Assembly: GCA_947084945.1 (NCBI GenBank)
Contig: CAMTUP010000011.1
Span: 22,945 to 86,944, forward strand
Direction: 5' to 3'
DNA from: an uncultured Ignavibacteria bacterium
GTDB taxonomy: Bacteria > Bacteroidota > Ignavibacteria > Tepidaquicellales > OLB5
DNA: 64,000 nt
Shown here: one piece after another, positions 1 through 64,000 of the stretch
How the letters are laid out: every line of letters begins with the position of its first letter
Numbering within the stretch: position 1 is the first letter of the stretch
Notes under the pieces: model-generated
The model's database searches: none
Told to the model about the DNA's origin: nothing
The model's input: the letters and a program-made list of their open reading frames with translations, nothing else
Position numbers and translations under genes: made by a program

Positions 1-114
1 GATATGGAGTGGCTGGTTATCAGCAATACACACCAGAAAAATTTTAAAGATGTGATAAGAAAACTTTCAGAACTGAGTTATATAAGAAAGATAACAGAAA
101 CGTTCTGGGAATAA
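1..114 (+). CDS. 3' end of a gene truncated by the window edge (function unknown)
   Basis: Frame 1 is open from base 1 to TAA at 112-114: DMEWLVISNTHQKNFKDVIRKLSELSYIRKITETFWE. It converges on the next gene. Confidence 0.5.
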   Translation, partial: DMEWLVISNTHQKNFKDVIRKLSELSYIRKITETFWE

Positions 115-166
115 AATATATATAGCAGGCAAACCCTCAGATTCAGAAGAGAAAGATAATAGAAAT

Positions 167-988
167 TTACTTTAACAGGCTGTTTTCGGCAACGAGAGGA
201 GCAATTTCATCCTTTGTTAAAGTAATCTCAATGGGTCCAACCACATATGCAGCAATTTCATATGGATTGTAATAGAACGTTATGGTGCCATCTTTTGTTA
301 CCATAAAATTGTAATTGAATGCTATCTTATTTTCAAACAGATCGCCTTTATCTTGCAGGTTATCGCCCGGTTTAAGATTTTTCATTTTGCGGTAAGCAGC
401 ATCAATAAGCTCGTTTAGCTTCTTTTCAAACCCGGCAGTAAATAAATTACTTAGCGAAATTGTATCGCCTGTTTCCTTGCTGATATTTGTGTAATAAAAA
501 TATGTATTAGGGTGAGCGCCTCCCATAAAAGAAGAGTTTTCGGAAGAAAATGTCATTATCTTAGGTGTTTCGTTAGCCTGTTTAACCGATAGCTCAAGAT
601 ACCAAAACAGTGCTGTCTCAGGAAATTCCTTCCTGAAGGAAACATACTGCGTTAAAAAAGAATCAGCAGCTACATCCATACTTGGCAATGATTTATCACC
701 ATACGAAACACCACTGTTCACTATATTCATAATAAGCTTATTTACCTTATCTTTATTTTTCCCCGAAACCGCCTCTAAGTAATCAACTTTAAAATATGTA
801 CAGGTATCATTTTGTGTGCAATTCTTATAGGATTTCATGAACGACTTATCGGAAAATTTAATTACGCTCTCATCGGTAGTCTTTGTATCGGTAGTTGTTT
901 GCTTGATATCAGTTTTTGTGCTGTCAGACTTCTTTCCGCAGGATGAAAAAATAAAAACTGTTAGAAGGATAAATAAAATTGTTCTCAT
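167..988 (-). CDS. DUF3298/DUF4163 (RsiV/PdaC-like) lipoprotein
   Basis: Lipobox FSSC after a hydrophobic stretch; GGAHP motif; FYYNPYEIAAYVVGPIEI C-terminus typical of DUF3298. Confidence 0.8.
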   Translation of the reverse strand: MRTILFILLTVFIFSSCGKKSDSTKTDIKQTTTDTKTTDESVIKFSDKSFMKSYKNCTQNDTCTYFKVDYLEAVSGKNKDKVNKLIMNIVNSGVSYGDKSLPSMDVAADSFLTQYVSFRKEFPETALFWYLELSVKQANETPKIMTFSSENSSFMGGAHPNTYFYYTNISKETGDTISLSNLFTAGFEKKLNELIDAAYRKMKNLKPGDNLQDKGDLFENKIAFNYNFMVTKDGTITFYYNPYEIAAYVVGPIEITLTKDEIAPLVAENSLLK

Positions 989-1014
989 GATAGATATATT
1001 GGTTTTGTATTATA

Positions 1015-1022
1015 CAAATATA
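1015..1022 (-). promoter_or_regulatory. Bacteroidota/Chlorobi-type -7 promoter element (TATATTTG) for the DUF3298 gene
   Basis: Minus strand reads TATATTTG, matching TAnnTTTG, about 27 nt upstream of the ATG at 988. Confidence 0.5.
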
Positions 1023-1050
1023 ATAAATTTAAACGACATTAATTTTCAAT

Positions 1051-1734
1051 TCAGGTTTTAGCGGCGGAGCATATCCAGACCTTGCCGGCGGATGCTTTCT
1101 TAATGGCTGAAGCGCACTCAAGTATTGTTGCTCCGGTTGTGATGACATCATCAATTAAAATAATGTTTTTCCCGCGGATATCTTCAGAATGTTTTGGATT
1201 AACCATAAAGGCACCTTTTACGTTTTCTTTTCTTTCGGATTTACTGAGTTTTGTCTGCGTTTCGGTGAAGCGGGTGCGTATCAAACCATCATTAATTGTT
1301 TCTGCATTTAAGATTTGCAAGACACCTTTTGCTATAAATTCGCTTTGATTATAAGTTCTATCTCTATATCTGGCTTTATGTAACGGAACAGGGATTACAT
1401 AGTCAAAATGTTCATTTGATTGAGATGCAATAATCCTGCCAAGTTCATTTCCAAGCATAACACCAATACCCTTCATTTTGCTGTATTTCATTGCATGCAA
1501 AAGCGGCTGGATTGGCGTTCCCTCCCTGAACCAGAATGCACTAATTGAGTTATCTATCACTCCATCTGATATTCTATCTGTCTTCCATGGGTGCGTTTCG
1601 TGATATGGCTCAAGTTTTCCGTAACAATTTTGACACAAATATTTACTTTCTGCAGGGATAATAGTTTGGCAGGATATGCAGGAGTTCGGGAGAACGAAAT
1701 TTAATAGATTATTAAATATTTTTTGAATCATCAA
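1051..1734 (-). CDS. comF: ComF family amidophosphoribosyltransferase-like protein (ATG start probably 1731)
   Basis: N-terminal CxxC...CxxC zinc ribbon, PVPLH, R-x-YNQS and the PRPP-binding IILIDDVITTGAT. Confidence 0.9.
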   Translation of the reverse strand: MMIQKIFNNLLNFVLPNSCISCQTIIPAESKYLCQNCYGKLEPYHETHPWKTDRISDGVIDNSISAFWFREGTPIQPLLHAMKYSKMKGIGVMLGNELGRIIASQSNEHFDYVIPVPLHKARYRDRTYNQSEFIAKGVLQILNAETINDGLIRTRFTETQTKLSKSERKENVKGAFMVNPKHSEDIRGKNIILIDDVITTGATILECASAIKKASAGKVWICSAAKT

Positions 1735-1839
1735 TGTAAGATAACTTTTTGAATTTTAAATTTAAAGTAAAAATTATAAATTCTTATTTACTCTAAAAAC
1801 CACTTAGGCTGATCTGAGTAGGAAGATTTCATCTAAAAA

Positions 1840-2484
1840 ATGGCAAAAACACCATCTATAAGAACCCAAAGCATAATTGAGTACGATAATATTATTAGGC
1901 GTGAAGCAAAAGGTTTGCTTTGCGGAGTAGATGAAGCCGGCAGGGGTCCCATTGCGGGACCGGTTGTTGCAGCAGCCGTGATATTCAGCGATGATGTATA
2001 TATAGAAGGTGTGTTCGATTCCAAACAAGTTTCTAAAAAGCGCAGGGCAGAATTGTATGACGAAATCACCTCACAATCGCTTAGCTGGGGAGTTGGAATT
2101 ATTGAAAGCAGGCAGATAGATGAAATTAATATTCTGAATGCCACTAAAGAAGCGATGAATATGGCAATTTCAAGGCTTAGAGAAACTCCCGGAGTTATTA
2201 TAGCAGACGGGAATTTCTATTCTAATCCAATTTCCGAAGTAAGAAATGTGATAAAGGCGGATGAAAAAAGTTTTACCGTTGCCGCCGCATCAATTATAGC
2301 AAAGGTTACGCGGGATAGAATTATGTGTAACCACGAAAGAACATATCCTAACTTCTCATTTTCGGCTCATAAAGGATATGGCACAGCAAGCCATATTGAA
2401 GAAATTCTTGAGTTTGGTTATACCGATATTCACAGGAAGTCATTTAAACTGAAAGCTATTGAACAATTAACATTAAATTTATGA
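1840..2484 (+). CDS. rnhB: Ribonuclease HII
   Basis: GVDEAGRGPIAGPVVAAAV, DSK, DG, AAASIIAKVTRD, HKGYGT and HRKSF motifs. Confidence 0.97.
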   Translation: MAKTPSIRTQSIIEYDNIIRREAKGLLCGVDEAGRGPIAGPVVAAAVIFSDDVYIEGVFDSKQVSKKRRAELYDEITSQSLSWGVGIIESRQIDEINILNATKEAMNMAISRLRETPGVIIADGNFYSNPISEVRNVIKADEKSFTVAAASIIAKVTRDRIMCNHERTYPNFSFSAHKGYGTASHIEEILEFGYTDIHRKSFKLKAIEQLTLNL

Positions 2485-2702
2485 AAAACTACAAATTCAC
2501 AGTTGTTTTTGAAAGAGATGAAGACGGCAGGATATTGGCAATATGCCCATCTCTACAGGGATGCTACACAGAAGGAGATACAATTGAGGAAGCTGAAAAG
2601 CTTATCGGAGACGCTATGAGGCTTCATATTGAAGATAGGGTTGAAAATGGAGAATTAATTTATGAAGAAGTAATTTCCAAAGAGGTAAACGTAACAGCAT
2701 GA
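2481..2702 (+). CDS. hicB: HicB family antitoxin (short, no DNA-binding tail)
   Basis: YKFTVVFERDEDG...CPSLQGCYTEGDTIEEA...DA HicB core; ATGA overlap with the rnhB stop. Confidence 0.88.
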   Translation: MKNYKFTVVFERDEDGRILAICPSLQGCYTEGDTIEEAEKLIGDAMRLHIEDRVENGELIYEEVISKEVNVTA

Positions 2703-2923
2703 GCGAAAAACTTCCGGCATTAAGATCTACCGAACTAATTAAACTTGTTGAAAAGAAAGGATTCGTGAAGGTTAGGCAAAACGGAAGCCATGCTATATAC
2801 AAACATATTGATGGGAGAAGAACAACGATTCCGGTTCATTCGGGAAAAACAATTGGGCGAGGATTATTGAAACAAATAATGAAAGACTCAGATATTTCAG
2901 CAGATGAATTGAGAAACAGATAA
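2699..2923 (+). CDS. hicA: HicA family mRNA interferase toxin
   Basis: GF.KVRQNGSH catalytic His motif and TTIPVHSGKTIGRGLLKQI; ATGA overlap with hicB. Confidence 0.92.
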   Translation: MSEKLPALRSTELIKLVEKKGFVKVRQNGSHAIYKHIDGRRTTIPVHSGKTIGRGLLKQIMKDSDISADELRNR

Positions 2924-2927
2924 AACT

Positions 2928-3278
2928 ATGAGTCTTGGCAAAGATGGCGAAGCAATTGCGAAGAAGTACTTTGAATCATTGGACTATGAGTTTGTTGCTG
3001 AAAATTACAGGTATAGCCGCGCAGAAACCGACCTGATTTTTAAAGATGAAAGCAAAAAACTCCTGGTATTTATAGAAGTAAAGACAAGACGAACAAAAAC
3101 ATTCGGTGAACCCGAAGAATCAGTTACAGAAAAAAAACAGGAACAGATATTAAAATCAGCAGAAGGCTTTTTGATGACACACACAGAATATGATGATTAT
3201 GAAAAGCGGTTTGACGTAATGGCGATAATGATAGAAGACGGAAAAGAAAAGATAAATCATATTGAAAATGCTTTTTGA
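2928..3278 (+). CDS. yraN: YraN family (UPF0102) PD-(D/E)xK nuclease-like protein
   Basis: LGKDGE.IA, N(Y)R...E.DLI, LVFIEVKTR, RFDV and HIENAF motifs. Confidence 0.93.
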   Translation: MSLGKDGEAIAKKYFESLDYEFVAENYRYSRAETDLIFKDESKKLLVFIEVKTRRTKTFGEPEESVTEKKQEQILKSAEGFLMTHTEYDDYEKRFDVMAIMIEDGKEKINHIENAF

Positions 3279-3326
3279 ACGTCAAACGTGAGAAGAAAAA
3301 ACAAAAAGAGCTAACAAAGAACATAA

Positions 3327-4046
3327 ATGCTGGATAGAATAAATCTGAAAAATGTACTTGTGCTGGATATTGAAACAGTACCGCAGTATGCCACGTATGA
3401 CGAGGTTCCCGATATGTGGAAAGAGCTTTGGAAGAAAAAGATGCAGCGCGATATTAAAGAAGGCATAACGCCAGATGAACTTTACCATAGAGCGGGCATT
3501 TATGCTGAGTTTGGGAAAATAATCTGCATTTGCGCAGGATATTTTTTTGAAACAGGCGATGGATTGCAGTTTAAAGTAAAAGCATTCTACGGTGATGATG
3601 AAAAAAAGCTGCTGGCTGATTTCAGCGAGGCGGTCAATAAAGGCTTTGGTACTGATGAGCATTTGTTGTGTGGACACAATAGCAAGGAATTCGACTTCCC
3701 GTACATAGCCCGAAGATGCCTGATAAACGGGCTTCAGATACCATATCTGCTTGATAATGCAGGCAAAAAGCCGTGGGAAGTGCAACTTTTAGATACCATG
3801 GATATGTGGAAATTTGGCGATTATAAAAACTTTACATCATTAAATCTATTAGCTGCGCTGTTTGGAATTGAATCGCCCAAGGACGATATTGATGGCAGCC
3901 AGGTATGGAGTACATATTGGATTGATAAAGACCTTGAACGGATAAAAAATTACTGTATGAAGGATGTAGTTACCGATGCGCAGCTTTTGCTTAAGTTTAA
4001 AGGAATGGAATTACTGAAGCCCGAAAACATTAGTTTTACAAATTAA
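3327..4046 (+). CDS. Standalone PolB-type 3'-5' exonuclease (DEDDy)
   Basis: LDIETVP (ExoI), HNSKEFD (ExoII), YCMKDV (ExoIII), AEFGKIICI. Confidence 0.88.
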   Translation: MLDRINLKNVLVLDIETVPQYATYDEVPDMWKELWKKKMQRDIKEGITPDELYHRAGIYAEFGKIICICAGYFFETGDGLQFKVKAFYGDDEKKLLADFSEAVNKGFGTDEHLLCGHNSKEFDFPYIARRCLINGLQIPYLLDNAGKKPWEVQLLDTMDMWKFGDYKNFTSLNLLAALFGIESPKDDIDGSQVWSTYWIDKDLERIKNYCMKDVVTDAQLLLKFKGMELLKPENISFTN

Positions 4047-4081
4047 AATAAGTTAACAATCATTTTAAACAAAATTTATTA

Positions 4082-4106
4082 AGATTCCTGCTTGCGCAGG
4101 AAGGAC
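4082..4106. repeat. REP-like palindrome AGATTCCTGCTTGCGCAGGAAGGAC
   Basis: 23/25 identical to the copy at 17256-17280; internal stem TTCCTGC/GCAGGAA. Confidence 0.7.
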
Positions 4107-4124
4107 AATGCAAAGGATTATAAA

Positions 4125-6368
4125 ATGTTCGATCTGGATTTGATCAAAAAGATTTACGGTGGCTTTAAAACAAGAGTTGATGCTGCAAAGAAAATGCTGG
4201 GCAGACCAATGACATACGCCGAGAAGATTCTATATGCGCATTTATGGAGCGAAACAAAATCAGCATACACAGGCGGAAAAGATTTTGTAGAATTTTCGCC
4301 CGATAGAGTGGCAATGCAGGATGCAACTGCGCAAATGGCGCTCTTGCAATTCATGTCAGCGGGGATACCAACGGTTGCAGTACCTTCAACTGTTCACTGT
4401 GACCACTTAATACAGGCTGAAGTTGGTTCTGTAAAAGATCTATTAAGAGCCGAAGACGAGAACAGGGAAGTTTACGATTTTCTTGCAAGTGTTTCGAATA
4501 AATACGGAATTGGATTCTGGAAACCTGGAGCGGGAATTATTCACCAGGTTGTGCTTGAAAATTATGCATTCCCCGGGGGAATGATGATTGGAACGGATTC
4601 GCACACTCCAAATGCAGGCGGACTTGGTATGATAGCTATTGGCGTTGGCGGCGCGGATGCTGTTGATGTTATGGCAGGAATGCCTTGGGAACTGAGATTC
4701 CCAAAACTAATTGGCGTTAAACTAAAAGGAAAACTAAGCGGGTGGACATCACCAAAAGATGTGATACTAAAGGTCGCTGGAGTATTAACAGTAAAAGGCG
4801 GTACCGGCGCAATAGTTGAATATTTTGGTGAAGGGGCTGATACAATTTCGTGTACAGGTAAAGGTACTATTTGTAATATGGGCGCGGAAATAGGAGCAAC
4901 AACATCGCTCTTTGCTTACGATAAGAAAATGTATGACTACCTTGCAATTACAGAAAGAGAAGAAGTTGGTAAACTTGCAAACAAAATTTCCGATTACTTA
5001 AGACCCGATGAAGGCAGCGAAAAATATTATGACCAGGTTATTGAAATTAGTTTAAGCGAGTTAGAGCCGCATATTAACGGACCTTTTACCCCTGATCTTG
5101 CGTGGCCTATTTCTGTATTCAAGCAGGCTGTGATAGATAAAGAGTATCCCGAAGAACTTAAAGTAGCGTTAATAGGAAGTTGTACAAATTCATCATACGA
5201 AGATATGGATCGCTCTGCCTCGGTAGCTAAGCAGGCGATGGATATGGGTTTGAAGGTGAAATCAGAATTTACAATTACACCGGGCTCAGAACAGATCCGT
5301 GCAACAATTGAGCGCGATGGGCAGCTTGAAATTTTTGAGAAAGTTGGTGGACTTGTACTTGCAAATGCATGCGGTCCGTGTATTGGACAGTGGAAACGCC
5401 ACGATGTTAAAGAAGGCGAAAAAAATTCTATCTTAACTTCATATAACAGGAATTTTTCCAAACGCAATGATGGAAATCCCGCAACGAATGCTTTTGTAGC
5501 ATCTCCTGAAATTGTTACAGCATTAGCGTTTGCAGGTAAGCTTACCTTTAATCCGTTAACCGATACGCTAAAGAATGATAAAGGCGAAGATGTAAAACTT
5601 TCAGAACCCACAGGTGATGAACTTCCAAAGAAAGGATTTTTAAAAGGTGTTAATGGTTTTGTAGCTCCCGCTCGAGATGGCAGCAACGTAAGCGTAGAAA
5701 TTGATCCAAACAGTAAACGTCTGCAGAGATTATTCCCTTTCGTTCATCCTGATTTCGAAAAGGATTATAAGAATATGCGTTTACTGCTTAAAGCAAAAGG
5801 TAAGTGTACAACAGATCATATTTCAATGGCGGGTCCGTGGCTTAAATTTCGCGGTCACATTGATAACATTTCAAACAATATGTTTATTGGCGCATTGAAC
5901 TGGTTCAACGATAAAACCAATCACGTAAAAAACCTGCTTACCGGAAACTATGACGAAGTGCCAAATGTTGCCAGAGAGTATAAAGCAAAAGGTATCCCAT
6001 GGGTTGTGGTTGGCGAAGAAAATTACGGAGAGGGTTCATCACGCGAACATGCTGCAATGGAGCCTCGTCATTTAGGCGGCAAAGCTATTATTGTTAAATC
6101 ATTTGCAAGGATACATGAAACGAATTTAAAGAAACAGGGGATGCTGCCATTGACATTTGCAGAGCAGACCGATTATGATAAGATAATGGAAGACGACATG
6201 ATAAGCCTTGATGTAAAGGAGATTGCACCGGGGAGTACTGTAAAGATGACATTAAAGCACTCAGATGGTACAACTGATGAAATAACGCTTAATCACACTA
6301 TGAATAAACAGCAGATTGACTGGTTCAAGGTTGGCAGCGCGCTGAATTTAATGGCAAAAAAAACATAA
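4125..6368 (+). CDS. acnA: Aconitate hydratase, mitochondrial/Bacteroidota type (ORF track begins 4092; ATG 4125 preferred)
   Basis: [23 protein letters not shown], the 4Fe-4S ligands IGSCTNS and [22 protein letters not shown]. Confidence 0.97.
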
Positions 6369-6399
6369 AATGAACTTATAATAAATAATTAGTCGACAA

Positions 6400-7638
6400 A
6401 TGTCTTTGGAGTTAAATAATAATGGTTTAATAATCAACAAATTATTTGGGAATGAAGTTGAATTATTGCCTTCAGTAAATGAGCTTTTTGAAATAGAGTT
6501 AGCTTATTTAGAGTTTAAAAAATTACCTACAAAGACAATTTTGGATAGAGCCGCCTACATAAAATCAATTGATGGCAAACCATCTAATCATTTTCAATTG
6601 TATTCAAATAACCCTGAAACATTAATAGATGAAAGAAATTCACAGACAAAAGCATATTTTAAAAATGGGCAATATGCTACTGGATACGCGACACACGGAC
6701 TTTTTCCATATAGAGGCAAATTTCATCCCCAACTAATCAAAGCATTAATAAATATTATTGGATTAAATAGAGGAGATTTGCTTTTAGACCCAATGTGTGG
6801 CAGCGGTACCGCAAATATAGAAGCTTCTCTGATGGGTATAGATTCATGCGCAATTGACATAAGCCCCTTTTGTCAGTTTATGACAGAGGTGAAACATGAA
6901 GCGTTGACGGTGGATACAGAAATACTCAAATCAATAGAACACAAAGCTGAAAAACTATTTGAATTTTTTAATCGGAAGAATGCACTTGCCAGAATAGGTG
7001 AATTGGAAGATAGCAAAAGAAAAGTATATAGACTTGCATTACTAGCATTTCTTGATTCGTGGGGATATTCATTTAGGGTGGTTAAGAGTAATCATGAACA
7101 GTTGTTTCACAAAGTGCTTAAGAGATATATAGAAACTGTCTTGAATATTGCAAATAACCAGTATTTTGATAAAAGCAAAATTGGATTTGTTCGAATATTA
7201 CCAAGTTCAGAAGCTTTAAATATAAAACTTGAAGATAATTCGATAGACGGAGTAATTACTTCACCACCATATTCGTTTGCAATAGATTATGCAGAAAATG
7301 ATAGACCACAATTAGAATTTTTAGGTTATAATGTTAATGAATTGAAGTCAAAGATGATAGGGTTGAAAGGTAAAACAAAACAAGATAAATTGAATATATA
7401 TTTTGAGGATATGAACAACATTTGTTTAGAGATTTACAGAGTCCTAAAAAAAGGAAAGTTTTTTGTGATGATTATTGGCTCTAATACAAACCAAACTGGG
7501 GGAATTAGATTAGAAAAAAGTATAATTGATTCAGCAGAAAGCATTGGTATGAAATTAACGAAAAGCCTCTTAAAGCCAATTAAGGGCATGAGAAATACAA
7601 TGAAAGAAGAACATATATTATTTTTTCAAAAGATATGA
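6400..7638 (+). CDS. DNA amino-methyltransferase, alpha class, probably N4-cytosine
   Basis: THGLFPYRGKFHPQL, motif I DPMCGSGT preceding motif IV ITSPPY. Confidence 0.85.
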   Translation: MSLELNNNGLIINKLFGNEVELLPSVNELFEIELAYLEFKKLPTKTILDRAAYIKSIDGKPSNHFQLYSNNPETLIDERNSQTKAYFKNGQYATGYATHGLFPYRGKFHPQLIKALINIIGLNRGDLLLDPMCGSGTANIEASLMGIDSCAIDISPFCQFMTEVKHEALTVDTEILKSIEHKAEKLFEFFNRKNALARIGELEDSKRKVYRLALLAFLDSWGYSFRVVKSNHEQLFHKVLKRYIETVLNIANNQYFDKSKIGFVRILPSSEALNIKLEDNSIDGVITSPPYSFAIDYAENDRPQLEFLGYNVNELKSKMIGLKGKTKQDKLNIYFEDMNNICLEIYRVLKKGKFFVMIIGSNTNQTGGIRLEKSIIDSAESIGMKLTKSLLKPIKGMRNTMKEEHILFFQKI

Positions 7639-8609
7639 GAAACACAGAAGAAAAATTTAATACCGTAATTCAGAAAAATACGTACTTTTTTTTTGATTAT
7701 ACCTTCGAAGAAAGTTATGAAGGATATATTAACTCTATTAAAGAAACTTTATTGGTATTGAAAAATAGAGTTGAAACAGAAGGTTTAAAAAAGGAAATAT
7801 TTGAAGAATTATTATTACAAAAAGAAAATGGTTTAAGGGCAATTTTATCCTTAACAGGATTTTCTAATGAATATTTAAAAAGACTTACAACTCTTATTAG
7901 AGTTGTAAATGATCAAGAACTAAACGCTCTTGTTTTAAAAGATAACTGGAATATTGAAGAAAGCACAGAAAACATTAAGGAATGGTCAGATTCCACAATA
8001 ACGAGGCTTTTAATTAAAAACGAATTTTTTAGAAAAGGACTGGTTAATTTATTTTTTGAGGGTTCGTCTGTGCCATTCCTCTCAAAAACCATTCCTTTGT
8101 TCGAACTAAAAAAATTGAGCATTTCAAAGCTTAAATTCGAAGTTCCTGAAATGATTGATTCTCTTATTAGATATAAAGAGAAAGGGAGTTATTCCGGTAA
8201 AAGCGGAAACAACCCCGAGACATTAATTGCAGCTATATTAGATAAACTTAACTTACAGTACGAAAAAGGTGATTTGGGCGAGTTAATTACAAACGCACCA
8301 GATAATAAAAGGACGATGGACTTTATTATCCCTAATAAAAAAGAACCTCAAATAATCATTGAAAGTTCTTTTTTAGCCACTACTTCATCGGGTCAGGGTG
8401 ATAAATCCAAAACAGAAATATCTATTGATGCATTGTTAAAACAACACTATAAAAATGCTAAATTTATTGGTTTTGTTGATGGGATAGGCTGGTATGTCCG
8501 AAAAGGAGACTTAAAAAGAATGGTTAATGCCTATGATGAAGTTTATACTTTTCATGAAGATGAATTAATTAGGTTTGAAAACTTATTGAAGGAAACATTC
8601 CTGCAATGA
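7635..8609 (+). CDS. Putative type II restriction endonuclease (PD-(D/E)xK, DpnII-like C-terminus)
   Basis: RTMDFIIP...IIIESSF catalytic-like motif and FVDGIGW resembling the DpnII family; overlaps MTases on both sides by ATGA. Confidence 0.7.
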   Translation: MRNTEEKFNTVIQKNTYFFFDYTFEESYEGYINSIKETLLVLKNRVETEGLKKEIFEELLLQKENGLRAILSLTGFSNEYLKRLTTLIRVVNDQELNALVLKDNWNIEESTENIKEWSDSTITRLLIKNEFFRKGLVNLFFEGSSVPFLSKTIPLFELKKLSISKLKFEVPEMIDSLIRYKEKGSYSGKSGNNPETLIAAILDKLNLQYEKGDLGELITNAPDNKRTMDFIIPNKKEPQIIIESSFLATTSSGQGDKSKTEISIDALLKQHYKNAKFIGFVDGIGWYVRKGDLKRMVNAYDEVYTFHEDELIRFENLLKETFLQ

Positions 8610-9613
8610 TAGAAAAATTTATTAATAATATTAGCCAAGGGGATTGTTTAGATCTTTTAAAAAAAATCCCCGATGATTCTGTTCAAATGACGTTTGCTGA
8701 CCCGCCGTTTAATTTAGGAAAAAAATATAATAGTTATAAGGATACCTTGAAGCTTCAGGAATATTTGAATTGGTGTGAAATATGGATTTCCGAAATGGTT
8801 AGAGTTACAAAGCCTGAAGGTACTATTTTCCTACATAATATTCCTAAATGGTTAACTTTTTTTACAACTTATTTAAATAAATTTTCATACTTTAAACACT
8901 GGATTTCTTGGGACGCCCCCACTGCCCCCATGGGCAAGTCTTTGCAACCTTCTCACTATGGGATTTTATTCTACACAAAATCAGTTAAGGGCTCTAAAAT
9001 ATACGAAATAAGGCATCCCCATAAAAGAGATAGAAAAACGGGTTATTTGCTTAAGGATTACGGTGGCAAAAAAGAATTGCTACATCCATTTGGTCCTTTG
9101 GTTTCGGATGTATGGACAGATATTCACCGCATTAGACACTCTAAATTTAGAGATGAACACCCTTGTCAGCTACCCGTTCATCTTTTAGAAAGAATAATTC
9201 TTATGTCAACAGACGAAGGAGATATCGTTCTTGATCCGTTTATGGGAACTGGCACAACGGCGATTGCAGCTAAGAGACTTGGACGTAATTATATTGGATT
9301 AGAATTAGACGAAAACTATGTAACAATAGCTGAGGAAAAATTAAACAAGATTAGAAAAAAATCGAAAATAGGAAATTCTTATGTAAGCATTCATTTGAAA
9401 GACATTGTAACCATAAGAAATGTTGATTGGAAAGAGCTGAAAGGATTTTATCTGTTACCTAAATCTCCAAAAGATATTGATTTCTTTAGAATTCCATTAA
9501 AAGATAAATACCATATCAAAAATACAGTTGAAAACGATATCGAGGTAATCTCAACTCCGTTATTTCATATAGAAAATGTAAAGAAGCATAGACCAAAGTT
9601 AATAGCAAGTTAA
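8606..9613 (+). CDS. DNA amino-methyltransferase, beta class (N4C/N6A)
   Basis: GDCL, motif IV ADPPFN preceding HPCQLP and motif I VLDPFMGTGTT. Confidence 0.9.
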   Translation: MIEKFINNISQGDCLDLLKKIPDDSVQMTFADPPFNLGKKYNSYKDTLKLQEYLNWCEIWISEMVRVTKPEGTIFLHNIPKWLTFFTTYLNKFSYFKHWISWDAPTAPMGKSLQPSHYGILFYTKSVKGSKIYEIRHPHKRDRKTGYLLKDYGGKKELLHPFGPLVSDVWTDIHRIRHSKFRDEHPCQLPVHLLERIILMSTDEGDIVLDPFMGTGTTAIAAKRLGRNYIGLELDENYVTIAEEKLNKIRKKSKIGNSYVSIHLKDIVTIRNVDWKELKGFYLLPKSPKDIDFFRIPLKDKYHIKNTVENDIEVISTPLFHIENVKKHRPKLIAS

Positions 9614-9742
9614 ATCAATTAATTAAAAGATCAATCAACAATAAGCGGCGTTTGTTTATTCGTTGAATATATTGTTAAACTTTAAAAATAAATTAATAGA
9701 TTTCCGCCTACCGCAAAGGTAGGTAGCCGAAAATAACAAGAT

Positions 9743-10144
9743 ATGAACAATAAAATAACAATAGTTGTAATTGCAATTATAGCAATAGTTTTAATTTATA
9801 CATTCTTTTTAAGCGGACCCAAATCTACCACATCAGATGTTGACCCTTCGAAATTTGAGGAGCTTACCAAAGAAAAAGATGTTGTGATACTTGATGTAAG
9901 AAGCGGATTTGAGTTCGGAGGCGATAAAATCGCAGGCGCTCAGAATATCAGCTATACATCAAGCGGATTTAAGGGCTATATAGAAAAGCTTGATAAGAAT
10001 AAAACTTATCTTGTATATTGCGCATCGGGATCCAGAAGCGTTGGGGCGGTTAAAAACATGCAGGGCATGGGTTTTGATAAGGTATATAATCTTAAAGGCG
10101 GAATTGATAACTGGAAATCAGCGGGCAAGCCCACAGTTAGATAA
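9743..10144 (+). CDS. Rhodanese-like domain protein with N-terminal membrane anchor
   Basis: ILDVRS..EF, I.GA.NI, active loop YCASGSRS, NLKGGI..W. Confidence 0.92.
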   Translation: MNNKITIVVIAIIAIVLIYTFFLSGPKSTTSDVDPSKFEELTKEKDVVILDVRSGFEFGGDKIAGAQNISYTSSGFKGYIEKLDKNKTYLVYCASGSRSVGAVKNMQGMGFDKVYNLKGGIDNWKSAGKPTVR

Positions 10145-10170
10145 TCAGAAACTAAAAAGAAACCAAATCG

Positions 10171-10262
10171 GACGCTGATAAAATACGATAATTATGATGA
10201 ACACAGAAAATTTATCAAGAATGTTCATAAAAAATCATAATATATCTGCGTTAATCAGCGTC
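10171..10262. repeat. Long imperfect inverted repeat / MITE-like element
   Basis: Nested arms GACGCTGAT (10171-79) / ATCAGCGTC (10254-62), ATTATGAT / ATCATAAT and ATGAACA / TGTTCAT. Confidence 0.65.
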
Positions 10263-10285
10263 AAATGTGTTTAAAAATATAGTTA

Positions 10286-11107
10286 ATGGAAAAATTCCCA
10301 AGTTTAGAAGAGCGGCAATACGTAAAAACCAGAAGGCGGGTGCACTCAGTTGCAAAACTTATCGGCAGGTTCAAAGAGGTATTAGTTCAGCCTATTGCAA
10401 AGAGCGATAACCTGTGGTTAAGCGTTGCGAATAAAGGGTTCTGCACACCCCCTATGAATAACTTAAACGAGCTAGAAATAGGCTTCAATACCGAAATACT
10501 TTGCTTAGAAATTGCAGATAATGTAAACAAGTATGTATCGGTTTCGGTTACAGGGAAATCACTGAATGAAATTTGCGTAGAGCTGCTCGAAGCATTAAAG
10601 AATGATTTTGGCGTTAACGCAAACCTTGAAGCAGGTGAATTTGACAACCAAAGAAAAATTGAAATTGATGTAACTGCTGCACAGGAATTCCTTTTGCAGT
10701 TTGTAAATTTTTCTGAATTACTTTCCGCCTTTCATAATAAAATAGCGTTTAATGATGGCGTTAAAACACAAATTTGCCTTTGGCCGCATCATTTTGATAA
10801 TGCATTCAAATGGTTCAGCGGCAGAAAAATTGATGAAATTGATGAGTTTATGGGAATTGGTGTATCAAATGGCGATGAAATGTACGAGCTGCCATATATT
10901 TATATGACTATTTCCCCCGCGCTTAGAAAAATGAATACTCTTGAAATACCCGAAGGCGCATATTTGCACGATACCGAGTGGTCAGGGCTTATTCTGACAT
11001 ACGAGGCTATAATAGAAAAGAAATCTGCTGAAGAACAGGTAGCTTTGGTAAATAATTTTTTTGATGTCGGTTTTAAGGGGATAAAAAGAGGATTTAGTAA
11101 AAGATGA
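10286..11107 (+). CDS. DUF5996-like protein of unknown function
   Basis: LWPHHFDNAFKWFSGR resembles the DUF5996 FW.SFDLA..RFSGR motif; KGFCTPP resembles RGLTT.P; GDE..ELPYIY. Confidence 0.55.
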   Translation: MEKFPSLEERQYVKTRRRVHSVAKLIGRFKEVLVQPIAKSDNLWLSVANKGFCTPPMNNLNELEIGFNTEILCLEIADNVNKYVSVSVTGKSLNEICVELLEALKNDFGVNANLEAGEFDNQRKIEIDVTAAQEFLLQFVNFSELLSAFHNKIAFNDGVKTQICLWPHHFDNAFKWFSGRKIDEIDEFMGIGVSNGDEMYELPYIYMTISPALRKMNTLEIPEGAYLHDTEWSGLILTYEAIIEKKSAEEQVALVNNFFDVGFKGIKRGFSKR

Positions 11108-11265
11108 AACCTTACCACTAATTTCACTAATTAACACGAATTATAGAAAGTAGATTTATAATCAAGTTGCATAGCAACAAAAAGATATCAATGACATTAC
11201 AATAAAATATAATTAATTATCCGTCTCCGCCCGTCAAAAAAAGGCAAGAGGGTATAAACTACAAA

Positions 11266-12045
11266 ATGGCAAAAAAAGAAATAAGAATATTCTGCTGGAA
11301 TGTAAACGGCATAAGGGCAATCTGGAAGAAAGATTTCCCGAAGTGGTTCAAGAAAACAAATCCCGATGTATTATGCATACAAGAAACCAAGGCGCAGCCC
11401 GAACAGGTAGATGATGAGATAAAGAAGTTCAATAGCTGCTGGAGTGATTTCTTTTCTGCTGAGAAAAAAGGGTATTCAGGGGTTGCAACATTTTCTAAGA
11501 TTACACCAGTTTTCGTGAAGAAAGGTTTTGGCAATCCATATTACGATATTGAAGGCAGAGTATTGCAGACTGATTTCAAGGATTTTACAATTTACAATGT
11601 TTACTTTCCAAATGGCGGCAGGGGACCCGAACGCGTAAAATATAAACTCGATTTCTACAACGAGCTTTTCTTCAACATAGAAAAAAAACGCAAGAAGCAG
11701 AAGAATATTATTATATGCGGTGACTTTAATACCGCGCATAAAGAAATTGATCTTGCAAGACCGAAAGAGAATTCAAAGAACACCGGATTTCTTCCCGAAG
11801 AAAGAGCATGGCTTGATCTGATAGTTAATATGGGTTATATAGATATTTTCCGCGAGTATAACGATAAACCTGCGCAATATACATATTGGGACCAGATTAC
11901 CAGAGCAAGAGAGCGGAACGTTGGCTGGAGAATTGATTACTTTTTCATCACCAAAGAAATGAGAAATATGGTAACAGATGCTAAAATTCATTCAAAAGTA
12001 ATGGGAAGCGACCACTGTCCAATAGAGTTAGAATTAAAATTTTAA
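11266..12045 (+). CDS. xth: Exodeoxyribonuclease III / AP endonuclease
   Basis: WNVNGIRA, LCIQETK, GYSGVA, EGR, NVYFPNG, GDFNTAH, GWRIDYF and SDHCP. Confidence 0.97.
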   Translation: MAKKEIRIFCWNVNGIRAIWKKDFPKWFKKTNPDVLCIQETKAQPEQVDDEIKKFNSCWSDFFSAEKKGYSGVATFSKITPVFVKKGFGNPYYDIEGRVLQTDFKDFTIYNVYFPNGGRGPERVKYKLDFYNELFFNIEKKRKKQKNIIICGDFNTAHKEIDLARPKENSKNTGFLPEERAWLDLIVNMGYIDIFREYNDKPAQYTYWDQITRARERNVGWRIDYFFITKEMRNMVTDAKIHSKVMGSDHCPIELELKF

Positions 12046-12332
12046 AATTATTTTCAAAACTCTAATACCTTTACGGTATAACAAAAACATTGGAATAACA
12101 TAGAATTATAGAAATTTAATGCGTTACTACCTATATGTCGGTATAGGAAACGCTAACCATTATCCTTATAATTGTCTTAAGAAACAATTAACAAAATATG
12201 ATACATTGTGAATTAATCAAGACCGTAAAATAATGTGCAAAAAACAAATTAAAATATACTGAAATTATTTATAAGTTTCCTTCTATAGATTTACTTTTGA
12301 TTTTCTTCATGTTGTTTCTTCTTCATTCCCCC

Positions 12333-12364
12333 AGCCGCTGTGGTAACGTAGCGGCTACTTTTTT
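12333..12364. terminator. Hairpin AGCCGCT(G)...(T)AGCGGCT followed by a T-tract, between convergent xth and GT4; could also be a GTAG-tagged REP on the minus strand
   Basis: 7-8 bp GC-rich stem followed by ACTTTTTT on the plus strand; the minus strand begins GTAGCCGC. Confidence 0.5.
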
Positions 12365-12419
12365 CCCGGTAAACCGTTTGAATATTTAATCAACGAAGCG
12401 CTTTATATATGCAATATAA

Positions 12420-13607
12420 TTAAGTCAGCAAGGACTTAACAATTTTAATATACCTCTCGCGCATTATCTCCCAGTTTACTTTATCGTAATCCGCTCTTGC
12501 GCTAGCGGTTTTTTTGCTTACAAGTTCCTTATTATAATATACCTCTTTAATCTGCCGTGAAAGTTCATCAACATTGCCGGAATCAAAATAAAAAAGGGAA
12601 TCTTCACTGTAATATTTCAGGTATGTATTAAGCCTTGTAGCTATAACGGGAATTTTGAGGTAAATAGTTTCTATGAGCTTGATAGTATAAAAAAGATCGC
12701 TGTAAATATTTTTTTCAGGTGGAAGTATCAGCACACTTGCTTTAATGACCTCTTTTCTCATTTCGGCAGGCTGTAAGTAGCCCATATACTGTACCTTGCT
12801 TTCGACCCCACTTTCTTTAGCATGTAAAAGAATTTCTTTAAGCGCGGGTCCATCGCCATAAAGCCGGAATACTATCTTACTGTAATCCGCTTCAGGCATT
12901 TCAGCTTGAAGCTTTGCTATAGCTTCAACCACAAGGGTAAGATTAAGCAGTTTTACAATCGTGCCGTTATAAATAATAACGAATTCATTTTCTGAAGGAG
13001 AAGCAGGCAAAGGAAACTCTTTGGGGTCAACTGAATTCATAACAACATGAATTTTATTTTTTGCGCTCTTAACGCGGTTTGCGAAAATATCCTTTGCATT
13101 ATCGTGAATAGTAATTACTACATCAGCGATACCGATTGAAAGTTTCTCTGCCAGCTTAAGTAGTTTAACTTTGAATGAATTAAACCCTGCGCCTGTTCGC
13201 GCCATATAAAGCTCGGGGAATATCTCATGGAGGTCTAAAATAAGCTTTGCGCCAAAAAGCTTGTTCCACAACGCGGCAAATATGAGGAAATCAGGCAGAG
13301 TGTGGGTGTGAATTACCTTAAAGCGGTATTTTAATCCGGTATATATAAGCAAAAATGATGATATCCAGGAGAAAAGTAGGTATTCAATAAATGTAAATAA
13401 AAAACTCCCGCGTTTTTTTGAAACAGGGATTCTGTAAATCAGGTTACCATTTAGTTCCTGGAAATAAGGATCGTTTTTTTTCTTAGAGCAAATAATAATA
13501 CAGTAAATACTTTTTTCATTAAGAGCATTTACGTAACGCCTTACCCTTGGATCTCTGGGGTATTCTTCATAAAGCAGGTGACATACGCGGTATCGTTTTT
13601 TTTCCAT
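12420..13607 (-). CDS. Glycosyltransferase family 4 (GT-B)
   Basis: DPRVRR, HTHTLPDF, DLHE..PE, Y.GTI, KLIE...L..PVIAT. Confidence 0.88.
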   Translation of the reverse strand: MEKKRYRVCHLLYEEYPRDPRVRRYVNALNEKSIYCIIICSKKKNDPYFQELNGNLIYRIPVSKKRGSFLFTFIEYLLFSWISSFLLIYTGLKYRFKVIHTHTLPDFLIFAALWNKLFGAKLILDLHEIFPELYMARTGAGFNSFKVKLLKLAEKLSIGIADVVITIHDNAKDIFANRVKSAKNKIHVVMNSVDPKEFPLPASPSENEFVIIYNGTIVKLLNLTLVVEAIAKLQAEMPEADYSKIVFRLYGDGPALKEILLHAKESGVESKVQYMGYLQPAEMRKEVIKASVLILPPEKNIYSDLFYTIKLIETIYLKIPVIATRLNTYLKYYSEDSLFYFDSGNVDELSRQIKEVYYNKELVSKKTASARADYDKVNWEIMRERYIKIVKSLLT

Positions 13608-13761
13608 TTAAAAATTAAATATTGAATTGGTCCAACAGACTACTCCGAAGAAGTAATCTAATTTAAACCCAAATTGCTAATTTTTTAACAATTTTAATAG
13701 GATTTAATATATAATAAAATATATTTATTATTAATAATAAATTTACGCAAAATCATAAAAT

Positions 13762-14697
13762 TTGGATAAAATTTCAGTAATAATCCCGGTTTATTTCAAT
13801 GCAGATGTATTGAAAGAAACACACTCGGTTTTGAGTTCAATCTTAAATGAGCATAACCAAAAATTTGAATACGAACTAGTATTCGTTGATGACGGCTCAA
13901 AAGATGAATCATATAAAGTTATGCAGGAAATATCTGCAAACGACCCTAGGGTCAAACTGGTAAAGCTTTCCAAAAATCACGGTGCATATGTTGCAATACT
14001 TTCAGGTATGAGTTTTGCAACAGGTGATGCAGTTGTGTTCTTAGCTGCTGATTTACAGGACCCGCCGGAGCTTATCCCGCAAATGTATGATGAATGGGTT
14101 AAGGGGAAAAAACGAGATCTTGTTCTTTGCATTAGACAAAGCCGCTCGGACCCGTTTTTATCGAAATTATTTTCAGCTGCATTTTATAAAATATTCCGCT
14201 TGCTGGTTTTACCGGAGTATCCAAAAACCGGATTTGATCTTTGCATGATAAACAAAGAGCAGGCAAAGATACTTGTAGATATGGACGAAAAGAACTCACA
14301 CTTAACCGTTCAGATAATATGGCTGGGATTTGGCAGGAGGTTTTTACAATATCACCGCAGGGAGCGCAAGCACGGCAAATCACGCTGGTCATTTTTTAAA
14401 AGGCTTAAACTTGCCTTTGATACTTTCTTCGGATTTTCGGCAAGACCGCTTAGAATTGCCTCCTTTATCGGAATGCTTGTCTGGCTGCCTGCTCTATTGC
14501 TGGCGGTTTATGTCATACTCAGGAAAATAATTTCGGATGTACCATTATTTGGAATACCTTCTGTGATAGTAGCAATATTTATAACAGGCGGATTTATCCT
14601 GTTGAGCATTGGCATTATTGGCGAATACTTATGGCGTAATTTTGATGCAACGAGGAAGCGCCCAACATTTATTGTAGAAGAAACAAAGAATATTTAG
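13762..14697 (+). CDS. GT2 polyprenol-phosphate glycosyltransferase (GtrB/ArnC/CsbB-like)
   Basis: ISVIIPVYFN, VFVDDGSKD, LSKNHG, AADLQDPPELIP, G.SRWSF, two C-terminal TM helices, GIIGEYL...RP.FIV. Confidence 0.92.
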   Translation: MDKISVIIPVYFNADVLKETHSVLSSILNEHNQKFEYELVFVDDGSKDESYKVMQEISANDPRVKLVKLSKNHGAYVAILSGMSFATGDAVVFLAADLQDPPELIPQMYDEWVKGKKRDLVLCIRQSRSDPFLSKLFSAAFYKIFRLLVLPEYPKTGFDLCMINKEQAKILVDMDEKNSHLTVQIIWLGFGRRFLQYHRRERKHGKSRWSFFKRLKLAFDTFFGFSARPLRIASFIGMLVWLPALLLAVYVILRKIISDVPLFGIPSVIVAIFITGGFILLSIGIIGEYLWRNFDATRKRPTFIVEETKNI

Positions 14698-14803
14698 AAT
14701 TCCTTATCCCTCCTTCGGAAGGATGAGGGTAAAAATGATTTTTATTTTATTGTACCATTATTAAGTTTTAAGAAATAGTGATTGATATATTAAGTAAACA
14801 TTA

Positions 14804-16009
14804 ATGATAGAACTTCCCGTAATACATTTTGACTGTATCTATTTTTATGGAGATAGACCATGCAAGCCCAACAAGGAGCAGGGTATATTCTGCGGAAGTT
14901 GTACTTATTATGAAAAGGATATTTCGTTAAAGGGAGTATTTACGGAAATACCAGACGTTAATATCACAAACGATTCCGAAGGCGAAAAGAAAATTATCAT
15001 TGTTAAACTTGATGCTGTTGGCGATGTACTTAGAACAACATCAATACTGCCCACACTGAAAGAAAAGTTTATAGATTGCAGCATAACCTGGATAACCAAA
15101 GAACAATCTTACGAAGTGCTTAAGGATAACGATATGATAGATGAGATATATTTTATAACTGATGAACTTGAATATGTTACCCGTAGCATATTTGATATTG
15201 CAATAAATCTTGATAGCGGTACTGATAGCTGCGAAATAATGAATACTATAAATGCAAAAGCAAAGTTTGGCTATCAAATTGTAAACGGCAAACCTTACCC
15301 ACTAAACAAACTTGCTAATGAATGGTATTTGATGGGTGTAAACGATACCGTAAAGAAGCAAAATACAAAGACTTACCATGAAATTATACACGAAATATGC
15401 GGCTTTAAGTATGAAGGCTCAGAGCCTTATATTCACCTTCCACCTGAGAAAAGAAATCGCGCAGAAGAGCTTAGGGAAAACTTTGGATTGAAGAGGTTTG
15501 TTAAATTAATTCTTGTAAATCTTGGAGGCGGAAACCGCTGGCAGTATAAAAAGTGGACAGCCGAAGGATATACCGAACTTGTTGAAATACTTAGTGCAAA
15601 GCATCCCGATACAGCAATTGGGATAGTAGCGGGTGATGAAGACAAGGAGTTTTATGAAAAAATATCAGATGAACTAAATAAACTTAACAGAGAAAACATA
15701 ATTTTCTTTGGCACAGATAATCCGATGGAAGATTTTATTTGCATTGTATCGCTTGCCTTGGATGTCTTTACATCAGATTCGCTTTGCTTTCACATAGCAA
15801 CATCGCTTAGAAAATATACAGCAGTTATAGTGGGACCAACATCACATACAGAGCTTGATGTATTTGGGAATGGGAAGATTATATATTCAGATAAAGTTGA
15901 TTGCCTTTCGTGCTATCTTAACAAATGCAATAAAACAATAACCTGCATGAACACCATTAAGGCAGAAGATATTTCAGAAATATTTACCGTAACTAACAAA
16001 GAAAACTAA
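14804..16009 (+). CDS. GT9 heptosyltransferase-like protein with Cys-rich N- and C-termini
   Basis: IIIVKLDAVGDVLRTT, NLGGG..W..KKW, TSDSLCFHIA, GPT; C11/C20/C30/C33 and a C-terminal CLSCYLNKC...C. Confidence 0.85.
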   Translation: MIELPVIHFDCIYFYGDRPCKPNKEQGIFCGSCTYYEKDISLKGVFTEIPDVNITNDSEGEKKIIIVKLDAVGDVLRTTSILPTLKEKFIDCSITWITKEQSYEVLKDNDMIDEIYFITDELEYVTRSIFDIAINLDSGTDSCEIMNTINAKAKFGYQIVNGKPYPLNKLANEWYLMGVNDTVKKQNTKTYHEIIHEICGFKYEGSEPYIHLPPEKRNRAEELRENFGLKRFVKLILVNLGGGNRWQYKKWTAEGYTELVEILSAKHPDTAIGIVAGDEDKEFYEKISDELNKLNRENIIFFGTDNPMEDFICIVSLALDVFTSDSLCFHIATSLRKYTAVIVGPTSHTELDVFGNGKIIYSDKVDCLSCYLNKCNKTITCMNTIKAEDISEIFTVTNKEN

Positions 16010-16023
16010 CTAATAGCTTCCAA

Positions 16024-17118
16024 TTGATAAATACGGATAATTTGAAAGTAGTTTACCTCACTTCCGAAAGCTATATAGACCACAGCTACACCGTTATACA
16101 AGAATTGCAAAAGCATATTGAGCTAAAAGTATTTATACAGGCAAAGGAACAAACCATTGAAATTGACAGGTGGTGTAAAAAGTTCAGCGCAGAGTTTGTT
16201 CAGAGAAGGCGTTTCCGCAATCCGTTAAGTTTTATCTCAGAGATACTTTTTCTTAACCGTATAAGGAAGTTGAAGCCCGATGTTGTTTGGTTTAACACTA
16301 TGACCGTTTACCAGGTTTTGCTGGCTGATATTTTATTGAAGAAATTCCTTGTAGTAATGCATGATGTTGACCTGCACCCTGAATCAAGTGATAGACATGG
16401 ACTGTTTTCGGTAAAAATGACGATGAAGTTTGCATTGAAAAAAATATGCGCTGCAAGCAAAACACAGGCTGAAATTTTCAATACACTGCATGGCTTTTTT
16501 CCACCGGTATTTCAATTACCGGTGATAAATTATTATAAGGAGTGCGGAGAAGAAATTGTCTCATCAAAAAAATCTTCAAAAGTAAAGTTCTTTTTCTTCG
16601 GTTCGGTTGAGCGGTATAAAGGAATTGATACTCTGCTTGATGCTGCTGAAATTCTGCAAAGCAAAGGACTTGAGTTTGAGCTTAACATTTATGGCATGCT
16701 TAAATATGATAAGGAAGTAATTATAAATAGGATACGGAATATTATAAATGCAAGCATATATAATGAGTTCATAGATTATAAAAAGATACATAGCATATAT
16801 AAACAAAATGATGTTCTTGTTTTGCCTTACAAAGAGGTTACTCAATGCGGTCCTTTATTAATCGGCTACAGCGAAAGCGTGCCTGCTATTTGCAGTGATC
16901 TTAACGGATTCCGCGAGTATGTTAGCGATAGCGTTGACAGCGTTATTTTTGATAACACAGCCGCGGGACTTGCCCGAAAGATGGAAGAGATAATAAAAGA
17001 TCCATCTATAATTCAAAAACTCTCAAGTGGAATTGAAAACAATGCGGTAAAGAAGTTTTCTATGACTTCACTTGCCGGAGATTATGTTGAGAATTTTAAA
17101 AAGAGTGCAGGAAATTAA
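16024..17118 (+). CDS. Glycosyltransferase family 4 (GT-B), TTG start
   Basis: FFFFGSVERYKGIDTLLDA, DVLVLPY...TQCG, P.ICSDL.GF.EYV. Confidence 0.85.
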   Translation: MINTDNLKVVYLTSESYIDHSYTVIQELQKHIELKVFIQAKEQTIEIDRWCKKFSAEFVQRRRFRNPLSFISEILFLNRIRKLKPDVVWFNTMTVYQVLLADILLKKFLVVMHDVDLHPESSDRHGLFSVKMTMKFALKKICAASKTQAEIFNTLHGFFPPVFQLPVINYYKECGEEIVSSKKSSKVKFFFFGSVERYKGIDTLLDAAEILQSKGLEFELNIYGMLKYDKEVIINRIRNIINASIYNEFIDYKKIHSIYKQNDVLVLPYKEVTQCGPLLIGYSESVPAICSDLNGFREYVSDSVDSVIFDNTAAGLARKMEEIIKDPSIIQKLSSGIENNAVKKFSMTSLAGDYVENFKKSAGN

Positions 17119-17204
17119 CTTACTTAAGGTGACAGTTTTCTGTCTGCCGTTAAGGTCTTTAGAAAAAACCAGATTTTCAATTTATGAATTAACCCCGACA
17201 TTTA

Positions 17205-17302
17205 GAATCTGTCTCAAAAATCCTAATTTTGAAAAATTTATGTTAAAATTATTAAAGATTCCTGCTTTCGCAGGAATGACAAAGTACTTTTGAGACAGAC
17301 TC
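17205..17302. mobile_element. 98-bp MITE-like element with 15-bp terminal inverted repeats enclosing a REP palindrome
   Basis: Left GAATCTGTCTCAAAA (17205-19) vs right arm reverse complement GAGTCTGTCTCAAAA (17288-302), 14/15 match; internal AGATTCCTGCTTTCGCAGGAATGAC at 17256-80. Confidence 0.65.
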
Positions 17303-17412
17303 AGGAACTTGGGAACGAGAATTTAAGAAAAGTGGAATTAGCGATAATTATATTTTTTATACTTTAATATATGGTTATTTTAGAGGCAGTAAAAAAAATC
17401 AAAAGTTTTTAA

Positions 17413-18318
17413 ATGAAAATATTAGTAACAGGCGGTGCGGGATTCATCGGTTCTCATGTTGTGGATGTGCTGATGGAACAGGGTCATACTGTAATTATAT
17501 ACGACATAGAACCACCAATTTATGGACAAAAATGCGAAAACATAATTGGCGATGTAAACAATATAGAGAAGTTACATAAATCGACAAAAGGAATTGATGT
17601 AATTTATCACATGGCAGCTCAGGCTAATGTTAATATATTTTACCAAGAGCCTGTTGTATCTAACATGAATACATCCAACTCAACAATAAATGTGCTTGAA
17701 GCAGCAAGAGAAAATAATGTTGGGCGCGTACTGCTATCATCAACTGAATGGATATACGGCAGTGTAGAAGGTGACGATGATACACAGATTACCGAAGAAA
17801 CAATTTATGCTCAGAATCCCGACCACTTATATACATCCTCAAAAATTGCAGCAGAGATGTTCTGTAAAAATTACAAAACACTATACGGCGTTAATTATAC
17901 AATAATGCGTTACGGGATTCCATTTGGCGAGCGCGCAAGACCTGCAACGGTTACTCCAATATTTATTGATAAAATATTAACCGGAGGCGAAATTACAATA
18001 CACGGCACAGGGAGTCAAACCAGACAATTTATTTACGTGCGCGATCTTGCTGAAGGAAATGTTAGCTGTTTAAAACCCGAAGGCGAAAACCAGATTTTTA
18101 ATATCAACGGCAGGGAAGTAATTAAGGTAAAAGATATAGTAACAATTCTTGAAGAGATACTCGGTAAAAAGGCAAAGTTGAAATTCATAGAAGATAGAAA
18201 AGGTAATTACAAAGGAAGGTTTATTTCAAGCGAAAAAGCTGAGCAGATGCTTGGCTGGAAGCCTAAGTATTCATACAGAGAAGCTATGGAGAAATATGTG
18301 AAGACAATTGTTGGGTGA
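17413..18318 (+). CDS. NAD-dependent nucleotide-sugar epimerase/dehydratase (extended SDR)
   Basis: VTGGAGFIGSH, HMAAQ, SST, YTSSK (YxxxK), R.FIYV.D. Confidence 0.93.
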   Translation: MKILVTGGAGFIGSHVVDVLMEQGHTVIIYDIEPPIYGQKCENIIGDVNNIEKLHKSTKGIDVIYHMAAQANVNIFYQEPVVSNMNTSNSTINVLEAARENNVGRVLLSSTEWIYGSVEGDDDTQITEETIYAQNPDHLYTSSKIAAEMFCKNYKTLYGVNYTIMRYGIPFGERARPATVTPIFIDKILTGGEITIHGTGSQTRQFIYVRDLAEGNVSCLKPEGENQIFNINGREVIKVKDIVTILEEILGKKAKLKFIEDRKGNYKGRFISSEKAEQMLGWKPKYSYREAMEKYVKTIVG

Positions 18319-18327
18319 TGATAAAGC

Positions 18328-18412
18328 AGTAGCACAGACATTCTTGTCTGTGAATACATATAACGGAACTATTTTAATAAAATTGTACACAGGCAGGAAT
18401 GTCTGTGTTACT
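18328..18412. repeat. Inverted pair of GTAG-tagged REP palindromes (REPIN-like)
   Basis: AGTAGCACAGACATTCTTGTCTGTG (18328-52) vs reverse complement of CACAGGCAGGAATGTCTGTGTTACT (18388-412), 22/25 match; each arm is itself a hairpin. Confidence 0.75.
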
Positions 18413-18427
18413 AACTGAACCAGGAAA

Positions 18428-19432
18428 TTGAAAAACAAAGTATTAGTAATTGGCGGGGCGGGGTATCTTGGGGCAGTTTTAACGGATAGACTGCTTAAAG
18501 AAGGATATACTGTAAGGATACTGGATAGCTTTATTTATGGAAAGAGATCAGTGGAAAAATATGCAGATGATAACAGGGTTGAAATAATAGAAGGCGATAT
18601 ACGCAATATTGAAACCGTTAATCTTGCAATACGCGATGCTGGCAGCGTTATACTTCTTGCTGCTGTTGTGGGTGACCCCGCAAGCAAAGCAAGACCAGAG
18701 CAAACGGTTGAAACAAACTTTCTTGCGGCTCAGGTTGTAGCTTCATCGGCAAAAATAGCCGGAGTAGAGAAATTCATTTACGCCTCAACATGCAGTGTTT
18801 ATGGTGTTAGCAGTGATATACTTGACGAAGAGGCACCGCTGAATCCGGTTAGCCTGTATGCGAAGACAAAGATTTCCAGCGAAGAAAGTATCATGGGTAT
18901 TGCAGATGATAAGTTTAAACCTGTGATAATGAGGATGTCAACATTATATGGCTTTTCACCCAGAATGCGTTTTGATTTGGTTGTAAATACCATGACAATG
19001 ACCGCTTTCACCGAAGGAAAAATAAATGTCTTTGGCGGTAATCAGTGGCGCCCGCTGCTTTCTCTACCCGATGCCGCAGAGGCATATTTAAAAGTATTAG
19101 AGTGTGAGCAATCAGCAGGCAGAATATATAACGTAGGTTCAGAAAAACAGAATTATGTAATTTCCGATGTTGCAAAACTTGTTGCAAAAGGAATTAAAGA
19201 AGTAAGCGGAAAAGAAATCCCCGTAAATATTGAAGGCGATAGCGTTGATGCCAGAAATTACAGGGTGTCATTTAAGAAAATACAGAACGAACTTGGATTT
19301 AAGGTTAAATACTCAATAAGCAATGCTGCTGCTGAAATATGGGGTAAATTGGAATCAAAAGAAATTAAAGACCCGAATCAGAAAGTTTATTATAACCATT
19401 ATTTTGATTCAAGCGAAGAGCTGATTGGGTAA
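18428..19432 (+). CDS. NAD-dependent epimerase/dehydratase (extended SDR), TTG start
   Basis: VIGGAGYLG, LAAVVGDPA, ASTCSVYG, YAKTK, RMRFDLVVN, QWRP. Confidence 0.92.
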   Translation: MKNKVLVIGGAGYLGAVLTDRLLKEGYTVRILDSFIYGKRSVEKYADDNRVEIIEGDIRNIETVNLAIRDAGSVILLAAVVGDPASKARPEQTVETNFLAAQVVASSAKIAGVEKFIYASTCSVYGVSSDILDEEAPLNPVSLYAKTKISSEESIMGIADDKFKPVIMRMSTLYGFSPRMRFDLVVNTMTMTAFTEGKINVFGGNQWRPLLSLPDAAEAYLKVLECEQSAGRIYNVGSEKQNYVISDVAKLVAKGIKEVSGKEIPVNIEGDSVDARNYRVSFKKIQNELGFKVKYSISNAAAEIWGKLESKEIKDPNQKVYYNHYFDSSEELIG

Positions 19433-19460
19433 TGAATAATGAACAATGAGCAATATTTTC

Positions 19461-19555
19461 AAAATCCCCATTGTTGATTAACGCAGGATGAAGAGATTGA
19501 TGAATTGAAATCTTTAAGAAAATTATAAATTTCGTCCCCCTTTATAAGGGGGATT
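19461..19555 (+). repeat. AAAATCCCCA...TCCCCCTTTATAAGGGGGA element, copy 1
   Basis: Terminal palindrome at 19535-19553; same architecture at 20540-20632 and 28557-28651. Confidence 0.7.
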
Positions 19556-19571
19556 AAAAGCAGGATATTAT

Positions 19572-20534
19572 ATGAATTTTTCAATTGGGTTTGATAAGAG
19601 AGATTTGCCGAAGATGCATGAAGCATTCGATAAGATCGTTGCTTCAAATAAATGGACAGAGGGCTATTACACCGAGTTGTTTGAAAACAAATGGGCTGAG
19701 ATGAATAAACTCGGTTCCGTTGCCTTTTCAAGCTGGGCAGGCGCTGCGCTTGCAGTTCTTGATTTCTACAAGCTAAAGGGTAAAACGGTGCTTTGTCCTT
19801 CAAATACATTTATGGCTACTCCACTTGCAACACTGCAATCAGGAGCAGAGGTACAGTTTGTTGATTGCAATAAGTTTGATCTGTGTATGAGCTTTGATGA
19901 TATGAAAGCAAAGGCAGAAAAATTTAAACCTGCTGCAATATGGGTAGTACATATAGGGGGACACTTAGCTTTTGAAATAGAAAAAATCGCCAATTACTGC
20001 AAAGAAAATAATATCATCCTGCTTGAAGATTGCGCTCATGCGGCGGGTGCCTCGTGGAACGGTAAAAACCCCGGTGAGTGGGGCGATGCGGGATTTTATT
20101 CTTTCTATGCCACAAAGACTATCACAACCGGAGAGGGCGGGATGCTTGTATCAAAACATAAGGATATAATTGAACATGCGAAGAAATTCCGCAATTATGG
20201 CAAGTTTGATTATGTTGTCCGCGGGTTAAATTACAGGATAACGGAATTTCAGGCAGCAATAGGCGCAATAGAAACAGATAGATTGAAAGATATTGTTGAT
20301 TTCAAAAATGATTATGCATTAAATCTTGATACGCAATATTATAACCGTTTAAAAATACCAGATGGAATGATATCAGGATATTACAAGTATATAGTGTTTG
20401 ATCCAATTGAAAAATCAACAGGCAAAGTTTATGATGAGCAGTGCCACCGCATTTTAAAACATGAAGTTGAGCTTCCAAACAGTGATTGGGTTGCAGGCAA
20501 TCATTGGTGTGTGCCTATTTATTATAATCCGTGA
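19572..20534 (+). CDS. DegT/DnrJ/EryC1/StrS family PLP sugar aminotransferase (compact, 320 aa)
   Basis: VHIGG, LLEDCAHA, FYSFYATK (PLP Lys), TTGEGGM, GLNYR.TEFQAAIG. Confidence 0.92.
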   Translation: MNFSIGFDKRDLPKMHEAFDKIVASNKWTEGYYTELFENKWAEMNKLGSVAFSSWAGAALAVLDFYKLKGKTVLCPSNTFMATPLATLQSGAEVQFVDCNKFDLCMSFDDMKAKAEKFKPAAIWVVHIGGHLAFEIEKIANYCKENNIILLEDCAHAAGASWNGKNPGEWGDAGFYSFYATKTITTGEGGMLVSKHKDIIEHAKKFRNYGKFDYVVRGLNYRITEFQAAIGAIETDRLKDIVDFKNDYALNLDTQYYNRLKIPDGMISGYYKYIVFDPIEKSTGKVYDEQCHRILKHEVELPNSDWVAGNHWCVPIYYNP

Positions 20535-20539
20535 AGAAA

Positions 20540-20632
20540 AAAATCCCCATCTATGAAATATGGTGGAGTTTAATATTGTTTAATTATAGTCATTGTGTAA
20601 TTGAAACTGGTCTTCCCCCTTTACAAGGGGGA
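20540..20632 (+). repeat. AAAATCCCCA...TCCCCCTTTACAAGGGGGA element, copy 2
   Basis: Palindrome at 20614-20632, immediately upstream of the ATG at 20642. Confidence 0.7.
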
Positions 20633-20641
20633 CTTTAAAAT

Positions 20642-21691
20642 ATGAGTTTTAGCCAATATTACGATTACGTTCCTTCAAATATAGATATGAAGGGAGAGTA
20701 TTACAGAGGTGAGCCGAATAAAATTCCGGGTGGATTCCTGTTTCTGTATCTTGGGTTATCATTGGTGCTGTGTTATTTATATCATAAAAAAATTGTTGTA
20801 CCATTTGACTGGAATGCCCCAAACAGCATAAATGCCGTTGCATCATTTGAAACTGCAAAGCCTTATCAGTTCAGACTTCTTATGCCAATCATATTTGATT
20901 TCTTTAAACCCATTGCAATGCTTTACGGCAAATATCTTTACAGTGCTTATAATGTAGTTATAGTGCTTATGGTTCAAGTTGTGTATTACAAACTGCTTTG
21001 CAGGTATTTCAGTAATAAAAAGCTTATGTTGTGGATAGCTCCGGTGATACTTTACCCAATATTATGGAATTATGTAATACTGAACCAGTCTTTCCAGTAT
21101 TATGATTTTACAGCAATATTACTTACGATATTTGGGCTGTATTTTATTACCCGTGAAAACTTTAAGGGACTGTTGATAATATTTATAATTGGTGTAATAA
21201 ATAAAGAAACAATTGGATACCTGATATTTTCATACCTGCTTTATAATTACAAAATAATTTTCACAAAGAAAATAATATTTAACACAATAATACTTGGAGT
21301 AATATTTGTTGGTGTAAAATTATTGTTAAACTATATTTTCCGCAATAACCCAGGTGCAACGTTTGAAATTGGTTATTATGAAAACATTAGAATAGTATCA
21401 GAGCTTTTTGGCAATAAAGTAATGTTGAAAAATCTTGCGCTTAATTTTGGAGGGCTTTACATTTTTGCATTACTGTTATTCATAACAGGGGCGTGGCTTA
21501 AATATCATGATAGAAGACTTGTATATGTAAACTTAGCGATTGTTCCATATTATATTTTTGGGATATATATTACTTATATTACAGAAGTGCGGGTTTATAC
21601 GGAACTTATACCTATGATAACTACTTTATTTTTAATATATTTAAGTAATATTAAACGGCTTGGCTTTAATTTCACGGGCAAAACGGAGTAA
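20642..21691 (+). CDS. Polytopic membrane protein, putative GT-C-like glycosyltransferase (paralog of 22554)
   Basis: About 9-10 TM segments; AKPYQFRLLMP loop, YPILWN, NKETIGYL, NFGGL and EVRVY shared with 22554. Confidence 0.5.
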   Translation: MSFSQYYDYVPSNIDMKGEYYRGEPNKIPGGFLFLYLGLSLVLCYLYHKKIVVPFDWNAPNSINAVASFETAKPYQFRLLMPIIFDFFKPIAMLYGKYLYSAYNVVIVLMVQVVYYKLLCRYFSNKKLMLWIAPVILYPILWNYVILNQSFQYYDFTAILLTIFGLYFITRENFKGLLIIFIIGVINKETIGYLIFSYLLYNYKIIFTKKIIFNTIILGVIFVGVKLLLNYIFRNNPGATFEIGYYENIRIVSELFGNKVMLKNLALNFGGLYIFALLLFITGAWLKYHDRRLVYVNLAIVPYYIFGIYITYITEVRVYTELIPMITTLFLIYLSNIKRLGFNFTGKTE

Positions 21692-21696
21692 TTTTA

Positions 21697-22467
21697 TTGC
21701 AGCAAACCGAACAAAAAAAAGAAAATAAAACAGTTAATACTTCCGTTGATAAAAATACCCGTAATTTATCAATAGAGGATAAGCAGGTAAGCTTTGATGA
21801 TTATGTTGAGACTTATAAAGCCGAGATAGATGATTCCATTGGTTTTATAGGGCAGGATGTTGATTTCTTCATTGATATAAAAGCAGAACTTTTGCTTAAG
21901 ATTGCCGAAAAGAATTTTAGTTCACTTGATAAAATAAAGGTATTGGATATTGGCAGCGGTGTAGGTCTTGTTGATAGATTCCTAAAAGCAAAGATCAAAA
22001 ATCTTTTTGGCGTAGATATTGAAGAAGGTGTTGTAGAAAAAGCAAAAATAAATAATCCGGAAGTAAACTACAGGATATATGATGGTCAAAAACTTCCGTT
22101 TGAGGATAATACATTTGATGTTTGCTTTGCAATCAACGTAATGCACCACGTACCGCCTGAATTATGGGAAAACTTTGCATCCGAAATGCAAAGAGTGCTA
22201 AAGCCGGGTGGTATTGCTGCTGTGTTTGAGCATAATCCGCTGAACCCGCTTACAAGACTTGCGGTTAAAAGGTGTGAGTTTGACAGGGATGCAGTGCTGT
22301 TAAATCACGGTAAAATAAAAAGTCTTTTTAAGGGAGCAAAATTAAACATAGTTGATGATGCCTACATCGTTTTCTTTCCGTTTCAGGCAAAGCTATTCAG
22401 GAATGTAGAAAAATTGATTAAATGGCTGCCTATTGGCGCACAGCACTATGTAACAGGCAAAAAATAA
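21697..22467 (+). CDS. Class I SAM-dependent methyltransferase, TTG start
   Basis: VLDIGSGVG, GVDI, LPFEDNTFD, NVMHH, RVLKPGG. Confidence 0.92.
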   Translation: MQQTEQKKENKTVNTSVDKNTRNLSIEDKQVSFDDYVETYKAEIDDSIGFIGQDVDFFIDIKAELLLKIAEKNFSSLDKIKVLDIGSGVGLVDRFLKAKIKNLFGVDIEEGVVEKAKINNPEVNYRIYDGQKLPFEDNTFDVCFAINVMHHVPPELWENFASEMQRVLKPGGIAAVFEHNPLNPLTRLAVKRCEFDRDAVLLNHGKIKSLFKGAKLNIVDDAYIVFFPFQAKLFRNVEKLIKWLPIGAQHYVTGKK

Positions 22468-22553
22468 AAACCAGATAACCAAAAAACATAACAACATTTT
22501 TAATTTTTTTATATTGAGCAAACTAACAGATAAGAACAGGGGATAAACCAAAA

Positions 22554-23594
22554 TTGATAAAATACCTAAATAAAAAATATCCAAACGATGATTATCCTTC
22601 AATACTGATACATATATATTATTTCATGATATCTCTTACTCTGTGCTATTTATATTATCATAAGTTCATATCGCGGGCAGATTTTTTTTCACCTACATCA
22701 AGCGGAGCAATATATGCTGTGCTTGATGGCGAAGCAGTAAAACCGATACAGTTCAGGATACTTATACCATTTGTATTTAAAGCAGTGCAGGCAGTAATGT
22801 CCATCTTTCACGCCATCCCTGATAAGATACTATTCTTCCTGATAACAATAATGCTTTGTTATATGATATTGTTTTCTTTTTACATGCTGCTTGGTCAGTA
22901 TTTTAAAGGAAAGGCAATGAACTGCTGGCTATCGGCTATAATAATTTATCCTATGATATGGAATTTTGTAATTATGAACGGACAGTTCTTTTATATGGAT
23001 TTCAGCATTCTGTTAATAATTATTTTAGGGTTCTACTGTATAGTATCAGAAAAATATAACTGGCTTTTAGTAGTGTTCTTTTTGGGTGTGCTTAATCATC
23101 CTTCAGTGGGATATTTAATTGTTGTTTACCTTTTATATAATTATAATAAGCTGTTTAAGGTTAAAACGATAATCTATGCTGCAGTTATGAGCATACTATA
23201 TGTAGGAATTTATAAACTAATGGATATATACTACCCAAGTACCGAAGGTTATTTTGTGATATATAATTTACCCCGAAACTTAAGCATTTTTAGTATTCTG
23301 CCGATTCATATTATAATTAGAAATATACTTTTCAATTTTGGCGGGCTTCATTTATTTATTATCATTTTCCTGTTTTCATCCTCATGGAAAAGATACAGGG
23401 GTCCGCTATTATACGCAAATCTTATAATAATTCCATATGTTATATCGGTATTGATAAATTTTAGTATAGAAGAGATACGTAATTACATTACAATAATACC
23501 CTTTGTGCTAATACTTGCTTTGTTGTTTTTAAGCTCTTTTGAAAATTCATTCTTAAAACCGGTTGATAGATTGTTTGAGAAACAGCGGAAATGA
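22554..23594 (+). CDS. Polytopic membrane protein, putative GT-C-like glycosyltransferase (paralog of 20642)
   Basis: AVKPIQFRILIP, YPMIWN, NHPSVGYL, NFGGL and EIRNY motifs; multiple TM helices. Confidence 0.5.
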   Translation: MIKYLNKKYPNDDYPSILIHIYYFMISLTLCYLYYHKFISRADFFSPTSSGAIYAVLDGEAVKPIQFRILIPFVFKAVQAVMSIFHAIPDKILFFLITIMLCYMILFSFYMLLGQYFKGKAMNCWLSAIIIYPMIWNFVIMNGQFFYMDFSILLIIILGFYCIVSEKYNWLLVVFFLGVLNHPSVGYLIVVYLLYNYNKLFKVKTIIYAAVMSILYVGIYKLMDIYYPSTEGYFVIYNLPRNLSIFSILPIHIIIRNILFNFGGLHLFIIIFLFSSSWKRYRGPLLYANLIIIPYVISVLINFSIEEIRNYITIIPFVLILALLFLSSFENSFLKPVDRLFEKQRK

Positions 23595-23727
23595 AACATA
23601 AAAAGCAAAGCCTTGTTTTACCAAGTCATAGTAAAGCAGCTATAAGAAGCAAAAGCTGTAAATTTCAACTTTATATAAGCGAAAGTCATGCATATGTGCG
23701 TGATTTATTTAAAAAAATTAAGTATAG

Positions 23728-24819
23728 ATGAAAGTTTTATACGTAAGTTCAAATGGCGGAATACACGATTACAGGTTTTTAAAAAAACTTGTTAATGATA
23801 ATGAAGTATTGTTTCTTCATTACGCTGCGGGTGAGATAATTGATGAAATTGATAATATAGAACATTTGCAGATAATCTCAAAAAAGCCAGCATTCCGCTC
23901 AATGCCCTTAATAAGCGAGCGCGGGCATTTTAAAAAAGTACTGAAGGAATTTAAACCGGATATAATCCATACAGGCTATGTTTGGCAGGTTGGAATACTG
24001 GCTGAAAATTCAGGATTTCACCCGCACTTATCAATGCCATGGGGGTCGGATATTTTGATAGAACCAGATAAAAGTATTTTCAGAAAAAAACTTGTGAGCA
24101 TGGTTATGGAATCATGCGATCATGTGCAGTGTGATGCGGAATTTGTGAAGCAAAAGATAAAAAATGATTACGGTCTGACAGATGAAAAGATAACGGTTTT
24201 CCCCTGGGGTATTGATCTTGGTCAGTTCAAAAAGATTGATAAACAAACTGTGCGCAATGCATTGAATCTGGAGCGGGATAAATTCATAGTATTATTTAAC
24301 AGGTATTTTGAACCGGTTTATGGGGTAGAGCATTTGCTGGAAGCATACTGGAAATTTTCTGTAGGCAAAGATGATGTGATGATGCTTATGCTTTCCGATG
24401 GCTCTGGCAAGAACGAAGCTTTGAGATATATAACAGAAAAGGGACTTGACCAAAAAGTTCAGGTAATAAAAAGGATGCCGAATAAAGAACTGCCGGCTTT
24501 CCTTAATGCTGCTGATATATATGTTTCGCCTTCGCTGAGCGATGGGACATCTCTTTCACTTCTTGAAGCTATGGCTTGCGGACTTGGATTAATAGTTACC
24601 GATGTTCCTGCTATAAAAGAGTGGGTTACCCCCAATAATGGGCTGATGGTAAAAAGAGGCAGCTCAGAAGAACTTACTGGAGCTTTGGAAGAATATTATA
24701 ACAACAGGATTTTAGTAGAAACTCACGGAAAAAAGAATATTGCTATTGCAGAGGAAAAAGCTGACTGGGATAAGAATTACTTAAAGCTGAAGGAAATATA
24801 CGATAAACTGGTAAAATGA
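23728..24819 (+). CDS. Glycosyltransferase family 4 (GT-B)
   Basis: PWGSDI, FPWGIDL, NR.FEPVYG, ADIYVSPS.SDGTSLSLLEAMACG...TDVP. Confidence 0.93.
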   Translation: MKVLYVSSNGGIHDYRFLKKLVNDNEVLFLHYAAGEIIDEIDNIEHLQIISKKPAFRSMPLISERGHFKKVLKEFKPDIIHTGYVWQVGILAENSGFHPHLSMPWGSDILIEPDKSIFRKKLVSMVMESCDHVQCDAEFVKQKIKNDYGLTDEKITVFPWGIDLGQFKKIDKQTVRNALNLERDKFIVLFNRYFEPVYGVEHLLEAYWKFSVGKDDVMMLMLSDGSGKNEALRYITEKGLDQKVQVIKRMPNKELPAFLNAADIYVSPSLSDGTSLSLLEAMACGLGLIVTDVPAIKEWVTPNNGLMVKRGSSEELTGALEEYYNNRILVETHGKKNIAIAEEKADWDKNYLKLKEIYDKLVK

Positions 24820-25493
24820 AAAAGTTATTATTTCTACACGGTGCACTTGGCGTAAAAGATCAGTTTAATGAACTTACCCGAAAATTAACTGGAAATTATG
24901 AAGTACATGCATTTAATTTTACAGGACACGGCGGGAAAGATATACCCAATGAACCTTTTTCGATAGAGATGTTTGCAGGTGATATAATTTCATATTTAAA
25001 CGATAACAACTTAAATGAAATTGATGTCTTTGGTTACAGTATGGGCGGTTATGCTGCTTTATATGCTGCCTTAAATAATCCTTGTAGGATAGGAAAGATA
25101 TTTACACTTGCAACAAAGTTTGAATGGACACCCATAATTGCAGAGCGCGAAACAAAAATGCTTGATGCCGAGAAGATGGAACAAAAAGTACCAAAGTTTG
25201 CTAAAGAGCTTTCCGGCAGGCATGGTGAAGATAACTGGGTGAAGGTTCTGGAAAAAACCGCCGGGATGATGAAAGATTTGGGAGCAGGGGATGCAATGCT
25301 TTTAGAAAAAATTAAAAATGATGTATTAGTTGGTATTGGTGATAGGGATAAAATGGTAACACTTGAAGAAACAATATCAGCTTATAGAGCTTTGCAAAAC
25401 GGGAAACTAATTGTTTTGCCGGATACACCCCACCCACTGGAGATGATTGATGCCGAAAGACTTGCCGGGGAAATTAAAAGATATTTTAGTTAG
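24816..25493 (+). CDS. Alpha/beta hydrolase
   Basis: LFLHGALG, GHGG, GYSMGG nucleophile elbow, GDRD acid, TPH His; ATGA overlap with the GT4. Confidence 0.9.
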   Translation: MKKLLFLHGALGVKDQFNELTRKLTGNYEVHAFNFTGHGGKDIPNEPFSIEMFAGDIISYLNDNNLNEIDVFGYSMGGYAALYAALNNPCRIGKIFTLATKFEWTPIIAERETKMLDAEKMEQKVPKFAKELSGRHGEDNWVKVLEKTAGMMKDLGAGDAMLLEKIKNDVLVGIGDRDKMVTLEETISAYRALQNGKLIVLPDTPHPLEMIDAERLAGEIKRYFS

Positions 25494-25527
25494 GTTACTC
25501 GTGAGTTCCGAAACGTCTTAAGTTCTT

Positions 25528-26475
25528 TTAACTTGCAGCCCTCATTATTAAAAATGCATTCAGTAAAATATATACAGTAACTACAGAGTAGAAGCTCGTC
25601 ATATCCAGTTTTTTTGCTTTGGCAATATACACAGGTTTTTGAGTCTCATTCCACTTAAATGATATTACTGCCACGACCAGAATAACAAATATTGCTATAA
25701 AAGTAATATTGTGAATATTATCAAACAGTGTGTTTGATACTGTTGATGGTACAACTGATTCAATTATATATTTATTACCTACTGCTGCAAATAAACCACC
25801 AACGCACAGACCCAACCTATCGCTTGGTTTAACAAAGAAGGCAAGCAGCACAATCGAAAAAGCGACATACACACCTGTTAGCATTTTAAACAGAGTATTC
25901 CATGAATTTTGGCGCGTTATATATATATCAGCAGTTACAGAAGGATAAGTGCTCGAGCCTTTTATTACAGGGTCGCCGAATGTTGTGTTATAGGTTTGAT
26001 TGTTAACGTAAAATTCAAGCGAATCAATTTTCCAGTTACTAAGCACAAGGTTTGAATCAATACTGGAGTTTTCAGCATCGGTGATAAATGCAAGTTTTTT
26101 AGTATCATATATTGTGTGATCAATATGCAGCGTAAGTTTTTGTTTATCAAAAGGAAATGCTGATACATCCCATTCCTTAAAAACCTCTGTGTTAAATTTC
26201 ATCATGTCCCAGTTAATGCTGTTTTTTTTCATCTTTGAGTAATTGGTAAAGGATGATGATTTAGAATTAGTAATTTCCAAAGCGTCATTAAACTGCAGGC
26301 TATCATTGGAATAGTTAAACCATATCCAGAAATCAGCCGAAAAGCTTTGATCACTTATTTTAAAATCTGTAAGTGAATTAAAATAGATGCCCACCCTGCA
26401 AGTATCTTCAGCAGCAAAGATTTTTGCATTGCAGTAAAAAAACAAAAACAGAAGAATTATAATAGATCTTTTCAT
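25528..26475 (-). CDS. Prokaryotic pentameric ligand-gated ion channel (GLIC/ELIC-like)
   Basis: Signal peptide, DFWIWF, Pro-loop WDVSAFPFDKQKL, pre-M1 Arg, four TM helices, M2 DRLGLCVGGLFAAV, M2-M3 Pro. Confidence 0.82.
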   Translation of the reverse strand: MKRSIIILLFLFFYCNAKIFAAEDTCRVGIYFNSLTDFKISDQSFSADFWIWFNYSNDSLQFNDALEITNSKSSSFTNYSKMKKNSINWDMMKFNTEVFKEWDVSAFPFDKQKLTLHIDHTIYDTKKLAFITDAENSSIDSNLVLSNWKIDSLEFYVNNQTYNTTFGDPVIKGSSTYPSVTADIYITRQNSWNTLFKMLTGVYVAFSIVLLAFFVKPSDRLGLCVGGLFAAVGNKYIIESVVPSTVSNTLFDNIHNITFIAIFVILVVAVISFKWNETQKPVYIAKAKKLDMTSFYSVVTVYILLNAFLIMRAAS

Positions 26476-26634
26476 TAAGTATAATATTATTAACGATGTA
26501 ATTCAGCAAAGTTAACAAACTGAACAATTAATAGTTAGTTAAAAATTTATTAATACACTATTTTTAGAGTAATTTTTTTAATTAAACGATAAGTTGAATC
26601 AAACAATACACGGCTGCCCGGGATATGATTCTAT

Positions 26635-26718
26635 TTACGGTCGTTTAAAGCCAAGATCACCGCAGGCAAGAATGGCAGCCAACATAAGAAGTACAAGAAG
26701 ATATTTTTTCTTTTGCAT
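26635..26718 (-). CDS. Unannotated 27-aa ORF with lipoprotein signal (MQKKKYLLVLLMLAAILA-CGDLGFKRP)
   Basis: Translated by hand: ATG at 26718, TAA at 26637-35; basic n-region, hydrophobic h-region, ILAC lipobox-like site; AT-rich leader with A at -3. Confidence 0.5.
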   Translation of the reverse strand: MQKKKYLLVLLMLAAILACGDLGFKRP

Positions 26719-26864
26719 AATAATAAATATTAAAACACTTTAAATTTTTTTGATAATATCTTTTGTATTGCAAGCGGTATGAAAGGGGTGATAAATATCA
26801 TACTTCCCTCACATTTGGACTGCCCGAACTGCAAGCAGACGTTTCGTTAAGAATAGAAAAATTG

Positions 26865-28463
26865 CTATAATTCTTCAGGCGGCTGGTAAAGGTAAATCAT
26901 CCATTTATCCGTTTCCATTGCTAAGGTCATATCATTTCTTACATACTGTCTTGGCGCGGTAAGCTCTGTGAAAATTTTATTCATCATTGTATTGGGATTT
27001 TTGCGGTACATAATTATTCCCTTTGGGTTTTTCTTGATGAAAGATTTTATTTCAGTTGTTAAACCTTCTTTATCAACGGGCACGTTATAACTGCTGATGA
27101 GAATCTTTTCGGGCGGCGCAAGTTTTGTACGGTATGGTACGTAAAAAATACTTGAAGCATTATCATCGGCATCAAATATCAATGCCGGGTATTTTTGTAT
27201 GTTATTATCGATAAAATCAATAAGTTTTGTGGTCTCTTCTGGTTCATCGGCAGTTACAATGAACTCAATAACTTTTGGGAAGAGCTTGTTATATTTTTCG
27301 GGAACAAGTTGCTTAACATATGAAAAAGGAATGCACGAGAGAATAACAACTGACGCCAGCGCAGTTTTCAAAACTCCTGAGCGAAGTTTTGAAAGATCGG
27401 TATTCAATCCAGCCGCCGCTAATACAGGTGCTATGAAAAACATAAGGTACAAGTAGTGAGTTGTATGATAAATTGTAGATTTAGCTCCCGCTGCACCGTT
27501 TATCAAAGCAGGAGCCAGAATAGGTATCAGCAACGCAAAAAGAATTACTTTAGGATGCCCCTTATAAAAATATATTAAGCCTTTAATAAAATAGTAAAAG
27601 AGTATTATTGTTAAGCCAAGAGCAAGAAAATAGTAGGGAAGGAAGAAACCTTTCATTCTAAGTCCAAGGTTTAAACCCTGTATGTTTATTGATTCAGTAT
27701 ATTGATCAGCAGAACTAATTGTTTTAAAAGGTTCACCATAAACGGCATAACTTACCACAACCCAAATAAACTGGAAAAAGAGTGATAGCCCGATGTATAA
27801 ACAGCATCCTTTTTTACGGGTCATAAAAGCAAGCACACAGAAAGGAACAATGATAAAAATTGCCTCGGGTCTGGAAGCGAGTGCTATGAAAGAAAAAATC
27901 CCCGCAATAATAAAGTATGAAACACTTTTTTCAGAAGCCAGTGCTTTGATGAAATAATATATCATAATGCACGCAGCCGCAAGGTATGTTTGCTGTGCAT
28001 ATGGTTCAAAATTAAGGCGGAATATTACTGGATTAAGCGTTACAATAATAAATGCAAGTAATGCTGTTTTGTAATCAGTTAAAGCAAGCGTAAGTTTAAA
28101 AACATATATACAGGCAATTGTCATAACGGCTATCATCGTCAATGCGGAAGTTAGGTAAAGCTCACCTGTAATGTTTAATATTGATCCCATGAAGTAAAAC
28201 CAAAGCGGATGCCCAGATTCAGGTAGAATAAATATGGGATTTTGCGACCACCATAAAGCATTCCAAACACGGGTTGCTGAATCTCCCATATCCATCATGT
28301 TAAACGGAATGAGATATATTTTTACTGCAATTGAAATTATCACGACGGCTGCAAATACAGAGATTTGCGCAATATTAAGTTTTTCAGGCTTTAGTGTAAA
28401 ATTGCCCATACTTATCCCGAGTACTCGGGATGGAAATAAAAAAGGTTGCTTTGTATTTGTCAT
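26865..28463 (-). CDS. GT-C fold (ArnT/PMT-like, GT39/83) membrane glycosyltransferase
   Basis: First-loop acidic MGDSATR, GHPLW, SRPE, about 11 TM helices plus a soluble C-terminal domain. Confidence 0.65.
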   Translation of the reverse strand: MTNTKQPFLFPSRVLGISMGNFTLKPEKLNIAQISVFAAVVIISIAVKIYLIPFNMMDMGDSATRVWNALWWSQNPIFILPESGHPLWFYFMGSILNITGELYLTSALTMIAVMTIACIYVFKLTLALTDYKTALLAFIIVTLNPVIFRLNFEPYAQQTYLAAACIMIYYFIKALASEKSVSYFIIAGIFSFIALASRPEAIFIIVPFCVLAFMTRKKGCCLYIGLSLFFQFIWVVVSYAVYGEPFKTISSADQYTESINIQGLNLGLRMKGFFLPYYFLALGLTIILFYYFIKGLIYFYKGHPKVILFALLIPILAPALINGAAGAKSTIYHTTHYLYLMFFIAPVLAAAGLNTDLSKLRSGVLKTALASVVILSCIPFSYVKQLVPEKYNKLFPKVIEFIVTADEPEETTKLIDFIDNNIQKYPALIFDADDNASSIFYVPYRTKLAPPEKILISSYNVPVDKEGLTTEIKSFIKKNPKGIIMYRKNPNTMMNKIFTELTAPRQYVRNDMTLAMETDKWMIYLYQPPEEL

Positions 28464-28556
28464 TAAAAATTATTTTATGGTTAATATTTTTAAATCAATT
28501 AACCCAGATGTGGCAGATAACTTTAGAAAATTTTCAGACCACACTTATTGTCGAGG

Positions 28557-28651
28557 AAAAATCCCCATCGCAAATTAACGAATCCTTCAAAATTGGGTTC
28601 AATTATTGAGCATTAAAATCCCCAAACCATCTTCCCCCTTTATAAGGGTGA
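28557..28651 (+). repeat. AAAATCCCCA...TCCCCCTTTATAAGGGTGA element, copy 3
   Basis: Palindrome at 28633-28651 with one mismatch; a second AAAATCCCCA lies inside the element. Confidence 0.65.
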
Positions 28652-28661
28652 TTTTAAAAAG

Positions 28662-29600
28662 CTAATCCAAAAAACTTAAGTTTGGTTTGCCTTTTTTATT
28701 CATTAAACCGTCGAGCATCCCTTTTAAATAATATAAACTTAATTTTATATCACAAACTTTGATAAACCAGACAGCCTTCCATGGAAACCGGATAAGGTCT
28801 TCAGCCGCGGTGATAAACATTGAAGAATAAAGCTTATATTTTCTGAAATATAAAAATTTGTTCCGCTGGCTTAAATAATACTCAAAATAGTACCCGTTAT
28901 TATTTTTTTTCGACCATTTGTGGTTATGCCATATTTTTGCTTTTGATGTTACCGCCATTTTGCAGTTATGCTGCACCTTCAGTCTGTATGAAAGATCGAT
29001 TTCATCAAAGTAAGCAAAATAGGAATTTTCAAACATTCCGATACGGCTGAATACATCCGCTTTTATAAAGCATACACCGCCTCCTATAAAATCTGTTTCA
29101 GAGTATTCCGGTATTTTTGAGGTGTGAACATTCTGATTGGTAAAGTGCTTTACCAGTTTTCCTCTTTTATAATTTATACTGCCGCCGAATTCCTGTATTT
29201 CATCGGGTGCTAAATTTTTGTTTTTAAAAAGGACAGGACCTGCACAGTCAAGGTTTGCATCGGAATCAAACATCTTTTTCAGTTCAGAAATTGCAAGCGG
29301 ATCAAAGAAGAGGTCATTATTTGAAAAGAAGAGATATTTACATCCGTCTTCGATCGCTTTTTTTGCACCCGCGTTACAGCCCCCTGAAAAACCGGAATTG
29401 AAATTCAGAAGGATGTATTCTGCTTTGATATCATTATTTTTGTTAAGATTTTTAAAGAATTCAACCGAATCATCAACAGAGTTATTATCAACAAAATATA
29501 AAGTATAATCTTTTAGAACCTGTTCTTTCAATGAATTAAAATATTCTTCCAGGTTCTGTCTTTCATTGGTTACAACCGTAATTATTCCGAGGATGCTCAA
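28662..29600 (-). CDS. Glycosyltransferase family 2 (rhamnosyltransferase-like), TTG start
   Basis: VDNNSVDDS, N.GFSGGCN.G, FSNND, FAYFDEIDLSYR, IWH. Confidence 0.9.
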   Translation of the reverse strand: MSILGIITVVTNERQNLEEYFNSLKEQVLKDYTLYFVDNNSVDDSVEFFKNLNKNNDIKAEYILLNFNSGFSGGCNAGAKKAIEDGCKYLFFSNNDLFFDPLAISELKKMFDSDANLDCAGPVLFKNKNLAPDEIQEFGGSINYKRGKLVKHFTNQNVHTSKIPEYSETDFIGGGVCFIKADVFSRIGMFENSYFAYFDEIDLSYRLKVQHNCKMAVTSKAKIWHNHKWSKKNNNGYYFEYYLSQRNKFLYFRKYKLYSSMFITAAEDLIRFPWKAVWFIKVCDIKLSLYYLKGMLDGLMNKKGKPNLSFLD

Positions 29601-29604
29601 AAAA

Positions 29605-30414
29605 TTATAGATTGAAAAAACTTTTTAATTCGATAAGCTGCTCTTTAATGTTGAGACCGGAAATGTTCCCGTTCAGGGGATAAACGGTGCTGAGCGTTCT
29701 ATCGCAGAAAAATTTGTTCTCTTCGGGTATGACCTTAACACCAAGCCCGAATACATTGTTTATCATGTTAACCAGTTCAAATTTTGAAAGTGAATCGGGT
29801 GAGTGAACATGAAACAAACCTTTTTCATATAGTCCATTTTTCATGATCATTTCAGAAATTTTCGCAAACTGCAGGGTAGTAACTCCGTTCCATAAATGGT
29901 TTGTATATCCGTTAACTGTTTTGCCTTTTTGAGAAAATACCCATCCAAGTAAAGAATGTGATGTTTCTTTTTCCGGTCCAATTATGGAAGTTCTCAATGT
30001 CATGCAGTCATTGGTTTCTCCGGCAACTTTGGAAATTCCGTAAAGATCTTCAGCGTCCAGATAATCGTTTTCATTGTAGTTTCCACGTTTACCGGAAAAA
30101 GCGCAATCGGTTGTGATATGTATCAGGGGTGTTTCCAAATATTTGCACAGTTTCGCCAGGTTCCTCGGAAAGATTCCGTTTATCTTCACTGTTTCATATG
30201 GAGTATAATTTTCAATAACTTGTTTAATTACACCAATGCAGTTCAGAACAAAATCTGAATTTTCAACATAAGTACTCAGAACGCTCACATCGGAGGTTAC
30301 AGCGTCAAATTCACTGCGGGCAATTGTTCTTACTTCATAACCTTTTTTACGGAAAAACAGGCAAGCGGAATTACCCAGCATACCGTTTGCACCTAATATC
30401 AAAATATTTTTCAT
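29605..30414 (-). CDS. RmlD-like NDP-4-keto-6-deoxyhexose reductase (WbvR/QnlB-like)
   Basis: ILGANGMLG, NCIGVIK, HITTDCAFSG..G.Y.E, YGISK, RTSIIG, NHLWNGVTT. Confidence 0.85.
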   Translation of the reverse strand: MKNILILGANGMLGNSACLFFRKKGYEVRTIARSEFDAVTSDVSVLSTYVENSDFVLNCIGVIKQVIENYTPYETVKINGIFPRNLAKLCKYLETPLIHITTDCAFSGKRGNYNENDYLDAEDLYGISKVAGETNDCMTLRTSIIGPEKETSHSLLGWVFSQKGKTVNGYTNHLWNGVTTLQFAKISEMIMKNGLYEKGLFHVHSPDSLSKFELVNMINNVFGLGVKVIPEENKFFCDRTLSTVYPLNGNISGLNIKEQLIELKSFFNL

Positions 30415-30446
30415 TTATTTGCCGTCGCGAATTTAAAAATAATGCA

Positions 30447-31451
30447 TTATATCCATTTTTCATTTTTCAGCATTTCTCTAAGTTCTGCTTTTTTCAGCTT
30501 TTCAGCAGTATCAGAAGAAAATCTGAACAGGTTCTCGTTTTTGTAATTTTTATACTTTTTTTCTATTTCGGGTATTTCTACCTGTGGCAGTATAATGAAT
30601 AGGTTTTCTTTTTCTATAGTTCTGATAGACTCCGTTGGAGTAACCAGCGTCTCGTGTATTTTTTCTCCGGGTCGGATGCCAGTTTCGGTCAGTTTTAGTT
30701 TTTTCCCGGATGCTTCCAGCATAACTTCAGCCAGATCTACAACAGTATGGGCAGGTATTTTAAGTATAAAAATTTCTCCGCCCAGTGAATACTCAACACT
30801 TTTAAACACAAGATCAATGGCGTTATCAAGAGTTAAGATAAATCTTGTCATATTTTTATCAGTAATAGTAAGATTTTGGTCATTATCTATCTGGTTCCTT
30901 AATACCGGAATAACAGAACCTCGTGAACCAAGCACGTTGCCGTATCTGACACAGGAAAAAATAGTACGTTTTCCGTCACGATGTACATTTGCAGAAGTAA
31001 TAAGTCTTTCCTGGATAGCCTTAGTCATACCCATTACATTCACGGGTTCCGCTGCTTTATCGGTACTGATGGCGATAACTTTTTCCACGTTATGGAACAA
31101 AGCTGCATCAATCACATTCTGTGCACCCACTGCGTTCGTTTTGATAGCCTCATAAGGATTGTATTCACACGAAGGCACCTGTTTTAATGCTGCTGCATGA
31201 AAAACTATATCAACACCGCGCATAGCTTTTAAAAGAGATTCTTTGCTGCGTACATCTCCAATTATGAATCTCAGCTTCCGGTTTCCCTGAAATTCAAACT
31301 GCATATCATATTGTTTTTTTTCGTCCCGACTAATTATTCTTATTTCGTCAGGGTCCTCTTTCATTAATCGGTTTACTATCTGATGCCCAAACGAGCCGGT
31401 ACCGCCTGTAACCAATATCTTTTTTCCAGAAAACAGTTTTTTCATAGTCAA
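30447..31451 (-). CDS. UDP-GlcNAc 4,6-dehydratase/5-epimerase (FnlA/CapE/WbvB-like)
   Basis: TGGTGSFG, SRDEKKQ, GDVR, HAAALKQVPSCE, STDKA..PVNVMGMTK, RYGNVLGSRGSVIP, GIRPGEKIHE. Confidence 0.9.
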   Translation of the reverse strand: MTMKKLFSGKKILVTGGTGSFGHQIVNRLMKEDPDEIRIISRDEKKQYDMQFEFQGNRKLRFIIGDVRSKESLLKAMRGVDIVFHAAALKQVPSCEYNPYEAIKTNAVGAQNVIDAALFHNVEKVIAISTDKAAEPVNVMGMTKAIQERLITSANVHRDGKRTIFSCVRYGNVLGSRGSVIPVLRNQIDNDQNLTITDKNMTRFILTLDNAIDLVFKSVEYSLGGEIFILKIPAHTVVDLAEVMLEASGKKLKLTETGIRPGEKIHETLVTPTESIRTIEKENLFIILPQVEIPEIEKKYKNYKNENLFRFSSDTAEKLKKAELREMLKNEKWI

Positions 31452-31543
31452 TTATACACTAATTTTAATGCAAGTTATCATTTTTTTAAAATTTCAGCAA
31501 GATAATTACTTTCACCATTACAGGTTAATATCATGGAATCTGG

Positions 31544-32761
31544 CTAAGTGAAATTTTTATCGTACGCTTTTTTGAGCAGAGAAGTGAAATATTCACAATA
31601 TCTTTCAGCAGTATGCCGGGTAAGAACCTGTTCCCTTGAATAATTTCCCATTTGAGAAAGCAGGGTTTTGTTGTTAATTAATTCTTCCAGCGCTCTTACC
31701 AATTCATTGGTGTTAAGGTTAATCAATAACCCGTTCTTTTCGCTTATAAACAGCCTGGTATCGCCGGTATTGCTGGCTATTACTGCATTTGCACACGCCA
31801 TAGCCTCAAGGAGTGTTTGAGAAGGGTAATTGGTTCCTGTTTGGAGCGAAACGATTATACTTGTGTTTGCAAATACTTCAGGTGGATTTTTATGAAATTT
31901 GAAATCGACTGCTTTACTGAGTTTGTTATCTTTAATAAATTTTTCAATTTCAAATACGAGTGAACCCTCACCCAGCAAATGAAATTTAATTTCAGGGTAT
32001 TTTTTATGCAGAACGGCTGCTGCTTTAAGGAACATTATCGGGTTTTTATCAGGCTCAAGCCTGGCAGAAAATGCAATTTCAATTTGTGATTTATCGCCAA
32101 CTCTGCATTTTGAGTAATCTGCAAATGAGCAGGGAGCAATTGATGCTGCTTCATTTTTTATTTTCACATTTCTTTGCTTAACGCCTTCAAGTATATAAGG
32201 ACTTAGGAAATCAACGAAGTCTGCATTTTCCATAATATAATTGAATGAATAATACTTCCGGTACCAAAGTAACTTCATATCTGGGTGAACTTCAGAAAAC
32301 CAGCTATCCATATTTGCAAAAATTACAGAAACTTTTCTTCTTTTATCCTTTAAATAAAATACAGTAGGTAATGAACCCGAAAAAACTCCAGCAAATACTT
32401 TGATGTTATACTTACTTCTTATGGCTTCAATCTTTTTAAATATGTTCTTCTGTTTGTACAGGTTTTTGTAAAACCAGTATATCTTTCTGGGCAGCGAGGT
32501 ATTTTTATCAATTAAAATTGGATCAGGTGAGTGATCTGAGTAAAAAGTAGTATTTTCTTTTTCTTCAGCCTTGGAACTGTCATTTTTATAATCTATAACA
32601 AATATATTTTTGGTGTTAAGTTCCGGAAAGATTGATCTAATTTGATAGTATAGGTGATTATTAACAATCAAAAAAATATTATCCGGAAACTTTTTCAGTA
32701 ATTCTTTGTAAAGCAAAGTATAACGTTTTGCGGCGCCTCCAAAAGCTCCGTTATTAAACAT
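31544..32761 (-). CDS. Glycosyltransferase family 4 (GT-B)
   Basis: GAFGGAAKR, FSARLEPDKNP, YPSQTLLEAMAC..AVIASNTG. Confidence 0.88.
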   Translation of the reverse strand: MFNNGAFGGAAKRYTLLYKELLKKFPDNIFLIVNNHLYYQIRSIFPELNTKNIFVIDYKNDSSKAEEKENTTFYSDHSPDPILIDKNTSLPRKIYWFYKNLYKQKNIFKKIEAIRSKYNIKVFAGVFSGSLPTVFYLKDKRRKVSVIFANMDSWFSEVHPDMKLLWYRKYYSFNYIMENADFVDFLSPYILEGVKQRNVKIKNEAASIAPCSFADYSKCRVGDKSQIEIAFSARLEPDKNPIMFLKAAAVLHKKYPEIKFHLLGEGSLVFEIEKFIKDNKLSKAVDFKFHKNPPEVFANTSIIVSLQTGTNYPSQTLLEAMACANAVIASNTGDTRLFISEKNGLLINLNTNELVRALEELINNKTLLSQMGNYSREQVLTRHTAERYCEYFTSLLKKAYDKNFT

Positions 32762-33141
32762 TATTATACCTGTATTTGGAATCGTGGAAATGTTATTGAT
32801 ATTAGATACTATTATTAAAATTCATAATATTACAATATTAAGCAATTGTGTCATAGATTACAACTGAATTTTTGATTAATCAAGACGCAGAAATAGCCAA
32901 CAGAGATAAGTATTTAACAATTTTCAAAAACCCAATAGAAGATTATTAAAGTGACTTAGTTATATGAGTAATAAAAATGACACGGTCTTTAACTAAAACA
33001 GTTAAATTTCGCATCTCTAAAACCGCTAAATCACAATAATCGCATTTTTTTAACGTATTATGCCGTCTTTAGGGGATTAAAAAAGACTTGAAGATAATAA
33101 CAATGGTTTATACATTTATAGTTATAATTAATAAAAAAGCA

Positions 33142-34170
33142 ATGAAAATATTATCTTATGTTTTAGTGATTTTAGTTACAGTAGGAAGCGTTATTTATTA
33201 CGGATGTGATGATGCAGGAATTATTCCGACCCCACATCCCAGTGGAAATATTACATTGAAACCGTCTAATTTAAAACCGCTTAATCAGGGTGTGGATGGC
33301 TGGTATCATTTGTGGATTGCCCTTGATACTGCAAGCCAGCGTGAATGGTTCAGCGCAGGTGCGTTTAATATTAGTTCAGGCGGAACATTGGTTGATTTAA
33401 GCGGCGCTCCAACAACCCTGAGATTTACCGGAGATACCAACAGGCTCACTCAAAGTGCTCATGCACTGATTACAATTGAAAAGGATATTGTATTTGCACC
33501 GGGCTCTTTAAGATTGATCAGCGGACCTCTTTCCATTGCTTCTGACAGTATCTACGGTTCGATGAAAATGTCAGGATTGGAGGCATTTGACAGTATGGGA
33601 GTTAGACTTATTGGTGATGACAATAATTGCCCAACAACGTCGCCTAATAATTATGCAACGGGATATTACATACTTCAATCGCCAACTACTTCAAACGCAG
33701 ATTGTCTGAAAGGCCTTTGGTTTTCAGACATTTCAGGGAACTCGGGTTTTACACCGGGGTTGAATGTACCGATTGCTTTGGGCTGGACTTATGAAGCATG
33801 GGTTGTCCAAAACTCTACTCAAACATTTCACTCACTTGGGAGATTTACAAGTTTCAACCAGGCTGATAGTGATGGACCGGGTTCTTGTCCCGGGGCTAGT
33901 CCTGTCGATCCATTTAACAGTGTTCCGGGTCAGGAGTATGCAGCAGGATGTTCGAATAATAGTAATTTAAATAATGGTGATTATGGAGTATTTATTACAA
34001 TTGAACCAATAAACGAAAGCGGAACTTCATTGAATTCGCCATTTCCGGTAAAATTGTTCTCAAGGGAAGTTATTCAGTCATCATTGAACTGCGGTGTTCT
34101 TGATTGGTATTTTAGGTCTTTATCAAAAGATTGTTTGATGCCATACGCTTTGGTAAAAATTGCACATTAA
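33142..34170 (+). CDS. Lipoprotein of unknown function (RskA C-terminal-like W-Y-E-x-W motifs); ORF track begins 33088
   Basis: Signal with YYGC lipobox; internal repeat WYHLWI...AGAF / WTYEAWVV...LGRF; PGQE motif; six extracytoplasmic Cys. Confidence 0.6.
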   Translation: MKILSYVLVILVTVGSVIYYGCDDAGIIPTPHPSGNITLKPSNLKPLNQGVDGWYHLWIALDTASQREWFSAGAFNISSGGTLVDLSGAPTTLRFTGDTNRLTQSAHALITIEKDIVFAPGSLRLISGPLSIASDSIYGSMKMSGLEAFDSMGVRLIGDDNNCPTTSPNNYATGYYILQSPTTSNADCLKGLWFSDISGNSGFTPGLNVPIALGWTYEAWVVQNSTQTFHSLGRFTSFNQADSDGPGSCPGASPVDPFNSVPGQEYAAGCSNNSNLNNGDYGVFITIEPINESGTSLNSPFPVKLFSREVIQSSLNCGVLDWYFRSLSKDCLMPYALVKIAH

Positions 34171-34261
34171 GCCGCAAATTATAATATTTGAAAATATTTG
34201 TTAATTATCAATTATTCATTATCAGGAGTAAATGAAGAATTTTGAATACTAAGGATATAAA

Positions 34262-35626
34262 TTGAATTTTAGAAAATTATCCTTCAGCAATATTAATAAT
34301 CTATATCTGCTTATATGTGTAGCAATATTAATTAGAATTATTTTTTTTTTTACTTATGCTCCAATCGGGTATCCTGATACCGGTTGGTATGAAAAACTTG
34401 CGAAAGAAATAATAACCTGGAACTTCAGTGAATATGATGGCGCAAGGACCCCGGTTTACCCGATAATTCTTATTATTGGTTTAATTAAATGGAAATTAGT
34501 TTGGCTGATTCAAATGGCATTTGGAGTGGCAAATACTATTCTGTTCTATTTAATAATACTTAAAGCAACTAATAATCAAAAGTTTTCATTCTGGTCAGGG
34601 ATTGGTTACAATTTTTCTTTGATATTACTTTTTTTTGAATCGAATTTACTTACCGAAACAATCTGTATATTCTTTTTGCTTCTTACTGCTTATTATTTCC
34701 AAAGAACGACCGAAATCAACAAGCCGGGTATTTTTAAAAAAAATACCAATTATTTGATATTATCTCTGGCTGTTACGTTTGCTACTTTAACGCGACCTAC
34801 CTTTGCATATATCTACCCGTTGTTATTATTATTTATTATTTATGATTATTTTAAAAACAGAGATCATAATGGTGCTCTGTTTAAGAAATTGTCATTTTAT
34901 ATTCTTCCATTTTTAGTATTGGTAGGCGGTTGGAGCACGTTTAATAAAATAAAAGTTGATTATTTCGGTCCCACAACTTTAACGGGTTTCCACTTTATAG
35001 AACACAGCGGAGCATTTATAGAATATGCGCCGGACGAATACGCTGATCTAAGGGACCTGTATTTAAAATACAGGAAAATTAAGATTTCCGAAACCGGGGA
35101 GCAAACAACTACAGTTTATATGGTTTACCCGGAGATCCAAAAGAACAAGGGTTATAGTATTGCCCGGATCTCGAAAGAGTTAACCGCAGTTTCGTTCTGG
35201 CTTTTTTATCATTACCCTGGGCTATATTTTAAAAGTGTAGCCAGGGCATATTTTGATTTCTGGCTTTTTCCGAATTTTATAGATTACTGGGATCTTAATA
35301 AGTTTCGCTTTAAATTACTGCAAGTATCCGTAGCATTTTGGGTAAAACTGGAATTATATTTTTGGATTGTGATTAAACTATTTTTTTTGGCAGGCAGTAT
35401 TTTATACTTGTTTTCGAAAAATGTGAGAAATGACCCCAACAAAATGCTCCTTATCTATTTAATTAGTACTGTAATTTCATTATCACTAATACAGGCACTG
35501 GTTCAATACGGTGATAACTGGAGGTTTAGTGTAGCAGTAAAACCGTTCATAATTCTTACAATACTAATATTAGCTTTTAATATTAAGAGAGGAAATAAAG
35601 AGAATTTCATAAGCAAAACAGAATAA
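34262..35626 (+). CDS. GT-C fold (ArnT/PMT-like) membrane glycosyltransferase
   Basis: YPDTGWY, RTPVYP, LLTE, LTRP, WR motifs in a multi-TM topology with a large periplasmic loop. Confidence 0.68.
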   Translation: MNFRKLSFSNINNLYLLICVAILIRIIFFFTYAPIGYPDTGWYEKLAKEIITWNFSEYDGARTPVYPIILIIGLIKWKLVWLIQMAFGVANTILFYLIILKATNNQKFSFWSGIGYNFSLILLFFESNLLTETICIFFLLLTAYYFQRTTEINKPGIFKKNTNYLILSLAVTFATLTRPTFAYIYPLLLLFIIYDYFKNRDHNGALFKKLSFYILPFLVLVGGWSTFNKIKVDYFGPTTLTGFHFIEHSGAFIEYAPDEYADLRDLYLKYRKIKISETGEQTTTVYMVYPEIQKNKGYSIARISKELTAVSFWLFYHYPGLYFKSVARAYFDFWLFPNFIDYWDLNKFRFKLLQVSVAFWVKLELYFWIVIKLFFLAGSILYLFSKNVRNDPNKMLLIYLISTVISLSLIQALVQYGDNWRFSVAVKPFIILTILILAFNIKRGNKENFISKTE

Positions 35627-35655
35627 ATTCTGCACTAAGTTATCTTGCTTTATAA

Positions 35656-37050
35656 TTATAGATCGTATTTATCATTAATATTTTCGTATTTATAAACAAC
35701 AGTGGTAATATAGAAGGCCACGGAATAAAACCCCATTAATCCAACAGTTAGTCCCGAATAGGAGTAATTAATTATAGAATCAAAAAATATTTTTGATAAA
35801 AATACGAGTGTGAAGAATACAAGCAGGTCATCGTGAACTGATCGTTTTAGAATTTTAAGAGAAATGATAAAATAATAAATTTGAAAAAGAATAGCCAAAA
35901 TAAACCCGATTAATCCATAAGCTGTAAGTACAGAAGCCCATCCTACATCTGAAAACCCCCATGCATATATATTTTCTTCAACTGTAACTGGTTTTACAAC
36001 CCAAAGCGGGTGCATACCTATTCCGAAGAAAATATTGCTGTTCTGCCAAAGAGTGATTAAAGCACCAATGTTTGCAAGTCTTGTTCCATAAGTACCTTCG
36101 TTATATTTTAGATCTTCCTGACCCTGTGTAACTCGTGTTTCTAAAGCCTGTAACATATAATCGGATTGAGGAATAAATTTAATAAATGCATACACAAGCG
36201 AAAGACAAAGAATAGATATTACTAGTATTTGTTTAAATGCTAGTCGGAACTCTCTTTTCTTAATTGAGTACCAAAGAATCATCATTGTAATTGTTAAAAT
36301 AAGATATACCCAAGAAGACCTGCCAAAGGCTAGAATATGGGGCAGAATGAACAATACAGCAAGTAGAAGTTGATAAAATCTGAATTTCTTAGTCATCCAA
36401 ATGTAAAAAAACCCAAGAAAGAAAAGCTCGCCATAGAAAGTTCCTCCGTAAACACGGAAAACCTTAAGACCGCCAGGGAGGCTTTGCTCAGAAATACCGA
36501 TATCGGGAAGAAAAGCTATACCGGTTACCGCACTCATTATATAAAGCACATTTGATACAATTGTAACAGGTAAAATTAGTTTTATCAGGTAACCAAACGC
36601 TCTCCTTTTTAAAAGCAGCAAAAAAGGGAAAATCAAAAAACACATCCATAAACCTTTTAGCCTGAAAAAGAATTCTATTATATTATATTCATAATATATT
36701 GAACTTACAATAAACTGAATGAAAAGATATAAAAGTATAAGTTTAGGAATAATAAGAGCGCGGCTTTTGTATAAAGTTTTAAATTCGTTTAAATTATACA
36801 ATGAATATAGTGTAAGACCATATAACAGGAAATCCGAGACCCTCATGTTTCTATATACAAAATAGAAATTTTTGGGTATTAACCCTAGTGTTCCATTTTC
36901 AATAAAAAAGATAAGAAAAATTCCCCACGCCAGAAGTTTAGCATTTAGAGTTAGGTAATTCTTCTGTTGAAGAACTTCAGTAAATGATTTTCTTTTCTGT
37001 GATATTTTATGGGCAGTTACCCTGAAATTATTTGCGATTTTTACTACCAA
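35656..37050 (-). CDS. O-antigen ligase/polymerase-like membrane protein (paralog A)
   Basis: About 12 TM helices, RVYGGTF, FGRSSW, periplasmic loop with GTYGTR, FGIGMHP, and D.GW..VL..YGLIG in place of the usual H-N motif. Confidence 0.65.
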   Translation of the reverse strand: MVVKIANNFRVTAHKISQKRKSFTEVLQQKNYLTLNAKLLAWGIFLIFFIENGTLGLIPKNFYFVYRNMRVSDFLLYGLTLYSLYNLNEFKTLYKSRALIIPKLILLYLFIQFIVSSIYYEYNIIEFFFRLKGLWMCFLIFPFLLLLKRRAFGYLIKLILPVTIVSNVLYIMSAVTGIAFLPDIGISEQSLPGGLKVFRVYGGTFYGELFFLGFFYIWMTKKFRFYQLLLAVLFILPHILAFGRSSWVYLILTITMMILWYSIKKREFRLAFKQILVISILCLSLVYAFIKFIPQSDYMLQALETRVTQGQEDLKYNEGTYGTRLANIGALITLWQNSNIFFGIGMHPLWVVKPVTVEENIYAWGFSDVGWASVLTAYGLIGFILAILFQIYYFIISLKILKRSVHDDLLVFFTLVFLSKIFFDSIINYSYSGLTVGLMGFYSVAFYITTVVYKYENINDKYDL

Positions 37051-37079
37051 ACTTTATGAATATATATAACTTATTAATT

Positions 37080-38510
37080 TTATGTTATAATGCCTTTTTT
37101 TCTGAATTCTTCATACATATAAATAAAAACAGGAATATAAATGTTCAAACCAGTGAAAAACCCCCATAAGCCCGTTGAAACAAATATATAAGAAAATCCT
37201 ATAGTAGACTCAAACAGTAGTTTAGCAAACAACAGAACCACTATAAAAGTATATAAATTAACATTGGGTGATCTTTTGATGATTTTGAACGATAAAAACA
37301 TATAGTAAAACTGGATTATTAAAGTTAACGCAAATCCAATCAGTCCATAAGCTGCAAGCACAGATGGCCAGGCAACATCACAGAAGGCACCGTAAATAAG
37401 GGCTTCCTCTCTTGAGCCGGGACCCACTACCCACATTGGATGAAATCCTATTCCTAAAAAAATATTATTATTCATCCATAAAGCTACAAGCACGCTATTC
37501 TGCGTTACTACCCTAGTGCCGTAAGTACCTTCATCATGTTTTACATCATCGGAACCCTGAAAAATGCGTGCGTTTAGAGCGTCGATGTAAAAATTGGACT
37601 CAGGGATAAATTTTATGAAAGCATAAGATATAGAAACACCCATTATTATCAAAAGGACAGCTTGCCTTAACAGAATTTGATAGTTTCTCTTGTTTAACGA
37701 ATTTAAAAGGATCATCAATAAGATTGTAAAGGCAAAACTTACCCATGCCATCCGCCCAAAAGCAAGTATATGAGGTATGATAAATAACGTAAGCAACCCC
37801 ATTTGCCAAGCCCGGAATCTTTTTGTTATCCAATAATAAACGATACCGAGGAAAAAAAGGTCGCCATAAAACGTTCCGCCATAAACTCTGAATACTTCAA
37901 TATCACCTGGCAGCTGCTGTTTTATAATTGAAACATCAGGCAGGAAGGGAATACCTGTAAGAGCAGTAATTATATATAATATGTTTGATATTATGGCAAC
38001 AGGAAAGATTAATTTTATAAGAAACGGAAAACCATTCCTGCTTACTAAAAGCATAAAAGGGAATACCAAAAAAGAAGACCATATACCCTTCAGCCTGAAA
38101 AAGAATTCAATTGGATTAAAATCATACCTTATGTAGCTTACAACAAATTCAAATAAAAGATAAAGAAGAAATATTTTTACAACAAAGAACGGTTTACTTT
38201 TGAACAGAACTTTGTATTCTTTCCAGCAAATTAACGAATATATTATCAATGCATATAGCAGAAAATCAGATATCCTCATGTTTCTGTAAACCATATAGAA
38301 TTTTTCAGGCACAAGCCCCATGGTTCCATTTTGGATGAAATAATACAGGAAGATAGTTAACGCAAGGACTCTTGCACGTAGGTTAACAACCAGATTTTCC
38401 TTAAACAGATTTTCGCTGTAAAGCATAGATGACCTATCATCTTTAGCCGAGGTGGTTTCTTTTGCGGGGTTCTTTTTCCCGCGAAGACTATTTATAGATG
38501 TTCTGAGCAA
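37080..38510 (-). CDS. O-antigen ligase/polymerase-like membrane protein (paralog B)
   Basis: Shares YRNMR.SDFLLY, FFFRLKG.W, RVYGGTFYG.LFFLG, HILAFGR, EGTYGTR and G.G.HP.WVV with paralog A. Confidence 0.65.
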   Translation of the reverse strand: MLRTSINSLRGKKNPAKETTSAKDDRSSMLYSENLFKENLVVNLRARVLALTIFLYYFIQNGTMGLVPEKFYMVYRNMRISDFLLYALIIYSLICWKEYKVLFKSKPFFVVKIFLLYLLFEFVVSYIRYDFNPIEFFFRLKGIWSSFLVFPFMLLVSRNGFPFLIKLIFPVAIISNILYIITALTGIPFLPDVSIIKQQLPGDIEVFRVYGGTFYGDLFFLGIVYYWITKRFRAWQMGLLTLFIIPHILAFGRMAWVSFAFTILLMILLNSLNKRNYQILLRQAVLLIIMGVSISYAFIKFIPESNFYIDALNARIFQGSDDVKHDEGTYGTRVVTQNSVLVALWMNNNIFLGIGFHPMWVVGPGSREEALIYGAFCDVAWPSVLAAYGLIGFALTLIIQFYYMFLSFKIIKRSPNVNLYTFIVVLLFAKLLFESTIGFSYIFVSTGLWGFFTGLNIYIPVFIYMYEEFRKKGIIT

Positions 38511-40973
38511 TTACAGGTTACCCGTGATAATTTTTTCAATTTTTTGTGAATATTCCTTTACAAGTTGTTTTGCTCGTTTGAGCGTTTTTGCTTCTGCATT
38601 TACGTGGAAAATTTCACGTTCGCTATCGGGAATACACAGCACCCAGGTAAATTCATCAAAGAAAATTTTGATACCGTCAATCATCTGCCGCTTCTTTCCT
38701 TCGGAATCTTCGACAAGTTTACGCATTATTTTCCCTTTCTGATCAAGTGTGCAGGGAACATTATATTTAGCCATATGAAGCAGCGGGGTTTTCTTTTCTA
38801 TTTCACTTAATGTTTTATGAGACCTTGCAACAAGTTCTAGTATCTTCATTATAGAAAACATTCCATCAGTTGCAAACGAAAACTCAGGAAATATTACACC
38901 GCCTTTTGTTCCACCGGCAAGCTCTACATCAGGATCGGCAGTTGCATTCATTATAGCAAAGTGAGAATCTTTTACCCTGACAATATCGGTGAAGTATTTC
39001 TTTGCAACAATATCAATTTCACCAGAAGCCTGAATAGGGATTGCAATTTTTTTTGTTTTAGGATATAAACTCAGATACATATATACCACAAGGCTTAGGA
39101 ACCTATCGTAACTTAATATTTTTCCTGTATCATCAACAAGATAGATCTTTTCACCACCTGCATCAATTAGAAATCCTGCATCATATTTTAACGATGTAAC
39201 TATATATGAAAGCTGCTGTAGAGCAGTTTTAAATTCTTCGGGTGAGCGGGATTGTTTTGAAGGATCAAGGTGTGAATCAAGGGTAACAAGCTCTATATTA
39301 AAATCACCTACTAAATCTGGTAGGATGGTTGAAGTTATTCCGTGAGAGAAGTTAATAGCTATCTGGAACCTCCTGCGGTTAATAATATCTTTATTAAGCA
39401 TAGATTTGAAACGTTCTTTATAGCTTTCGTAAGTTCTTTCGGCATAATTAATTGAGCCTATTTTATCAAAAGGTATAGGGCGTGCATCATTTGATATCAC
39501 AAGACGCTCGATTGATTTTATCTTTGCCGAAGAAAGATCTTTGCCGTTGGAGTCAAAAAAAATGATGTCGCATTTTGAGGAATCAAAAGGTGATTTACGG
39601 ACAAAAATACCAAAAGTGGCTTTATCAATATTAAGCTCTCGTCTTAAAATCGGGATTGGCGTTGTCTGGTAATCAAGCACAGTAACTCCGCTTGAAAGAA
39701 GTCCGCTTGTAATAGCGCCCTTTATCATAAGTGATACATTATCAATATCTCTTGAGATGAGAATTTTTGACCCAAGTCCGGCAAACACACCAAAAGCCAT
39801 TCCAAGTTTTGCACTAAAATCAGGGGTTATCTCTATGTTTGAAAGTCCGGTTATGCGTGAATCGGTAAACAGTGTATCTTTCCATCTTTCTTCCCAGATA
39901 AGGTTTTTTGTAACAACAGAATTGCTATCAACTGTTTTTTGGGGCCATATCTTAACATCGCTTCTTATGGTTACATTATTACCAATAACAACATTGCTGC
40001 CAATAAACACATTATCATTTATCCTGCAGTTTAGTTTTATTTTTACGTTGTTGCAAACAACAACATGGTTTAAGCGCGAGTTTTCTTCAATAACAGAATT
40101 GTTCCACAAAATGGAATCCTTTACAACAGCCCCCGGAGCAATATAACATTTAGAACCAATAACAGAATTTATTACTTTGGCATTACGTGATATTTTTGCA
40201 TTAGAAGCAACAATACTTCCATTTTTCAATAAACCTTTTGCCAGAGGTAAATTTATTTTCCCTTTTAGAGCTTCGAGGTTGGTTTTTATATAATCATCAA
40301 GCGAGCCAACATCACGCCAGTATCCGTTAAGTGTAGCTCCGTATAAAGGCATTTTGTTTTTCAGCAGGTACGGAAAGAGGTCTTTGGAAAAATCGCAATC
40401 AGTTTTACTTCCGCGTGCTTTTGGTACAAGGCTCAGAGTTTCTTTTTCAAGAACGTAAATTCCTGTGTTGATGGTATCGCTAAAAACTTCGCTCCAGGTA
40501 GGTTTTTCGAAGAACTTGGTGATCTTTCCTTCGGAATCGGTCAACACAATTCCAAACTGGAGCGGGTTCTTGGAGCGGGTTAATACAAGTGTAGATACAG
40601 ATTTTTTTCTTTCGTGGAATTTGACGGCTTGTGAGAGATTAAAATCAGTTACTACATCACCGCTTATAATTATAAAGCGGTCATTGATAAGCTCATATCC
40701 GCAATAAACAGCGCCGGCTGTGCCATAATCAGCATCAGGTTTAACATATTGAATTTTAACCCCGAATTTTTTGCCGTCTTTAAAATAATCGCGGATAATT
40801 TCTGCCTGATGGTAAAGTATCATTATAATATCAGTGATCTCATGTTTTTTGAGTAGTTCAATGATATGCTCAATGATGGGCTTATTTAAAAGCGGTGTCA
40901 TTGGTTTTGGAATATTTGCCGTGAGCGGTCTAAGCCTGGTGCCAAATCCGCCTGCCATTACAACTGCTTGCAT
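38511..40973 (-). CDS. Mannose-1-phosphate guanylyltransferase fused to a phosphomannomutase-like domain
   Basis: AVVMAGGFGTRLRPLT..PKP, FFEKP, INTGIY, DFSKDLFP, YWRDVG, hexapeptide repeats, then a PGM/PMM-like region. Confidence 0.9.
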   Translation of the reverse strand: MQAVVMAGGFGTRLRPLTANIPKPMTPLLNKPIIEHIIELLKKHEITDIIMILYHQAEIIRDYFKDGKKFGVKIQYVKPDADYGTAGAVYCGYELINDRFIIISGDVVTDFNLSQAVKFHERKKSVSTLVLTRSKNPLQFGIVLTDSEGKITKFFEKPTWSEVFSDTINTGIYVLEKETLSLVPKARGSKTDCDFSKDLFPYLLKNKMPLYGATLNGYWRDVGSLDDYIKTNLEALKGKINLPLAKGLLKNGSIVASNAKISRNAKVINSVIGSKCYIAPGAVVKDSILWNNSVIEENSRLNHVVVCNNVKIKLNCRINDNVFIGSNVVIGNNVTIRSDVKIWPQKTVDSNSVVTKNLIWEERWKDTLFTDSRITGLSNIEITPDFSAKLGMAFGVFAGLGSKILISRDIDNVSLMIKGAITSGLLSSGVTVLDYQTTPIPILRRELNIDKATFGIFVRKSPFDSSKCDIIFFDSNGKDLSSAKIKSIERLVISNDARPIPFDKIGSINYAERTYESYKERFKSMLNKDIINRRRFQIAINFSHGITSTILPDLVGDFNIELVTLDSHLDPSKQSRSPEEFKTALQQLSYIVTSLKYDAGFLIDAGGEKIYLVDDTGKILSYDRFLSLVVYMYLSLYPKTKKIAIPIQASGEIDIVAKKYFTDIVRVKDSHFAIMNATADPDVELAGGTKGGVIFPEFSFATDGMFSIMKILELVARSHKTLSEIEKKTPLLHMAKYNVPCTLDQKGKIMRKLVEDSEGKKRQMIDGIKIFFDEFTWVLCIPDSEREIFHVNAEAKTLKRAKQLVKEYSQKIEKIITGNL

Positions 40974-41107
40974 ATAGTATTTTCCTTTATTTATTTATAC
41001 ATCACTGACAACATAAAGTCAAGCAGTCAATGCACTCCAAAGAGAATCGAAAACAAATGCATTGAACTTAACAACTCATTTTTGCCTTTTTACTTTTGGC
41101 TTTTCAC

Positions 41108-41725
41108 TTACTTATTATCTTTCTTTTTGTTGAAGTCAAAATTTACATCTGGTACTTTATCGGTTCCCGGGGCTGATTTGAAATACTGCTTTTCCTTAAA
41201 GCCCATTATTTTTGCCGTAATTAAAGTCGGAAACCTTCTGACCAATGTATTGTATTCCTGTACTGCCTCGTTGAATTTTTTTCTTTCAACAGCTATACGG
41301 TTTTCTGTGCCTTCAAGCTGCGACTGCAATTGCAAGAAATTTTCGTTTGCCTTTAACTGCGGGTAATTTTCGACAATAACAAGTAGCCTTGATAAAGCAC
41401 CCGAAAGTTTATCCTGTGCATCCTGGAACATTTTGAATTTTTCCTCATCAGCAAGGTCATCGGTTGAAAGTTTTATCTGTCCAACTTTAGAGCGAAGCTC
41501 TGTTACCTCGATTAAAACCCCTTTTTCAAAATCAGCATAAGCCTGTACGGTTTTCACTAGATTTGGAATTAGATCAGCGCGGCGTTGATACTGGTTTTCA
41601 ACCTGCGCCCAAGCCTGGTTTATTTTTTCATCATGCTCTATCAGCGAATTATAGCCGCAACCCGATAGAGATGCGATAATTATTAAAAAAAATGATAAAC
41701 TTAGAAAATTTTTGATTTTATGCAT
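41108..41725 (-). CDS. lemA: LemA family protein
   Basis: GCGYN, WAQVENQYQRRADLIPNLV, ENYPQLKANENF..LQ.QLEGTENRI.VER..FN. Confidence 0.96.
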   Translation of the reverse strand: MHKIKNFLSLSFFLIIIASLSGCGYNSLIEHDEKINQAWAQVENQYQRRADLIPNLVKTVQAYADFEKGVLIEVTELRSKVGQIKLSTDDLADEEKFKMFQDAQDKLSGALSRLLVIVENYPQLKANENFLQLQSQLEGTENRIAVERKKFNEAVQEYNTLVRRFPTLITAKIMGFKEKQYFKSAPGTDKVPDVNFDFNKKKDNK

Positions 41726-42104
41726 ATTTTTAGTATTAATTCAAGGAAAATTACGAAAGATAGTATTGAAATACAATTTGAAAAAATTGACGGAAAAATT
41801 ACGCAATCAGGTGAGATTTTTATAGAAATTTTTAAAAAGGAAGGAAAGAAATTGAGAGTTATAATAATTTAACCCCTTAATACAGTAATTGAAAATAGAA
41901 AATCTGCTTCAGTAAATATTGAAAATCTGGTTTATCAGATAATATTAGTTAGAGTTAAAGTATCCCCTGAACAGGTGGTCTGCTATCGTAATAAATAAAC
42001 TGATTATTATGAAATTGTCAAGAAGCTGTTACTATACCCGTTATTATCATAGAACATTAAAGAATAAGGGTGTGCCAATCTTCGGATATTATCGATCCCG
42101 GTTA

Positions 42105-43541
42105 TTATTTTTTATCAAGTTCATCAATTTTTTCGAGCACCCAGTCTCCGAATTGCGTTGGTATTTCTTTCCTGAGCTTCTTTTGTATCATTTTATACTC
42201 ATCTTTATTGTTATCCAGGTAAGCTATAAGGAAGGATTTAAACACAGATATATTTGTTTTCATCATTTTCTGAGCTAATGGAGAAACGGTTTCATTCTTT
42301 ATTAATTTTGAATAGTTATCTATTGAATAATGAAGTAAATCAATTTCATTTAAATCAAACAGTAACTGCAGTTCAAGTTCCTTTATTCTTCTTTTAATCA
42401 TAAACGGAACATTGCTAATTAGTTTAATTTCTTTAAGGGACTCAGAATATTTTTTCCTGCCACAGAGAATGTGAGCGTTAGCATATCTGATTAAATCATT
42501 TTTAATTTCAGGAGAGAATGAGTTTTTGAATTTTCCTATAAATGCTTCAAGCCAATCATACTCTTTATTCCAAACGGAATAATAAACAGCGTTATCTACA
42601 GGTTGCGCAGGGATTATACCGCTTCTTCTATCAATCAATAAATCCTTATCAGCCATGAACTTCAGGAATAAAAACCTTTCGCGCAAATATTCTTTGTTAC
42701 CTTCGGTAAGCAAATCGAAAAGCAAACCTTCTATGACATAAGAAATATTTCTGGCAATTGTAGGCTCAAGTAAATAATAGTTATCGAAGAAAGATTTTTT
42801 GATTTCGTAAAAATCTCTGCTTACATAACATTTGATCATTAAGCCAAGAGTTCCAGAAAGCTCGGGATAATTATTATCAATGTATGATAAGATATAATCG
42901 CTGTCAATATTTTTAACGGTAATTGCAGAAAGACGCCTCGGATTACTTTTGTTTAATATATTTTTCATAACCCTTAAATCACGTTCTTCATTAAGCATAT
43001 TCAGATAAAAAATGAAAAAAGTATAATCAGCTCTTTTTATAACCGGGCTTTCTATTTTTTTATCATAGTTAGATTTATAAACAGACCTGACGAGGTAGTC
43101 CTGAATTGACTTTAGGAAATCGAGTTTAAAAAGATCAAAAGGTTTTGAGTCATATTCTTTAAAAGCCGAAGCTACTTCTTTCAATAACACGTCATCGCAG
43201 TTTCTTTTTTCTAATTGCCTTAACCAGCCGATTTTTTTTGCCTGCGGTGAGCTTTCGTAATCAGATTGAATCATAAATGCTTCGGCAAGCTTTGTAAAGC
43301 CGCTTAGTATAGTGTTTATTACATTTTTGTTGAACGGTTTTCCGGGGTATAGCTTAGAATATATTTTCTCGGGTTCGGGATTTATAAATCCGACATTTGT
43401 TCCGATGGTTTTAAAATGTTTAACAAGATGGGAATAATTCCTTCCCTTATTGAAATACGGCGATGCTGCAAACTTTTCAAACTCTTTCCATTCTTCTTTT
43501 GAAAAAGTTTTAAGCAGGCGTATAAGTTTAGAATCTTTCAT
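42105..43541 (-). CDS. Cytoplasmic all-helical protein, putative wHTH + TPR-like regulator
   Basis: No signal peptide; N-terminal SKLI.LLKTFSKEE..F..F..SPYFN; EKIYSKLYPG...INTILSGFTKL resembles an OmpR-type wHTH; TPR-like helices near the C-terminus. Confidence 0.55.
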   Translation of the reverse strand: MKDSKLIRLLKTFSKEEWKEFEKFAASPYFNKGRNYSHLVKHFKTIGTNVGFINPEPEKIYSKLYPGKPFNKNVINTILSGFTKLAEAFMIQSDYESSPQAKKIGWLRQLEKRNCDDVLLKEVASAFKEYDSKPFDLFKLDFLKSIQDYLVRSVYKSNYDKKIESPVIKRADYTFFIFYLNMLNEERDLRVMKNILNKSNPRRLSAITVKNIDSDYILSYIDNNYPELSGTLGLMIKCYVSRDFYEIKKSFFDNYYLLEPTIARNISYVIEGLLFDLLTEGNKEYLRERFLFLKFMADKDLLIDRRSGIIPAQPVDNAVYYSVWNKEYDWLEAFIGKFKNSFSPEIKNDLIRYANAHILCGRKKYSESLKEIKLISNVPFMIKRRIKELELQLLFDLNEIDLLHYSIDNYSKLIKNETVSPLAQKMMKTNISVFKSFLIAYLDNNKDEYKMIQKKLRKEIPTQFGDWVLEKIDELDKK

Positions 43542-43655
43542 TGAAATCCTGTTTAATAAATTTTACCCAAAATAGCTGAAATAGCTAATAAACGCAAATT
43601 ATTAATGTATCACGTTTGATTTTCTGTTTAAAATCCGCAAAAACTTTCTTTGCAG

Positions 43656-43703
43656 TGCACGGTATCAGTGTAGTATTTTCGCACTGTTGCACAATACCGT
43701 GCA
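43656..43703. promoter_or_regulatory. Nested inverted repeat in the divergent intergenic region (operator or RNA leader)
   Basis: TGCACGGTAT (43656-65) / ATACCGTGCA (43694-703) perfect 10 bp, with inner CAGTG (43666-70) / CACTG (43682-86). Confidence 0.6.
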
Positions 43704-43726
43704 TAAAATTTAAGAAGAAAATATTA

Positions 43727-43930
43727 ATGTTTGAAGAGTATAACAAACCCCAAAAACAAGAGCAACGGATAGCAAAAGGTTACAGACTAAAGATTTCAAC
43801 ACATAGCCTGATAAAGAGTTTGCAGGAATTAACGCAAGATGATGCTGATACAGTAATAACCGAATCCTGCATCTTGCTTCATAAAAAGATTATAGAAGAA
43901 AAAGAAAATAATATAAATAAAAAAAACTAA
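43727..43930 (+). CDS. 67-aa ribbon-helix-helix-like protein (ORF track begins 43616; ATG 43727 preferred)
   Basis: IAKGYRL alternating strand, helix ISTHSLIKSLQEL, turn TQDD, helix ADTVITESCILLHKK. Confidence 0.5.
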   Translation: MFEEYNKPQKQEQRIAKGYRLKISTHSLIKSLQELTQDDADTVITESCILLHKKIIEEKENNINKKN

Positions 43931-43963
43931 ATTAAACAAATCTCATCAATAAAGGATGAAATT

Positions 43964-46549
43964 ATGAGAAATCTAAAATTTAAGAAAGTAAAACAGTATC
44001 TGATAGTATTACCGATTATTGTTGTGTTGTTTATAGGGACGGCTGTAGCATATGTATCATATTATAAATCCACAGATACAGAAGTAATCGAATTTATTTC
44101 GAATAATGCAATAGAAAACCATAAAAAAACAGGCAAGAAGAAATCTTTCCAGCCACTGTTTGAACCAATGACACATGACGAATATTTAAGTATGTATAAT
44201 AATATAAAAAATATGCCGAGTGAAAATGATTATGGTGATGCACCCGTGAATTCATGGAGAAATATAGGACCTGCACCCGTAGTTTTACCACACTATACAA
44301 CTACAGCACATAACAGCGGTAAAGTAAGTGATATTGAATATCATCCGATATCAACACTCCGGGTTGCTACAGGCTCAGGCGGTTTATGGAGCGGAAGACT
44401 TGTCCTGTTTCTATATGCATTCTGGAATATTTCCTCGAATTTGCCAACACAGACTATTGGTAGTTTTTCCACACATCCATCCGACACTAGCACAATTTTT
44501 GTTGGTACGGGAGAGCCAGGTAAGTTATTTGGTTTGGGGATGTTTAAAACAACCAATGCAGGCGTGAACTGGAACCAGGTGTTAATGGATCCAGCAAATC
44601 AGACTCCTTCGGGGTTTTATAAAGTAAGATACTCGCCTGTAAATGCAAATTTAGTATTCGCGGCAACAAACTCCGGCTTCCAGGTTTCATCCAACGGGGG
44701 TAATACATGGACCAGAACAATGACCGGTGTTATAACAGATCTGGCAGTACATCCTACAAGCAGTAATATTGTATATGCAACAAGAGGCTACAGCGAAGAT
44801 CCAGGTGTGCTAAATGGATTATTCAGATCAACAAACTCAGGGGTTAATTTCACCAATATTACTCCATCAATAGGCTGCACAAACAGCCAGATGGATGATT
44901 CAAGAATTGATATATTTAAAGCAGACCCTCAAATAATCTATTTATCTATTGGTAGAGATGGTGGTCAGCTATGCAGTATTCATAAAACCACTAACGGTGG
45001 AACTAGCTGGCAAAACATTTCAGCCGGAGCTGCGAATATAGGGCAATCCAACAGGAATCATGTAATTTCAGTTTCACCGACAAACAGTAATTTGGTCATT
45101 TGGGGAACATTAGGATTACAATGGAGCACAAACGGTGGGGTAAACTGGACCATACAGGATACTATTCATGTTGATATGTGCCGCGCTGCTTGGCAGGATG
45201 GGACAAGGGTATTCCTTGGAACAGATGGTGGAATATATTTCTCTTCAAACGGAGGTAGAAGTTACTCTTCGATAGGAATTAATTATCTTTCTACTATGGA
45301 GTTTTACAGAATGGAAGCTTCCAGAAATCAGCAGGGTGTAATTATTGGCGGAACCCAAGATAATGGTACGTTATATACAACAAATTCAGGGGTAAACTGG
45401 CACACTGCCATTGGAGGAGACGGAAATGCATCAACGTTCATACCAACTAATCCTGTTCAAATGTTTGGAGTTTCTGTAGCTAATAATTCATGGTATGGTA
45501 CAACCAATACATGGGGAAGTTCATATTTCTTTAATACAGGTATAGATACGCCTAACTGGTTAGTAGATGAGGCTACAAATGACAGGAATGCACCTGTTGC
45601 ATTGTACCGCTCAACTGGCGGTTATTTATACCGGAGCGTTACTCCCTACACAAGCTGGGTAAAAATGAATGCTTCAGCATTTGTAAACAACACACTTGGT
45701 TTGGGAGTAAAGAAAAATGGTTCAGATCTGGATGTTTGGGTAACCCTGAACAAATCAACAGGAAATGATAGGGTAAAATTTTATAACGGCAGTTTCTTTG
45801 ACAGGGCAGCAGGAATACCTGAAAATAATTTTGTAAGATTTGTAACACCGAACCAGAATGTTACAAATACAGCCATTGCTGTTACAGGTATATTACAAAG
45901 CAGGCTTTTTAAGACGAATAATGAGGGTATAACATGGCGCGAAATTACCGGTAATTTTAATGCGCCAGTTTCTTACCAGGGTTTATTATTTCATCCAACA
46001 GATACAAACATTATTTATGTTGGCACCGGAGTTTTTGATTATTCTCAAAGAACGCCTGGATTTTCAATGTTCAGAACAACAAATGGCGGACAAAACTGGC
46101 ACAAATGGAATAACGGAATGGGTGAGGGCGTTATCATCTCCCAGCTTTCATTTATTGACAGCACATCAATTAACGGTAAGTTTTACGCAGTGGCTGGTTC
46201 ATACGGAAGAGGGATATGGGTCAGGGATATTAACGGAGATGACCCGATAACAGGAAATAACAATAATAATACAAATTTACCAAAACAGTATTCGTTGCAC
46301 CAAAATTATCCAAATCCGTTTAATCCATCAACCTCTATCAGATTTTCATTACCGGTAAGCGATGAAGTTACAATAGAAGTATTTGATATTTCAGGCAGGC
46401 TGGTTAATACTTTAGAGAAAAATAGAATGTTTTCTGCAGGGTCGCATTCAGTAAAATTTGATGGAAGCAATCTATCGAGTGGCGCATATTTTTATAAAGT
46501 TACTACACCTAAGTTTACCGATGTTAAAAAGATGATGTTAGTAAAATAA
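43964..46549 (+). CDS. T9SS type A sorting-domain protein with BNR/Asp-box beta-propeller (VPS10/GH74-like)
   Basis: N-terminal TM/signal, WRNIGP, more than 8 T-N-x-G-x-x-W Asp boxes, GSYGRGIW, CTD LHQNYPNPFNPST...KKMMLVK. Confidence 0.88.
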   Translation: MRNLKFKKVKQYLIVLPIIVVLFIGTAVAYVSYYKSTDTEVIEFISNNAIENHKKTGKKKSFQPLFEPMTHDEYLSMYNNIKNMPSENDYGDAPVNSWRNIGPAPVVLPHYTTTAHNSGKVSDIEYHPISTLRVATGSGGLWSGRLVLFLYAFWNISSNLPTQTIGSFSTHPSDTSTIFVGTGEPGKLFGLGMFKTTNAGVNWNQVLMDPANQTPSGFYKVRYSPVNANLVFAATNSGFQVSSNGGNTWTRTMTGVITDLAVHPTSSNIVYATRGYSEDPGVLNGLFRSTNSGVNFTNITPSIGCTNSQMDDSRIDIFKADPQIIYLSIGRDGGQLCSIHKTTNGGTSWQNISAGAANIGQSNRNHVISVSPTNSNLVIWGTLGLQWSTNGGVNWTIQDTIHVDMCRAAWQDGTRVFLGTDGGIYFSSNGGRSYSSIGINYLSTMEFYRMEASRNQQGVIIGGTQDNGTLYTTNSGVNWHTAIGGDGNASTFIPTNPVQMFGVSVANNSWYGTTNTWGSSYFFNTGIDTPNWLVDEATNDRNAPVALYRSTGGYLYRSVTPYTSWVKMNASAFVNNTLGLGVKKNGSDLDVWVTLNKSTGNDRVKFYNGSFFDRAAGIPENNFVRFVTPNQNVTNTAIAVTGILQSRLFKTNNEGITWREITGNFNAPVSYQGLLFHPTDTNIIYVGTGVFDYSQRTPGFSMFRTTNGGQNWHKWNNGMGEGVIISQLSFIDSTSINGKFYAVAGSYGRGIWVRDINGDDPITGNNNNNTNLPKQYSLHQNYPNPFNPSTSIRFSLPVSDEVTIEVFDISGRLVNTLEKNRMFSAGSHSVKFDGSNLSSGAYFYKVTTPKFTDVKKMMLVK

Positions 46550-46570
46550 AAATTAGTGTAATAAATATAA

Positions 46571-49423
46571 ATGAACAAACTTATTAAGATACCTGCAATT
46601 ATTATTATACTGTTGTTTGTTTGCAGCCAATTGCAATCAAAACCAGACCCGTTTGATAAAGATGCCATAACTACTTCACTTAAAGATGCATATCTATCTG
46701 CAAGGTGGGTTGAAAATTTTGAAAGATATATAAAAAATTATTCTGATGTAAAATCTTTAAAAGAATTAAATGAAGGACTTTTCAGGATAGAAGTAATTTC
46801 ATATTGCCTGAAACCTGGTGTACCCGTGAATAATTCAGCAACATACAGCTATGTACTTGGTCCCCTGAAAGGAAATAAAGCAGGACTGATAAAAGAAATC
46901 ATTAAGCGTTCAGCATCTCATAAAGAAATTGAGCAAAAGTATGTTCAAACATTGCTATGGGGAATACTTGCGGGATTCGGTTATTCAGATTTCCCTGTTG
47001 ATTTTAAAAATAAGATATCATCCTTATTGCCCGAAGATTATAAAAACGCTAAATCAAAAGTGAATATTAAAGATATTCTCAATCTGCCATTACCGAAAGA
47101 AGTTAAGGAGCAAATGAGCGTTGTATCTGACTTGAGAAAACTTATTTCAGAAGGTATTAATAGATATGATGAAATTGAACGAATTTCAATGCCCCAAACC
47201 GACCCGGAAGTAAGCAAAAATGATGTAAAGATAGACGAAAATTGCTGGACCTTAATGGATAACGGATATTACGTTAGAGCCAAACCGGGAGGAAGCAAAA
47301 CAAAACTGGATATATATAAACCAGAAGAAGTTACAATATCTTATGATGAAAAAGGCAGGGTTAAAACAATGAGTTCAGTATCTGGAACACTTGAACTTGA
47401 GTACGACGATAATCCAGGCGCAGATATTATTACTTATCCTTCTTCAAAATCATACAAGATAAACAGGGTAAGCGGAATTAAGCTTAATGGCGAACCGATT
47501 GGCAAGGTTATGAAAATGTTGTGGTACACAACAATTGATAACCATACTACCCAAACAAGCCAGTATAAAAGAAAAGAAATAGGTATAGTTACAGACCCGC
47601 TGGAAGCATCTTTGATTTACAGAGATGTAAAAATTAAAAACCTGTTTGATTACTTAAATAAATATAACAAAAACCAAAAATTAAGCAATGATGAAGAAAA
47701 AGAACTTTACGAACTTAAACAAATTGAATATTGCATGAAATTCGTTCTGGATAGCCTGCGTTTTCAGGTGAAGGAAGAATCAATTGAAAAGATAATAAGG
47801 ATTGCCACAGATGCAGCGGTAAAAAAGTTCACAGAAAAAGTAAAAGTTAATAATCCCAAAGGCGGTTCACTTAAAACCGAAGGATTTGATTTTGGTTTTA
47901 ATCTTGCAATACCCGGTAACAATGCCCAAAGAATAGGTGTTACAGGTCAGGGCTCAGAAGAAGGCGTTGACCCGGGTTTGCCCCCAGTTTCTACCGAAGG
48001 CGACCCGCCTCCTCCCCCACCAAGAGATACAACAAGAGAACCCGTAAATTGCAGAGCTTTGATAAAATCAGTAGATAAGTTAATTATACCGGCGCCTATG
48101 CAGCTTTATGCAGTTACTTTGGATATAGAATGCGAAGCTACAGTAAAAGAAATTGAATGGATATTATTTGATGTTAGTAAAGAACAGGGAAGATGCCTTA
48201 ACGATAAAAACACTGAGTTTTTTAAATTAACTCCGGATTGGGATCTAACGATTGAAGAAGAAGATAACCCCGGCTATACAATTACACGTGATAGCTATGC
48301 ATTTGTAGCCGAAGGAAGAACCGGGGCATCAAGAACAATTTATGTGAGAGCGCATGATTACGGAGCGTTTGGGAAAGTATCTGCAAGGATCAAAGTTAGG
48401 GAGAGATTTATTGAGGCAACAAGCTATGAAGTTTCCGGGAGTTCAGTTAATATACCATACGATATGAATGATAATAAAATTGCTGATAAGTGGGAAGAAG
48501 ATAACAGAGTATTTGATCTGCCGCCAGATTCTGACGATGATAATTTACCGATGAACCAAGCTGTTAATGGTGATGGTATGACTATCTACGAAGAGTACAG
48601 GGGTTTTTATGAGTTGTTACCGGATGAAAGCATAATGCATATAAGAATGGACCCTAACAGGAAAGAACTTTTTATAATTGATGATAATTTTATGCTTTCC
48701 CAATTCAGTTGGCAAATTGCTACAGGTATACCGATATACAGGTTAAACGAACAACTGGTCTATGGAAATCTTTGCGGTGGACCAATGGAAAGCACCCCGG
48801 ATTACAGATTAGTTAACTTTTGCCGAAACACCCAAGGCGGGCAAAAATATGCTGTTAATTTGGTGAGAATTAACGGAATAGAAGACCCGTATAATCTATG
48901 TGGAGGAGATAGCGATACAAATTATACCGGATGTTCTGATATAGGACCGCCAAAATTTGCAAATGTTACAATTGTAATGCCAGACCGGCTGAGACGATAT
49001 TTTGAGTTGCAAAGAAACAGGTTTGAGTATATGTTAAGTTTTAACCCTTCTCAAACAGAATTCTACTTTAGCGGGCTTACAATAGATAGAGCAACTCTAA
49101 ACGCTTATATGGATGTGCTAAATAATCCCAGGAAATTCAATATGCTTATAGAATTTATGGTTAGGCAAAACGCATTGCATGAAACCGGTCATGCCTGCGG
49201 CATTGAGCATCACTCTGTTGTTTACAATGGGTCAATGGAGTGTCCTATGAGGTATATGAATTATCTTGAAGAAGTGATGATATTTGATGCTTTTTATAGT
49301 GAAATATTCCAAACACTTTACGCTGATGGAACAGAGTTGATTGTTGCTGAAAACAGGTGGAGGTTTTGCACAAGCGGGGATAATTGCTGGGGGAAAATAA
49401 ATGTTAATGATAGATCAAGATAA
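46571..49423 (+). CDS. Secreted 950-aa multidomain protein with C-terminal metzincin zinc-protease motif
   Basis: Signal peptide; HETGHACGIEH at aa 870 followed by a Met-turn CPMRY; Ca-loop-like DMNDNKIAD and NGDG; Pro-rich linker; N-terminal YCLKPG and VQTLLW. Confidence 0.7.
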   Translation: MNKLIKIPAIIIILLFVCSQLQSKPDPFDKDAITTSLKDAYLSARWVENFERYIKNYSDVKSLKELNEGLFRIEVISYCLKPGVPVNNSATYSYVLGPLKGNKAGLIKEIIKRSASHKEIEQKYVQTLLWGILAGFGYSDFPVDFKNKISSLLPEDYKNAKSKVNIKDILNLPLPKEVKEQMSVVSDLRKLISEGINRYDEIERISMPQTDPEVSKNDVKIDENCWTLMDNGYYVRAKPGGSKTKLDIYKPEEVTISYDEKGRVKTMSSVSGTLELEYDDNPGADIITYPSSKSYKINRVSGIKLNGEPIGKVMKMLWYTTIDNHTTQTSQYKRKEIGIVTDPLEASLIYRDVKIKNLFDYLNKYNKNQKLSNDEEKELYELKQIEYCMKFVLDSLRFQVKEESIEKIIRIATDAAVKKFTEKVKVNNPKGGSLKTEGFDFGFNLAIPGNNAQRIGVTGQGSEEGVDPGLPPVSTEGDPPPPPPRDTTREPVNCRALIKSVDKLIIPAPMQLYAVTLDIECEATVKEIEWILFDVSKEQGRCLNDKNTEFFKLTPDWDLTIEEEDNPGYTITRDSYAFVAEGRTGASRTIYVRAHDYGAFGKVSARIKVRERFIEATSYEVSGSSVNIPYDMNDNKIADKWEEDNRVFDLPPDSDDDNLPMNQAVNGDGMTIYEEYRGFYELLPDESIMHIRMDPNRKELFIIDDNFMLSQFSWQIATGIPIYRLNEQLVYGNLCGGPMESTPDYRLVNFCRNTQGGQKYAVNLVRINGIEDPYNLCGGDSDTNYTGCSDIGPPKFANVTIVMPDRLRRYFELQRNRFEYMLSFNPSQTEFYFSGLTIDRATLNAYMDVLNNPRKFNMLIEFMVRQNALHETGHACGIEHHSVVYNGSMECPMRYMNYLEEVMIFDAFYSEIFQTLYADGTELIVAENRWRFCTSGDNCWGKINVNDRSR

Positions 49424-49451
49424 GATATTTAATAAACAATGTAATACTAAA

Positions 49452-50036
49452 ATGAAAATCATAATTCTGTTTGTTTGTTTCTTTTGCATGTTTACTGTAA
49501 TTTCATACACCCAATTTTTACCCGAAAACCTTTATATTGAATACCGCAACGAAACAGCCGGAGATAAAATTGATACTATTAAGCTTTATAAAAAAGGAAA
49601 CATGTTTAAACTATACCGCTCGGGCAAGCATGGCGCTTTTATGACCCTTATTGATTACAGCATTAACGAATATTGTGACTTAGGAATTGATAAGAGAACT
49701 ACTGGCAACAGGTATGGAAAGATAAATTACGATATGATATGCTCAATGTGGAAGATCATTTTTAACGGTCTTACCCCGCTTGTAAAACAATATACAAAGT
49801 TGCCCGATAAGCAGGCAGTATTACTTAAAGAATGTGATGTTTATGATTCGGGAAAATTATCTTTTATGAACTCGACTATTCAGTATTTGTTTTATGGTGA
49901 TTTAATGCTGAAAATGGAAAAGCCGGGAAATGTTGTAGAGGCAATTGTATATGACGAAAACCCTTTGTTCAAAGAAGATGAGTTTTCAATACCGGAAAAT
50001 GTGCAATGGCTATATGATTACAAAAAATCAAAGTAA
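49452..50036 (+). CDS. Exported protein, DUF4412/LolA-like (ORF track begins 49401)
   Basis: Signal peptide, beta-rich body, KECDVY and terminal FSIP pattern typical of DUF4412/LolA-like proteins. Confidence 0.5.
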   Translation: MKIIILFVCFFCMFTVISYTQFLPENLYIEYRNETAGDKIDTIKLYKKGNMFKLYRSGKHGAFMTLIDYSINEYCDLGIDKRTTGNRYGKINYDMICSMWKIIFNGLTPLVKQYTKLPDKQAVLLKECDVYDSGKLSFMNSTIQYLFYGDLMLKMEKPGNVVEAIVYDENPLFKEDEFSIPENVQWLYDYKKSK

Positions 50037-50175
50037 CGGGCTATTACATTATATTAACGAAAATGCAGTTTTTTGCCGTGCCTGCCGATGGCGTGGTTCT
50101 TGGCGGGCTTTGCGGTTTTAAAAAAAATTGGACTCTGCGGAAAATGGAAATGCTGCAAATGCTATACTTGTTTTC

Positions 50176-51306
50176 CTAACTCGTTTTTAAGACTGGTTGT
50201 GCAGTTGTGTTCAGACGCTTCGCTAGAATTCTAAGAGTTATCAAGTTTGCAAAAAATCCAAATATAGCCAAACCATTTAACATACCAGCCCATGCTTTTA
50301 GCGGTGCTATCTCGGGAAATATACATAGAATTCTAAGTATGAGCGTTAAGTTTAAAAATATATACCATATATAAAGTGTTTTCCCAAATAGACTAATATT
50401 TAATTTTAAAACTGCCGGGAGTATCACCGGAGCGTGGGCGAATATCATTAAAAAAACAAATCCAATGAAAAATGAATGGATAGATGCATCATAGTATGAC
50501 CCATAATAAGAGCCTATAGCAAAAAATAAACCTGTTACTATCAACCAAACGTATCCGGTTATCAACAATAAACCAGAATAAAAACTTTGCCCGGGTTTCT
50601 TAAGTGAATGTTTTGCCATATCATACTTAAATAACCAAATTGCCGAACCGATAAGAGATAAAGCCACAGCATATCCGCCGAATGAGTAGAAAGGCAGAAT
50701 AATACCCAAAACAAAAATACCAAGCAGTATTAACAGTACAAGTTGTTTTACAAAAACATTTTTATTCATTACAAATCTTGAAAGCTCTAACCTTTCGCCT
50801 GTAATTGTGAAGAATAGAAATGCAACCCACCACATAACCGAAGCAGGATAGAAAGAAGTATTTACCAGTAAAGCATTACCAATAAAATAACATAATGCGC
50901 CTGCAAGCATAATTAAGATATGAATACTTTTATGTTTGATATATAGTAAATAATAAATAGTAGCCAATCCAGCAGCGCCTAATAACAGAAACATATATGC
51001 TATCTTTGGCATAGATAGCAGAAAGAAAATTATGCTCAAGGCATTAAGGATCGGAACAATCAGGGCAATTTTGTTAGGGTAGCTTACACTTCGCTCAAGG
51101 CAAATCAAAGTTCCGATAAAAGAGCCTATCATAAGCGCACCATGCTCGCCAGCAGGTAATGTAAACGGAAAATTCCACCCAACCCGGAACCAGCCAGTAA
51201 ATATTCCCGTAAGCAGGCTGATAAAAACAAAAGGGAGTATAAATAAGTGTTTATTTTTTCCCGATGAAAATCGGTACGCCTTCGGCGGATACTCTTTGTT
51301 CAACAT
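50176..51306 (-). CDS. NnrS-like polytopic membrane protein
   Basis: About 12 TM helices; HGALMIGSFIGTLICLER, ITGERLEL, HSFFIGF..LMIFAHAPVI conserved His/Glu motifs. Confidence 0.55.
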   Translation of the reverse strand: MLNKEYPPKAYRFSSGKNKHLFILPFVFISLLTGIFTGWFRVGWNFPFTLPAGEHGALMIGSFIGTLICLERSVSYPNKIALIVPILNALSIIFFLLSMPKIAYMFLLLGAAGLATIYYLLYIKHKSIHILIMLAGALCYFIGNALLVNTSFYPASVMWWVAFLFFTITGERLELSRFVMNKNVFVKQLVLLILLGIFVLGIILPFYSFGGYAVALSLIGSAIWLFKYDMAKHSLKKPGQSFYSGLLLITGYVWLIVTGLFFAIGSYYGSYYDASIHSFFIGFVFLMIFAHAPVILPAVLKLNISLFGKTLYIWYIFLNLTLILRILCIFPEIAPLKAWAGMLNGLAIFGFFANLITLRILAKRLNTTAQPVLKTS

Positions 51307-51514
51307 GTTTGATTAATAAATTTTTCTGTTCAAAAATATACATAAAGCATAATTTTTCATTTGACTTAAATCAATTATGCGTTTTTACATAAAAAATTTA
51401 GCTAAAAACAACAATTTCTTTTCCAAGCGGATATAAATCATAAATTTAACAGACATATATCATTTTTATCAGACACTTAATGTATTATTTTTGAAATGAA
51501 AGGAGGGATACAAA

Positions 51515-51949
51515 ATGTACCTTCTTCATAAAATAGATGACTGGTCAGAAAAGCATCATCCACTCTGGCTTGATTTCTTCCGTGTGTTGCTTGGTATTGT
51601 ACTTATCTGGCAGGCACTTTACTTTATAGCGAATAAGAATGCAATAATTCAAATTGTTAACGAGTACGGTTTTGGGTTTTACACAATGACCGCTGCTCAT
51701 GCTATAATAGGCATACATTTAGCAGGTGGATTGCTTATCGTTTTTGGGTTGCTAACAAGATTGGCTGCGGCAATTCAATTGCCTGTTTTGATATGCAATA
51801 TTATTTTTGTTGTGTTACCAAACGGCTTTATGTCTTTAAAACCCCAAGCAGAGCTTTCATTAATAGTATTTGCTTTGGCTATACTTTTTCTTTTTGAAGG
51901 CTCGGGTAAGTATTCTCTTGACGGGTATTTAAAGAGACATAGCGAGTAA
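51515..51949 (+). CDS. DoxX family membrane protein
   Basis: LDFFRVLLG, HLAGGLLI.FGLLTR.AA, GSGKYSLD; strong SD AGGGAGG. Confidence 0.9.
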   Translation: MYLLHKIDDWSEKHHPLWLDFFRVLLGIVLIWQALYFIANKNAIIQIVNEYGFGFYTMTAAHAIIGIHLAGGLLIVFGLLTRLAAAIQLPVLICNIIFVVLPNGFMSLKPQAELSLIVFALAILFLFEGSGKYSLDGYLKRHSE

Positions 51950-52263
51950 AGCAAAAGTGAAATAGTGAGTAAGTGAAATAGCGAAGCAAAGCGTTATTTA
52001 CTGAATTAGAATATTTTGAAAAGTCTTTCTTTTGATAGACTATGGATTTAATTTGAATAGATTCCACACATCTTTTTTATCTTTAAATATAGTTGGGGTG
52101 TTTTTAAAAGTTGCCCGAAATATTCGCCTGATTTCGCATTTTGAAAGTTGGTTAATGTTTTTATATGTTTTGTATAGATGTAGAAACTATTATCTCCAAT
52201 AATCTCTTATAGAATTGAAATAAACCATATAAATCATTAAAATTGCTGAACTATTAAAATTAT

Positions 52264-53148
52264 ATGATAAACAAATTAGCTTTGGTTTTACTTATATCTG
52301 TAATTACCTATAATGTCTTTTCGCAATGCTCTGATGCTGGAGTTTGTGTTATTGGCAAACACCAGTTAAATGAATTTGCGATAAAGAAAAACAGCATTTC
52401 ATTTGGATACATTTATGGCTCAAGCGGCAAAAATGCAGATGTAAATGGAGCGCTTAATAACATTAGCTATGGCAGCGTTACGTTTGAAGCAAGTATTGAT
52501 ATCATAAAAGACTTGCGTTTGAATGCTTCTATCCCATATACATTTGTTTCGGGTCCGCTTGGAGAAAATAATGGCGTTGGCGATCTGGCAATGGTGATTT
52601 CAAAAAGTTTTACAATCAAAAAGAAAAGCGTATTGACATTTTCATTAGGCGGAAAATTTTCAACCGGAAAAGTTAATTCAAGCGATTTATTACCGCAGAG
52701 ATATATGCCGGGGCTGGGGACAAATGACCTAATAGCAGGAGCTGTTTATTCACGTGGAAATTATTATTTTGGAATTGGATACCAGAAGCCTTTTGGCAGA
52801 AGCAGTAATTATGATACACGTCTTAAGCGGGGAGATGATGTTTTTTTCCGCGCTGGATTTTCTGAACAATTTGACAAAGTTGGCGTGAAAGCAGAGATAC
52901 TTACTATATTAAGGCTACAGGCATCAAGTGTAAGGGATCCGCTGGGTGCAGGCGAAAGTTTTATTACGGTTGACGGCAGTAATGAAACTCAGGTTAATAT
53001 GCTTGGTACTGTGAGCTACAAAGTATCAGATGAATTAACATTAACCTGCTTAGCTGCTATACCGTTTTTAAAAAGGAATTATAATTTTGATGGGTTGAAA
53101 AGAACACTAACTATTTCTGGAAATGTTTCGTATTTTTTCAGTTTTTAA
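52264..53148 (+). CDS. Putative outer-membrane beta-barrel protein
   Basis: Signal peptide, mature N-terminus QCSDAGVC, GVGDL, PTG-like STGK, GLGT.D, amphipathic strands, C-terminal Phe. Confidence 0.6.
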   Translation: MINKLALVLLISVITYNVFSQCSDAGVCVIGKHQLNEFAIKKNSISFGYIYGSSGKNADVNGALNNISYGSVTFEASIDIIKDLRLNASIPYTFVSGPLGENNGVGDLAMVISKSFTIKKKSVLTFSLGGKFSTGKVNSSDLLPQRYMPGLGTNDLIAGAVYSRGNYYFGIGYQKPFGRSSNYDTRLKRGDDVFFRAGFSEQFDKVGVKAEILTILRLQASSVRDPLGAGESFITVDGSNETQVNMLGTVSYKVSDELTLTCLAAIPFLKRNYNFDGLKRTLTISGNVSYFFSF

Positions 53149-53323
53149 TGAGAAATTGAATTCAAAACTGAACTCAACTCAGAAACGAGTCTTAGGTGAT
53201 TTTTATCAAAGTCTAACAGATAACATCCTTGAATAATCGGGAATAGCGGTAGAGACTCTTGTGAGAGTACTTTAAAATTATCAGCGATTTTTTATTAAGA
53301 AACTTACAATATCAAAAAAGAAT

Positions 53324-54430
53324 ATGGTCTTAGAAACTGGTACCGAAATTTCGGAAATAATCAAACAAAAATTTAACGGCATACATCATTTAATAGGCAA
53401 CACTCCTTTGCTTGCAATAAACTTTTCTTATAAGGGAAAGAAACGGAGATTATTTGCTAAGTCAGAGAATTTGAATATGACCGGCAGCATAAAAGACCGC
53501 ATGGCATTGCATATATTACGTAAAGCATACTTAAGCGGAGCTATAAAGCCGGGCGATGAGATTGTGGAAGCTACAAGCGGCAACACAGGAATTTCGTTTG
53601 CTGCAATTGGAAGAGCACTTGGACATCCGGTTACTATATTTATGCCGGATTGGATGAGCCGCGAAAGAGTTGACCTTATATTAAGCATGGGTGCAAAGGT
53701 AAATCCGGTAACAAAAGATCAGGGAGGTTTTAAAGGAAGCATAAAATTAACCGAAGAGCTTGCAGAACAAAATGAAAACGTATTTTTGCCGTGCCAGTTT
53801 TCTAATGAAGCAAATATTGATGCGCATTATGAAAATACGGGTCCTGAAATATGGTGGCAGCTTATGTTTGGCTCTTTAAAACCGGATTCATTTGCCGCAG
53901 GCGTAGGAACTGGCGGAACAATTATGGGTGTAGGTCAGAGATTGAGGGAACTGAATCCCAATGTGAAGATACATCCTGTAGAGCCGGCCGAATCACCCAC
54001 TTTAACCACCGGATATAAAGTAGGACAGCACAGGATACAGGGTATTTCAGATGAATTCATACCTCCAATAGTTAATCTTGAGCTGGTGGATAGAGTAATT
54101 GCTGTTCATGATGGAGATGCTATAATCATGGCACAAAAGCTTGCTTCACAGCTTGGACTTGCCGTTGGGATATCTTCAGGAGCTAATTTTATAGGAGCAT
54201 TGATGGCACAAAATGAGATCGGCGAAGACTCGGTTGTGGCAACGGTATTCCCGGATTCCAATAAAAAATATTTAAGCACAGATTTGCTTAGAAAAGAACC
54301 TGTTAAAAACGGATATTTATCGCCGGATGTAGAACTAATAGATTTCCGCGCATATAAAAGAGTTTGCCATACTTGCTGTGATTATATGGAATGTGAACAG
54401 AAGATATCTATTACAGGAATAAAACCTTAA
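53324..54430 (+). CDS. PLP-dependent cysteine synthase family protein with Cys-rich tail
   Basis: IGNTPL, TGSIKDR (PLP Lys), [28 protein letters not shown]; C-terminal [10 protein letters not shown]. Confidence 0.9.
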
Positions 54431-54713
54431 TTGTAAAAGAGTTAACTTGTATGTAAATCATTATGCTAAAGATACAACACGAGATTCGATCCAGTTTTTT
54501 ATGTTATAGCGGGTCCGTTTCCCTATGAATAAGTTTAACAAAGAAGACTTATTTTTTGTGTCATCAGAAGGATTCAATGAGGTTATCGGGTGAAACTTCA
54601 CTTGCCACCTTAATGGACGATTTGGATATTACCTTAACCCCTATTTCGTTATTTTGTATCAATTAAATTTTTATGATTCATATTTTTAACTTAATATTTT
54701 AAAGGAGCTACAA

Positions 54714-55574
54714 ATGGACTTAACATTTATTTATATCATTGCTGGAGTATTATTATTAGTATTCTTTTCAGGAGTAAGAATAGTTAGACCAACACACAGA
54801 GGTTTAATTGAAAGACTTGGGAAATACCATCACTTTGCAAAACCCGGATTTAACTGGATTAGACCTTTTATAGATAAAATGTATTCTGTAAACATAACCG
54901 AACAAATGATTGATGCAGAACCACAGGAAATTATTACAAATGATAATCTTAATGCAAGTGTAGATGCCCAGGTTTATTTTAGGGTATTGGATACAGAAGA
55001 TAATGTGAAAAATTCTCAATACAACGTTAATAGTTACAAATGGCAGATTGTTAATCTTGCCAGAACAACACTAAGAAATATTATAGGAACACTTACATTA
55101 AAATCGGCTAATAGCGAAAGAGGTAAAATGAATGCAGAACTGCATAGAACTCTTGCCGAAGAAACAAAAACATGGGGAATTGAAATTGTGCGTACTGAAT
55201 TAAAACAAATAGATCCACCCAGCGACGTTCAGGAAACAATGAATAAAGTTGTAAAAGCAGAAAACGAAAAAATAGCTGCTATTGACTATGCAACTGCAGC
55301 GGAAACTGTTGCAGATGGAGTAAAACGAGCATCAATAAAAGAAGCTGAAGGTTATAAACAATCAAAAATATTGCATGCAGAAGGTGAAGCAGAAGCAATT
55401 AAATTAGTTAATGAAGCTGCTGATAAATTCTTTATAGGTAATGCTCAATTATTAAAGAAGCTTGAAACCGTTGAAGCCTCGCTTAAATCGAATGCTAAAA
55501 TTGTTATTCCAACAGGTACCGAATTAGTAAATGTTATCGGAGAGATGGCTGGTGTATTGCCTTTAAATGCATAA
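54714..55574 (+). CDS. SPFH/band 7 (stomatin/QmcA-like) protein
   Basis: N-terminal TM, ERLGKY, PG..WI.PFID, IT.DN, RTTLRNIIG, WGI, AE..K.A; SD AAGGAG. Confidence 0.92.
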   Translation: MDLTFIYIIAGVLLLVFFSGVRIVRPTHRGLIERLGKYHHFAKPGFNWIRPFIDKMYSVNITEQMIDAEPQEIITNDNLNASVDAQVYFRVLDTEDNVKNSQYNVNSYKWQIVNLARTTLRNIIGTLTLKSANSERGKMNAELHRTLAEETKTWGIEIVRTELKQIDPPSDVQETMNKVVKAENEKIAAIDYATAAETVADGVKRASIKEAEGYKQSKILHAEGEAEAIKLVNEAADKFFIGNAQLLKKLETVEASLKSNAKIVIPTGTELVNVIGEMAGVLPLNA

Positions 55575-55692
55575 ATAGAAGGTAAAAAAAATACTACCTA
55601 TAGAAGAAGCAAGGAAGATCCTTCAATTTTTTTTGAATTCAAGTTTCACGTAAATCCACTGAGAAAATCAAAAACTTTTTTGCCACCGAGGC

Positions 55693-56409
55693 TTGATTAA
55701 ATTATTATTAAATACTAAGTATTCAAAAATTGCGGTAGTAATATTCGTGATACTGCTATTTATTTCCTGTTCAAAGCAGGAGGTTAAATCAGAACATCCG
55801 AATAAAAATATCAAAAAATGTGATTCTTCCCTCACAAATAAATTTACATTAACCGAAAATCAGAAAAAAGTTTTAGCCGGCGCGAAGCAATGTCTTGAAG
55901 CTAAGTTCAGTTACGATATGACAATGGGTTATTATGTATTGACCTATAAAGATGACGTTAATACAGGTAAGAAGGTTTTTCCTATGGGCGATCTTGAGCC
56001 AACAATTGGGGTATGTACTGATGTTATAGTCAGAGCTTTAAGATGGGGCGGTGTATGTGACCTTCAGGAAGAAATATATAATGATATAAAATCTAACTTC
56101 AGCAGCTACCCTATGACGAGGTGGTCGGCTAAAAAACCTGACCCGAATATTGATCAAAGACGCGTACCTGTTCAGATGGTTTGGTTTGCAAGGCACTGGA
56201 ATGAAGTTGAAGGCGATAATTATCAGCCGGGAGATGTTGTTGCATGGGATATGAACAAAGACGGATGGGGTGATCATATCGGGATTGTATCAGATAAGTT
56301 TGTGGAGGGAGTTCCATATCTCATTCATAACTTCCCCGACCCGGGTTACGTAGCTGAAGAAGATGTGCTGAATGAGTGGAATATTATTGGACACTATAGA
56401 ATTAAATAG
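55693..56409 (+). CDS. DUF1287 family (NlpC/P60-like) lipoprotein
   Basis: Lipobox FISC, GVCTDVIVRA, DPNID.RRVP, YQPGDVVAW, HIGIVSD, LIHN. Confidence 0.85.
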   Translation: MIKLLLNTKYSKIAVVIFVILLFISCSKQEVKSEHPNKNIKKCDSSLTNKFTLTENQKKVLAGAKQCLEAKFSYDMTMGYYVLTYKDDVNTGKKVFPMGDLEPTIGVCTDVIVRALRWGGVCDLQEEIYNDIKSNFSSYPMTRWSAKKPDPNIDQRRVPVQMVWFARHWNEVEGDNYQPGDVVAWDMNKDGWGDHIGIVSDKFVEGVPYLIHNFPDPGYVAEEDVLNEWNIIGHYRIK

Positions 56410-56465
56410 TGAAATAGCGAAATGGAGAGATAGTGAATGGAATAAAAAATAACGTAAATATATGT

Positions 56466-56473
56466 TATATTTG
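56466..56473 (+). promoter_or_regulatory. TAnnTTTG -7 promoter element for the downstream T9SS gene
   Basis: TATATTTG, 30 nt upstream of the ATG at 56503. Confidence 0.5.
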
Positions 56474-56502
56474 TGTTAGTTTAAAATTTTTTATTAAATC
56501 CT

Positions 56503-58536
56503 ATGAATAGAATTATTATCATAATATACGCCCTGATATTACTTTCAATTAATTGTTTTTCGCAATGGGAACAGACATCTTCCGGAATGAACGGTGGTGT
56601 TGTTTTTTCGATGGCCGTAAAAGATAATATAATTTTTGCAGGCTGCAGCAATATAATTGATCTCAGACCATCAAGAATTTTTCGTTCAACTGATAATGGT
56701 AACAGCTGGAAATTTTCTGTTGCAGGAAGAACTGATGTAAATTGTATGGCGGTAAAAGATAATATGATTTTTGCAGGGACTAATTACGATGGTTTGTATT
56801 ATTCGACTAATAACGGAATTAACTGGTTAAAGAACTCTTTTGATTATGAAGGAGTATCAGCAATTACTGTAGTCGGAAATAATATATTGGTATCATCCAA
56901 CGGGATATTTTCTTCGAGCGATAACGGAAACACATGGGTTAATATCAGTGCTTTTACAGCAAGAATTTTAATAACAGATAATAACAAAGTTTATGCGGGT
57001 TCAGGTATGGGTGGCGTATATAGTTCACTGGATAGCGGAAGGAACTGGACTCAGATTCTTACGATAAACCATCCGGTAGAGGGGTTGGATTTTAAGGACA
57101 ATTATGTATATGCAGGAAGTTATGCGGGTATTTATCGATCTACAAACAGAGGAGCCAATTGGGTTTTTTCGGGTATTGGATGGACATTAATTCCTTCGTT
57201 AATAGCAAAAGATAATCTTATATTAACCGGTACGGGCGGTTTTGGAATCTGGCGATCTACCAATTACGGCTTAACTTACACCCAGTCCAACATAATAAAT
57301 GGCAGTGCATATGCGTTTATTCTAAAAGATAATAATATTTTTGCCGGTATAACCGGTGATGGTGTTTTCATTTCTACCAACGATGGAGTAACCTGGCAAC
57401 AAACAGAATTGCATAATGTAAGTACACTTTCCCTTTTGAGAACGGGTAATGACCTTTTTGCGGGCGTTGCTGATAACGGCATTTATTATTCTTCCAATAA
57501 CGGTTTAAACTGGGCTTATCGGGACCTTACTTATTTTGACGTTTCTGATTTCTTAGTTAACGAAAACACCCTTTTTTCCGCAACACTGGACAATGGCTTG
57601 TATATTTCATCTAATAGCGGAATAAACTGGATAAGGAATAATTTACCTGCCAATGAAGTTTATTTTATTGATAAATACGAAAATGAATTGTATGCCGGAA
57701 CAGGTTTACGTGGAATTTATCGCTCAACAAACAACGGGAATAACTGGCAAAATATCGGACTCAATTTCTATACAGTTCGTTCTTTTGCAAAACTCAATGG
57801 CATCTTATTTGCTGGTGCGGATAATAATTATCCCGGCTATATAGGTATTAAATACTCAACTAATTCCGGAAGAAGTTGGCAGAGTTCGGTTTTTGGAGGA
57901 AGCAGAGTATTAACGCTATTATCTTCTAATAATTCGTTGTTTGCCGGAACTGAAAGTGCAGGTATTTTCAAAACAACAGATAACGGCTTAAGCTGGTCAA
58001 GTCTCAGTATAGGAAATACAGACGTAAACTGTATATTGGATATAAATAATTACTTAATTTGCGGGACCGGAAGAGGTGTATATTATTCAAGTAATTCTGG
58101 GAATAACTGGGTTTATTTGAACAGCGGGCTTGACAGTCAAAGAGTTTATTCCTTAATGATCTCGGGTGATTATTTATTTGCAGGGACAGAAGCTAACGCT
58201 GTTTGGAAACTGGATGTTTCTCAAATTATCGGAATAAACAACATTACAGGTACAACACCTTTATATTATAAGCTGTATCAAAACCATCCAAACCCGTTTA
58301 ACCCGGTAACAAAAATTACATTTGATATTCCGGGTAACATCAATAGTAGCGAAACAGTATATTTAAAGATCTTTGACGTATCGGGAAAATTAATTGAAAC
58401 TGTATTAAATCAAAATCTAAGTCCAGGTACTTATTCGATAATTTTTGATGGCAGTAATCTGGCAAGCGGTGTGTATTTTTATTCAATGAAAACTGGTAAT
58501 TATTTTGAGTCGAGAAAAATGGTTTTGGTTAAATAG
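56503..58536 (+). CDS. T9SS type A sorting-domain protein with BNR/Asp-box repeats (YCF48-like propeller)
   Basis: Signal peptide, about 13 S-T/S-N/D-x-G-x-x-W repeats with F(A)GT...G, CTD LYQNHPNPFNPVT...RKMVLVK. Confidence 0.9.
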   Translation: MNRIIIIIYALILLSINCFSQWEQTSSGMNGGVVFSMAVKDNIIFAGCSNIIDLRPSRIFRSTDNGNSWKFSVAGRTDVNCMAVKDNMIFAGTNYDGLYYSTNNGINWLKNSFDYEGVSAITVVGNNILVSSNGIFSSSDNGNTWVNISAFTARILITDNNKVYAGSGMGGVYSSLDSGRNWTQILTINHPVEGLDFKDNYVYAGSYAGIYRSTNRGANWVFSGIGWTLIPSLIAKDNLILTGTGGFGIWRSTNYGLTYTQSNIINGSAYAFILKDNNIFAGITGDGVFISTNDGVTWQQTELHNVSTLSLLRTGNDLFAGVADNGIYYSSNNGLNWAYRDLTYFDVSDFLVNENTLFSATLDNGLYISSNSGINWIRNNLPANEVYFIDKYENELYAGTGLRGIYRSTNNGNNWQNIGLNFYTVRSFAKLNGILFAGADNNYPGYIGIKYSTNSGRSWQSSVFGGSRVLTLLSSNNSLFAGTESAGIFKTTDNGLSWSSLSIGNTDVNCILDINNYLICGTGRGVYYSSNSGNNWVYLNSGLDSQRVYSLMISGDYLFAGTEANAVWKLDVSQIIGINNITGTTPLYYKLYQNHPNPFNPVTKITFDIPGNINSSETVYLKIFDVSGKLIETVLNQNLSPGTYSIIFDGSNLASGVYFYSMKTGNYFESRKMVLVK

Positions 58537-59152
58537 TGTCATTTGTCCCCTCAAAAAGTCATTTTAAAATATTAAAACCGCTTATAAAGTCAATCTTGTG
58601 TCATGTGCCAGTCTGAGCCTGCATACTCTATAGTATAATACCAAAAATACATAAATGCTTTAAACACACATAAAACAAACACTCCCGAGAACTCGTCCAA
58701 AAGACTCCTATGGAGGAACTAAGATAATGAGGTTATTATGCCAAAGGCATCCCTTTGGGATACTTTATAGGTTTAAAGTATAATACAAAATAATATATTA
58801 TACTTTTAGCTTGTAAAGTATAATATGGATTATTGAAAATCAATGTTTCGTTTAGGGTATATTATCAGATGTTTTTATGAGTGGAAGATTATTGGGCACT
58901 ATAGGGTGAAGTAGTGAAATGGTGAGATTGTAAGAGCAGGCGGAATAATTGCGATTCCGAAACACGAAGAGGATAAAAAGAGCCGAAGCATAGCAGGCAT
59001 TAAAAATATCAATCAGTAAATAACAAGAATAGAATAAACAAATATTAGGAATTTTATCATAAAGAACATTATTTAAAACAATTATTAACAATAGTTTAAC
59101 AATGTTTCATTTTCCCCTTATTATATAAGTAATATGGCAACAATCCCCTACC

Positions 59153-59183
59153 TTGCATACTTCCTAAAAAACTCCTATATTTG
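59153..59183 (+). promoter_or_regulatory. Primary-sigma promoter of the nusA-infB operon (-33 TTG / -7 TATATTTG)
   Basis: TTG at 59153-55, 20-nt spacer, TATATTTG at 59176-83; matches the Bacteroidota TTTG/TAnnTTTG consensus. Confidence 0.65.
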
Positions 59184-59212
59184 TGTGATAATTAATGTTT
59201 ATGAATGGTAAT

Positions 59213-59235
59213 GGCGCTCTAAAAGCGTCTTTTTT
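59213..59235 (+). terminator. Leader terminator/attenuator upstream of nusA (rimP-leader-like)
   Basis: Stem GGCGCT/AGCGTC (one G-U), 5-nt loop, six T, about 30 nt downstream of the promoter. Confidence 0.5.
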
Positions 59236-59292
59236 ATTCTATAGACCCTACCTAAAAGAATTAAAAGATTAATTATTGAAGGATTTTAGAAT

Positions 59293-59338
59293 GAGATCCT
59301 TCACTCAACCCCGCTGGAGCGGGTTTTCGTTCAGGATT
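59293..59338. repeat. REP-like element GAGATCCTTCACTC-[hairpin]-CGTTCAGGAT
   Basis: Outer ATCCT/AGGAT arms with an internal AACCCCGCTGGAGCGGGTT hairpin; ends resemble the AGATTCC...GGAATGAC family. Confidence 0.5.
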
Positions 59339-59372
59339 AATAATTTAATATAATATATATGAGGCTTAGCAA

Positions 59373-60665
59373 ATGAAATCTGAGATAGTTGATTCCTTTT
59401 CACAAATGGTGAAGGATAAAAAAATTGATAGAGATCTTCTTGAAAGTATAATCAAGGAAGTCTTTGGGATGATGATAAAGAAAAAATTCGGGCAGATTGC
59501 AAACTTTGATGTAATTGTGAATATGGATAAAGGCGATATTGAAATGTACCTTATAAAAGCTGTAGTCGAAGAAGTTACAGTTCCCGAAACAGAAATTACG
59601 CTTACAGAAGCTCGTGAGCGATCAGGTGAAGAGCTTGATATTGGCGATGATTTTACAGAAGTGCTTGATTACGTTTCATTCGGAAGAAGGCACATTGTAA
59701 ACTTAAAACAGAACCTGAACCAGAAGATACGCGAAGTTGAAAAAGAAATTATATATAACGATTACAAGGATATTCTTGGCGAAATTATTGTCGGTGAAAT
59801 TTACCAGATAAAACCTCACAGTATCCTGCTTATTCATAACAGCAACGAGATACAGTTTCCAAAAGGCGAGCAGATACCAAAGGAAAGATACAAGAAGGGC
59901 GAATCATTAAGAGTATATGTTAAGGAAGTATCAAAGAAAGCATCGGGACCGCCCTCGATAATAGTTTCACGCGCAGCGGATGATTTCCTGAAAAAATTAT
60001 TTGAGCTTGAAATTCCCGAAATATATGACGGAGTAATTGAAATAAAAGGCATTGCCCGCGAGCCCGGGGAGAGAGCCAAGGTTGCGGTTTATTCATACGA
60101 TGATAGAATAGATGCCGTTGGTGCATGCGTTGGAATGAAGGGAATCAGGATACACTCAATAGTACGCGAGCTTGCCAACGAAAATATTGATGTAATAAAT
60201 TTCAGCGAAGATATAGGTTTATATATAGCAAGAGCGCTGGCTCCGGCAAAGCTGAAAGATATATATCTTGATAAAGCAAATAAGGTAGCAAAGATAGTAG
60301 CAGATGAAGACCAGATATCGCTTGTTATTGGAAAGAATGGTCAGAACATAAAACTTGCAAGTAAACTTACCGATTATGAAATTGATGTTGAGCGTAATAG
60401 CGGCAGACCGAAAGATATCGAAGAAGCCTTAGAGCGCGAGCTTAGCAGGGAATCAGAAGAAGAAGAAGAAGATGAAGAATTGAACGAGGCGGAAGATTCA
60501 GCCGAGAATGAAGATGAAAATATTCCAAAGCTACCAAAAGATATGTCAGATAAAGATGATGATAGTGACGAAGAAGAAAATGATGATGGGGATGAAGATG
60601 ATGAAGAGGAAAATGATGATAAAGAATCAAACGATAAAGAAGTAGCCGAAGAAGATAAGAAGTAA
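59373..60665 (+). CDS. nusA: Transcription termination/antitermination factor NusA with acidic C-terminal tail
   Basis: FGR, S1 domain, LFELEIPEIYDG, REPGERAKVAV, DAVGACVGMKG.RI, IGKNGQNIKLASKLT. Confidence 0.98.
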   Translation: MKSEIVDSFSQMVKDKKIDRDLLESIIKEVFGMMIKKKFGQIANFDVIVNMDKGDIEMYLIKAVVEEVTVPETEITLTEARERSGEELDIGDDFTEVLDYVSFGRRHIVNLKQNLNQKIREVEKEIIYNDYKDILGEIIVGEIYQIKPHSILLIHNSNEIQFPKGEQIPKERYKKGESLRVYVKEVSKKASGPPSIIVSRAADDFLKKLFELEIPEIYDGVIEIKGIAREPGERAKVAVYSYDDRIDAVGACVGMKGIRIHSIVRELANENIDVINFSEDIGLYIARALAPAKLKDIYLDKANKVAKIVADEDQISLVIGKNGQNIKLASKLTDYEIDVERNSGRPKDIEEALERELSRESEEEEEDEELNEAEDSAENEDENIPKLPKDMSDKDDDSDEEENDDGDEDDEEENDDKESNDKEVAEEDKK

Positions 60666-60756
60666 GATAAGTTAAATGTTCGAAAATTAAGAAGTTCGTA
60701 AGTAAAAGAGCGTTATATAAGAGAAGCATTTTAATAAAGAAGGTAAAAAAAATTTA

Positions 60757-63700
60757 ATGCCCGAAACAACAAACAAAGGTTCAAAAGGAATACAGATATC
60801 AAAGATTGCCAAGGAAGTAAACAGGCAATCAGGCGAAATACTTGAATACCTAAAGCGAATAGGTGTTGAAGTAGGCGGTGTTATGTCCAAAGTTGATGAT
60901 AATGTTTACCATAAAGTTTTAGGGCATTTTAAAAGCGATCTCGAAGAGGCTGAAAAGCATAAACAGAAGCTCGTCGAGTTTAAGAGGAAACATAAAGGCA
61001 TTGAAATAGCCGAAATAGAGGACGAGCTTAAGAAGGAAAGAGAAAAGAAGCTTAAGGAAGAAGAAGAAAAGCAACAGAAAAAAGCAGAAGAAGATAAAGT
61101 TAAACTTGATAGAGAGTCCCGGTTTCAGAAAGACCTAGATGAAAAACGCAGACTGATAAAAGAAAAGGAAGAGGAGCTTGAAAACGAGAAGATAAAAGAG
61201 GACAAAGATAAGAAAAAACAAGAGATAGAAGCATTAAAACCCAAGCCGGAAGTTAAACCTGAAGTCAGGAAAGAAGATAAAATTTCCGTAGAGAAAAAAC
61301 CCGTTATCGAAAAGAAACCTGTTAGCGATAAAAAGCCGGAATATAAAGACCCGGGTCCAAAACCTCCTGTAATACATAAGACGGGTGATTTTAAACCTAA
61401 AAGACCCGATGACAAAAGACCTGGATTTAAAGGCAAAGATGGGTTTAAGCCAAAAGAAGGTTTTAAACCAAAAGAGGGTTTTAAACCAAAAGAGGGATTC
61501 AAACCAAAAGAAGGATTTAAAGGCAAAGAAGGTTTCAAGCCTAAAGATTCACAAGGCACCGGGACTGTACCAAAGAAACCGGGTGTTGGATATCAAGGCA
61601 GAAAAACCGGAGGAACATTTGAGCGAGTTACCATTAAAGATGATTTCCGAAAGAATAAAAAACCTATTCCCGGACAGAAACCATTCTTTAAAAAACCGTT
61701 TACTTCACGTGAAGATGAAAAGAAAAAGGACGATAAAGGACAGGTAAAGCCGGCAGCCGAAAGTGCAGATTCACTTGCCAAGAAACGTGATTTTGATAAG
61801 AATTTAAAATCAAAAAAACAGAAATATCAAGATGGTGCAGAAGCTAAAAAGAAGAAAAAATTAGCAGATGAAGAGGTAACAGCAGAGATTGAAGAAGCTA
61901 TTCGTGAAACCATGGCTAAGATGGATGAATCAGGTGCATCAACAGCGCGCCAGCAATTAAGAAAAAGGAAAAAGAAAGAACGCTTAGAGCAGGAACTTAA
62001 AGAAGCCGAAGAGACACTTGCCAGGGCTAATATTATACAGGTAACCGAGTTTATTTCCACTTCAGAACTTGCTGTTATGATGGAAACAGAAGTGAACCTG
62101 CTTATACAAAAATGCTTTGAGCTGGGAATGATGATTACCATAAACCAAAGGCTTGATAAAGATCTGATAACTTTGCTTGCTGATGAATTTGGATATAAGA
62201 TCGAGTTCCAGAAAGAATATGCAGTAGATGCACTAACAGATATTGAAGATGATGAAGCAAAACTTGTTCAAAGGCCGCCTGTGGTTACCATTATGGGTCA
62301 TGTTGATCATGGTAAAACATCGCTGCTTGATTATATTCGCAAAGCAAGTGTAGTTGCAGGTGAAGCAGGCGGGATAACGCAGCATATAGGCGCTTACCAG
62401 GTTAAGCTTGAAGATGGAAGATTTATAACTTTTCTCGATACACCGGGTCACGAAGCTTTTACAGCTATGAGAGCAAGGGGAGCGCAGATAACCGATATAG
62501 TTGTTCTTGTAGTTGCAGCTGATGACAGTGTAATGCCTCAGACCATAGAAGCTATCAATCATGCACTTGCTGCAAATGTGCCGATAGTTGTGGCTATAAA
62601 TAAAATAGATAAACAAGGCGCTGACCCTACTAAGATCAAGACACAACTTTCAGAAAAAGGTGTGCTTGTTGAAGAGTATGGCGGCAAATATCAGTCAGTT
62701 GAAATTTCTGCAAAAGCGGGAACCAACATTGACCAGTTGCTTGAAAAAATACTTGTTGAAGCAGAAGTGCTTGACCTGAAGGCTAACCCTGATAGAAATG
62801 CAAGGGGAGCTATTGTTGAAGCTAAGCTTGATAAGGGCAAAGGCGTTTCTGCAACAGTACTTGTTCAAAAAGGAACACTTAAGATAGGTGATTCATTTGT
62901 AGCTGGAAATTTCAATGGCAAAGTAAAGGCAATGTTTGATGAGCGCGGACATAAAGTTGATTCAGTAAAGCCTTCAACACCTGTTCAGGTTATAGGATTT
63001 GATGGTATGCCGCAGGCAGGAGATGTGCTTGTATCAATGGATACCGAAAGAGAAGTTAGGGATATTGCACTTAAAAGACAGCAGCTAAAACGTGAGCAGG
63101 ATTTCCGTCAAGTAAGGTTTATTACACTTGACGATATTTCCAAACAGATCAAAGAAGGCAAACAGGTTGATCTTAACATTATTATTAAAGGTGATGTTGA
63201 TGGCTCTGTTGAAGCGCTATCGGACTCTTTGCTTAAACTAGGAACAAGCGAAGTGAAGGTTAGCATAATTCATAAAGCAATAGGAGAAATTACAGAATAC
63301 GACGTGCTTCTTGCAGCGGCATCAAGTGCTATTATAGTAGGTTTTAATGTCAGACCTAATCTTAAAGCTCGCAAGCTCTCAGAAATTGAAAATGTTGATA
63401 TAAGGCTTCATAAAATTATTTATGATGTTATAAACGAAATTAGACTTGCTCTGGAAGGTCTGCTTGAACCCGAAAAAACAGAAGAAGTTCTTGCTACAGT
63501 TGAAGTACGTGAGATATTTAAAGTGCCCAAGATTGGAACAGTTGCGGGATGTTATGTATTAGATGGCAAGGTTGTTAGGAATAATAAAGTTAGATTGCAA
63601 AGAGATGGTTTTGTTGTGTTTGATGGACACATAAACGCTTTGAAGAGATTCAAAGATGATGTAAGAGAAGTTGAACAGGGATTTGAGTGCGGCATAAGCC

Positions 63701-63789
63701 TTGAGAACTATAACGATATCAAAGTTAAAGATATAATTGAATTATATACAATTGTTGAAACCAAAAGGAAGCTGGAAGAGAAGAAGTAA
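60757..63789 (+). CDS. infB: Translation initiation factor IF-2
   Basis: RPPVVTIMGHVDHGKT, AGGITQHIGAY, FLDTPGHEAF, NKID, GDVDGSVEAL, LKRFKDD, GFECG. Confidence 0.99.
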   Translation: MPETTNKGSKGIQISKIAKEVNRQSGEILEYLKRIGVEVGGVMSKVDDNVYHKVLGHFKSDLEEAEKHKQKLVEFKRKHKGIEIAEIEDELKKEREKKLKEEEEKQQKKAEEDKVKLDRESRFQKDLDEKRRLIKEKEEELENEKIKEDKDKKKQEIEALKPKPEVKPEVRKEDKISVEKKPVIEKKPVSDKKPEYKDPGPKPPVIHKTGDFKPKRPDDKRPGFKGKDGFKPKEGFKPKEGFKPKEGFKPKEGFKGKEGFKPKDSQGTGTVPKKPGVGYQGRKTGGTFERVTIKDDFRKNKKPIPGQKPFFKKPFTSREDEKKKDDKGQVKPAAESADSLAKKRDFDKNLKSKKQKYQDGAEAKKKKKLADEEVTAEIEEAIRETMAKMDESGASTARQQLRKRKKKERLEQELKEAEETLARANIIQVTEFISTSELAVMMETEVNLLIQKCFELGMMITINQRLDKDLITLLADEFGYKIEFQKEYAVDALTDIEDDEAKLVQRPPVVTIMGHVDHGKTSLLDYIRKASVVAGEAGGITQHIGAYQVKLEDGRFITFLDTPGHEAFTAMRARGAQITDIVVLVVAADDSVMPQTIEAINHALAANVPIVVAINKIDKQGADPTKIKTQLSEKGVLVEEYGGKYQSVEISAKAGTNIDQLLEKILVEAEVLDLKANPDRNARGAIVEAKLDKGKGVSATVLVQKGTLKIGDSFVAGNFNGKVKAMFDERGHKVDSVKPSTPVQVIGFDGMPQAGDVLVSMDTEREVRDIALKRQQLKREQDFRQVRFITLDDISKQIKEGKQVDLNIIIKGDVDGSVEALSDSLLKLGTSEVKVSIIHKAIGEITEYDVLLAAASSAIIVGFNVRPNLKARKLSEIENVDIRLHKIIYDVINEIRLALEGLLEPEKTEEVLATVEVREIFKVPKIGTVAGCYVLDGKVVRNNKVRLQRDGFVVFDGHINALKRFKDDVREVEQGFECGISLENYNDIKVKDIIELYTIVETKRKLEEKK
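61423..61548 (+). repeat. 7 x 18-bp in-frame repeat encoding GFK(P/G)K(E/D) in the IF-2 N-terminal region
   Basis: GFKGKD GFKPKE GFKPKE GFKPKE GFKPKE GFKGKE GFKPKD with synonymous variation between units. Confidence 0.9.
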
Positions 63790-63853
63790 GTATAAGGTTT
63801 CGGGTTGAAAGTAAAAGGTTACAGGTTTAAGAATTACAAAAGTTATTTAACAG

Positions 63854-64000
63854 ATGACAGCAAAAGAAGATATAATAGAAGTAAAATCAGCGTTATATAT
63901 AAAAGATTATCAAACAAGATTACTTTTTAATGACGGGAAAAGCAGGGTAATTGATTTCGGAAACTTTCTGAAAAACTCTCTTAACCCAATGACCAGAAAG
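63854..64000 (+). CDS. DUF2442-like protein, truncated by the window end
   Basis: Translated by hand: MTAKEDIIEVKSALYIKDYQTRLLFNDGKSRVIDFGNFLKNSLNPMTRK; the EV..A.Y..DY...L.FNDG....DF pattern is typical of DUF2442. Confidence 0.65.
   Translation, partial: MTAKEDIIEVKSALYIKDYQTRLLFNDGKSRVIDFGNFLKNSLNPMTRK

Follow-up and report, generated by a model that had tools for sequence, protein, structure and literature searches.

Small open reading frames that encode little more than a lipoprotein signal peptide can be compared with two kinds of described locus. Small lipoproteins of the entericidin type are made as short precursors that carry a type II signal peptide with its lipobox Cys, and have a mature part of ∼30 aa; Atu8019, from the entericidin family, is a 53-aa precursor that gives rise to a 32-aa mature form (PMC7296081). 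Ordinary bacterial pseudogenes, in which an internal deletion is combined with a nonsense mutation, display a full-length homolog in relatives, several lesions and relaxed constraint. The 27-codon ORF described here is located in a 64,000-nt window (the whole stretch of DNA that was analysed) from the genome of an uncultured Ignavibacteria bacterium. It resembles the entericidin type in its short precursor and in its predicted type II signal peptide and lipobox Cys, but its mature part would comprise only 9 aa, it belongs to no family of short homologs and its frame is not kept within the species. By contrast, the ORF and the DNA that follows it share all three features of the pseudogenes. The locus also resembles the genes of GH25 lipoproteins found in three congeners (G016, G003 and G006), with which it has in common a signal peptide, a lipobox, a CGDLGF(N/K)RP..ESYP linker, the last 22 codons plus stop, and a location after a GT2 and a GT-C gene. 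It differs from these genes, in which the catalytic domain is present, by a nonsense codon at position 28 and an out-of-frame deletion. We consider it very probable that the 27-codon ORF represents the beginning of a GH25 muramidase lipoprotein gene that is now dead, and is thus part of an ordinary pseudogene. Gene decay of this kind is already known, and no new mechanism or family is implied.

The ORF extends over 26635..26718 of the minus strand, from an ATG at 26718-26716 to a TAA at 26637-26635, and its product is MQKKKYLLVLLMLAAILACGDLGFKRP*. It is flanked by a GT-C gene encoding 532 aa (26865..28463, minus strand; PMT_2 match, PF13231 E 1.3e-8) and a pLGIC-like gene encoding 315 aa (25528..26475, minus strand), the latter displaying a weak match to Neur_chan_LBD, the neurotransmitter-gated channel ligand-binding domain. 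The ATG is 146 nt from the stop codon of the GT-C gene, both genes being on the minus strand, while 159 nt separate the end of the ORF from the start of the pLGIC-like gene, upstream of which it lies. An earlier note on this DNA, which left the strand unstated, had reported the 27-codon frame and placed it co-directional with and 146 nt downstream of the GT-C gene and upstream of the pLGIC; the ORF is present exactly as described, and the coordinates agree with that placement. The G+C content of the ORF is 39%, compared with 30% over the whole GT-C/pLGIC gap.

The ORF peptide, MQKKKYLLVLLMLAAILAC, passes a rule modelled on the PROSITE PS51257 expression, which demands a K or R in the first 7 residues, an uncharged hydrophobic stretch, the pattern [LIVMFWSTAG]2-[LIVMFYSTAGCQ]-[AGS]-C and a Cys at 15-35. 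Thus K/R occurs within the first seven residues, the h-region is uncharged and the motif I-L-A-C ends at Cys19, features that define a putative type II signal peptide. The note had described the n/h/c-region as well formed, and the orthologs described below have the lipobox in the same column of the alignment. The lipobox pattern alone, however, proves no gene, as 45 of the 13,458 ATG-ORFs of 20-40 aa in the same genome pass the rule in its loose form; the ORF is beyond chance because it is homologous to real lipoprotein genes.

When the 389-nt gap was used as a DNA query against 40 related genomes, three informative matches were returned. The match to G003 (83% over 53 nt, E 1.4e-8) covers the 3′ half of the ORF and extends beyond its stop, that to G016 (75% over 69 nt, E 2.4e-6) covers most of the ORF, and that to G012 is confined to the DNA immediately preceding the pLGIC-like gene. 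The matched DNA in G003 and G016 is the 5′ end of a far longer ORF, which reads ...ILSCGDLGFNRPSKESYPVSGIDVSHHQGDIDW..., and a protein search of 20 congeners (G001-G020) identified a third intact copy in G006. Counted from their likely starts, the intact proteins comprise 250 aa (G016), 236 aa (G003) and 247 aa (G006). The longest-ORF calls are over-extended at the 5′ end in G016 (271 aa; L009 1104..1919) and G003 (243 aa; L010 5318..6049), and the G016 call overlaps the end of the GT-C gene; the likely start is the Met that precedes the signal peptide. The two of the three proteins that were scanned match the PF01183 Glyco_hydro_25 profile with E values of ∼9e-43 (G016) and ∼1.5e-40 (G003). 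All three have N-termini of the form ...LSC(G/S)DLG(F/S)NRPSK(D/E)xYPxxGIDVSHHQG, in which the lipobox, V/I/F-L-S-C, occupies the same alignment column as Cys19 of the ORF. GIDVSHHQG and D-I-E, which we take to be the GH25 catalytic motifs, are invariant across the three proteins. A wider genome collection contains >580 further GH25 homologs from other phyla, which span ∼190-245 of the 250 aa in the 80 listed; among the matches listed, the nearest relatives outside the genus exhibit 44-47% identity and derive from Dysgonomonas, Chryseolinea, Acetivibrio and others. Neither the 40 relatives nor the wider collection contains a homolog of the size of the ORF. The matches in the relatives are exclusively the N-termini of full-length GH25 genes, and no short ORF is conserved across species among these genomes.

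DNA and protein alignments show that the relic consists of two remnants. The 5′ remnant, ∼100 nt in length (26718..26619, minus strand), contains the start codon, the signal peptide, the lipobox Cys19 and the linker as far as ...ESYP plus 1 nt. The premature stop, TAA at codon 28 (26635..26637, minus strand), replaces what is a Ser codon in the three intact orthologs (TCA in G016 and G003); the window reads CCG TAA ATA GAA TCA TAT CCC G at this point and the orthologs CC(C/T) TCA AAA GA(T/G) (G/T)C(T/A) TAC CCT G. The earlier note had recognized no downstream continuation after the TAA. This view is not tenable, as past the stop the homology goes on in frame as IESYP (RP*IESYP vs RPSKESYP) and then in the +1 frame as GSRVLFDSTY...stop. 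The switch of frame occurs at a deletion junction (26618..26619, minus strand), where the 5′ homology ends and ∼563 nt are gone in comparison with G016. Beyond the junction lies the 3′ remnant (26550..26618, minus strand), 69 nt that encode GSRVLFDSTYRLIKKITLKIVY* and terminate at the original stop, 26550-26552. This remnant aligns with the C-terminus of the G016 protein, GSKALFDSIYVITNKESPHILN*. The two share 14 identical nucleotides in a row, ATTGTTTGATTCAA, and each runs for 22 codons from Gly-Ser before reaching its stop. The missing segment corresponds to L009 1288..1850 in the G016 reference, and, because the 563-nt deletion is 2 mod 3 and so out of frame, the 3′ remnant is shifted to the +1 frame with respect to the 5′ part. 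The PF01183 domain, residues 65-239 of the G016 ORF as called (GIDVSHHQG to DMNVFNG), is located entirely inside the missing segment. The relic is not itself a GH25 member, the domain being absent, while the parts that are retained at the orthologous locus display GH25 homology.

Smith-Waterman scores for these alignments were compared with 500 shuffles. The 5′ piece scored 61 against G003 and 53 against G016, the shuffle maximum being 29 in both cases (0/500). The 3′ piece, at a co-linear position, scored 36 against G016 (shuffle maximum 29, 0/500); against G003 its score of 21 (shuffle maximum 30, 113/500) is co-linear but alone not significant, and the significance of the 3′ remnant is thus against G016 only. 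The A/T-rich spacer of 146 nt between the GT-C gene and the ORF (26719..26864, minus strand) was at shuffle level, with scores of 19 against G016 and 17 against G003 (shuffle maxima 28 and 31; 231/500 and 429/500, respectively).

The intact 236-250-aa homologs in relatives, together with the TAA and the deletion observed here, are consistent with a model in which the ancestor possessed, just downstream of GT2 and GT-C, a gene for a ∼240-aa lipoprotein-anchored GH25 muramidase (a Chalaropsis-type lysozyme). A deletion of ∼563 nt, out of frame, would have taken the region from the catalytic GIDVSHHQG motif through the ...NVFN motif, fusing the first 33 codons (signal peptide, lipobox Cys and CGDLGF(N/K)RPS(K/I)ESYP linker) to the last 22 codons and stop. 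In addition, a TCA to TAA change at codon 28 would have left the signal peptide and nine linker residues. The order of these lesions in time, as well as the lack of a present function for the stub, is something we infer; no positive finding speaks against the model. The stub would resemble a well-formed lipoprotein signal because it was formerly a real one, and its ORF would look tidy because the premature stop happens to follow closely on the signal peptide. Consistent with this proposal, alignment with the orthologs shows that the predicted 9-mer, CGDLGFKRP, corresponds to the first residues of a conserved linker, CGDLGFNRPSK, by which the lysozyme domain behind it is tethered to the membrane in these proteins. 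Microhomology-mediated deletion via a shared GGCA was considered and rejected, as an extra 5-nt loss would be needed; the loss of 563 nt in one event, which brought CCxG next to GGCAG, is the simpler explanation. The locus should be annotated as a GH25-lipoprotein pseudogene, 26550..26718, minus strand. Of the two possibilities raised in the earlier note, the stub of a truncated lipoprotein gene proves correct, intact GH25 orthologs being present in the slot and both remnants aligning with them. These data caution that a very short ORF encoding a signal peptide of textbook quality may be what is left of a larger gene, a question that comparison with congeners settles quickly.

The genomic context of the relic is shared with the intact genes, as GH25 is downstream of the GT2 and GT-C pair in G016, G003 and G006. 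The GH25 start in G016 is ∼20 nt past the stop of the GT-C ortholog (C-terminal residues WIVYIYQPPEELK, compared with WMIYLYQPPEEL in the window), with no gene between, a spacing that suggests ancestral co-transcription of GT-C and GH25; in G003 and G006 the GT2 and GT-C genes are followed by two or three small genes, and these by GH25. The GT-C proteins of the three congeners exhibit 62%, 63% and 79% identity to that of the window, and for the stub tblastn gives 55%, 62% and 43% identity to the N-termini of the orthologs. The two sets of values are comparable, as they should be if the relic has been inherited in place. The distribution of the GH25 lipoprotein is patchy, with intact copies in three of the 20 congeners and the relic in the genome of the window. 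In G012 the gene is cleanly absent at the corresponding place, where a 172-aa gene is followed by ∼50 nt and then the pLGIC. In G012 a different gene precedes the conserved region upstream of the pLGIC-like gene, which in the window (26476..26561, minus strand) is found downstream of the original stop of the relic as context outside it, is 79% identical to G012 over 86 nt (E 3.8e-13) and is partly conserved with G016. The interval between the GT-C and pLGIC-like genes is a variable slot in the genus, in which genes come and go. The comparison shows that GH25 is ancestral to the slot of this lineage; given its presence in three of 20 congeners, the demonstrated ancestry reaches no further.

PF01183 at E<=1 found no match anywhere in the 98.9%-complete genome to which the window belongs, while control genomes were matched. 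In tblastn searches of the same genome with the three intact GH25 proteins the stub was the top match (E 4e-5, 1e-3 and 0.018), with nothing notable besides, and a protein search likewise recovered the stub only, through a match with ‘1 TAA' inside. The species has thereby lost its only GH25 lysozyme.

Conspecific contigs from five further, independent metagenome assemblies (Logan; ERR3478710, ERR4904396, ERR14788458, ERR14788459 and ERR14788467, from at least three accession series) encode the exact pLGIC-like protein, with the same gene order and a gap of 389 or 390 nt. The TAA and the deletion junction are common to all five contigs, and thus to six assemblies counting this genome. Variation was observed in a homopolymer at codons 4-5 (26704..26709, minus strand). 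The window and two of the five contigs contain A6, and in this haplotype the ATG, n-region, h-region and lipobox are intact; the other three contigs (ERR14788458, ERR14788459 and ERR14788467) contain A7, which shifts the frame to MQKKKISSCTSYVGCHSCLR*. The A7 contigs also share linked differences at three spacer positions, and these linked SNPs argue that A7, although observed at a homopolymer site, in assembled contigs only and in three runs with adjacent accession numbers, is a real second haplotype of the species. The A6/A7 difference is the only indel in the 6948 nt compared, which are 99.38% identical, and it is located in the sole stretch that is not a live gene. That the only indel falls inside the stub is an argument against selection on the 27-codon frame; the relaxed constraint typical of a pseudogene is thus evident from the frameshift, within the limits of a homopolymer seen in assembled contigs.

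A different view is that the relic has been co-opted as an expressed tiny lipopeptide, which Lgt and LspA would convert to diacylglyceryl-CGDLGFKRP and which would act as an envelope anchor, a signal or a glycosyltransferase acceptor. We regard this as very unlikely. The start codon and the signal elements are, as stated above, intact in the A6 haplotype and, with no terminator-like site between GT-C and the stub (there are 0 in the gap), the stub may still be transcribed by read-through, and even translated; the 20-nt spacing in G016 is in keeping with such an arrangement in the ancestor. Against this proposal, the 9-mer is merely ancestral linker, no short homolog accompanies it in any of the genomes searched, and the frameshift at codons 4-5 destroys the signal peptide in three of the five contigs while 6.9 kb of flanking genes are without an indel. 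Furthermore, a mature part of 9 aa is far below that of known small lipoproteins such as Atu8019 (PMC7296081), and the loose rule picks out 45 lipobox-like short ORFs in the genome. The earlier note had offered a minimal lipopeptide (a signal, a membrane anchor or an acceptor of glycans from the adjacent GT-C enzymes) as its other possibility, and had named full-length lipoprotein homologs as the finding that would speak against it; the homologs found are all full-length GH25 proteins of 236-250 aa, and the minimal lipopeptide is not supported. Even less likely is the specific proposal that in the A6 haplotype the relic is translated off read-through GT-C transcripts and processed to a 9-residue diacylglyceryl lipopeptide, CGDLGFKRP, that serves the envelope. 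Were the 9-mer translated and co-opted in this way, it would be the smallest known bacterial lipoprotein, and one born from a pseudogene.

It is highly improbable that this MAG lost the main part of an intact GH25 gene through a mis-join. Although the genome is assembled as 42 contigs, which leaves scope for errors of assembly or binning, no GH25 fragment is present elsewhere in it, and the TAA and junction are not an artefact of the MAG because they are shared by five independent assemblies, in which the gap is also 389 or 390 nt. The weakest proposal, to which we attach a vanishingly small probability, is that a chance ORF in A/T-rich intergenic DNA mimics a lipoprotein signal: the frequency with which short ATG-ORFs pass the loose lipobox rule and an intergenic G+C content of 30% are compatible with this, but it is refuted by the significant DNA and protein homology to lipoprotein N-termini and by the syntenic position, and the G+C content of the ORF itself, at 39%, also exceeds that of the gap.

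The decayed GH25 gene is the only coding remnant recognized between the GT-C and pLGIC-like genes. Searches of the 146-nt spacer by tblastn with the proteins that occupy the slot in congeners (the 133/137-aa proteins, the 202/220/244-aa membrane proteins and the 172-aa protein) gave no match, and none was convincing genome-wide. A five-residue string, YKRYY, spotted by eye in one spacer frame and in the C-terminus of the 137-aa G006 protein, was not recovered by tblastn and is ascribed to chance. The gap contains three promoter-like sites, compared with 3.5 expected from shuffles. The only Rfam match, to ctRNA_p42d (26696..26716, plus strand), lies opposite the start of the stub with 20.5 bits, against a gathering score of 50, and E 0.085; it is most likely a chance match in A-rich sequence.

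Other features of the region were also observed. A motif, TAACTTTG (26507..26514, minus strand), is found 31 nt ahead of the pLGIC-like start codon and does not vary between the window, G012 and G016. It matches the Bacteroidota-type −7 promoter element, TAnnTTTG, which suggests that the pLGIC-like gene may have its own promoter, independent of the relic. The content of the slot differs between genomes. In G016 (L009) it houses GH25 and, in convergent orientation, an ABC ATPase, a permease, a binding protein, a TonB-dependent receptor and a 206-aa gene; in G012 (L011) a membrane protein of 244 aa and a CxxCH-motif protein of 172 aa; in G003 (L010) and G006 (L016) a 133/137-aa gene, a 202/220-aa membrane protein and then GH25, with the 172-aa protein also present in G006; and in the window (within 25528..28463) the relic alone. 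Finally, 19 of the 42 substitutions between the window and a conspecific contig (L017, 6948 nt) are clustered in 138 nt at the 3′ end of the GT-C gene (26932..27069), where they lead to six amino-acid changes within residues 470-511 of the protein. This segment looks like a recombination tract that ends beside the variable slot.
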